NCBI GenBank assembly: GCA_023667745.1
Contig: JAMOZU010000001.1
Coordinates: 1 to 37,679 of the forward strand
Direction of reading: 5' to 3'
DNA: 37,679 bases
Source of the DNA: Ruminococcus sp.
GTDB lineage: Bacteria; Bacillota; Clostridia; Oscillospirales; Ruminococcaceae
The notes beneath the pieces are model-generated. The model did not search any database. It saw only the letters and a list, made by a program, of their open reading frames with translations, and had not been told where the DNA came from. A program made the position numbers and the translations under genes. The stretch's first letter is position 1. Every line of letters starts with the position of its first letter. Below are positions 1 to 37,679 of the stretch, in pieces.

Positions 1-95
1 CGGCGGTGCGACGTAGCGTGCAAGGCGTATGCCTTGCACAGCACGTCGCCGCCCGTCAGGGCGCACATTGCTTACATCAACCAACAAATTAAAGC
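1..95 (+). repeat. 3' part of the ~350-bp structured intergenic repeat (copy A, cut by window edge)
   Basis: 1-65 matches 3456-3520 (cggcggtgcgacgtagcgtgcaaggcgtatgccttgcacagcacgtcgccgcccgtcagggcgca); followed by the shared cttacat...aaattaaagc tail. Confidence 0.9.
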
Positions 96-122
96 CCTAC
101 ACCAAAAAAGGAGACTTCAAAA

Positions 123-908
123 ATGTACCTCACCGAAATACTCGACCGCCGCCGGGAACAGCTGCGGAGGGAAATGTCCGCCGAACCTTTCAGAGAAATC
201 CTTGAAAGGATCGACCGCCAAAATTTCCCCGAAAAAACCTTCAAAAAAGCCCTGACACAACCGGGACTGTCGGTCATAGCGGAGGTGAAAAAAGCTTCCC
301 CTTCAAAAGGACTTATCCAGCCGGACTTCGATCCCGTGAAAACCGCCGCCGCCTACGAAAAATCCGGAGCGGCAGCCATATCCTGCCTTACCGAGGAACA
401 CTATTTCCAAGGCTCGGCAAAGTACCTTGAGGATATAACAGGAACGGTGAATATCCCCGTCCTGCGTAAGGATTTTATTATCCATGACTATCAGGTCTAC
501 CACGCAAAGGCAATGGGAGCGTCGGCAGTATTGCTGATAGCCGCCATTCTCTCGGACGACCGGTTTGCCGAATTGTACGGCTCTGCAAGAACACTTGGAA
601 TGGATGTCCTCGCCGAAGCCCATAACGAGGACGAAGTTACCCGACTTGTGAAACTGGGAGCGGACATCATAGGCATTAATAACCGTGACCTTAAAACATT
701 CAAGGTGGATATCGAAAATACCAAACGCTTAAAACAGCTTATCCCCCCCGGCATTATAACCGTCTGCGAAAGCGGCATAAAAACAAGGGAGGATATGCAG
801 AAAGCGGAAAAATGGGGAGTTGACGCCGTCCTTATCGGGGAAACCCTTATGCGAAGCGGCGTTGAGGGAATACCCCGGTGTATGAAAACACTGAAAGGAG
901 AGGACTAA
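123..908 (+). CDS. trpC: Indole-3-glycerol phosphate synthase
   Basis: VIAEVKKASPSKG, PVLRKDFII, IGINNRDL, ESGI, AVLIGETLM motifs; RBS aaggag upstream. Confidence 0.97.
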   Translation: MYLTEILDRRREQLRREMSAEPFREILERIDRQNFPEKTFKKALTQPGLSVIAEVKKASPSKGLIQPDFDPVKTAAAYEKSGAAAISCLTEEHYFQGSAKYLEDITGTVNIPVLRKDFIIHDYQVYHAKAMGASAVLLIAAILSDDRFAELYGSARTLGMDVLAEAHNEDEVTRLVKLGADIIGINNRDLKTFKVDIENTKRLKQLIPPGIITVCESGIKTREDMQKAEKWGVDAVLIGETLMRSGVEGIPRCMKTLKGED

Positions 909-1522
909 TGCTCAAACTCTGCGGAATGCGGCGGGAAGAGGATATAGAGATCATCAACGAGTTCCCCCCGGAGTTTATGGGAATGATACTGTCAAAAGGG
1001 TTCGGGCGTTCCATAGAAATATCCCAAGCGGAAAAATTGCTGAAGATACTCGACCCCAAAATAAAAGCCGTCGGCGTGTTCGTGAACGAATCCCCCGAAA
1101 CAGTCTCCCGAACAACCGAACACTTAAAACTTGCCGCAGTGCAGCTCCACGGCAGCGAAGACGGGGATTATATAAATACTCTAAGAAAACTCCTCCCGAA
1201 AAATACCCTTATTTTCAAAGCTGTTAAAGTGAGAACAACGGAGGACATCGCAAACGCCGACAACATGGGCAGCGATTTCCTTATGCTTGACAGCTTCGTT
1301 AAAGGCAAAGCAGGCGGCACGGGACAAACTTTTGACTGGAGCGTTGTATCTTCGGCGAATATCGGAACTCCCTTTTTCTTAGCCGGGGGAATAACCCCCG
1401 AAAACCTTCCCGCCGCCCTTGCGGTCTCGGGAAATATCGACATCTCAGGCGGCGTTGAAACGGAGGGGGTAAAGGACAGGGAGAAGATAAAAAGCGTTTA
1501 CGAAAGGATGAAAGGAAAATGA
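908..1522 (+). CDS. trpF: Phosphoribosylanthranilate isomerase
   Basis: KLCGM, VGVFVN, VQLHGSE, GGTGQTFDW, FLAGGI motifs; ATG at 908 overlaps trpC stop (TAATG), RBS aaaggag. Confidence 0.96.
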   Translation: MLKLCGMRREEDIEIINEFPPEFMGMILSKGFGRSIEISQAEKLLKILDPKIKAVGVFVNESPETVSRTTEHLKLAAVQLHGSEDGDYINTLRKLLPKNTLIFKAVKVRTTEDIANADNMGSDFLMLDSFVKGKAGGTGQTFDWSVVSSANIGTPFFLAGGITPENLPAALAVSGNIDISGGVETEGVKDREKIKSVYERMKGK

Positions 1523-1842
1523 CGGAGAATGCAAAGGGAGAATTTTTCACACCGCCCGACCATGTGAATTTCCTTGCCAAAAGTATTTGCGGTAAAGCGG
1601 GGATAACCGACGTTTCCATTGCAAAGTTGGGCAAAGAGGGCGGCGGACCGTTACTGAACCACACCCACCCCCATAACCACCTTTTCATAGTTACCGACGG
1701 CGAGGCGAAAATTATTTTGGGAGACAAAACCATTATACTCCGAAAAAACGAAAGCTTCCTTGTGGACGGCAGCATTCCCCATTCCGTGTGGAACAACAGG
1801 GAAGAGGAAACCGTGATGGTGGGGATAAATATATCGGACTAA
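1519..1842 (+). CDS. Cupin domain protein
   Basis: HTHPHNHLFIVTDG and IPHSVWN cupin metal-binding motifs; overlaps trpF stop (ATGA). Confidence 0.88.
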   Translation: MTENAKGEFFTPPDHVNFLAKSICGKAGITDVSIAKLGKEGGGPLLNHTHPHNHLFIVTDGEAKIILGDKTIILRKNESFLVDGSIPHSVWNNREEETVMVGINISD

Positions 1843-1870
1843 TCTCCGTAATTCAATGAGGGATTTGTAT
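1838..1870 (+). repeat. Short dispersed 35-bp repeat (variant copy)
   Basis: actaatctccgtaattcaatgagggatttgtat matches 17373-17407 and 27543-27577 with few mismatches. Confidence 0.85.
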
Positions 1871-1939
1871 CAGGCGGTGTTTCTCCCGCCTATAACGGGA
1901 GAAATACCTTAAATCAGATTAAAGAAAGGAATTTTTACA

Positions 1940-3127
1940 ATGAACAGTAAAGGAAGATACGGCGAGTTCGGAGGGCAGTATGTGCCGGAAACGGTCATGA
2001 ACGCCGTCACCGAACTGGAAAACGCCTATAATAAATACAAGAACGACGAGGATTTCCAAAATGAGCTTGCCGTGATGTACCGTGATTACGCCAACCGCCC
2101 CTCTCCCCTCTATTTCGCCCAAAGAGCAACCGAGCAGATAGGAGGAGCAAAAATATACATCAAAAGGGAAGACCTGAACCATACCGGGTCGCATAAAATA
2201 AACAACGTTTTGGGGCAGCTACTTCTGGCAAAGCGTATGGGCAAGAAACGGATAATCGCAGAAACGGGAGCAGGACAGCACGGAGTAGCCACTGCCACCG
2301 TGTGCGCATTAATGGGGCTGGAATGCTGCGTGTATATGGGAGCGGAGGACACAAAACGGCAGTCCCTCAACGTCTACCGAATGGAACTTCTGGGAGCAAA
2401 AGTCGTCCCCGTGGAAAGCGGCACAGCCACCTTAAAGGACGCCATCAACGAGGCAATGCGGGACTGGTGTACCAATATCGACACCACATTCTATTGCATA
2501 GGCTCGGTAATGGGACCTCACCCCTATCCGGAAATGGTGCGGGACTTTCAGAAAATAATCGGCAAGGAAATACGTTTGCAGATAACCGAAAAAGAGGGAC
2601 GACTGCCGGATGCCGTAATAGCATGCGTAGGGGGCGGCTCAAACGCCATGGGAGCATTCTATGACTTTATCCCCGAAACAACGGTGCGGCTCATAGGTGC
2701 AGAAGCCGCAGGACGGGGGATAGACACCGCCGAGACCGCCGCCACACTTTCCAAAGGCAGTCTTGGCATATTCCACGGCATGAAGTCCATATTTTTGCAG
2801 GACAATTACGGACAAATAGCCCCCGTCTACTCCATATCCGCAGGGCTTGACTATCCGGGCATAGGACCTGAACATGCCAACCTGTGGAAAACAGGACGGG
2901 GCGAGTATGTGCCGGTAACGGACGAAGAAGCGGTACAGGCGTTTGAGTTTTTGTCCGCAGCCGAAGGGATAATCCCCGCAATAGAGTCCGCACACGCCAT
3001 GGCAGCAGCTATGAAGACAGCCAAGACTATGAGCCGGGAACAGGTAATAGTGGTGAACCTGTCCGGAAGAGGGGATAAGGACGTGTACTCGATAGCGAGA
3101 TACAGGGGAAGGGAAGTGCGGAATTAG
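1940..3127 (+). CDS. trpB: Tryptophan synthase beta chain
   Basis: [18 protein letters not shown] lysine motif, [38 protein letters not shown]. Confidence 0.99.
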
Positions 3128-3159
3128 AGGATAGAGGTTAGAGGCTAGAGGCTAGAGAA
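3125..3159 (+). repeat. Heptamer tandem repeat (TAGAGGN)x5
   Basis: tagagga tagaggt tagaggc tagaggc tagagaa; first unit supplies the trpB stop. Confidence 0.85.
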
Positions 3160-3187
3160 TGAAAGCGTGCATAACCAATGGGAGCTT

Positions 3188-3556
3188 TACAAGAGCAATA
3201 ACGCCACGTTGGGGGGTCTGGGGGATGTCACCCCCAGCGGGTCAAGGGCAGAGCCCTTGCGGGGTCTGGGGCAGAGCCCCAGTGGGGTTTGGGGCAAAGC
3301 CCCAACGGCGTAAGCCGCTGTAACTAACAGAGCGTTGCAAAGAAAAGCATTGCAGGAGCAAGTTACAAAAACCGCCGCCCGACATCAAAAAAGCGTTTTG
3401 AAAAATGAGAGCAACACAAGACAACTAACAGTTACCAAGCAAGTTAATTGTCGGGCGGCGGTGCGACGTAGCGTGCAAGGCGTATGCCTTGCACAGCACG
3501 TCGCCGCCCGTCAGGGCGCATGTCGCTTACATAGACCAATAAATTAAAGCATTTCA
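3188..3556 (+). repeat. ~350-bp structured intergenic repeat (copy B) between trpB and trpA
   Basis: Colinear similarity to 14576-14921 and 23526-23940; stacked GGGGCAGAGCCCC hairpins, cggcgtaagccg, accgccgcccgac/gtcgggcggcggt stem. Confidence 0.92.
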
Positions 3557-3595
3557 TAATAATCCCCCAAAACACCCGAAAGGAGAAAAACCCAA

Positions 3596-4384
3596 ATGAA
3601 CAGAATAGATAAATGCTTTGAGGAGTTAAAAACCCAAGGCAGGAAAGCGGTGGTCACATTCATCACCGCAGGCGATCCGGATATGACAACCACCGAAAAA
3701 ACAGCCCTTGAAATGTTTGACAAGGGAGCGGATATAATCGAGCTGGGCGTGCCTTTTTCCGACCCCATAGCCGAGGGAGTAACCATTCAGAAGTCTTCCC
3801 TGCGTTCCCTGAAAGGCGGCACAACATTAGACAAAATTTTCACCTGCGTTGAAAATATACGCCGCCAAACGGACAAGCCACTTATCCTGATGATGTACCT
3901 TAACACCATCTTCGTCTACGGCACGGATAAATTCTTCGCCGCCTGCCGTGACAAGGGCGTGGACGGCGTGATAGTCCCGGATATGCCATACGAGGAGCGG
4001 GAGGAGCTGCTCCCCGCCGCAAAAAAATACGGCATACATAACATCAACCTCGTTTCCCCCGCCTCCGGAGACCGCATAAAAACCATCGCCGGGGACTCGG
4101 AGGGCTTCCTCTACTGCGTCTCCACAAACGGCGTGACCGGCGTGCGGAGCGAATATCAAACCGACTTCGACTCATTCTTCCGCCTTATCGGAGAAAACGC
4201 AAAATGCCCCTATTGTGTGGGCTTCGGCATATCCTCCCCGGAACAGGCGAAAAAAATGTCCGCCTATTGCAGCGGCGTTATCATAGGCAGCGCAATTGTG
4301 CGGATAATGGAAGCGGAGGGAACGGGCGCACCCGCAAAGGTGGGCGAGTTCGTCTCGGCGGTGAGAGAGGCGGTGGACAGCTGA
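3596..4384 (+). CDS. trpA: Tryptophan synthase alpha chain
   Basis: FITAGDP, IELGVPFSDPIAEGVTIQ, GVIVPDMP, VGFGIS, GVIIGSAIV; RBS aaaggag. Confidence 0.98.
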   Translation: MNRIDKCFEELKTQGRKAVVTFITAGDPDMTTTEKTALEMFDKGADIIELGVPFSDPIAEGVTIQKSSLRSLKGGTTLDKIFTCVENIRRQTDKPLILMMYLNTIFVYGTDKFFAACRDKGVDGVIVPDMPYEEREELLPAAKKYGIHNINLVSPASGDRIKTIAGDSEGFLYCVSTNGVTGVRSEYQTDFDSFFRLIGENAKCPYCVGFGISSPEQAKKMSAYCSGVIIGSAIVRIMEAEGTGAPAKVGEFVSAVREAVDS

Positions 4385-4385
4385 T

Positions 4386-4676
4386 ATGAAATGCGGCAGC
4401 ATAGAAGAGGTAAGGAAAGCTATCGACGGCATAGATAACGAGATAGTCAGGCTTATCGCCGAAAGAGGAAAGCTCGTCGCCCAAGCGGCAGCGTTTAAAA
4501 AAAGCGAGGACGGCGTAAGAGACAGCTCCCGTGCAGAAAAGGTAATTGCGGGAGTAAGGCTTAAGGCGGAAGAATACGGCGCAGACCCGGATATGACAGA
4601 GGCAGTTTACAGAGAAATGATATCAAGGTTCATTAATATGGAAATGACGGAGTTTGCCCGCAGACGGCAAGGGTAA
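4386..4676 (+). CDS. Chorismate mutase type II / PchB-like protein
   Basis: IEEVRKAIDGIDNEIVRLIAER...K...VRD..R AroQ-fold signature; directly after trpA. Confidence 0.88.
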   Translation: MKCGSIEEVRKAIDGIDNEIVRLIAERGKLVAQAAAFKKSEDGVRDSSRAEKVIAGVRLKAEEYGADPDMTEAVYREMISRFINMEMTEFARRRQG

Positions 4677-4681
4677 TTTAT

Positions 4682-4710
4682 AAGGCAGGAACGAGGAATG
4701 TTCCTGCCTT
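4682..4710. terminator. Hairpin between convergent genes, probable bidirectional terminator
   Basis: aaggcaggaac / gttcctgcctt perfect 11-bp stem. Confidence 0.75.
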
Positions 4711-4934
4711 TATTCATCTATGGTGTACCCATATTTTTCTCTCATTTTTTTAAAAAATTCATCTCCGTTAATATAATGCCCTTTACGGACATCATCTAAA
4801 GCTGCCTCGACCCGGAGGCGTATCTCCTCGCCCACAGCTTCCCTGTCATAGGGCTTGTCGCTGTCGTCAAAAAAGATAATATCGGGTATCTCGCCGGTAT
4901 CGGCGGAGAGTGCAACAGGTCGTGTATCGGTCAT
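4710..4934 (-). CDS. Antitoxin-like small acidic protein (downstream paralogue)
   Basis: 74 aa, RBS aaaggag; first 39 aa nearly identical to the product of 5252-5470; AALDDVRKG...GDEF tail typical of ParE/RelE partners. Confidence 0.72.
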   Translation of the reverse strand: MTDTRPVALSADTGEIPDIIFFDDSDKPYDREAVGEEIRLRVEAALDDVRKGHYINGDEFFKKMREKYGYTIDE

Positions 4935-4947
4935 GCGAATCGCTCCT

Positions 4948-5268
4948 TTAATTGTTAAAATAAGCTATGTAATCCTGTTTGCCGTGAAAGAGGTTAAGGA
5001 AAACTACCGCTTTCTCCTCTTCATTTACGGAATACAGAATTATAAAATTTTTAACCGCAATTTTTCTTGTATCTCCCGGTTGCGGCAGTTCATGACATAC
5101 AGGGTACATATAAGGATTTTCGGAAGCTAAAACGATCCTCTTGTCAATTTCGCAGGCAAGGTTGGCTGCGGCTTTCGGAGAATACAAATTATAACCGATA
5201 TAATCGGATATCCTGTCAAGGGCGTCATTAAATTCAGGCGAAAAAATTTTTTTATATGGTGTAGCCAT
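4948..5268 (-). CDS. Type II toxin, RelE/ParE family
   Basis: YKKIFSPEFNDALDRISDYI...SPKAAANL...NPYMYP...RKIAVKNFIILYSVNEEEKAVVFLNLFHGKQDY pattern. Confidence 0.88.
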   Translation of the reverse strand: MATPYKKIFSPEFNDALDRISDYIGYNLYSPKAAANLACEIDKRIVLASENPYMYPVCHELPQPGDTRKIAVKNFIILYSVNEEEKAVVFLNLFHGKQDYIAYFNN

Positions 5269-5470
5269 ATTTCTTTCTCAACCTTTCGAGAACCTCATCC
5301 CCGTCAAAATAATTCCCGTTCCTCACATTTTCCCAAGCCGATTCAACCTGACGGCGTATCTCTTCGCCCACAGCTTCCCTGTCATATGGCTTGTCGCTGT
5401 CGTCAAAAAAGATAATATCGGGTATCTCGCCGGTATCGGCGGGGAGTGCAACAGGTCTTGTATCGGTCAT
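5252..5470 (-). CDS. Antitoxin-like small acidic protein (upstream, cognate position)
   Basis: ATG at 5470 with RBS aaaggag; 72 aa; 3' end overlaps toxin start. Confidence 0.75.
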   Translation of the reverse strand: MTDTRPVALPADTGEIPDIIFFDDSDKPYDREAVGEEIRRQVESAWENVRNGNYFDGDEVLERLRKKYGYTI

Positions 5471-5501
5471 AAAAAATCGCTCCTTTGGTTTTGATATATT
5501 T

Positions 5502-5530
5502 ATTATAGCATTATTATATGCAGATGTCAA
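5502..5530 (-). promoter_or_regulatory. sigmaA promoter P1 of TA operon
   Basis: TTGACA-17 nt-TATAAT with extended -10 TG on minus strand. Confidence 0.85.
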
Positions 5531-5575
5531 GAAAAAATAAGCCGGGGAAAACCGTTCCTTATTTTTTACAAAATA

Positions 5576-5604
5576 ATTATACCATAAAATACTATGAATG
5601 TCAA
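5576..5604 (-). promoter_or_regulatory. sigmaA promoter P2 of TA operon
   Basis: Second TTGACA-17 nt-TATAAT with extended -10 TG, 74 bp upstream of P1. Confidence 0.8.
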
Positions 5605-5639
5605 GCCCCATAAAATTTTTCAACATTTATTAAAAAATC

Positions 5640-5668
5640 TTGACAAATTGAACAAAATGTGTTATATT
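5640..5668 (+). promoter_or_regulatory. sigmaA promoter of the 5701 operon
   Basis: TTGACA-17 nt-TATATT with TG. Confidence 0.75.
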
Positions 5669-5700
5669 ATAAAGTAAGGACTGTAAGAAAGGAAACCTCT

Positions 5701-6021
5701 ATGAAACTTCAGCTGAAAATCGATATTGACGATATAAACTATGCCGAGCTTATACGGGCAATAATTCCCTATATAAAGCGGGAGGATATCCCCCTGCCCG
5801 AAAAGGTGCTGGAAGCGGCGGAAACTCCGGGGGTGCTGGAAAATTTTCTCAAATTTATCCCGCGGGACAAGCAGGACGAAATTGTCCTGAAAATAATCGA
5901 GAAAAACAAAGTCCGCATGATAGCAAGAGCCCACAGGATAGCCGAGCAGGAGGGCGTTACTATGGAAATTTCCGATATTTCCCTGAAAGAACGCCCCTCC
6001 GAAGCGGAGGTAATAGATTAG
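5701..6021 (+). CDS. Hypothetical protein
   Basis: ATG 5701 preceded by aaagga; 106 aa; consensus promoter upstream. Confidence 0.75.
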   Translation: MKLQLKIDIDDINYAELIRAIIPYIKREDIPLPEKVLEAAETPGVLENFLKFIPRDKQDEIVLKIIEKNKVRMIARAHRIAEQEGVTMEISDISLKERPSEAEVID

Positions 6022-6086
6022 GAAAACGCACATGTCAAGCGGTTTTCCCCGAAAAATATTTGACCGTCAAGAAAGGAAAAAGTATT

Positions 6087-6608
6087 ATGAACGAAACTAT
6101 CAAGACCCTTATCACCCGCCGCAGCGTGCGGAGCTACAGTTCAAAGCCGGTGGAAAAAGAGATACTCGACAAAATTCTCGAAGCGGGAATGTACGCACCC
6201 AGCGGCATGGGCAAGCAATCCGCTTTAATGGTGACGGTGACAGACCCGGAAAGAGTAAGCGACCTTTCCATGATGAACGCCGCCGTTCTGGGAGCGGACA
6301 CCGACCCATTTTACGGCGCAGGGACTGTTATAATCGTCTTTGCCGACAGCACCGTTCACACCTATATCGAGGACGGCAGTCTTGTTATGGGCAACCTTAT
6401 GAACGCCGCCCATTCTCTTGGGGTAGATTCCTGCTGGATACACCGTGCAAGGGAAGTTTTCGAGACCCCCGAAGGGAAGGCTCTTATGAAAAAATGGGGC
6501 ATTGACGAAAAATACAAGGGCATCGGCAACTGCATCTTAGGCTATGCCGACAAGCCCGCCGCCGAGCCTGCTCCCAGAAAGGGCGGCTATGTGATAACGG
6601 GGGAATAA
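6087..6608 (+). CDS. Nitroreductase family protein
   Basis: TRRSVRSY, AGMYAPSG.G.Q, NLMNAAHSLGVDSCWI, ILGY; RBS aaagga before ATG 6087. Confidence 0.93.
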   Translation: MNETIKTLITRRSVRSYSSKPVEKEILDKILEAGMYAPSGMGKQSALMVTVTDPERVSDLSMMNAAVLGADTDPFYGAGTVIIVFADSTVHTYIEDGSLVMGNLMNAAHSLGVDSCWIHRAREVFETPEGKALMKKWGIDEKYKGIGNCILGYADKPAAEPAPRKGGYVITGE

Positions 6609-6623
6609 TTGGGGGAATAGTAT

Positions 6624-7310
6624 ATGGCAATGCTCTTAACCGTCTTCTGCCCCTTTTATCCTTTTGAGAAAGACCTTATCTTCGCCCTTGCCCTGTCAGC
6701 CGCAGCAGCCCTCATATCGGGAGCGGCGGCGTTTGCGGGAAACGGAGCAGATGTTAAAAAGAGAAAGGGAACGGCTTTGGGGATAGTAACCGCAGTCTGT
6801 ATAGGTATATCCGCAGTCAGCGGCGGCATGCTGAAAGAGTCTTTCGACAGCCCCAAACCCCGCCCCTATAACGTGAAAGAGGGAGTTTACCCGCAGGAGC
6901 TTCCAAGCCTTGAAGGAATGGATTACAAGACCGCTAAGGCTGGATATGCGCCCTATTTTAATATGACGGCGGAATATTATGTATGGTCGGAATATCCGGC
7001 AGGGGCAATAACCGGTCAGTCCCCGAAAGCGGGCAGCCTTATTTATATGGGGAACAGCGCAGGGGACGCAGATGTTGTCCGCTGTACGGTCAGCAGGGGG
7101 AAACAAACGGTAAGCGTTCCCAATGTTGTCGGAATGGACGTTGAGACCGCATGCGAAATAATGGAAGCTGTGGGACTTGTCCCCGAAATGTCCGGTGAGT
7201 ATCCGGAGAACGGCGGAGAAAGGGTCACCGGTTCATATCCCGCTCATAATGAAGAAGCGGAGCTGCACAGCACAGTCACGCTATATATCGGCAGGGAGGA
7301 ATTGCAGTGA
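6624..7310 (+). CDS. Membrane-anchored PASTA domain protein
   Basis: N-terminal hydrophobic segments; LPSLEGMDY...GAITGQSPKAG and VPNVVGMDVETA...VTGSYP repeats. Confidence 0.78.
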   Translation: MAMLLTVFCPFYPFEKDLIFALALSAAAALISGAAAFAGNGADVKKRKGTALGIVTAVCIGISAVSGGMLKESFDSPKPRPYNVKEGVYPQELPSLEGMDYKTAKAGYAPYFNMTAEYYVWSEYPAGAITGQSPKAGSLIYMGNSAGDADVVRCTVSRGKQTVSVPNVVGMDVETACEIMEAVGLVPEMSGEYPENGGERVTGSYPAHNEEAELHSTVTLYIGREELQ

Positions 7311-7507
7311 CAAATGTAACGCTTACTCAAATAGTGCTTGCGGATTATCTCATAATAGCCCTGATGTTCATATTGCCCGTGTCAGCCGTTCTCCTTGCAG
7401 TGCTTTTGACGGCGGACATTATACGGAAAAGGAAAGCGAAAAAGCCCGCCGCTGTCAGCAAGGGAAAAACAATGCCCGATGAAAATGAGCGTATATACCC
7501 AAAATAA
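7307..7507 (+). CDS. Small single-pass membrane protein
   Basis: GTG start overlapping upstream stop, RBS gggagg; long hydrophobic stretch then basic tail. Confidence 0.6.
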   Translation: MTNVTLTQIVLADYLIIALMFILPVSAVLLAVLLTADIIRKRKAKKPAAVSKGKTMPDENERIYPK

Positions 7508-7527
7508 AATTAAAGGAGAAAAAAACC

Positions 7528-7974
7528 ATGCTGAAAAATATCCCGAAGATACTGTCCCCGGAGCTTCTGAAAATTCTCATGGAAATGGGTCACGGAGACG
7601 AAATAGTCATAGCCGACGGCAATTTCCCCGCCGAAAGCATAGGGCAAAGGGTAGTCCGCTGCGACGGTCACGGCGTGCCGGAAATACTCACAGCCGTAAT
7701 GCAGCTTTTCCCGCTGGACTCGTACAGCGATAAGCCAGTTGTCCTGATGGAAGTCGTTCCCGGAGATACGGACGAAAGCGGAAACCCCCTCGTCCCCGCA
7801 ATATGGCAGGATTATCACACCATCATCGAAAGCTACGAGCCGGAAAACTGCAAGATAGAAATGACCGAGCGTTTCGCATTCTATGAGCGGGCGAAAAAAG
7901 CCTATGCGGTAGTCGCCACAGGGGAAAGCGCGATTTACGCCAATATTATCCTTAAAAAGGGCGTGGTGAAATGA
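7528..7974 (+). CDS. fucU: L-fucose mutarotase, RbsD/FucU family
   Basis: MLKNIPKILSPELLKILMEMGHGDEIVIADGNFP; ERFAFYERAKKAYAVVATGE..YANIILKKGV. Confidence 0.92.
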   Translation: MLKNIPKILSPELLKILMEMGHGDEIVIADGNFPAESIGQRVVRCDGHGVPEILTAVMQLFPLDSYSDKPVVLMEVVPGDTDESGNPLVPAIWQDYHTIIESYEPENCKIEMTERFAFYERAKKAYAVVATGESAIYANIILKKGVVK

Positions 7975-9440
7975 GCTGCGTTCTGGTGTTCGACCTGGGG
8001 GCTTCCTCCGGGCGGGCTATGCTGATGAAAATGAAGGGAGAATCTCTTTCCCTGACGGAAGTCCACCGCTTCCCCAACGACCCCGTTATTGTCAACGGTA
8101 CGCTCTATTGGGACATCTTGCGGCTCTTTCACGAGATAAAGCAGGGGATTGTAAAGGCAAATACCTTTACAGACGAGCCAATTTTAAGCCTCGGTATAGA
8201 TACATGGGGAGTGGACTTCGGGCTGCTGGGAGAAGACGATATGCTGCTGGAAAATCCCGTCTGCTACCGTGACAGCCGCACCGAGGGAATGGCGGACATA
8301 CTTTCCGAAAAAATCCCCCCGGACAGGCTCTACGAAATGACAGGGGTGCAGATAATGGATATCAACACCGTCTATCAGCTTTGTTCCCTGACAAAAAAAC
8401 GTCCCCATATCATTAAAGCCGCACGTAAAATTCTCCTTATGCCCGACCTGTTTAACTATCTTCTGACGGGGAAAGGCTATGCGGAAAACTCCATCGCCTC
8501 AACAACCGCACTTATGAGCGGCAGCGTGTGGAGCGGGGAGATACTTTCGGCAGTGGGCGTTCCGCAGGAATTGTTTTCACAGATAATCCCCTCGGGGACA
8601 AAGATAGGCAGCCTTAAAGAGGATATCTGCGAGGAATTGCAGGTCGAAAAATGCGCCGTCACAGCCGTATGCGGGCATGATACCCAGTGCGCCGCCGCCG
8701 CTGTCCCCGCACTGTCCGATGAAGATTTCATCTTCATCTCCTGCGGCACATGGTCGCTTTTCGGGACTGTCACCGATACTCCCGTAAAAACCCCGCGCTC
8801 CGCAGAGCTGAACATAACCAACGAAACAGCTTACGGAGGGAAAAATACATTCCTCAAAAATATCATCGGACTTTGGTTCATTCAGGAAACAAAGCGTTTC
8901 CTTGCAAAGAAGGGGCAGACATATACCTTCGGGGACTTGGAAAACGCCGCAGCGAACGCTGCACCGTTCAAATGCTTTATAGACCCGGACGCACCCGAAT
9001 TTGTCCCGCCGGGGGATATTCCCGGTCGTGTTGCCGCATTCTGCAAGCGGACAGGGCAGTATGTCCCCAAAGATATAGGAGAGACCATGCGCTGTATTTA
9101 CGAAAGTCTCGCCATGAAATACCGCCAAAGCCTTGAGGAGATAGAGGAATGCACGGGCAAGCGGTACAGCCGTATCTACATGGTGGGGGGCGGGATAAAA
9201 GATAAATTCCTTTGCCGCCTTGCCGCAAGCAGCTGCGGGCGGACAGTTACCGCTGGGCCTGTTGAAGCCGCCGCATACGGCAACGGGCTTATACAGCTGA
9301 TAACAGCGGGGCGGATACCCGACCTTGCCGCCGCAAGGAAGCTCCTTGCCGTATCTGCGGAAACGGAAACATTCGAGCCGGAAAATTCCGATAAATGGCA
9401 GCAAGCGTATGAGCATTATAAGGAGATAGCGGGGAAATAA
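7971..9440 (+). CDS. Rhamnulokinase/fuculokinase (FGGY family)
   Basis: DLGASSGR, GIDTWGVDFGLL, YRDSRT, GHDT, SCGTWSL, LKNIIGLW, AGPVEA motifs; substrate probably fuculose given fucU. Confidence 0.92.
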   Translation: MSCVLVFDLGASSGRAMLMKMKGESLSLTEVHRFPNDPVIVNGTLYWDILRLFHEIKQGIVKANTFTDEPILSLGIDTWGVDFGLLGEDDMLLENPVCYRDSRTEGMADILSEKIPPDRLYEMTGVQIMDINTVYQLCSLTKKRPHIIKAARKILLMPDLFNYLLTGKGYAENSIASTTALMSGSVWSGEILSAVGVPQELFSQIIPSGTKIGSLKEDICEELQVEKCAVTAVCGHDTQCAAAAVPALSDEDFIFISCGTWSLFGTVTDTPVKTPRSAELNITNETAYGGKNTFLKNIIGLWFIQETKRFLAKKGQTYTFGDLENAAANAAPFKCFIDPDAPEFVPPGDIPGRVAAFCKRTGQYVPKDIGETMRCIYESLAMKYRQSLEEIEECTGKRYSRIYMVGGGIKDKFLCRLAASSCGRTVTAGPVEAAAYGNGLIQLITAGRIPDLAAARKLLAVSAETETFEPENSDKWQQAYEHYKEIAGK

Positions 9441-9456
9441 GAAATGTAAAGCACAG

Positions 9457-9655
9457 CACGAGCAATAACGGCGCAATGGGGGTTCGGGGGAGGTCACCCC
9501 GGTAGGGTCCGGGCAGTGTCCTTGCGAGGTAATGTTTTTTTTCAAAACACGCAGAACCCCGACGGCGTAAGCCGTACGCAGTATTCCGCCGTCCGCAATG
9601 ACGTTGCAAGCAGCAAGGGTGAAGATAACTTACATAGCCAAAAAAATAAACGCAC
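9457..9655 (+). repeat. Degenerate/short copy C of the structured intergenic repeat
   Basis: gagcaataacg, gggggttcggggg...cacccc, atgtttttttcaaaaca (shared with ~23529), cccc.acggcgtaagccg, cttacatag. Confidence 0.7.
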
Positions 9656-9659
9656 AAAC

Positions 9660-9703
9660 AAAAACCCCGCCGTCCCGAATCCCCGGAACGGCGGAGCTTT
9701 TTT
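9660..9703. terminator. Probable bidirectional terminator
   Basis: aaaaaccccgccgtcccg...cggaacggcggagcttttt between convergent genes. Confidence 0.65.
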
Positions 9704-9725
9704 GTAAACTTTGCGTGTCAGCTGC

Positions 9726-10478
9726 TTACTTTCTCTTGGAAATAACTGCTGCTGCGCCGGCGGCTACCATTACAAATGCAATAGCAACTGCGGGAGTATT
9801 GCCTGTCTGCGCAGGAGTTGTAGCGGAAGCAGTGTCAGCCTGGGGAGCGGCTTCCGTAACAGCAGCCTCTGTCTCAACAGGAGCAGCCTCTGCCTCGGCA
9901 ACCTCGTCAACGGTCTCCTCTTCCTCTGCGGGAGCAGCAGCACCGCCGCCAAGCTCTTCAAAGGTCTTTCTGCCAAAGCAGTAGTCCTTGCCGTCAGCGT
10001 CGGAAACTCTGGGGAACTCGGCCTGGGGAGAACCCGCTTCAAGCTCTGCGGACTTTACGGTAACATTCTGGCACTGGAAACTTACGCCGGAATCGCCCAA
10101 TCCCGCAACTGCACTGCCGTTAAGTACAAACTCAACCGTTGTAGCCTCTTCGGGAATGCAGAACATTCCGTCGGTCTTCGCTATAACAGTGTCACTGGTG
10201 CATTCGGGGGTAAGGTCAGCCCAGCCGTTGTCAAAGTCCATGGGACGGATAAGGAACTGGTCTGCGGTGTTGGCAAGGTTCCTTGTCTCAACGGTAAGAG
10301 TTATCTTAACGTTCCCGCCGATAGCTTCAAGCTCCGTCTTGGGAATGCATGCACTTGCAGCCCATGAGCCGGGATATTCGCTGTCCATCTCGACAGTAGC
10401 CGCAAATGCGCTTACTGCACACATGGACATTGCCATTGCTCCGGCAACCGCGCCGGAAATGATTTTCTTCATGTTCAT
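9726..10478 (-). CDS. Secreted, sortase-type wall-anchored protein
   Basis: Signal peptide ending AFA; Ala/Glu/Thr/Pro linker; PAQTGN + hydrophobic helix + KRK. Confidence 0.88.
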   Translation of the reverse strand: MNMKKIISGAVAGAMAMSMCAVSAFAATVEMDSEYPGSWAASACIPKTELEAIGGNVKITLTVETRNLANTADQFLIRPMDFDNGWADLTPECTSDTVIAKTDGMFCIPEEATTVEFVLNGSAVAGLGDSGVSFQCQNVTVKSAELEAGSPQAEFPRVSDADGKDYCFGRKTFEELGGGAAAPAEEEETVDEVAEAEAAPVETEAAVTEAAPQADTASATTPAQTGNTPAVAIAFVMVAAGAAAVISKRK

Positions 10479-10517
10479 ATTCGTTGCCCTCCAATAAGTA
10501 ATCTTTATTTTTTAAAA

Positions 10518-10548
10518 CAAGCCGGCAGCCATAAGACAGCCGGCTTGA
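10518..10548 (-). terminator. Intrinsic terminator after 10572-11798
   Basis: caagccggc...gccggcttg stem followed by T-run on minus strand. Confidence 0.65.
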
Positions 10549-10571
10549 ATTTATTTTAATTCAAGGGAAAA

Positions 10572-11798
10572 TTACTTTCTCTTGGAAACAACGGCTGCTG
10601 CGCCTGCTGCAACCATTACGAATGCAACTGCGGCTACGGCGGCGTTGCCTGTTCTTACGGGAGCTGTGGTAGTGTCGGCTACGGGAGCAGTCTCAACTAC
10701 GGGAGCTTCGGTCTCAACGGGAACTGTCTCAACAACAGCCTCGGTCTCGGCAGCTACAGGCTCTGCGTCCTCTACTACCTCAACAACCTCTTCGGCGTCG
10801 TCTTCAACCAGCTCATCAGCCTCATCGGCTACAACCTCTACATCGTCATCAAGAGTAGCCTCCTCTGCTGCGGGAGCGGGAGCTGCTACGCTATCGGCGG
10901 AAACGGAGATAGTAACCTCAACGGACTCAATGGTGTCTGCGGGAGCGTCAAAGAATGTCTCCTGTGCAGCCCATGTGTTGAAGAAGCACATATCGATTAT
11001 AGTACCTGCGTCATTGTAAAGGGAAGAATCACCGGAAAGAGCAACGTCATTGCCGTTGATCTTGAAGCTCTTTACAACAGCCGAACCGCCGGGAATCGTT
11101 GCGGTATAACCTGCGGCAGGGTCGGAATCCACACAGCTTGCATCCTTTATGTAAAGAACGGTGAGAGTTGCGGGGTCGATAGACAAACCGCTGAGTGTGT
11201 AGGTGTAGTCACCTGCGCCGGTAATGGTAACATTGTTGGACTTAGTGGTAGCCCAGGTAGCATTCTCCTGGATAACCATTACAGTGTCAATGGAAACGCC
11301 TGTGTCAGCTGCGGGAGCTGCCTCTGTTTCAGCCTCGGCCTCGGGAGCTGCTACTGCACCGCCGAAATCAACGGAGGTTACATTAACCTGATAGCCTCTG
11401 ATGCAAGCACCGTTATCATTAAGTGTCTGTGCATCTGCAGCGGTAAGTGTGTAAACTACGGTGTTATCCTCTGTAACTACAGAGAAACCGTCTTCCTGAT
11501 TCTTGAAACCTGCGTCTGCGCTGGTGGCAGTCTGTGTAGCCTCAAGCTTTGTCCAGCCTTCGCCGCCGGAGCAAAGGGAAATAAGGTTGTAATCAGCGGG
11601 TATGATACTGTATGTAAGTGTTACAGTGTCACCCTCGGCTGCACCCGCAAACTTGTCAGCACCGATAACAGTACCGCTCCAGTCAGTGCCGAGGTTAATG
11701 TCTCCGTCTGCAACGTTTGCGGCAAACGCACCGGTAGCCATCATCGAAACAGCTACTGCACCTGCGGAAACGGCAGAGAGTATTTTTTTAACATTCAT
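10572..11798 (-). CDS. Secreted, sortase-type wall-anchored protein with two beta-rich domains
   Basis: Signal peptide ending AFA; acidic linker; PVRTGN + hydrophobic helix + KRK. Confidence 0.88.
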   Translation of the reverse strand: MNVKKILSAVSAGAVAVSMMATGAFAANVADGDINLGTDWSGTVIGADKFAGAAEGDTVTLTYSIIPADYNLISLCSGGEGWTKLEATQTATSADAGFKNQEDGFSVVTEDNTVVYTLTAADAQTLNDNGACIRGYQVNVTSVDFGGAVAAPEAEAETEAAPAADTGVSIDTVMVIQENATWATTKSNNVTITGAGDYTYTLSGLSIDPATLTVLYIKDASCVDSDPAAGYTATIPGGSAVVKSFKINGNDVALSGDSSLYNDAGTIIDMCFFNTWAAQETFFDAPADTIESVEVTISVSADSVAAPAPAAEEATLDDDVEVVADEADELVEDDAEEVVEVVEDAEPVAAETEAVVETVPVETEAPVVETAPVADTTTAPVRTGNAAVAAVAFVMVAAGAAAVVSKRK

Positions 11799-11820
11799 AT
11801 TTTTATCCTCCGATTCTGTC

Positions 11821-12606
11821 TTATTTCTTCTTGGAAATCAGTGCGGCAGCACCTGCAACAGCCATTACGGCAACCATAGCGGCAGCACTTGTGTTGCCGG
11901 TCTGAACGGGAGCTGTGGATGTATCGGCAACGGGAGCAGCCTCTGTAGCGGCAGGAGCGGCTTCTGTCTCTGCGGGAGCAGCCTCGGTCTCTGCGGGAGC
12001 AGCAGCAGCACCGGCATAGTCCTTCTGAGCTATCTCATTGCCGTCTTTGTCAAAGAGCTTGAAGTTGGAGATGGAAACGGTAATGCCGTTGGAAACCAAA
12101 GGCTGACCGGACCAGTCCATAAATACGAACTCTGCGGCGGAAGCGTCCTCGGGAACATTGGAAGGAAGCAGCCACTTGAAGCTGTCTTCAACGCTCTGGG
12201 AATCCTCCCAGATAGCCATTCCGTCTTCGCCCCACTCGTTGGGAGCAAGACCGTAGCCTGCGGAGTTGGTGGTGGCAACATATGTACCGCCGCCCATCCA
12301 GCCTATCTCAGTGCCGGAAAGGGAAGACAGACCGTTGTATGTAACAGTCCAGGAACCGGAATAGATCTTGGAAACATCAGCAGGATCTGCAAGAATGTCC
12401 GAAAGAGTGATCCTTGCCTTGCAGGCGGAATCGTCCGAAGAAGCGGTAAATGTGATACCGTCAGCGGAAGTGGAAATGATGTTTACTGTGCTGGGATCAT
12501 CGTCTGCATAACCTGTCTGAGACCAGTCAGCTGCGCTTACGGAAACAGAAAGTGCGGACAACGCGGCGAAAGCTGTAACACCCGCCAGAAGCTTTTTGAT
12601 TTTCAT
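11821..12606 (-). CDS. Secreted, sortase-type wall-anchored protein
   Basis: Signal peptide ending VSA; AETEAAP repeats; PVQTGN + hydrophobic helix + KKK; RBS ggaggag. Confidence 0.88.
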   Translation of the reverse strand: MKIKKLLAGVTAFAALSALSVSVSAADWSQTGYADDDPSTVNIISTSADGITFTASSDDSACKARITLSDILADPADVSKIYSGSWTVTYNGLSSLSGTEIGWMGGGTYVATTNSAGYGLAPNEWGEDGMAIWEDSQSVEDSFKWLLPSNVPEDASAAEFVFMDWSGQPLVSNGITVSISNFKLFDKDGNEIAQKDYAGAAAAPAETEAAPAETEAAPAATEAAPVADTSTAPVQTGNTSAAAMVAVMAVAGAAALISKKK

Positions 12607-12683
12607 GGTATATCTCCTCCATTTTTATTGTGCTTGTGCTTTATTGCGTATATGTTTTTCACAGCACGCAAGTTTACACATTT

Positions 12684-12712
12684 ATTATATCATTATATCG
12701 CCAAACTTACAA
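12684..12712 (-). promoter_or_regulatory. sigmaA promoter of surface-protein cluster
   Basis: TTGTAA-17 nt-TATAAT with TG. Confidence 0.65.
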
Positions 12713-12938
12713 TCGTGAAACTAAACAATCTTATTATAAATTTTTTAGTTGTTTTTCACATTAATTACAAGTCTTAGCTCTTTGTTCATATTTTGGCAAA
12801 CACTTGTAAATATTCGCTTTGTCAGACTAAAGCAAATTACCAAAAAATCACTTTTTATCCGACAAATTTCTCGGGACAAAAACATATACAAAATGTCCCG
12901 AAATCATCCGGCGATATAAAGATACCTTTGTAACCATA

Positions 12939-12967
12939 ATTATACCATACTTTTGGGAAATTATCAA
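12939..12967 (-). promoter_or_regulatory. Distal sigmaA promoter, minus strand
   Basis: TTGATA-17 nt-TATAAT with TG. Confidence 0.6.
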
Positions 12968-12974
12968 TAGTAAT

Positions 12975-13023
12975 TGTAACCGATTTGTAATAATTTTTTT
13001 GTGCGTTGTAACCAAATTGTAAC
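12975..13023 (+). promoter_or_regulatory. Two TGTAAH-N5-TGTAAH direct-repeat boxes (WalR-like/OmpR-family)
   Basis: tgtaac cgatt tgtaat (12975-12991) and tgtaac caaat tgtaac (13007-13023). Confidence 0.55.
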
Positions 13024-13054
13024 CTATTTCTCCCAAATATAACGTAATTTTCCC

Positions 13055-13083
13055 TTGAAAAAAAATTATTGACGTGGTATAAT
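13055..13083 (+). promoter_or_regulatory. sigmaA promoter of cdaA
   Basis: TTGAAA-17 nt-TATAAT with TG. Confidence 0.75.
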
Positions 13084-13169
13084 TAAAGTACACTTGAAAA
13101 ATTTAGGCGGACTGCCGGGAACAAGCGGCAAATTTCTTGCTTCTTGCTTCTTCTTGGGAAAGGTTGCTT

Positions 13170-14570
13170 ATGGAACTGATAAACGAAGTGCGCAGCGTGC
13201 TTAATACGATACTGCCCCTCAGCTTTTGGGACGTTCTTGATATAGCGGTTCTCAGCGTACTTATCTACAAAGGCTGCCAGCTTCTTCTGGAAACAAGGGC
13301 AGTGGGGCTTGTAAAAGGGCTGATGGCACTTGTGGCGGCATATGTCGTTGCAAGGATATTTCAGATGAAAACGCTTATATTCGTGCTGGAGAATGTATTC
13401 AGCATAGGCGTGCTTGCCATTTTGATCCTTTTTCAGCCGGAGATACGGCGGACGCTGGAGCGGGTGGGTCATATGGAATTTCTGGAGCGGACATCGGGCA
13501 ATCAGGAAGTTCTGGCAAAGCGGAACAGCCACGCCATAAACGCCATCTGCGCCGCCTGCCGCAAGCTCTCCGACGAGCGCACGGGGGCACTCATAGTAAT
13601 AGAACGTCGGACAAAACTGGGGGAGCATATCAACGGCACTGTCCTGAACGCCGTCCCGAGCGAGAAATTTTTCGATACCATTTTCTATAACGGCACTCCC
13701 CTTCACGACGGCGCAGTCATAATGCGGGGGGGGCTTATCCACGCCGCTGCTTGTTTCCTGCCCACAGCCTCAAAGGAAGAGACCGTTGACAAAGCCCTCG
13801 GCGCACGGCACAGAGCGGCCATCGGCATGAGCGAGAACTCGGATGCCGTTATTATCGTGGTTTCCGAGGAAACGGGGAAAATCTCGGTAGCCGAAAACGG
13901 ACTTTTGAAAGAGGACTTTTCCATATTCGACCTGCGCCCATACCTTACCTCAAAACAAACCACTTTTTCCGCCTTTTCCGAGGGCTATAAGCCGGAAACC
14001 CACAGCGCAGCAGCCGCAGTGTGCGACGCATGCGAGAACTTTTCGGACAACTCAACGGGAGCAATTATCATAATCGAAAGAGGGCAGGTGCTTGACCAGT
14101 TTTTGACCAACGTCACCGTCATAGACGCACTGCCTACAAAAGAAGCGTTGGGAACGATATTCTATAAAGGCACAGCCATGAGCCAACAGGCGGTCATTAT
14201 ACGGGACGGGCTGATACATTCGGCGGCTACCATAAACGTTCTCCTGCCGGAGACGCTGGAGAACAAAACCTTGGGCGCAAGGCATAAAGCGGCAATAGGA
14301 TTATCCCGCTGTTCGGACGCACTTGTTATTGTCGTTTCCGAGGAAACGGGAACGATATCGGTAGCGGACAATGTAAAGGGCGATGACTTTACACGGCGGG
14401 GATATGACCGTGATGAACTGCGGCAGTATCTGGCGGACAATATGAATCCGCAGAAAGAGGAAGAGGAAGCGGAGGAAACGAAAGAAGAGTCGCCGATAGC
14501 GGCATTGAAAAAGAGATTAGAGGACAGAAGCAAGAAGCAGGAAGCAAGAAGCAAGAAGCAGGACAAGTAA
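13170..14570 (+). CDS. cdaA: Diadenylate cyclase CdaA with duplicated DAC (DisA_N) domain
   Basis: Three TM helices then FQPEIRRTLE; domain 1 has GALIVIER, PLHDGAVI, GARHRAAIG, VVSEETG; domain 2 repeats GAIIIIER, GARHKAAIG, VVSEETG; followed by cdaR. Confidence 0.93.
   Translation: MELINEVRSVLNTILPLSFWDVLDIAVLSVLIYKGCQLLLETRAVGLVKGLMALVAAYVVARIFQMKTLIFVLENVFSIGVLAILILFQPEIRRTLERVGHMEFLERTSGNQEVLAKRNSHAINAICAACRKLSDERTGALIVIERRTKLGEHINGTVLNAVPSEKFFDTIFYNGTPLHDGAVIMRGGLIHAAACFLPTASKEETVDKALGARHRAAIGMSENSDAVIIVVSEETGKISVAENGLLKEDFSIFDLRPYLTSKQTTFSAFSEGYKPETHSAAAAVCDACENFSDNSTGAIIIIERGQVLDQFLTNVTVIDALPTKEALGTIFYKGTAMSQQAVIIRDGLIHSAATINVLLPETLENKTLGARHKAAIGLSRCSDALVIVVSEETGTISVADNVKGDDFTRRGYDRDELRQYLADNMNPQKEEEEAEETKEESPIAALKKRLEDRSKKQEARSKKQDK
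14526..14560 (+). repeat. Heptamer tandem repeat (AGAAGCA)x5 in cdaA 3' end
   Basis: agaagca agaagca ggaagca agaagca agaagca. Confidence 0.85.
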
Positions 14571-14575
14571 AGCAA

Positions 14576-14921
14576 TACAAGAGCAGTAGCGCACGTTGGG
14601 GGGTCTGGGGGATTCCACCCCCAGCGGGTCAAGGGCGGAGCCCTGCGGGGTTTGGGGCAGAGCCCCAACGGCGTAAGCCGCTGTAACTAACAGCACATTG
14701 CAAAGAAAAGCATTGCACGAGCAAGTAACCTCAACCGCCGCCCGACCACCGAAAAAAGCGTTTTGAAAGACGAGAGCAACACAAGAAAACTAACATCAAC
14801 CAAGCAAGTAACGGTCGGGCGGCGGTGCGGCATAGAAATGCACGGCGTATGCCGTGCGTTTCATGCCGCCGCCCGTCAGGGCGCATGTTACTAACATAGA
14901 CCAACAAATTATCGCATTTCA
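14576..14921 (+). repeat. ~350-bp structured intergenic repeat (copy D) between cdaA and cdaR
   Basis: Colinear with 3188-3556 from tacaagagca to gcatttca. Confidence 0.92.
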
Positions 14922-14952
14922 CAGTAAAATCAAATTACCGAGGTTTTCTGCC

Positions 14953-16260
14953 ATGTACAAAAAAATCACCGAATTTCTGACAAACCTGTTCCGCAAGGAC
15001 ATCTCCCTTAAAATAATCTCCATAGTCCTTGCCATAGGCGTGTGGGCGGCGGTTTCCATCACCGAGTACCCCATAATCGAGACCACATTCTACAATATCC
15101 CCATGACCATATCCATGGAGGGGACATATGCGCAGGCAAATCAGCTGGATACGGTAAATCCCCCCTCACAGACAGTCACCCTTACCATATCGGGAGAAAG
15201 AGGAAAAATAGGCAGTCTCAAAGCGGAGGACTTCACCGCATGGCTGGATATGTCAACGGTAATGCTCCCAAGAGAATACAACCTTCCCGTAAGGGTTACC
15301 TGCACCGCCGACAGCGAGTTTGATGTAAAAAGCATAGAACCCTCTTCCCTGCGGGTCTCCTTTGACAAGATAGTCTCAAAGGAGTTCGAGGTCTCTCCCC
15401 TGCTGGAAAACGCTTCCATAGCCGCAGGATATATGAGCGGCGACCCTATAGTTACCCCGTCGACTGTTACGGTAACAGGCCCGCAGAACACCATCAACAC
15501 CATCACAGACGCAAGAGTGAAAGTGTCCCCCAACAGAGTCCTCGACTCCACTTACGATTTTACCTCCGACCAGATAGTCCTCTATAACGGTAACTCCGTC
15601 CTTGCGGACACATCTTCCCTCTCTTTCGACAAAACTTCCTTTTCCGTACAGATACCCGTCTTCGTCCGCAAGACCCTGCCCTTGGACGTTGATATCATAA
15701 ACGCCCCCGAAAATTTCGACCTCGATTACTTCCGGGAACAGCTGACCTATTCCGTAAATGAGCTTACCATAGCTGCCCCCAACGACAAGATAAACGAGCG
15801 GGAGAGCCTTTCTATCGGCACGATCAATATGCGGGAGGTGGACAAAGGCTCACGCTTTGAGTTCCGCACGGAAAATTTTCTCCCCGAAGGCTATGAGAAC
15901 CTCTCCCAGACGGACGTTATAACCGTTACCTGCCCCTCCGAGGGGATAGCCGCCAAGCCTATAGTCATCATGGGCAAGGATATACAGTTCGTGAACCGCC
16001 CGCCTCAGTTCGAGTTTACCCCCGTGGTCTCCGGGCTTACCATTTCCCTTGTGGGGGACGAGGAGCAGATAGCGGAAATTTCCAGCGCAGACATAACCGC
16101 CCAGATAGACCTGTTTGACTTTGACATGGAAGAGGGGGACAAAAACCTTCCCGTTGACATTATCATCTTCTCATACGACAAAGTATGGTTCAGCGGCAAG
16201 GACGGAGTTGCCACGCCGAAGATATATGTTACCGCAAGGTATATTGAGATAGAAGAGTGA
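14953..16260 (+). CDS. cdaR: CdaR/YbbR-like regulator of diadenylate cyclase
   Basis: LKIISIVLAIGVW N-terminal TM; VTLTISG, DFTAWLDM, P.TVTVTGP, DITAQIDL YbbR repeats; position after cdaA. Confidence 0.88.
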   Translation: MYKKITEFLTNLFRKDISLKIISIVLAIGVWAAVSITEYPIIETTFYNIPMTISMEGTYAQANQLDTVNPPSQTVTLTISGERGKIGSLKAEDFTAWLDMSTVMLPREYNLPVRVTCTADSEFDVKSIEPSSLRVSFDKIVSKEFEVSPLLENASIAAGYMSGDPIVTPSTVTVTGPQNTINTITDARVKVSPNRVLDSTYDFTSDQIVLYNGNSVLADTSSLSFDKTSFSVQIPVFVRKTLPLDVDIINAPENFDLDYFREQLTYSVNELTIAAPNDKINERESLSIGTINMREVDKGSRFEFRTENFLPEGYENLSQTDVITVTCPSEGIAAKPIVIMGKDIQFVNRPPQFEFTPVVSGLTISLVGDEEQIAEISSADITAQIDLFDFDMEEGDKNLPVDIIIFSYDKVWFSGKDGVATPKIYVTARYIEIEE

Positions 16261-16269
16261 CGGTAAAAA

Positions 16270-16294
16270 AACAGGCGGGATTTTCCCGCCTGTT
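16270..16294. terminator. Bidirectional terminator
   Basis: aacaggcggga ttt tcccgcctgtt with A-run upstream; convergent genes. Confidence 0.8.
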
Positions 16295-16295
16295 C

Positions 16296-16330
16296 AATTA
16301 TTAACTGTTAATTATTAACTATTAACTGTC
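16296..16330 (-). repeat. Heptamer tandem repeat (AAYARTT)x5
   Basis: aattatt aactgtt aattatt aactatt aactgtc; same unit in reverse at 28861-28895. Confidence 0.8.
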
Positions 16331-17203
16331 TTACGCTTTCGTATCCAACGACGGCTTATCGCTCACCGCCGAGATAAGATCCCCCGCCGTGACCGTGGGA
16401 CGGTAGACCTTCCTTGACCGCCGCACCTTTTTCACCTCATAGGACTGTTCCGCCTTGGCTTTTGCGGCTATCCGGCGGGCACCTTCGGACTTGTTGAGCT
16501 TCTTTGCTTCCTTTTCCTCGATCTTCACTTTGCCGTCCTTGCCGTAGGTGACCGTCTTGACCTTCTTTACGCCCTCGCTCTTCTCGTCCTGCTTTTTCTT
16601 GTCCCTGTCGGCATTGCGCAGTTTCTTGAATGCCTTTGCACGCTCGGCATCGGTGGGAAGAGCCGAAAATGCGCCGCTTTTTACAAAATCATTATGCGCC
16701 CTTTCAATAGCCGAACTTTGCTGCTGCTGCTCGGAAATGAGGGAGCTTTTCGTTTCCTCGGTAATATGAGGGTTGTTCTTGATACTGTTTACGTTCCCCA
16801 AAGCCGAAGCCGCATATGCCATTTTCAGCCGCCGTACCTCGTCTTTGGTCTTGCACTGCCGCAGCCTGTTCTCGAAATCCCTTTGCGCCGCCTCTATCCG
16901 CTGAACTCTGCTGTAAGCCGCAGCGTCTTTGAGACGCAGATACTGCTTTTCCGCGGGAGTGAGCCTGCCGCCCCGTGACAGCTTGGAATTTATGGCATTA
17001 AGGGTGGTGTCGTTTTTCTTGCCGGTTTCCTTTGTGTTCTCATCGGCTTTCTTTTTTTGTTCCTCAGCCCATTGGCTTACGGTCTTAGTGCCGTCCGCAG
17101 AATAATCGCCGTTGGCTCTTTTCGTCCGCCACTTGGTCTCCATATTCATATTCATAAGATAGCTGTTTACAGAGCCTATGGTCATAATATCCAATCCGTT
17201 CAC
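16331..17203 (-). CDS. Basic, helical hypothetical protein (start uncertain: 17203, 17194 or 17185)
   Basis: 290-aa ORF, Lys/Arg-rich, RBS aaaggaag, sigma28-like promoter upstream. Confidence 0.8.
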   Translation of the reverse strand: MNGLDIMTIGSVNSYLMNMNMETKWRTKRANGDYSADGTKTVSQWAEEQKKKADENTKETGKKNDTTLNAINSKLSRGGRLTPAEKQYLRLKDAAAYSRVQRIEAAQRDFENRLRQCKTKDEVRRLKMAYAASALGNVNSIKNNPHITEETKSSLISEQQQQSSAIERAHNDFVKSGAFSALPTDAERAKAFKKLRNADRDKKKQDEKSEGVKKVKTVTYGKDGKVKIEEKEAKKLNKSEGARRIAAKAKAEQSYEVKKVRRSRKVYRPTVTAGDLISAVSDKPSLDTKA

Positions 17204-17241
17204 TTCCTTTCGGGAAAAGCGTTTTAATATACCTATCTCTT

Positions 17242-17268
17242 ATATCGGCAGAAACCGAAAAAACTTGA
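17242..17268 (-). promoter_or_regulatory. sigma28 (FliA/SigD)-type promoter
   Basis: TCAA-15 nt-GCCGATAT on minus strand versus consensus TAAA-N15-GCCGATA(A/T). Confidence 0.65.
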
Positions 17269-17321
17269 TAGGCAATTTAAACAAATTTTGGAAAAAAATT
17301 TTTATGTTATCCGATGTTGTA

Positions 17322-17407
17322 ATACTAATCCATGTTTAGAATTAGGGAGAAGAGCCTGCCTCAAATCTTGTAATACTAATCCCCATAATTCAATGAGGGA
17401 TTTGTAT
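17322..17407 (+). repeat. Short dispersed repeat / MITE-like ends
   Basis: 17373-17410 identical to 27543-27580; 17322-17352 resembles the other end of the 30126-30229 element. Confidence 0.82.
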
Positions 17408-17463
17408 AAGGCTATGTACACTTTCCCTCTCTAACCTCCTGTATCTACCCCCCTAACCTCAAA

Positions 17464-17489
17464 AAGCCGCAAGGCTGCCCCTGCGGCTT
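17464..17489 (-). terminator. Intrinsic terminator of MCP gene
   Basis: aagccgca...tgcggctt stem with T-run on minus strand. Confidence 0.65.
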
Positions 17490-17520
17490 AAATGTGTATA
17501 TTTGATGATCAAAGCTAAAT

Positions 17521-19206
17521 TTATCTTGAGGTTGCAGACAGCTTGAATTCGCCCACAAGCTCCTTGAGCATTCTTGCCTGTCCGGAAAGCTCCTCGGAAG
17601 CCGCCGCAGACTCTTCGGAAGTTGCGGAGTTTGTCTGTACAACGCCGGATATCTGGTTGATGCCCACGGTGATCTGGGAGATAGAATCCGCTGCGTCCTT
17701 GGAAGCCCCGGATATCTGCTGGTTTATCTTCGCTACAGCCATTGTAGCCTCCGTTACCTCGTCCATCATGGTTGCAACCTCGTCCACAAGCCCGTTGCCC
17801 TTGCTGATAGCGGACACGGTAGCCTCGATAAGGTTGGTGGTGTTCTTGGCGGCCTCTGCGGACTTGCCCGCAAGGTTTCTTACCTCGTCCGCCACTACCG
17901 CAAAGCCCTTGCCCGCTGCTCCCGCTCTTGCTGCCTCTACGGCTGCGTTAAGAGCAAGGATATTGGTCTGGAATGCGATATCCTCAATAGTCTTGATGAT
18001 CTTCTGAGTCTCGCTGGAGGAGTTGGAAATCTCGTTCATAGCCGCCACAAGCTCTTTCATCTTGTCGCTTGCAGCCTGCATCTCCGTGCCTGCATCGTTG
18101 GTCTTGTTGCTGGCGTCTGCGGAGTCGTTGGCGTTGGTATTTATCTTGCCGGAAATTTCATTGATGGTCGCTGCAAGCTCCTCTACGCTGGAAGCCTGCT
18201 CGGTAGCACCCTGGCTCAATGCCTGTGCGCCCGAAGATACCTGATCCGAGCCTGCGGCTACCTGATCGGAGGCGTTGTTTATCTTTGCAAGGGTCATATT
18301 GAACTTGGTGATAAAGCCCTTCATACCGTTGATAATGCTGTTGAGTCCGCCCACGTAAAGGGTCTCGTCCTTGGATTTAACGCGCAGGTTGCCGTTTGCC
18401 ACCTCGTTGAGGACGTGTTCTATATCGTCGATAACGCTGCCGAGAATACGGCTCATCTCTCTGATGGAATCGGCCATCTCGCCGACCTCGTCTTTGGACT
18501 CATATTTAACAACATGGGTAAAGTCGCCTCTTGCCATAGCGGCTGCGGCTCTGTTTACCTCCTGAATACCGATGGTGAGCATCTTGGATATGTATGTTGC
18601 GAACAATACCGCAATTACTACTGCGGCTACGCCCATGGCAATGGAGACTATCGTGGTGGTGTTGATGCTCCGGTGAGCCTCATCATATATCTGAACGGCT
18701 CTGTTCTCAATAAATTCCTCAAGTCCCGCAACAAGCTGGTTGAGCGTCGTGAATGTGGGAACTACTTCCGTTTCAAATACTTCATATGCGGCCTCGGCGT
18801 TGTTCTCGAGAATGCTTGTGGAAATGTCCTGATAGATCTGCTTGATACTGTTGGTATAGCTCTCTATCTCCGCAAGCTTTTCCGGGTCGTAAATGCAGTT
18901 CTGCTTTAAAAATTCAAGTTCAGCCAAAGCCTCGTCCATGGTGTTGTATGCGCTTTCCAGTCTGGACGCACTTGAGTCATAGTCGTTCTCGACCATTGCT
19001 ATCAGCAGGTCTCTTGCGCTTTGCTGAACGAGCTTATCCATTGTAACAACGGACTGTACGTTCTCAAAGGGTACATCGTGGAACTCGTCAAGGTTACCGC
19101 CTACCCTTGTCATGGATATAATCGAGAAAATGATTATGAACACCATAAGTACCACGATTATCCCGAATGACACGAGCAGTTTCTTGGATATGCTTAAGTT
19201 TTTCAT
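17521..19206 (-). CDS. Methyl-accepting chemotaxis protein (four-helix sensor, HAMP, signalling domain)
   Basis: Two TM helices; [13 protein letters not shown]; [38 protein letters not shown]. Confidence 0.97.
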
Positions 19207-19539
19207 TTTTTATTTTGCTCCTTTCATCTCCGCCAAATATACACACTATTTGACATACTACTTGTATTATTATATAATAAAAATGAGAAATTTTCAGCAC
19301 TATTTTATGAACAATTTATAAATTATGTTAAATTTTTGAAAATTATGCCGAATTATTCTTCCTTTTTGACGTATAGTATAATTTCGCTTTTTAAAAGATT
19401 TTATTATTACAGATAGTATAAATCCCGACATGACGGACTTTCACGAAATGTCAAATTTATTGGTAAAACTTGACATTGAGCTTGGTTGACAATTCGCCGA
19501 AATTTGTCATTGTTCCATCTAAAAAATTTTCGCACCCTC

Positions 19540-19568
19540 TTGCAAACGGAAAAAAATTGTGCTATACT
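19540..19568 (+). promoter_or_regulatory. sigmaA promoter of LCP gene
   Basis: TTGCAA-17 nt-TATACT with TG. Confidence 0.7.
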
Positions 19569-19691
19569 TATTAAAGGCAATCAATGTGTGAGCCAAAGCT
19601 CACACCGGAGGAAAGCTCATATGCGGCTTTTTACCCTCCGGTAGATCGAAAATCACCTAAAAAAATCTTCAGCAAACGGGAGTAAATAAAT

Positions 19692-20612
19692 ATGTCAAAA
19701 AAATCGGCTAAGATAGGACTTACCTATTTTATAACCATTATATGCGCCATGGGTGTCATAGGCGGGGCGGGATATTTCGCTTTCAGCAGGCTGATGAACA
19801 GCCAGAGCGACATGGAAAAACTCGACCCCACCGCAGAGGTAACGATTACGGGGCAGCAGGAAGAGGAATATGTCCCCGAGCAGAGTTTCGGGCAGACGGC
19901 TCTTTTCATATACGAAGCGGAGCGGAAGTCTTCCTCCGTAACTTTTGTGCTTACCCGCTTTGTCCCTTATGAAAATAAGCTGGTGGTAGTGCCGCTCCAG
20001 TCGGACATCTGCACGGTGGTGGACGGCAAAACAAATACCCTTTACGAATTTTACCGCTTGGGCGGTACTCTTGACGCAGTAAAAGCCGCCGAATCGGCAA
20101 CGGGAGTTACCGTTGACAAATATATGAAACTTTCTCAGGAGAGTTTCGAGATATTCTGCGGCTATATGGGCAATATCGACTATGATGTCCCCTACAATTT
20201 GGTATACGAAAACGAGGAGACCGGCGAGGACACGGTCATCAAGGCGGGAGTCCACACTCTTGACAACACCATGCTCCGTAAGATAATAACCTTCCCCGCC
20301 TACCGGGGCGGCGAGGAATACCGAGCGAAAGTGGCGGGTTCGATAGCGGTCAGTCTTATAAACGCAGGCTCGAAAAGCTACCTTAAACGAGGCAGGGACA
20401 ATGTATTCACAAGCATAGTCAACAGCGGTGCGGAAACGAACATCACCAAATACGACTTTGAGGATTTAGACCCCGCCTTTGCCTATGTTCTCGGCAACAC
20501 CGATACCCCCGCCCAGCTTGTCATTCCCTCGGGAGTCTACAACGAAAACGACTGCTATGTGCTGGAGGAGAGTTTTCTGGTGGCGCTGCCGAGATGGTTT
20601 TCCTTGGAATAG
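19692..20612 (+). CDS. LCP (LytR-CpsA-Psr) family-like membrane protein
   Basis: N-terminal TM; LTRFVP.ENKLVVVPLQSD, TLYEFYRLGG, AESATGVTVDKYM, MGNIDYDVP pattern; divergent at the usual PRD motif. Confidence 0.72.
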   Translation: MSKKSAKIGLTYFITIICAMGVIGGAGYFAFSRLMNSQSDMEKLDPTAEVTITGQQEEEYVPEQSFGQTALFIYEAERKSSSVTFVLTRFVPYENKLVVVPLQSDICTVVDGKTNTLYEFYRLGGTLDAVKAAESATGVTVDKYMKLSQESFEIFCGYMGNIDYDVPYNLVYENEETGEDTVIKAGVHTLDNTMLRKIITFPAYRGGEEYRAKVAGSIAVSLINAGSKSYLKRGRDNVFTSIVNSGAETNITKYDFEDLDPAFAYVLGNTDTPAQLVIPSGVYNENDCYVLEESFLVALPRWFSLE

Positions 20613-20649
20613 AGGCAAGAGATGTGCGAACTTCGTTCGCACGAGAGGC

Positions 20650-20684
20650 AAGAGGCAAGAAGAGTTCCTGCCTCTTATTTTTTT
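20650..20684 (+). terminator. Intrinsic terminator
   Basis: aagaggcaagaa gag ttcctgcctctt followed by T-run. Confidence 0.6.
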
Positions 20685-20740
20685 ACCCTTGCTCGTTTCA
20701 AGGCTTTTTCCCGCCTACAGTGGGGAAAAGCCGCAGAGCG

Positions 20741-23470
20741 TCATTCCTCAAACACCCTATCCAACTCCCCTATCTCAACCGTGCTTACCGGCTCAAACTC
20801 ATCCGACTTCACATAATCGGACAAACTTTTCAGCAGCTGTTTGCAGGGAACGCTGTCTTTGGCGGTGTCATTCAGCAGATTTGATGTACAGCATAAGAGT
20901 TTCCCGCCGTTCACATTCGCCTCGAAAATAAGCCCCAAGCTGTGGTTGCGTTCGCAGTTGTCGATTACCCTTACTATAGGGTCTATGTCAATGCCGTCCA
21001 ATACAGCCGCCCTTGAATTGGTCACAATGTCGTACCACTGTGGGGTGGAGTATTCCAGCGAGGGGAACTCCCTCAAAGCCCTGTGCCGGCTGTCGGTCAG
21101 CAAACCCAGCGTCCCCGCGGGCAAGGGCTTATTCATGGAAACGGATATGGACTTGAACATGGGATAATTCCAGAAGTCGGTGCAGTATGTCCCCTCAACG
21201 GATTTTTCATCGGGCAGCCCTTTGGGGATAAACAGTAACCTTTCCCCTTCGGCAAGCCTTTCTTTAGCCTCTCCCCAGTCGGTGACAATATCGGCGGATA
21301 TGTTACACTCACATTCACATTCGGGATATATCCACAAAGTATAGTTGTTTACGGCCTCTCCGCATTCAAGGATAACATCACGCCTGCAAGGAGCTGTTAA
21401 GGCGGGCATTTCAAGCTCGGCTGTACCGACAGTAAACGTGCCGTTTTTGTAAACGCCCTCGGACTTTACCGTCTGTACAGCGTCCCCAAATGTAACCGTA
21501 ACCTTCGGGGAAACCTCCTCTTTCCCGGTGTAGCTGTAAAGCATAATTTCCATGAAGACCTTTTCCCCCGCCGTATAGGTAAACCTCGGCAGACAGCCGA
21601 GTATTACCCTGTCCGAGCAGAAATTCCGCCACTCTTCCGGGGAAATTACCCCCTTGTTCTCCATAAATGCGTTAAGCACGCCCACCAAGGCAGTCCCCTG
21701 CCCGGTAAAATCCTGTATATCCAGAAGCTGAAAGCCCGCCAGTTCCCTTGACCGCAAAGCTGTCTCTATCTCCGCCTTGTAGCACTCTGCGGCGAACCGC
21801 CCGGAGGCTTGGAAATACTTGTCCGCCAGCCGCAAAAGCCCCGCCTTTTGGAGACGTTCACGGAATATCTCCAAATTATACGGCTTTAGCACCCCGGTGT
21901 ACTTTTCAATTTCCTTGTAATCCGGGTACATAAAATACTGCCCCACCTCATGGCTCACCACAGGGACTTTCGGGATAAGCTCGCCGCTTGAACTGTCTAC
22001 CGTGACCGTTTTTACCCCCGTGCCGTATTGTATCTCTATAGTGCGGACAGTCCCCTCGCCGCTCCCCGCCGTCATGGGCGGGCGGATAAGGCTGTCATAG
22101 TTATAGCTGCTGTTGGGGGCGCAGGTCTGTATATGCCCCTGGGGAGCGTCGCACATAGCGTATGACCCTCTGAAAAGCCTGTCTCTCGAACAGCGTACCC
22201 CCACAAAGAAATCATCGTTGGGCAATACCTGCGGCCAGAACTGGAAATTATTCGACCCCTGTGTGTACAGCGGGCGGCTGTCATGGGCTTTGTAGTCCCC
22301 CAATATCTCATTGAGCCGCTCTGTGCTGCCCCAAAGCTCGTTGCCCAAAGAAAGGGCAAAAAACGAGGGGTGATTGCCGAACTCGTCCAGAATCCTGTAA
22401 CCTTCGTCCACCAGATACTGCTGACCGGGAGTGAGGGTCTCATCCACCGTCCCCCAGAAAGGCAGCTCCGGCTCTAAGTATATCCCCAGCTCGTCCGCCG
22501 CTTCAAAAGCCGCTTCCGGGGGGCAGCAGGTGTGGAAACGGTAATGATTTATCCCGTGTTCTTTTGCCGCTTCCATTACTTTGAGCCAAGCCGCCTTGTC
22601 GGTGGGTGCGGCGGCTGTCAGGGGGAATATCATGCCGTCATGCTTTCCCCGCAGGAAAATCTTTTCTCCGTTTAAGAGAATGTCATTGCCGCTTACGGTA
22701 AATTTCCGCAAGCCGAAATCAATGCGGGCAATATCCCTTCCCGACTTTATTTTCATGGTGTACACTTTCGGGGAATGCTCGCTCCATTTTACGGCGTTCT
22801 CCATTTTATATATTATCTCGAATTTCCCCCGTACAGTCTCGGTGACATCGGGAAACCCCTCAACGGACAGGGTAACATCACAGCTTTCTATGCTGTTGAC
22901 AACGCCCTTTACGGTAACGCTCATATTATCCGGGTCGGGGAAAATCCTCACTTCCTCCGGGCGGCATTTTTCACGGTATTCTATGTAAATATCCCCCGTG
23001 ACCCCAAGCCAGTTGGTCTGGGTGTCCTGAGAGGTCATATGCCCGCCGGGGACGGGGCAGGAGATGTTGTCAACAAGCAATGTTATCCGCAAAGGCTTTA
23101 CCCCCGCAAGCTCGGTGATGTTATACCTATGGGAAGCGCAAAGGCTGTTGCGTGTCCCCGCAAACTTGCCGTCAATATACAGGGCGGTGGTGCGGGTGCG
23201 TTCGATACAAAGGAAAATATCGCAGTTATCGTCCTTTGTGACCTCCGCCGTCCGTTCATATACCGCATACCCCTCAAACCGCCGAGGGTCTGTCAGAAAA
23301 CCGTCGCTCCTTTCCTCTGTCAGGGGAGCTTTCTCTGCAGATGATACCGTGGACGGCAGCATTACCGTATCATCAAAAGCGGCGTTTATATCCGGGGCTT
23401 TGGGGCATTCCTCCTTGCTGTAAAGTCGGAATTTCCAAAGGGAATCGGTGAGGGTTATTTTATCGGTCAT
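20741..23470 (-). CDS. Glycoside hydrolase family 2 protein
   Basis: FGLRKF...LNGEKIFLRG, GINHYRFHT, ADELGIY, NHPSF...LGNE, PVVSHE.GQ; no signal peptide. Confidence 0.9.
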   Translation of the reverse strand: MTDKITLTDSLWKFRLYSKEECPKAPDINAAFDDTVMLPSTVSSAEKAPLTEERSDGFLTDPRRFEGYAVYERTAEVTKDDNCDIFLCIERTRTTALYIDGKFAGTRNSLCASHRYNITELAGVKPLRITLLVDNISCPVPGGHMTSQDTQTNWLGVTGDIYIEYREKCRPEEVRIFPDPDNMSVTVKGVVNSIESCDVTLSVEGFPDVTETVRGKFEIIYKMENAVKWSEHSPKVYTMKIKSGRDIARIDFGLRKFTVSGNDILLNGEKIFLRGKHDGMIFPLTAAAPTDKAAWLKVMEAAKEHGINHYRFHTCCPPEAAFEAADELGIYLEPELPFWGTVDETLTPGQQYLVDEGYRILDEFGNHPSFFALSLGNELWGSTERLNEILGDYKAHDSRPLYTQGSNNFQFWPQVLPNDDFFVGVRCSRDRLFRGSYAMCDAPQGHIQTCAPNSSYNYDSLIRPPMTAGSGEGTVRTIEIQYGTGVKTVTVDSSSGELIPKVPVVSHEVGQYFMYPDYKEIEKYTGVLKPYNLEIFRERLQKAGLLRLADKYFQASGRFAAECYKAEIETALRSRELAGFQLLDIQDFTGQGTALVGVLNAFMENKGVISPEEWRNFCSDRVILGCLPRFTYTAGEKVFMEIMLYSYTGKEEVSPKVTVTFGDAVQTVKSEGVYKNGTFTVGTAELEMPALTAPCRRDVILECGEAVNNYTLWIYPECECECNISADIVTDWGEAKERLAEGERLLFIPKGLPDEKSVEGTYCTDFWNYPMFKSISVSMNKPLPAGTLGLLTDSRHRALREFPSLEYSTPQWYDIVTNSRAAVLDGIDIDPIVRVIDNCERNHSLGLIFEANVNGGKLLCCTSNLLNDTAKDSVPCKQLLKSLSDYVKSDEFEPVSTVEIGELDRVFEE

Positions 23471-23490
23471 GATTATTCGTTCCTTCCTTT

Positions 23491-23525
23491 TAGAGGTTAG
23501 AAGTTAGAGGTAAGAGGTTAGAGAG
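23491..23525 (+). repeat. Heptamer tandem repeat (TAGAGGT)x5
   Basis: tagaggt tagaagt tagaggt aagaggt tagagag. Confidence 0.8.
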
Positions 23526-23940
23526 GGGTCATATGTTTTTTCAAAACATCGGCGAAGCCTTTGCGGGACGGGGTCAAGGGGTGAAGCCTTTGCGGGACGG
23601 GGTCAAGGGGCGAAGCCCTTGCGGGGTCAAGGGGCAGAGCCCTTGCCGGGTCTGGGGCGGAGCTCCAGCGGGGTTTGGGGCAGAGCCCCAACGGCGTAAG
23701 CCGCTGTAACTGACAGTAAGCTGCAAGCAAAAGCATTGCAGTAGCAAGTAACCTCAACCGCCGCCCGACCGCCGAAAAAGCGTTTTGATAAATGAAAGTG
23801 GAACAGAAAAATTAACTGTTACCGAGCAAGTAAAGGTCGGGCGGCGGTGCGGCGTAGCGTGTGCGACGAATGTCGCACACAGCACGCCGCCGCCCGTGAG
23901 GGCGCATGTCGATAACAAATACCGACAAATTAAAGCATTA
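23526..23940 (+). repeat. Structured intergenic repeat (copy E) with expanded hairpin array
   Basis: Same core as copies B and D; extra GGGGC(A/G)(G/A)AGCCC units including a 29-bp tandem duplication. Confidence 0.92.
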
Positions 23941-23959
23941 CAATTTCATTGTCCATTTA

Positions 23960-26176
23960 CTAATGTGAAATAATATCAGTTTTTTCGCCGTACCTCTCAT
24001 CTCTGTAAGCCGAAAGCTCGGCTTTCTCGTCAAGATCGGGAATATGCTTTCTCATTGCCTGAAGCTCCTCAAACGCCTTTTTGCGTTCCGTTTGTGAATG
24101 CTCATTTTGGGAATACAACGGCGAACACATACCCGCAAGCAATTCATACTCCCCCCTCATCGGTACTCGTTCTCCTGTCTCGTTCACCACGGTAAAAGTG
24201 TTTTCATCAAGGGGTACATCAACCGTCATTTCCTCCCCCGCTTTCAGGAAAACACGCTTGAATCCGCACAGCACGGGGTTTCTCGGCGCATGGGGGTCAT
24301 TCGCTTTAATGTACACCTGTACAACATCTTCGCTGTCATACACCCCGCTGTTTTTCACCTTTACACGAACGCTTTTTCGGGGGGCATTTGTTTCCCTTTC
24401 CATAAGCTCCGCCGAAAAGTCCCCGTAAGTAAGACCGTACCCGAAGGGATAAAGAACATTCTCCCCGCTTTCAAGATAGCGGTAAGTCCTGTTTTTCATG
24501 GAATAATCGGTAAACTCCGGCAGCAGTTCGGCGGACTTGTAAAAGGTCACGGGCAGCTTTCCCGACGGAGATATTTTCCCCGTAAGTATCTCCGCCAACG
24601 CCTTTCCCCCCTGCGCTCCGGGGTAAAAGCACTGCACCGCCGCAGACGGCTGTATGACACCCTCTCCCGGCAGGAAATTTATACTGCTTCCTGAAACATT
24701 TACTATAATATACGGCTTGCCCACAGCGGCTATCTTTTCAATAAGGACTTGCTGGCAATAAGGCAGGGAAAGGCTTTGCTTATCCCCGGAGGAAAACTCG
24801 TTGCCTGTGTCCCCCTCTTCCCCCTCCAGAGTTGCGTCAAGCCCCGTGAATATCAGGGAAATATCCGCCGCTTTGGCGCATTCCTCCGCCTCGGCGTACC
24901 TGTCGCCGGGCTTGGCAAGTCCGCTTATCCTGTCTTTATAAAGGTGACAGCCCTCGGAATAGAATATCCGCCCGTTAAACTCCTCCTGCAAGCCCTGCAA
25001 AAAGGTCACATACCTGTCCGCCCGCCCGCAGTAGTTCCCTTCCAGAGCCGCACGGCTGTCTGCGTTAGGTCCTATGACGGCAATCGAGGAAACGCCTTTC
25101 AGCGGCAAAATGCCCTTATTCTCCAACAGTACAACGCTTTTCTTTGCCGCCGCCAATGCAGCCGCTTGATGTTCGGGACAGCATACGGCTTCATAGGAAA
25201 TGTTGTCATATTCTGTAGACTTATCGAACATTCCCAGTTTAAATAGGGTAGTCATGGTGTTTACGCAGGCTTGCTCAATGTCCTCTTTTGTTATAAGCCC
25301 TTCGTCAAGAGCGGCCAACAGATGAGCATATGTGCAGCCGCAGTTAAGGTCGCAGCCCGCCTTTATCGCCATGGCGGCGGACTCAACGGCATTGTGGGTA
25401 ACATGATGGCTTTCGTGAAAATCCCTTATCGCCCAGCAGTCGGAAACAAAATATCCCTCAAATCCCCATTCACGGAGCTTTTCCATAAGGCGGGGAGAGG
25501 CGCAGGCAGGCTCGCCGTTTACACGGTTGTAAGCCCCCATTACCCCCTCGACTTCCGCTTTTACAAGAGCTTTAAATGCGGGAAGATAGGTCTCTTCCAT
25601 ATCTTTCGGGGAGACCTCGGCGTTAAACTCATGCCGCAGAGCCTCCGGGCCGCTGTGGACGGCAAAATGCTTGGCGCAGGCGGCAGCCCGCAGTACTTTC
25701 CCCTCCCCCTGAAGTCCCTTAACATAGGCAACGCCCAGAGAAGCCGTTAAATAAGGGTCTTCCCCGTAGGTCTCATGCCCCCGCCCCCACCGTGGGTCAC
25801 GGAAAATGTTTATATTGGGCGACCATATGGTCAGCCCCTTGTAAATGTCGTTGTCACGGTCACGATAGGCGTTGAACTTGGCTCTCGCTTCAATTGACGT
25901 AACTTCCGCCGCCCTTTTTACCGTGTCCGGGTCAAAAGAAGCGGCAAGCCCTATCGCCTGGGGGAAAACGGTAGCCGTCCCCGCTCTCGCCAGTCCGTGC
26001 AGACCCTCGTTCCACCAGTTATAGGCTGGCAGCCCCACCCGTGAAACCGCAGGGGACTCGTAAGACAGCCTCGCTGCCTGTTCGCCGACTGTCAGCTCCT
26101 TTGTCAAAAGCATTGCCCTTTCCCTTGGGGAAAGGCATTCTCTCGAAGAAAGGTTTTCATTTTCCCACGGGCGCAT
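23960..26176 (-). CDS. Glycoside hydrolase family 3 (beta-xylosidase-like) with Fn3-like domain
   Basis: WWNEGLHG, WSPNINIFRDPRWGRGHETYGEDP, KHFAVH, VSDCWA, PSGKLPVTFY, YPFGYGLTY, L.GFKRV.L. Confidence 0.96.
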   Translation of the reverse strand: MRPWENENLSSRECLSPRERAMLLTKELTVGEQAARLSYESPAVSRVGLPAYNWWNEGLHGLARAGTATVFPQAIGLAASFDPDTVKRAAEVTSIEARAKFNAYRDRDNDIYKGLTIWSPNINIFRDPRWGRGHETYGEDPYLTASLGVAYVKGLQGEGKVLRAAACAKHFAVHSGPEALRHEFNAEVSPKDMEETYLPAFKALVKAEVEGVMGAYNRVNGEPACASPRLMEKLREWGFEGYFVSDCWAIRDFHESHHVTHNAVESAAMAIKAGCDLNCGCTYAHLLAALDEGLITKEDIEQACVNTMTTLFKLGMFDKSTEYDNISYEAVCCPEHQAAALAAAKKSVVLLENKGILPLKGVSSIAVIGPNADSRAALEGNYCGRADRYVTFLQGLQEEFNGRIFYSEGCHLYKDRISGLAKPGDRYAEAEECAKAADISLIFTGLDATLEGEEGDTGNEFSSGDKQSLSLPYCQQVLIEKIAAVGKPYIIVNVSGSSINFLPGEGVIQPSAAVQCFYPGAQGGKALAEILTGKISPSGKLPVTFYKSAELLPEFTDYSMKNRTYRYLESGENVLYPFGYGLTYGDFSAELMERETNAPRKSVRVKVKNSGVYDSEDVVQVYIKANDPHAPRNPVLCGFKRVFLKAGEEMTVDVPLDENTFTVVNETGERVPMRGEYELLAGMCSPLYSQNEHSQTERKKAFEELQAMRKHIPDLDEKAELSAYRDERYGEKTDIISH

Positions 26177-26270
26177 AGCGTTCCGCTCCTTTTCGGCGTC
26201 AGTCTTATTGCCGATTTAAGTTTTTAATCTGCAAAAAGTCCCTTCGGCAAATTAAAAGTTCTTATCTTAA

Positions 26271-26308
26271 TCGGGTTTTCCCCCGCCTCCGGCAGGGGAA
26301 AACCCGAA
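26271..26308. terminator. GC-rich hairpin downstream of 26357-27169
   Basis: tcgggttttccccc gcc tcc ggc a gggggaaaacccga. Confidence 0.55.
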
Positions 26309-26356
26309 CAGCCCGAAAATCCCGAAATTTTAAAAAAACGTTTGCTCGGAAGTTCC

Positions 26357-27169
26357 TTAATTTTCCGTTACTTTTACCTTAACGGTGAACTTAACGGAAG
26401 AGTCGTGCTTGGAAGTTACGGTAATGGTGCAAGTGCCCTTTTTCTTGGCGTACATTTCCCCTGCGGTGGTTATTTCAATAATGCTCTTGTCGGAGGACTT
26501 GTAGGTAACGTCTTTGTAAGTGGTGTTGATGGGCTTGTAGTTTACCACAACAAAGGTGCGGTCATAGCGGCGCATGGGAATCTCATCGGTAGAGGGGTAT
26601 ATCTCCGTGGGATAGATGACCTCTTCGTCCGATTCGGGAGTAACCGAGGGCTGAGATGTAAGGATAGTGCCGTCCTCGCCGAAGCGGTATCTTTCGCCGT
26701 CTATCTTGATAGTCTTGTTCACGGCTCTTTTGCCGCTGTACTCATAATAATAGGTAACGCCGTCGGAGGTCTGCCAGCCTGTGAGCATAAGCCCCTTGGA
26801 ATTGAAATGATAGTAGTCTTTGCCTATCAGCTTTACCCCCGTGACAGCCGCACCGCTTTTGGTAAGGTAGTATTTGCCGCCTTTGGTTTTGAGCCAGCCG
26901 CCCTTTTTCATCTTGCCGTCGCTGCCGAAATAGAAGCGGTTGCCGTTTTTGTCGGTGTACCAGCCGCTTTGCATTATGCCCTTTTTGCTGAAGTAATAGG
27001 TATCGTCGTCAATTTTCTGTATGCCCGTAACTGCGCTGCCGTTGTCATCGAGGTACATTTTGCCGTCTGCGGTGTCTTTCCACTCGCCCGCAAAGCAGGT
27101 AACGCTCATGGATAAGCTCATCATGGCGGCAAGGCATACAGCCGCCGCATTTTTAACGGTTTTTTTCAT
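26357..27169 (-). CDS. Secreted protein with cell-wall/choline-binding repeats and C-terminal Ig-like (Big_2) domain
   Basis: Signal peptide; repeated YYF...G.M..GW units; VTYKSSDKSIIEITTAG...KKKGTCTITVT. Confidence 0.88.
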   Translation of the reverse strand: MKKTVKNAAAVCLAAMMSLSMSVTCFAGEWKDTADGKMYLDDNGSAVTGIQKIDDDTYYFSKKGIMQSGWYTDKNGNRFYFGSDGKMKKGGWLKTKGGKYYLTKSGAAVTGVKLIGKDYYHFNSKGLMLTGWQTSDGVTYYYEYSGKRAVNKTIKIDGERYRFGEDGTILTSQPSVTPESDEEVIYPTEIYPSTDEIPMRRYDRTFVVVNYKPINTTYKDVTYKSSDKSIIEITTAGEMYAKKKGTCTITVTSKHDSSVKFTVKVKVTEN

Positions 27170-27289
27170 AAAAAAATTCCTCCCATAAAAGAATATATAT
27201 ATCAATTATAACATATTTTACGATTTTATTTTATAATTATCGGTAAACAAATAAATAAATTTATATGAACATTTCTCCCGAAAATTCTC

Positions 27290-27318
27290 TTGACAAAAAG
27301 GAAAAAATGAGCTACAAT
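27290..27318 (+). promoter_or_regulatory. sigmaA promoter
   Basis: TTGACA-17 nt-TACAAT. Confidence 0.75.
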
Positions 27319-27369
27319 ATAATCAGGACGCATAACGCAGAACACGGACCGCCTGCGGGAGGTATACAT

Positions 27370-27543
27370 ATGAACACATATGAAAAGGAACGTCTCGAAG
27401 AATTTGAAAGGGACGTAAAAAAAATGCAGAAGGAACTTAGGGAAGAGTTTGCGGAATTTGAGGAAAAGAAGACCCCTTTGCAGAAACTGGGGGAGAAGCT
27501 GGGCTTTAAGAAAGCCAAAAAGAAAAAGACAAGAAAGAGCTGA
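27370..27543 (+). CDS. Small charged hypothetical protein (57 aa)
   Basis: RBS ggaggt 7 nt before ATG 27370; own consensus promoter. Confidence 0.7.
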   Translation: MNTYEKERLEEFERDVKKMQKELREEFAEFEEKKTPLQKLGEKLGFKKAKKKKTRKS

Positions 27544-27577
27544 TACTAATCCCCATAATTCAATGAGGGATTTGTAT
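27543..27577 (+). repeat. Short dispersed 35-bp repeat
   Basis: atactaatccccataattcaatgagggatttgtat, identical to 17373-17407. Confidence 0.88.
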
Positions 27578-27814
27578 AAGACAGCCCGATTTATGTACTC
27601 GGCATGTGAGCGGAGTTCACAATAAATTAACAAAAACCTTTATAATTTCTCTTAAATCCAAAGGGAAAATATGATAAAATATAAGAAGAAATATTTACGT
27701 AAAATACCGAGTAGTTTTCAAAAAGAATTTTTTGCAAGCGGCATTTCCTTACGAAAAAAAACTGTTGTGAAATAATGTTTTTAAACGGATAAAAAAATTT
27801 TAAGGGTGATAATT

Positions 27815-28876
27815 ATGGAAACTGAAAAGAACAACATTCTTATAGTGGACGACGCCGCCATTAACCGGGAGCTGCTGGCGGAGGGGTTTTCCGAAAAGTA
27901 CGGCATTTTGGAAGCGGAAAACGGAAGAGAGGCATTGGAGATACTGGAGGTAAACACCGTCTCCGCAGTTTTGCTTGACCTTATAATGCCTGAAATGAAC
28001 GGCATTGAGGTGTTAAAGGAGCTTAAAAGGTCGGGGCTTGTTGAGCGTGTTCCCGTGCTGCTGATAACGAGTGCCACTCCCGATGACAGCGAGGATATGC
28101 TTCTTGAGGCATACCGCTTGGGGGCTGTGGATATTATCCCCAAGCCTTTCAGGCTCAACTTCCTTACCTGCCGTGTGGAAAATATGATAGAGCTTTTCCG
28201 TCACCGCCGTGAACTGGAGGGGACTGTGACCGAACAGGGAAGAAAAATATCTTCCATGAATATCTCCATGGTTCAGGCTTTGGCGGAGCTTATCGAGTTC
28301 AGGGACTGCGAGTCCGGGGAGCATGTAAAGCGGATATGCGGCATTACAAATGTCCTGCTCCATACGGTTGCGGATATGTACCCAGAATATGAACTGCATT
28401 CGGGGGAGATACGGAAAATGGTCATTGCCGCCATGCTCCACGATATAGGAAAAATATCTATCCCCGACCATATCCTCAACAAGCCCGGAAGGCTTACCGA
28501 AACGGAATTTGAGATAATGAAAAGGCACGCCGTAAGCGGGTGGGAGATACTGGGCAAAATCTCCAACGTTGTGGACGGGGAGATTTACGAATACAGCCGT
28601 GACATCTGCCGCCATCACCATGAGCGGTGGGACGGCAAGTGCTACCCGGACGGACTGGCGGGGGACGAAATATCCATTTGGGCTCAGGCGGCATCGGTTG
28701 CGGACGTTTATGATGCTCTTACCACCCGCAGGGTCTACAAATCAGCCTTTACCCATGAAAAGGCTGTGAAGATGATAAAGGGCGGCGAGTGCGGCTGCTT
28801 CAATCCGAAAATAATAGCCGCCTTCGAGCATTCCATCGAGGAAATAAGAACGCTGACTCAAACAGTTAATAGTTAA
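27815..28876 (+). CDS. Response regulator with HD-GYP domain (RpfG-like cyclic dinucleotide phosphodiesterase)
   Basis: ILIVDD, LLDLIMPEMNG, KPF; RDCESGEHVKR, LHDIGKI, HHERWDGKCYP, ADVYDAL. Confidence 0.94.
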   Translation: METEKNNILIVDDAAINRELLAEGFSEKYGILEAENGREALEILEVNTVSAVLLDLIMPEMNGIEVLKELKRSGLVERVPVLLITSATPDDSEDMLLEAYRLGAVDIIPKPFRLNFLTCRVENMIELFRHRRELEGTVTEQGRKISSMNISMVQALAELIEFRDCESGEHVKRICGITNVLLHTVADMYPEYELHSGEIRKMVIAAMLHDIGKISIPDHILNKPGRLTETEFEIMKRHAVSGWEILGKISNVVDGEIYEYSRDICRHHHERWDGKCYPDGLAGDEISIWAQAASVADVYDALTTRRVYKSAFTHEKAVKMIKGGECGCFNPKIIAAFEHSIEEIRTLTQTVNS

Positions 28877-28895
28877 TAATTAATAGTTAATAGTT
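28861..28895 (+). repeat. Heptamer tandem repeat (AAYARTT)x5
   Basis: aacagtt aatagtt aataatt aatagtt aatagtt; contains the stop codon. Confidence 0.8.
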
Positions 28896-29114
28896 ATTTA
28901 AGGAACTGCCGATTTAAGGCTTCTCCCTGCCCAAAGCGGGAAAAACTTGCCTGTAAAAAGGTTTGTAACGCAAAAAAATCAGTGTTTCCTTAAAAGCGGT
29001 AATTATTTAGGATCGAGCTATTGGGGCAGGGTAATATTATTCTTGCCTCTTGCCTCTTGCCTCTCAAACCGGGCAACGAAAAAAAATCCAAAAATTAAAT
29101 GGTGGTGAGCGGAT

Positions 29115-30014
29115 ATTACTGTAAGTGAACTGAACGAGGCTGTGGAAAACATCTTGCGGCATATCCCCGACAGGGATTTTGACAAAGCCTGCATTTTAGA
29201 GGATTTCGGGCGGATAACAAGGGAAACTGCGGCTCTTCACGGCGAAAGGGAAGTCCCCCCGGACTTATGTCAGAAGGTGCTTGGAGCGGCAAACACACGT
29301 GCGCTGGGCTATCCATTGCAGTATATTCTGGGGGAATGGGAATTTTACGGGCTGAAATTCCGTGTGGGCGAGGGTGTGCTTATCCCCAGAGCGGACACGG
29401 AAACGTTGGTGGAGCTGTCTTTGCTTCGGCTGCGGCAGCTTCATAAAAAGCTCGGGCGGAAACTTCATGTCATAGACCTGTGCAGCGGCAGCGGGTGCGT
29501 TGCGGTCAGCATCGCCAAGGAAATGGGCGAGGCGGTGCAGATGTACGCCGTGGAGCTTTCGGGAGAGGCGTTCCCCTATCTGCTGGAAAACGTGCGGAGA
29601 AATAACGTTAATGTGCGGCTTTTCCGAGGGGACGTAATGGACGGGCGAATGCTCGACAATTTCAGAGACCCTCTCGACGATGACCGCTTTATTCCCATAG
29701 ACGCCATAGTGTCGAACCCACCCTATCTTACCGACGATGAGATGAGCAGCCTGCAAAGGGAGGTCACCTTTGAGCCGGAGACAGCCCTTTACGGCGGCAC
29801 GGACGGCTTGAAATTCTATCGTGTGACCGCCTGCATGTGGAACTATCTTTTAAGCCCCGGAGGACTTATGATATTTGAGGTGGGGGACAGTCAGGCGGCA
29901 ATAGTCAGCCGCATTCTGGAGGAAAACGGCTTCGGCGATATTTTTACCCAAAAGGATGGGGCGGGGGTCGTAAGGGCAGTCGGAGGAAGATTTATAAAGC
30001 AGCATAAGGCATAG
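29115..30014 (+). CDS. prmC: Release factor glutamine methyltransferase; probable ATT start at 29115 (GTG 29142 alternative)
   Basis: PLQYILGEWEFYG, VLIPRADTETLVE, DLCSGSGC, SNPPY, EP..ALYGG.DGL.FY. Confidence 0.95.
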   Translation: MTVSELNEAVENILRHIPDRDFDKACILEDFGRITRETAALHGEREVPPDLCQKVLGAANTRALGYPLQYILGEWEFYGLKFRVGEGVLIPRADTETLVELSLLRLRQLHKKLGRKLHVIDLCSGSGCVAVSIAKEMGEAVQMYAVELSGEAFPYLLENVRRNNVNVRLFRGDVMDGRMLDNFRDPLDDDRFIPIDAIVSNPPYLTDDEMSSLQREVTFEPETALYGGTDGLKFYRVTACMWNYLLSPGGLMIFEVGDSQAAIVSRILEENGFGDIFTQKDGAGVVRAVGGRFIKQHKA

Positions 30015-30042
30015 AAGATGCGATAGAGTATGCGGAAAATAC

Positions 30043-30082
30043 CCGCCGCCCGAAGTGTAAGGCTTTGGGCGGCGGATTATTT
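30043..30082 (+). terminator. Intrinsic terminator of prmC
   Basis: ccgccgcccgaag...ctttgggcggcgg followed by attattttt. Confidence 0.6.
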
Positions 30083-30125
30083 TGTGTCGGGGAGGTGTTG
30101 ATTTTCGTTTTCTTTGCATGGTTTG

Positions 30126-30229
30126 ATACAAATCCCTCATTGAATTATGGGAATCTCCCGCCGCAAAAAACCATATATGCAAGTTTTTTGCGGCGGTTTC
30201 TTCTCCATAATTCTAATGGGGATTAGTAT
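30126..30229. mobile_element. 104-bp MITE-like element with ~27-bp imperfect terminal inverted repeats
   Basis: atacaaatccctcattgaattatggga ... tctccataattctaatggggattagtat enclosing ccgccgcaaaaaac/gttttttgcggcgg hairpin; ends recur at 1838, 17322, 17373, 27543. Confidence 0.6.
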
Positions 30230-30249
30230 GATAAGCTCACCGATAATCT

Positions 30250-31824
30250 CTAACCTCTGACCACCCCGAACATAGCGGGCTTGCTCTCCTTTTCGGGCAT
30301 TTGCAGATACCCCTCTTCAAGGCAGGACTCCACAATAAACGCCATTACGTCAAGCTGATAGCGAATCCTTGTCAATGCCCCGCATTTTGCCTGTAAGGGC
30401 GAGGGTGTCAGGGGGAGGAGCATATTTTCCGCTTCGGCGCAGACTTTCTCGGTGCAGGTGAAAGTTTCCGTCACAGCCTCGTCAAGCAAGGGAAGTATCT
30501 CCTCTTGCAGCAGCTTTTCCGGGAATACGCAGAAGTTCGCCGTCAGCCTGCCGTCGGTCACGGTTATATATCCCTCTTCCGCCAGTTTCAACTGAACGTC
30601 GCTGTTTTCGTCGGCTTTGCCGCCCTTTGCCGCTCCGGTAAGGGCGGCTGCTGTTTCTCTCCATTTTTCCGCTGTCAGCTTCTGGACGTTCTCTATGGCA
30701 CGGTAGTTTACAACACTTACATAGCAAGTCCCATCCAAATCTTCCATTCTGCCGTAAATGCCGTTGAAATGGTGATTGGCATAGTCGTTGTCATAGCCGA
30801 AAAGATAGCCGCAGGAGCCGTTGGAGAGAGGCGGGTAATCGCCGTATTTCCCCCTTCCCGTTCCGTCCGCTTTGATCATTCCGTGATAAACGGCGATATT
30901 GGCAAGTACGAATTTCAGCGTGTCCCGTGAGATGCCCGGGCGGTGAAAATCCATTCTCCCGACCTTTTCCAAAGCCGCCTCGATAACGCCGTTCACCCTT
31001 TGGGCGGCGGCTTTGCACAACGGCTTGAACCTTGCCGCCGCATTCTTTTCATATTCGTCTGTGAATATGATAATATCCGTGTTGTAATGCCCCGCCGACT
31101 CCTTTAAAAAGCCGTGTTTTACAAGGGGTGCAAGCTCGTCCTCCAGATAGGGAGCGGATACACCCAGTTCGTCCGACAGCTCGCTGACCGTCAGGGGCTT
31201 TTCGTAAGCCGCCAGCAGGATATTCCCCGGCAGCCGCCGCTCGAACATCTCCCAGTAGCCGCTGCTGTTTTCCCCGAAAAAGTCAAGGCGGAAGGTTGCG
31301 GGGTCGAAGCTTTTTTCTCCTAAATTTCTTGTCATATCAATGCCCTCCTTTAAAATTTCACGGGAACGGAAAAGGTACCAGCGAACCATTTCCGGGGATA
31401 TGTTCAGAAGCTGCGATATTTCCTTGCTGCTTTTGCTGCGGAAATACCGCAGCACAGCCGTCTGCCTGTACAGCCCGGACAGGCGGGACAGCTCCCGCCG
31501 CAAAAGGCTCAGCTGTTCTTTTTCCTCAATGTCCGTTTCCGGAGTGATAAGGCATACGCCCATATATTCCGACTGCTTGTCGAAAAGGGCGTTTTCCCTT
31601 TGGCGGCGGCGTATCCTGCTGCCGAGAATATTTTCCGCCGTCCGCCACATAAAGCCGTAAAACGCTCCGTCGTTTTTCAGGCTGCCCACCGAGGACAGGA
31701 CGGCGCAGATAATATCGTTGGTCAGATCTTCCGCCTCGTCCTTGTTATACACCCTTGAAAACGCCCAGCCGTAGAGCTTGCCGAGGTTTTCCGTCAGCAG
31801 TCTGCCGCATTCGGTCTTGGTCAT
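30250..31824 (-). CDS. ECF-type sigma-70 factor with long C-terminal extension
   Basis: EAEDLTNDI, FYGFMWRTAEN (region 2); LRYF...SKEISQLLNISPEMVRWYLFRSR (region 4); RBS aaaggagg. Confidence 0.88.
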   Translation of the reverse strand: MTKTECGRLLTENLGKLYGWAFSRVYNKDEAEDLTNDIICAVLSSVGSLKNDGAFYGFMWRTAENILGSRIRRRQRENALFDKQSEYMGVCLITPETDIEEKEQLSLLRRELSRLSGLYRQTAVLRYFRSKSSKEISQLLNISPEMVRWYLFRSREILKEGIDMTRNLGEKSFDPATFRLDFFGENSSGYWEMFERRLPGNILLAAYEKPLTVSELSDELGVSAPYLEDELAPLVKHGFLKESAGHYNTDIIIFTDEYEKNAAARFKPLCKAAAQRVNGVIEAALEKVGRMDFHRPGISRDTLKFVLANIAVYHGMIKADGTGRGKYGDYPPLSNGSCGYLFGYDNDYANHHFNGIYGRMEDLDGTCYVSVVNYRAIENVQKLTAEKWRETAAALTGAAKGGKADENSDVQLKLAEEGYITVTDGRLTANFCVFPEKLLQEEILPLLDEAVTETFTCTEKVCAEAENMLLPLTPSPLQAKCGALTRIRYQLDVMAFIVESCLEEGYLQMPEKESKPAMFGVVRG

Positions 31825-32118
31825 GTTATAAAGCCTCCTTTTGCCGTTCCTGTTTATATAGTAGCCGGGAGAGGGAAATTGTTAAGCAATATTTTTTGAA
31901 TGAAAAATCGCTGCCGAAAGAATCCCGGCAAATATAAATTTAAAAATTCAACCGTTCGTTATTTCCTTTATTATAACATACCGAACCGCATAAGTCAAAA
32001 ATATACGGGCGGGGGAAAATAACCGCCTTTTTCAAAAAATGTTTTTCGCACTTTAAATCGTTATATCCTTGACAATTCCCCGAAAAAATGCTAAAATATT
32101 CCTTGGAGGGTGTTGCCT

Positions 32119-32685
32119 ATGCTGTGCATAAGTATTAATATGACAGAGGTTTTTGACATATTTGAAACTATCGAGACTCCGGCGGAAAAAAAGCTGTTCA
32201 GAAAAATCTACCGTAAATATGAGGGGATAATGTATGACACAGCATACAGCATTCTTTTGAACCGCTTTGACGCCGAGGATGCCGTTCACACGGCTTTTAC
32301 GAATATTGCCGGGCATCTTGACAAAATTTCCGACATAAACAGTACGGGGACAAAGGGCTATCTTATCATTGCCGCCAAACATGCCGCTTTGAAAACGCTG
32401 GCGGCAAACAAAAAATTCGCCTTCCCCGAAACAGACGAGCCTGAAGCCGATGATATTGACGTGGAGGAATATGTTATCCGCAATATGGAGGCAGGGCGGC
32501 TGGAAGCTGTGCTTTTAGGACTGCCCGCCGCCGATTACGAGGTATTGTTCCTGAATATCTATATGGATTTGGATATACGGGAAATTTCCGAGACTTTGTG
32601 CATTACATACGATGCGGCAAAAAAGCGGCTGCAAAGGGCGTTGAAGCGGTTCAGAGAAGCGGCGGCAAAGGAGGGCATTATATGA
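32119..32685 (+). CDS. ECF-type sigma-70 factor
   Basis: DAEDAVHTAF, REISETLCITYDAAKKRLQRA; RBS ggagg 9 nt before ATG 32119. Confidence 0.88.
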   Translation: MLCISINMTEVFDIFETIETPAEKKLFRKIYRKYEGIMYDTAYSILLNRFDAEDAVHTAFTNIAGHLDKISDINSTGTKGYLIIAAKHAALKTLAANKKFAFPETDEPEADDIDVEEYVIRNMEAGRLEAVLLGLPAADYEVLFLNIYMDLDIREISETLCITYDAAKKRLQRALKRFREAAAKEGII

Positions 32686-33515
32686 AAAACAAACTTACCC
32701 CGGAGCAAATGGCAGCGTTTGAGGCGGTTGCCGTATGCAGGATCATTTCTCCCGTACCCAAAGCTCCCCCGCATATATTTTCCCTCGGCTACAGGCGGAA
32801 AATGCGGGAGACGGAGCGGGAGTATCAAAGGCTTGTAAAAAGCAGACTTGCCGAGCGGGCGGCAGAGCTGGCGGCAAAGTATGCCGAAAGAGCGGCATGT
32901 GCCGAAAGAACGGCATGTGCCGAAAGAACGGCATGTGCCGAAGGATCGGCGGGCGGAAAATGCTATCCCCCGGAAATTTCCTTTAAAAAAATCACTTTGA
33001 GGAAATTTTTCCGCTATGTTTTCATATCCGCTTTTATGGCATGCGCCACGGCTGTTTCCGCAGGAGCGGCTGTTGAACTTTACGCAAAATATTATATGAC
33101 GAGTTTTGAGACCCACACCGTTGTAAGGTCGGCGGACTTTGAGAACGCCCCGGAGGTTATTGAGGAGGTTTATGTTATCGGTCAGCTTCCCGAGGGAATG
33201 GAGTTGATATTTGAAAATGAGATAACGGAAGATGTTCCCGAGGCAGTTCATTTTTACAGCAGTGATACCTGTCAGCTTTCCTTTACGCAGTATGTGAAAT
33301 ATTGTTACGACATCAATGTGAACACCGAGAACAACGCTATGACGCCCGTAACTGTGAACGGCTGTGACGGATATATTATCGACCTTGGAAATAGCGAATA
33401 CTATCTTTCTTGGGACAACGGCGATTACATATTTGATCTGTCCGGAAATATTGGTGAAAATGCACTAATTGAAATAGCAAATTCTGTGCAAAAAGGAGAA
33501 AATTGGAAAAAATGA
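32682..33515 (+). CDS. Membrane-anchored DUF4367-like protein, putative anti-sigma factor
   Basis: ATGA overlap with sigma gene; H.FS..YRRKM, TM helix, LPEG, NTEN...VTVNGCDG, LSW, IEIANS. Confidence 0.75.
   Translation: MKNKLTPEQMAAFEAVAVCRIISPVPKAPPHIFSLGYRRKMRETEREYQRLVKSRLAERAAELAAKYAERAACAERTACAERTACAEGSAGGKCYPPEISFKKITLRKFFRYVFISAFMACATAVSAGAAVELYAKYYMTSFETHTVVRSADFENAPEVIEEVYVIGQLPEGMELIFENEITEDVPEAVHFYSSDTCQLSFTQYVKYCYDINVNTENNAMTPVTVNGCDGYIIDLGNSEYYLSWDNGDYIFDLSGNIGENALIEIANSVQKGENWKK
32883..32950 (+). repeat. In-frame 18-bp tandem repeat x3.8
   Basis: gccgaaagarcggcatgt units encoding AER(A/T)AC. Confidence 0.9.
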
Positions 33516-33625
33516 AAATTTTTCCCGAAAACCTGTCCCCAAAATGGCTTCAGAAGGATTATATAAGTAGATGGATGTGCAAAGGAGCGCACCTCATCGA
33601 GTAAAACGGAAAGGAGGAAAAGCTG

Positions 33626-34027
33626 ATGAAAAAGGTTTTATGCACGCTGTTCATTGCTGTAATAACGGTTTCCATGCTTTGCGGTATTTCGGTTTGCGCT
33701 GTTCAGGCGAGGTATGCTTATGCGACCTCTGTTACAAGCACGCTTACCAAGTCCGGAAGTAAACTGACCTGCACAAGCACGTGCAGGGGAATTTCCACTG
33801 TTACAAAAATTACCGCCGTTCAGTATCTGGAGAAGAAAAACGGCAGCAACTGGGACACCGTTAAGGACGGCACATGGAGCGGCTCGGCAGACAGCTCATA
33901 TCTTTATATGAGCAACAGCAAAAGCAGCCTTGACAGCGGCACATACCGTTTAAGAACCGTCTTTACGGTCTACAGCGGTACAAGCTCGGAGACAATCGAA
34001 AAGACAAGCAGCGAAGTGACGATTTGA
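33626..34027 (+). CDS. Secreted hypothetical protein, Ser/Thr-rich beta fold
   Basis: RBS aaaggagg; signal peptide; QARY, GTYRLRTVFTVY. Confidence 0.82.
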   Translation: MKKVLCTLFIAVITVSMLCGISVCAVQARYAYATSVTSTLTKSGSKLTCTSTCRGISTVTKITAVQYLEKKNGSNWDTVKDGTWSGSADSSYLYMSNSKSSLDSGTYRLRTVFTVYSGTSSETIEKTSSEVTI

Positions 34028-34072
34028 AGCAAGAAAAAACCAAGTCAAACTTTGAAAGGATGGTAATTTACC

Positions 34073-34540
34073 ATGAAAAAAGCAATGAAAACATTTCTCG
34101 CACTGTTCCTGTCGGTCGCTGTCGCAATTCCCGCAATGACAGCCAACGTATCAGCCGAAGAGTTTTTGTATAACCTTACGGCTGCCGCACCCTCCGGCGA
34201 TGATGACGGCATAAGCCCTCACACCAACTACATGCCCGATACGCCGTGGGATTTTTCCAACGGTATGTATCATGCGGACGGAAAAGCGGTTGAGTCAGCC
34301 TCTCTTTACACCAACTATTACTTTACCGGTGTAACCAGTCTTGCTATAAGCATTACAAACAGGGGCAATAATGCCATAACTGTTAAACTGCGGTCAAGAG
34401 GGCTAATAAATAACTCACACGGCAGCTTTGTTGTATCTGCTTACGGAGATGCGTCAAAGGTTTTTACCAACCTTGATCCGGATAAACAATACTTTTTTGA
34501 ATTTACCGGACCCTGCGACTTCTCCGCATATATAGCATGA
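34073..34540 (+). CDS. Secreted hypothetical protein
   Basis: RBS aaagga; signal peptide ending VSA; ISP motif. Confidence 0.8.
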   Translation: MKKAMKTFLALFLSVAVAIPAMTANVSAEEFLYNLTAAAPSGDDDGISPHTNYMPDTPWDFSNGMYHADGKAVESASLYTNYYFTGVTSLAISITNRGNNAITVKLRSRGLINNSHGSFVVSAYGDASKVFTNLDPDKQYFFEFTGPCDFSAYIA

Positions 34541-35469
34541 CAACCACAGCACTGAAAATTCTTGCCCTGATATTTATGACTGTCGACCATATCGGCAGTC
34601 ATATCCCGGGAATGCCCATATGGCTGCGGTGGATAGGCAGGCTTGCCTCTCCCATATTCTTCTTCTGCGCAGCCGAAAGCACCGTAAAAACAAGCAGCAG
34701 GCGGCAGTATCTGAAAAGGCTCTACAGGGCAAGTTTTATTACGGTAATGGCAGAGTCGGTAGTACCCGCTTTCTGCAAAAGGTATTTCGGGATAAACTGC
34801 GGATTTGACAATAACATATTTCTGAATATCTTTCAGGGAGCTGTAATAATCGCCATTCTGGAAACCACAAAAAACGACCCGGCGAGGCGGAAGAAAGAAC
34901 TGCTGTGGTATGTTCGTTATCAGGCGGTGCTTTTGGGACTGCTTTTTCTTGTAAGCCGTTTTGACCCTTTTGAGGCTATGGGCATAAACATTAACCTTAT
35001 CCCATTGCTTGACGATTGGGAGCGGATAATGTTTACCGCCTTGGGCTCTGTATGGCACATCGAAGGACCGCTTTTACTACTGCCGCAAATGCTGATATTT
35101 TACCTTTTCAAGGATAACAAAAAACAGCTGGCGGCTTGGTATACGGCTTACTGCGCAGTCTATTTCCTGATATTCGTGCCGCAGCTGGGGATAAAGACTG
35201 TCTCGTTTCTGAACGGGCGGGTTCCCGTATGGCTGTACGAGCTTGTCAAAATGCTCATAAGTTTGCCGGGAATACCTGTATTTCCCTTTGAGAGTGCGCA
35301 AAACTTTGCCGACTCGCTGCTGAATATGAATTTTCAGTGGATGATGATCTTCTCCCTGCCTTTTATCCTTTGCTATAACGGAAAAAAGGGCAGGGGAATG
35401 AAATGGTTTTTCTACATCTATTACCTACTGCATTTGATAATTCTGAATATTATCGGTGCTTTGATGTAA
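34537..35469 (+). CDS. TraX family membrane protein
   Basis: LKILALIFMTVDHIG, IGRLASPIFFF, YLKRL, NIF, YNGKKG.GMKWFFYIYY..H. Confidence 0.85.
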   Translation: MTTTALKILALIFMTVDHIGSHIPGMPIWLRWIGRLASPIFFFCAAESTVKTSSRRQYLKRLYRASFITVMAESVVPAFCKRYFGINCGFDNNIFLNIFQGAVIIAILETTKNDPARRKKELLWYVRYQAVLLGLLFLVSRFDPFEAMGININLIPLLDDWERIMFTALGSVWHIEGPLLLLPQMLIFYLFKDNKKQLAAWYTAYCAVYFLIFVPQLGIKTVSFLNGRVPVWLYELVKMLISLPGIPVFPFESAQNFADSLLNMNFQWMMIFSLPFILCYNGKKGRGMKWFFYIYYLLHLIILNIIGALM

Positions 35470-35565
35470 TGACAGAATGAGCGAACAAAACATATTGCAT
35501 CGGGACAGCGGAGATAATTTTACCTGCACTGTCTTAACAAGATAAATTAACCCCGATTAAAAAGT

Positions 35566-35592
35566 CCGCCGGCAATTTAAAATTGCCGGCGG
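35566..35592. promoter_or_regulatory. Perfect 12-bp inverted repeat just upstream of RBS
   Basis: ccgccggcaatt taa aattgccggcgg followed by cataaaggagg. Confidence 0.5.
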
Positions 35593-35610
35593 CATAAAGG
35601 AGGAATTTTT

Positions 35611-36621
35611 ATGTCAATAGCCATGCCTTCTGCAAATATGGGTTCTGTCTATGTCATTCCCTACCAATGGGAAGATGTGGGCAATGGGCTTAGAAAGCTG
35701 ACAAGCGGCTTGACAAAGGAACAGATAGAAAGTGCGGTCAGCCTTAAAGTTACTTACGAGGAGGCTCTGAAAGCACGGGAAGCCGAAGATATTGCGGCTC
35801 AAAGCGAATCTTATCCCAGAATCGATGTGGCGGACATCAGCTGTTCCGTGACCGCCCCCCAATACTCCAAGAGCTAGGTCGAGACAAGAACCGAAAAGAA
35901 GAGACGGGAGGCTGTCGAGTATTTCAACACCTGCTTTGACTTTACCAATTCCGGGGACTTTTACGCCCTTACCAAAGCGGAGGACTTTACCGGAATGACC
36001 AAGGCGGAGATGTACGCCGCCATTCTGAAAAAATATCAGCACTGCTACGGCGAGGATTTTCTTCTGGGCAACGCCGCAGACACCTGGTATATCCCCCCTT
36101 CCATTGATGTTTACAAGCCTGTTATCGACAGGTTCAACAGCGAGGTGGAAAGAGTGTGCGGCAAGGGTACGGCGGCGGAAAAAGCCCGCAGGGAAGCCCT
36201 TTACTCCGACTGCGAGACAGCGGAAGAGGTAAGAGCCGCCATTATCGAAAAATACATGAAAGACAGCGAGGACGGGAGGCTCACTCACCGTAATTATTTC
36301 AAGATGACCTATGAAATGGACCTTTGCGGCGTTGGGGGCGGCATAAGCAAGAGCCTGAGAAGCACCGACTATGTACCCGATAACATCTTTGAATTTTTTA
36401 AGAACAACCCCAGAGAAGACAACAGCTCGGCGAAATATCTCGACTCCTATGTGACCCAATCGGACGTCCGGGACTTTTTCAACAGCTACCGTGCCGTGGA
36501 GCAGTATTCCTTTGACACAAGCGAGTATTTCCCCGCTCTCAATCAGATAATCTCGGCAATAACCCCAGACAAAAACTCCGACCTGAAGAGCCAAATCGAC
36601 AGCCTGCTTTTCAACAGCTGA
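35611..36621 (+). pseudogene. 336-codon hypothetical gene interrupted by one in-frame TAG (35875-35877)
   Basis: 35611-35877 and 35995-36621 are in the same frame and the 39 codons between them are open; strong RBS aaaggagg at the first start. Confidence 0.6.
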
Positions 36622-36663
36622 CATACGGGGAGAGGTATGCTTTAATACGGTTTAAACCAAATG

Positions 36664-36696
36664 AAACGGCGGCTTGATTTTTCGAGCCGCCGTTTT
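36664..36696 (+). terminator. Intrinsic terminator
   Basis: aaacggcggcttg ... cgagccgccgtttt. Confidence 0.75.
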
Positions 36697-36715
36697 ATAA
36701 AAAACTTTATACATC

Positions 36716-36837
36716 TGCGGTTTTCCCCGCCGTCAAACTGGACAGCTTTCATAAACATGCGGTTTTCCCCGCCGTCAAACTGGACAGCTTGCATAAAAAC
36801 CCGGTTCTCCCCCCGCCGTCAGGCGGGGGGAGAACCG
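36716..36837 (+). repeat. 42-bp tandem duplication plus related hairpin
   Basis: tgcggttttccccgccgtcaaactggacagctt.cataaa at 36716 and 36758; cggttctccccccgcc gtca ggcggggggagaaccg at 36802. Confidence 0.85.
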
Positions 36838-36861
36838 CAATAAAACATAATAAAATTTCTC

Positions 36862-36890
36862 TTGCATTTTTAAGCGGACTGTGATATAAT
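36862..36890 (+). promoter_or_regulatory. sigmaA promoter of rpn-like gene
   Basis: TTGCAT-17 nt-TATAAT with TG. Confidence 0.75.
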
Positions 36891-36924
36891 ATAAATATAA
36901 CCACACGGACGGGAGGAACGGCTT

Positions 36925-37679
36925 ATGCCAAGGGAAATACTTACAGCAAAGCTGGACTATGTTTTCAAGAAATTCTTTGTGGATAATCAGGAACTGCTGC
37001 GCCCTTTTGTGTCGAGTATGCTGGGTATTCCCGAGGGGAGCATAACGGGGCTGCAAATTCTCAACCCGGAGATACCCCCGGATATGATAGATGGGAAGTT
37101 CAGCCGGCTTGACCTTGTTATGAACATGGACGAGAGGCTTGTAAACGTGGAGATACAGATAAAGGACGAGAAAGATTTCCGGGACAGGTCGCTTCTTTAC
37201 TGGTCAAGACTGTATGATTCCGGACTTAAGCGGGGCGGCAACTACAGCGAGCTTAAGCCCGCAGTAACGCTCAACATCATAGATTTTGTCATGTTCCCCG
37301 GCGACAGGCTTTTCTGCCATGAGGTAAACCCCATTGTCAAAGAGACCGGGGAAACGTTCAGCGAGAAAATGCAGATGTTCTTTTTTGAGCTGAGGAAAAT
37401 AAGCAAAACGCCCAACCCGAACAACAGCCGGGAACTCTGGCTGCAATTTATAAACGCCGACAGTAAGGAGGAATTTGAGATGTTAAGAGCAACCAACGAC
37501 CCTGTTATGGAGAAAGCCGTAACTACAATATACACCATGAGCGAAGACGACCGTATAAGAGAAAACGCCCGCATGAGGGAGAAAATGGCGTTTGATGAGG
37601 CATCGGCGTTGTTTAATGCGGAGCAAAAGGGGATAGAAAAGGGGATAGAAAAGGGGATAGAAGAAATGATCAAAGGCAT
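36925..37679 (+). CDS. Rpn family (PD-(D/E)XK) nuclease / putative transposase, truncated by window end; absent from the ORF track
   Basis: Manual translation: MPREILTAKLDYVFKKFF...KFSRLDL...VNVEIQ...DRSLLYWSRLY...FFELRK...WLQFI...KGIEKGIEKGIEE; RBS ggagg. Confidence 0.92.
   Translation, partial: MPREILTAKLDYVFKKFFVDNQELLRPFVSSMLGIPEGSITGLQILNPEIPPDMIDGKFSRLDLVMNMDERLVNVEIQIKDEKDFRDRSLLYWSRLYDSGLKRGGNYSELKPAVTLNIIDFVMFPGDRLFCHEVNPIVKETGETFSEKMQMFFFELRKISKTPNPNNSRELWLQFINADSKEEFEMLRATNDPVMEKAVTTIYTMSEDDRIRENARMREKMAFDEASALFNAEQKGIEKGIEKGIEEMIKG

What the first reader, a model, noticed from the sequence alone, without database searches (positions are those of the whole stretch)
13170..14570. 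CdaA with two tandem DAC domains, the second catalytically degenerate
Seen: after three TM helices the DAC domain occurs twice (~13530-13950 and ~14005-14430). Domain 1 keeps HDGA (13704-13715) and RHR (13806-13814). Domain 2 keeps GAIIIIER, IFY, AAIG and VVSEETG but has SQQA in place of HDGA (14181-14192) and RHK in place of RHR (14280-14288); both read GARH rather than the usual GTRH. Known: ordinary CdaA has one DAC domain and catalysis needs two DAC domains face to face, each binding ATP. Inference: the frame is intact and the two copies are well diverged, so domain 2 looks retained rather than decaying. It could form an intramolecular pseudo-heterodimer with an asymmetric site, act as a built-in inhibitor or nucleotide sensor, or change the product. 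glmM, the usual third gene and CdaA inhibitor, does not follow cdaR here. I do not know this architecture from the literature.
Basis: partly seen in the sequence, partly recalled or inferred. Interest (0 to 1): 0.82.

Follow-up and report, generated by a model that had tools for sequence, protein, structure and literature searches.

The report
CdaA with built-in dead cyclase copy
In a small group of Ruminococcus-like bacteria, the gene for the enzyme family that makes the signal c-di-AMP carries a second, strongly conserved copy of its catalytic domain that has lost key catalytic residues and likely serves as a built-in structural partner, a design that likely arose several times and would let biologists test what the idle half of the normal enzyme does.

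Summary
Real. The 466-aa ORF has three membrane helices and two DAC domains 48% alike. It is the only DAC gene found in this 81%-complete genome. Three of 28 genus genomes with a DAC match carry it; 0 of 386 other family genomes do. Domain 2 is under strong purifying selection (dN/dS 0.02-0.04) and has lost the catalytic His-Asp-Gly. RHK, GARH and the unlinked glmM, flagged as odd, are ordinary variation. Of 42 multi-DAC proteins found, 41 keep exactly one intact site, either first or last, and one shared origin of the dead copies is rejected. Best reading (0.55): the two domains form, in one chain, CdaA's normal side-to-side dimer; domain 2 takes the idle 'distal' seat and domain 1 pairs between chains to make c-di-AMP. 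A built-in brake or sensor is next (0.27). The geometry is inferred, not shown. My searches found no report in print, but Galperin 2023 was unreadable. The scan had no look-alike of this sequence; it noted a different, PRTase-fused tandem DAC elsewhere.

The parts
13055..13083 (+). Sigma-70-type promoter-like site (TTGAAA-17-TATAAT with TG) upstream of cdaA
   Evidence: a consensus match only (11 of 12)
13170..14570 (+). cdaA, 466 aa: three membrane helices, DAC domain 1, linker, DAC domain 2, variable tail
   Evidence: TIGR00159 327 bits against a cut-off of 189; only DAC gene found in G000
13209..13430 (+). N-terminal membrane region, three helices (CdaA_N, residues about 14-87)
   Evidence: PF19293; hydropathy peaks; helices in the model
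13530..13949 (+). DAC domain 1 (residues 121-260), intact: HDGA 13704-13715, GARHR 13800-13814
   Evidence: keeps 42 of 43 positions that are at least 90% conserved in single-domain CdaA; dN/dS 0.02
13950..14003 (+). 18-residue linker between the domains
   Evidence: 10 of 18 positions vary in the clade; length 18
14004..14435 (+). DAC domain 2 (residues 279-422), pseudo-catalytic: SQQA 14181-14192 in place of HDGA; GARHK 14274-14288 and SEET 14337-14348 kept
   Evidence: keeps 28 of 43 conserved positions; dN/dS 0.02-0.04; 20 of 144 positions vary among 20 full-length or nearly full-length clade proteins
14953..16260 (+). cdaR (YbbR-domain regulator), next gene
   Evidence: PF07949; 89% identical to the G008 copy and 59-63% to those of single-domain relatives

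Best explanation
This is the cell's CdaA gene with an internally duplicated DAC domain, and the two domains likely fold together as a one-chain version of CdaA's normal side-to-side dimer, with domain 2 likely an inactive scaffold and domain 1 predicted to make ordinary c-di-AMP by meeting domain 1 of another chain. In ordinary CdaA tetramers only the inward-facing (proximal) site of each side-to-side dimer is engaged and the outward (distal) site is idle. Once the dimer is fused into one chain, one copy would sit permanently in the idle seat and could lose its His-Asp-Gly at no cost. Both copies then co-adapted, and domain 1 likely came to depend on domain 2 for a stable fold, which would explain the strong selection. 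Shown here: architecture, loss of the motif, selection, rarity, and the one-intact-site pattern. Taken from papers: dimer geometry and catalytic residues. Inferred: the packing, the oligomer and the product.
For: (1) Domain 2 lacks His-Asp, which 264 of 264 single-domain relatives keep; Asp and Gly mutants are inactive in DacM and D171N CdaA is used as the inactive control. (2) dN/dS is 0.035-0.041 in domain 2 against 0.022-0.024 in domain 1. (3) AlphaFold2 gives the two-domain piece pLDDT 87 and pTM 0.85. (4) CdaA forms side-to-side dimers whose distal sites have no known role (PMC11686323), and a disulfide-locked side-to-side dimer is as active as wild type (PMC6368335). (5) 41 of 42 multi-DAC proteins keep exactly one HDG+RH site. 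P0090 and P0324 share 77 of 89 membrane-region residues, yet have the dead copy at opposite ends. (6) Over 10 dead domains, nucleotide-site residues match the live copy at 39 of 100 (baseline 83%), while the dimer-face segment matches at 110 of 220 (baseline 43%). (7) Both copies sit on long stems (0.34 and 0.78) with short tips, which fits co-adaptation and then constraint.
Against: The packing geometry could not be read from any tool: the structure tool returns no coordinates and the complex predictor was not available. In the window's own protein the dimer face is not specially conserved between the copies (10 of 22 segment positions, 2 of 7 named interface residues). Domain 2 keeps Arg-His and Ser-Glu-Glu unchanged across the clade, more than most other dead copies do, which fits a leftover ligand role. 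The 10 dead domains are not independent lineages. P0147 and P0005 have three and four copies, which a simple dimer-in-one-chain model does not explain. How eight DAC domains would hang from a membrane tetramer is unknown.
Confidence: 0.55

Rival explanations
1. Domain 2 is a built-in regulator. It would act as a brake by offering a dead face that competes for domain 1, or as a sensor that binds ATP or c-di-AMP through its retained Arg-His and Ser-Glu-Glu and so tunes domain 1.
For: R371, H372, S390 and E392 are unchanged in 21 of 21 clade proteins with a full second domain after a long stem. Selection on domain 2 is nearly as strong as on the catalytic copy. CdaA shows positive cooperativity for ATP (PMC11686323). 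The B. subtilis GlmM-contact Arg126 (PMC8573169) is not among the 8 commonest residues at that position in these relatives, so GlmM control may be weak in this family (inferred).
Against: The ribose contacts Asp and Gly and the stacking aromatic named in PMC6368335 are replaced by Gln/Ser, Gln and Ile. Most other tandem lineages lost the RH and SEE residues as well, so nucleotide binding is not what tandem forms generally keep. glmM is present in the tandem genomes G008 and G013 and unlinked across the genus, so nothing marks domain 2 as its replacement.
Confidence: 0.27
2. Domains 1 and 2 meet face to face and form a lopsided active site with one working half, which would give a linear pppApA-type product or slow two-step synthesis.
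For: Domain 2 lost His-Asp-Gly but kept Arg-His and the metal Glu. From recall of the Listeria structure (paper not held), the His-Asp pair and the Glu come from opposite subunits, so one half-site could survive.
Against: It is the only DAC gene found in G000, G008 (100% complete) and G013 (99%), so it must likely supply c-di-AMP. Face-to-face CdaA pairing is transient, while side-to-side pairing is the stable one. Most other dead copies lack the Arg-His or the Glu as well. Gln at the Gly of DGA would likely block the ribose pocket.
Confidence: 0.08
3. Domain 2 is a loosely tethered leftover of a duplication with no job, tolerated and slowly decaying.
For: DAC segments duplicate readily in this genus: partial repeats occur in G016 (L035) and P0145. 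The form is rare.
Against: dN/dS is about 0.04 over dS above 1. Domain 2 is 93% identical between the two main clusters while the linker and tail drift. The predicted packing is confident.
Confidence: 0.05

Closest known systems
CdaA/DacA membrane diadenylate cyclase (TIGR00159; PF19293 + PF02457; PDB 6HVL, 6GYW, 6HUW, 9G69)
   Same: Three membrane helices, an intact DGA/RHR DAC domain (model rmsd 1.3 A to B. subtilis CdaA), followed by cdaR, sole DAC gene found in the genome.
   Different: A second, diverged, pseudo-catalytic DAC domain in the same chain. No solved chain matched more than one domain.
Side-to-side 'inactive' CdaA dimer, and the disulfide-locked S. aureus DacA N166C/T172C dimer (PMC6368335; PMC11686323)
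   Same: Two DAC domains fixed together, of which only one site need engage; locking them did not reduce activity.
   Different: Those are homodimers with two intact sites. Here the pair is genetically fused and asymmetric, and the geometry is inferred.
Other multi-DAC proteins found here (P0004/P0006, P0005, P0090, P0324, P0141 group, P0142/P0303, P0147, P0151)
   Same: One intact DAC site plus one to three dead copies.
   Different: Different dead motifs and order. One clade for all dead copies is rejected (p-AU 0.0036). Most lost RH and SEE, which the window's clade keeps.
Degenerate GGDEF/EAL domains and mammalian adenylyl cyclase C1/C2 pseudo-heterodimers (recalled, not tested)
   Same: A duplicated cyclase domain loses catalysis and is kept for structure or regulation.
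   Different: Unrelated folds. In C1/C2 the two domains build one shared active site, which is the less likely reading here.

Membership tests
CdaA/DacA | N-terminal three-helix membrane domain | tested here: met
   PF19293 45 bits over cut-off 23.8; three hydropathy peaks
CdaA/DacA | DAC domain with DGA and RHR motifs | tested here: met
   Domain 1 HDGA and RHR; 42 of 43 conserved positions kept
CdaA/DacA | Equivalog model TIGR00159 above cut-off | tested here: met
   327.3 bits against 188.8; the score sums two stretches
CdaA/DacA | A single DAC domain per chain | tested here: not met
   Two PF02457 stretches; hence filed as a variant, not a plain member
CdaA/DacA | cdaR (ybbR) directly downstream | tested here: met
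   PF07949 on 14953-16260, separated by a dispersed repeat
CdaA/DacA | glmM in the same operon (Bacilli pattern) | tested here: not met
   Unlinked in 25 of 25 genus genomes that show both genes, single-domain ones included; no glmM match in G000, 81% complete
CdaA/DacA | Makes c-di-AMP from two ATP | not testable with these tools
   Needs an assay; inferred from domain 1 motifs
CdaA/DacA | Side-to-side DAC dimer and membrane tetramer | tested here: inconclusive
   pTM 0.85 for the two-domain piece, geometry not readable; interface conservation neutral in this protein
CdaS (sporulation DAC) | Soluble, N-terminal YojJ helices | tested here: not met
   NF038328 passes its cut-off only as a sum of two DAC stretches; the N-terminus is CdaA_N
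DisA, DacZ, CdaM | Family model above cut-off | tested here: not met
   35 against 201, 41.7 against 430, 184.6 against 225 bits

The most novel reading that the evidence does not exclude
Bacteria have repeatedly turned the idle distal DAC site into a dedicated pseudo-cyclase subunit, and in this clade it has become a built-in nucleotide-sensing regulator: domain 2 binds c-di-AMP or ATP through its retained Arg-His and Ser-Glu-Glu and controls domain 1, giving CdaA a self-contained feedback loop not described so far.
Probability: 0.2. Interest if true: 0.8.

Novelty: new variant of a known kind. Interest (0 to 1): 0.52.

Why it matters
[quoted passage not shown] In a homo-oligomer the proximal and distal sites cannot be mutated separately. 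These tandem proteins would separate them genetically, and nature has made both orders (live-dead and dead-live). If the reading holds, the distal site is dispensable while the side-to-side partner is not, and the protein is a ready scaffold for structures of an asymmetric cyclase dimer. It is also a clean case of repeated pseudo-enzyme birth in an essential signalling enzyme. The scope is narrow: a few rare lineages, mostly uncultured.

Tried and rejected
Assembly artefact: rejected. The copies are 48% identical, two other genomes and two protein clusters of 7 and 15 members share the gene, and one contig of run X1 bridges 13707-14249 with one differing letter (X1 may be the source sample, so it is not independent). 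P0003 is a chimera of an unrelated N-terminus with the tandem and is not counted as a lineage. P0143, P0156 and P0229 have near-identical or partial repeats, likely artefacts. RHK as a sign of decay, GARH as a sign of lost activity, and missing glmM as linked to the tandem: all rejected. Other family genomes with two matches: G370 has two genes on separate contigs; G060 and G124 have one frameshifted gene each. The metagenome scan gave only two single-domain CdaA loci. The search for longer fusions gave 5 proteins, none with two full DAC domains. P0294 gave no match at E 1e-100 in the 401 family genomes, with no positive control, so it shows nothing. No RNA holder was listed. The PAS_GdpP family was not found in 5 genomes while a DHHA1 gene in an open frame of about 700 aa was; not followed up. 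Fold searches found no solved chain spanning both domains. Sister status of domains 1 and 2 is in the best tree but weakly supported (66/83). Enrichment of domain 1's rare changes in the dimer face was looked at by eye (3 of 13) and is not significant.

Full report
Observation. The frame from ATG 13170 to the stop at 14570 encodes 466 aa. Pfam finds the CdaA membrane domain and two DAC stretches. TIGR00159 (CdaA) passes its cut-off; the DisA, DacZ and CdaM models do not. The copies are 48% identical over 143 residues with no long DNA match, and tblastn finds no other DAC gene in the genome, which is 81% complete. The next gene is cdaR.

Distribution. Three of 28 genus genomes with a DAC match carry the tandem: G000, G008 and G013 (30 searched). 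Their records are titled uncultured Ruminococcus sp. (L041, L042). In an even draw of 401 family genomes, 387 had a match and four had two. Apart from G000 these were two separate genes (G370) or one frameshifted gene (G060, G124), so 0 of 386 others are tandem. Two protein clusters of 7 and 15 members, 84-92% identical to the window protein where full length, share the design. A DAC-only profile run over 1.84 billion representatives found 6,535 proteins at E 1e-10 or better. Of the best 150, 11 had more than one stretch and 6 were full, diverged multi-DAC proteins. That count is a floor: 50% clustering hides tandem forms and distant DAC types fall below the listed cut.

Selection. Between the window and G008 or G013, dN/dS is 0.041 and 0.035 for domain 2 at dS 1.10 and 1.21, against 0.022 and 0.024 for domain 1. 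Between G008 and G013 it is 0.024 for domain 2 (Nei-Gojobori, three sequences). Among 20 full-length or nearly full-length clade proteins, 6 of 140 positions vary in domain 1, 20 of 144 in domain 2, 10 of 18 in the linker and 34 of 44 in the tail. Domain 2 is therefore kept, not decaying.

What is really degenerate. Among 264 distinct single-domain relatives, His-Asp is present in 264 and His-Asp-Gly in 263, while RHK occurs in 12 and GARHR in 1. Ala before RHR is also found in Mycoplasma ovipneumoniae DacM, an active enzyme in which Asp, Gly, Tyr and Arg mutants were lethal to activity (10.1101/2022.03.11.483894, part 1 of 4 and passages; PDB link). D171N CdaA is the usual inactive control (10.1101/2023.01.09.523207, passages). 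So only the change of HDG to S-[SQ]-Q marks domain 2 as dead; RHK and GARH do not. In S. aureus DacA the Asp and Gly touch the ribose, the Thr the phosphates and the Tyr the base (PMC6368335 section 7). Domain 2 has Gln/Ser, Gln, Ala and Ile there; domain 1 has Asp, Gly, Ala and Phe. Domain 2 still keeps Arg-His and Ser-Glu-Glu. glmM is present above cut-off in 26 of 30 genus genomes, including G008 and G013. In the 25 that also show cdaA it lies on another contig (24) or about 130 kb away (1) (my comparison). Its absence after cdaR is a genus trait.

A repeated pattern. A tandem profile brought in more such proteins. Of 400 proteins held, 42 have two or more full DAC domains: 21 of the window's clade (one is the chimera P0003) and 21 others. 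In 41 of 42 exactly one domain keeps HDG plus RH; the exception, P0143, has 76% identical copies and looks like an artefact. The dead copy is second in the window's clade, P0004/P0006, P0324 and P0151, and first in P0090, the P0141 group and P0142/P0303. P0090 and P0324 share 77 of 89 membrane-region residues yet have the dead copy at opposite ends; both rest on few records (1 and 3 members). A tree of 66 domains, leaving out P0147, P0151 and the dead copies of P0005, rejects one clade for nine dead copies (p-AU 0.0036, LG+G4 without mixture model, long branches present). It places the window's two domains as sisters with weak support (66/83). Both share the rare Ala before RH, which fits an internal duplication. 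Stems are long (0.34 for domain 1, 0.78 for domain 2) and tips short (0.01-0.04).

Mechanism. [quoted passage not shown] Only the proximal sites meet head to head, and the authors call the role of the distal sites unclear (PMC11686323, passages, section 10 and part 1 of section 13). The side-to-side interface uses strand 2, helix 3 and the following loop, and locking it with disulfides left activity unchanged (PMC6368335, passages and section 8; PMC8573169, passages and section 5). A fused pair of DAC domains would most simply adopt this stable dimer, and one copy would then sit in the idle seat. That predicts one live site per chain, either order, erosion of the nucleotide site and retention of the dimer face. 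The first two are seen. For the third, ten dead domains match their live partner at 39 of 100 nucleotide-site positions, against 83% for single-domain pairs of similar overall identity. They match at 110 of 220 dimer-face positions against 43%, and at 441 of 1,051 other positions against 49% (lineages are not independent, and the roles of His170, His204, Arg205, Ser222 and Glu224 in the site list are recalled). In the window's own protein the dimer face is only at baseline (10 of 22; 2 of 7 named residues), which neither supports nor excludes the model, as both copies changed there. AlphaFold2 models the full protein at pLDDT 79, pTM 0.66 and the two-domain piece at pLDDT 87, pTM 0.85. This predicts a defined packing but not which one: no coordinates are returned and the complex predictor was not available. 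Linkers are 15-44 residues across lineages, 18 here.

Rivals. A built-in brake or sensor (0.27) is the serious alternative, because this clade keeps Arg-His and Ser-Glu-Glu where most other dead copies lost them. A lopsided face-to-face site with a new product (0.08) is unlikely: this is the only DAC gene found in genomes 99-100% complete, and Gln replaces the ribose-contact Gly. A functionless relic (0.05) is contradicted.

Novelty. Six searches of the held library for tandem, duplicated or degenerate DAC domains listed no paper on this architecture. Passages of PMC12901056, PMC13700151, PMC13640721 and PMC10167629 did not mention it. The main survey, Galperin 2023, which PMC12901056 says lists 22 DAC families, was not held, nor were He 2020, Heidemann 2019, Rosenberg 2015 or Commichau 2019; a tandem entry there or in their supplements cannot be excluded. 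Sources name the clade's proteins simply 'diadenylate cyclase CdaA'. The scan's own notes had no look-alike of this sequence. They had two unchecked notes on other DAC pairs, one a PRTase fused to one dead and one near-canonical DAC domain.

Verdict. A real, rare, conserved architectural variant of CdaA, and one of several likely independent live-plus-dead DAC fusions. It most likely works as ordinary CdaA with its dimer partner built in. New variant of a known kind; interest 0.52.

Noticed in passing
window 14571-14925: A roughly 350-bp dispersed, palindrome-rich repeat sits between cdaA and cdaR, with 69 other blastn matches in the genome, including window 3188-3562, 23647-23942 and 1-91. 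G008 has a different spacer of about 170 bp there, while six single-domain relatives have cdaA and cdaR abutting.
   Followed up: partly
window 9726-12606 (- strand): Three divergently transcribed genes for secreted-looking proteins with no Pfam or NCBIfam match. The two whose full sequence I read end in a T-G-N motif, a hydrophobic stretch and lysines, like a sortase-type anchor (recalled). Related genes lie upstream of cdaA in G013.
   Followed up: no
L035:4831-6180 (G016) and P0145: Single-domain CdaA proteins of the genus with a partial repeat of the last third of the DAC domain in the tail, showing that DAC segments duplicate in this group.
   Followed up: partly
P0151; P0147; P0005: Other multi-DAC designs: live DAC, dead DAC and a SpoIIE phosphatase domain (P0151); three DAC domains and no CdaA_N (P0147); CdaA with one live and three dead DAC domains (P0005).
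   Followed up: partly
P0165, P0270, P0272: Proteins of 660-684 aa that look like CdaA fused to a CdaR-like C-terminal part, judged by eye.
   Followed up: no
P0291, P0292: Long proteins whose precomputed Pfam lists join a DAC domain with DHH and DHHA1 domains, a possible cyclase-phosphodiesterase fusion or an assembly chimera; each is a singleton.
   Followed up: no
L040:4086-4994 (G007): Single-domain CdaA with HDCA in place of HDGA and an inserted loop, the only DAC match in that genome.
   Followed up: no
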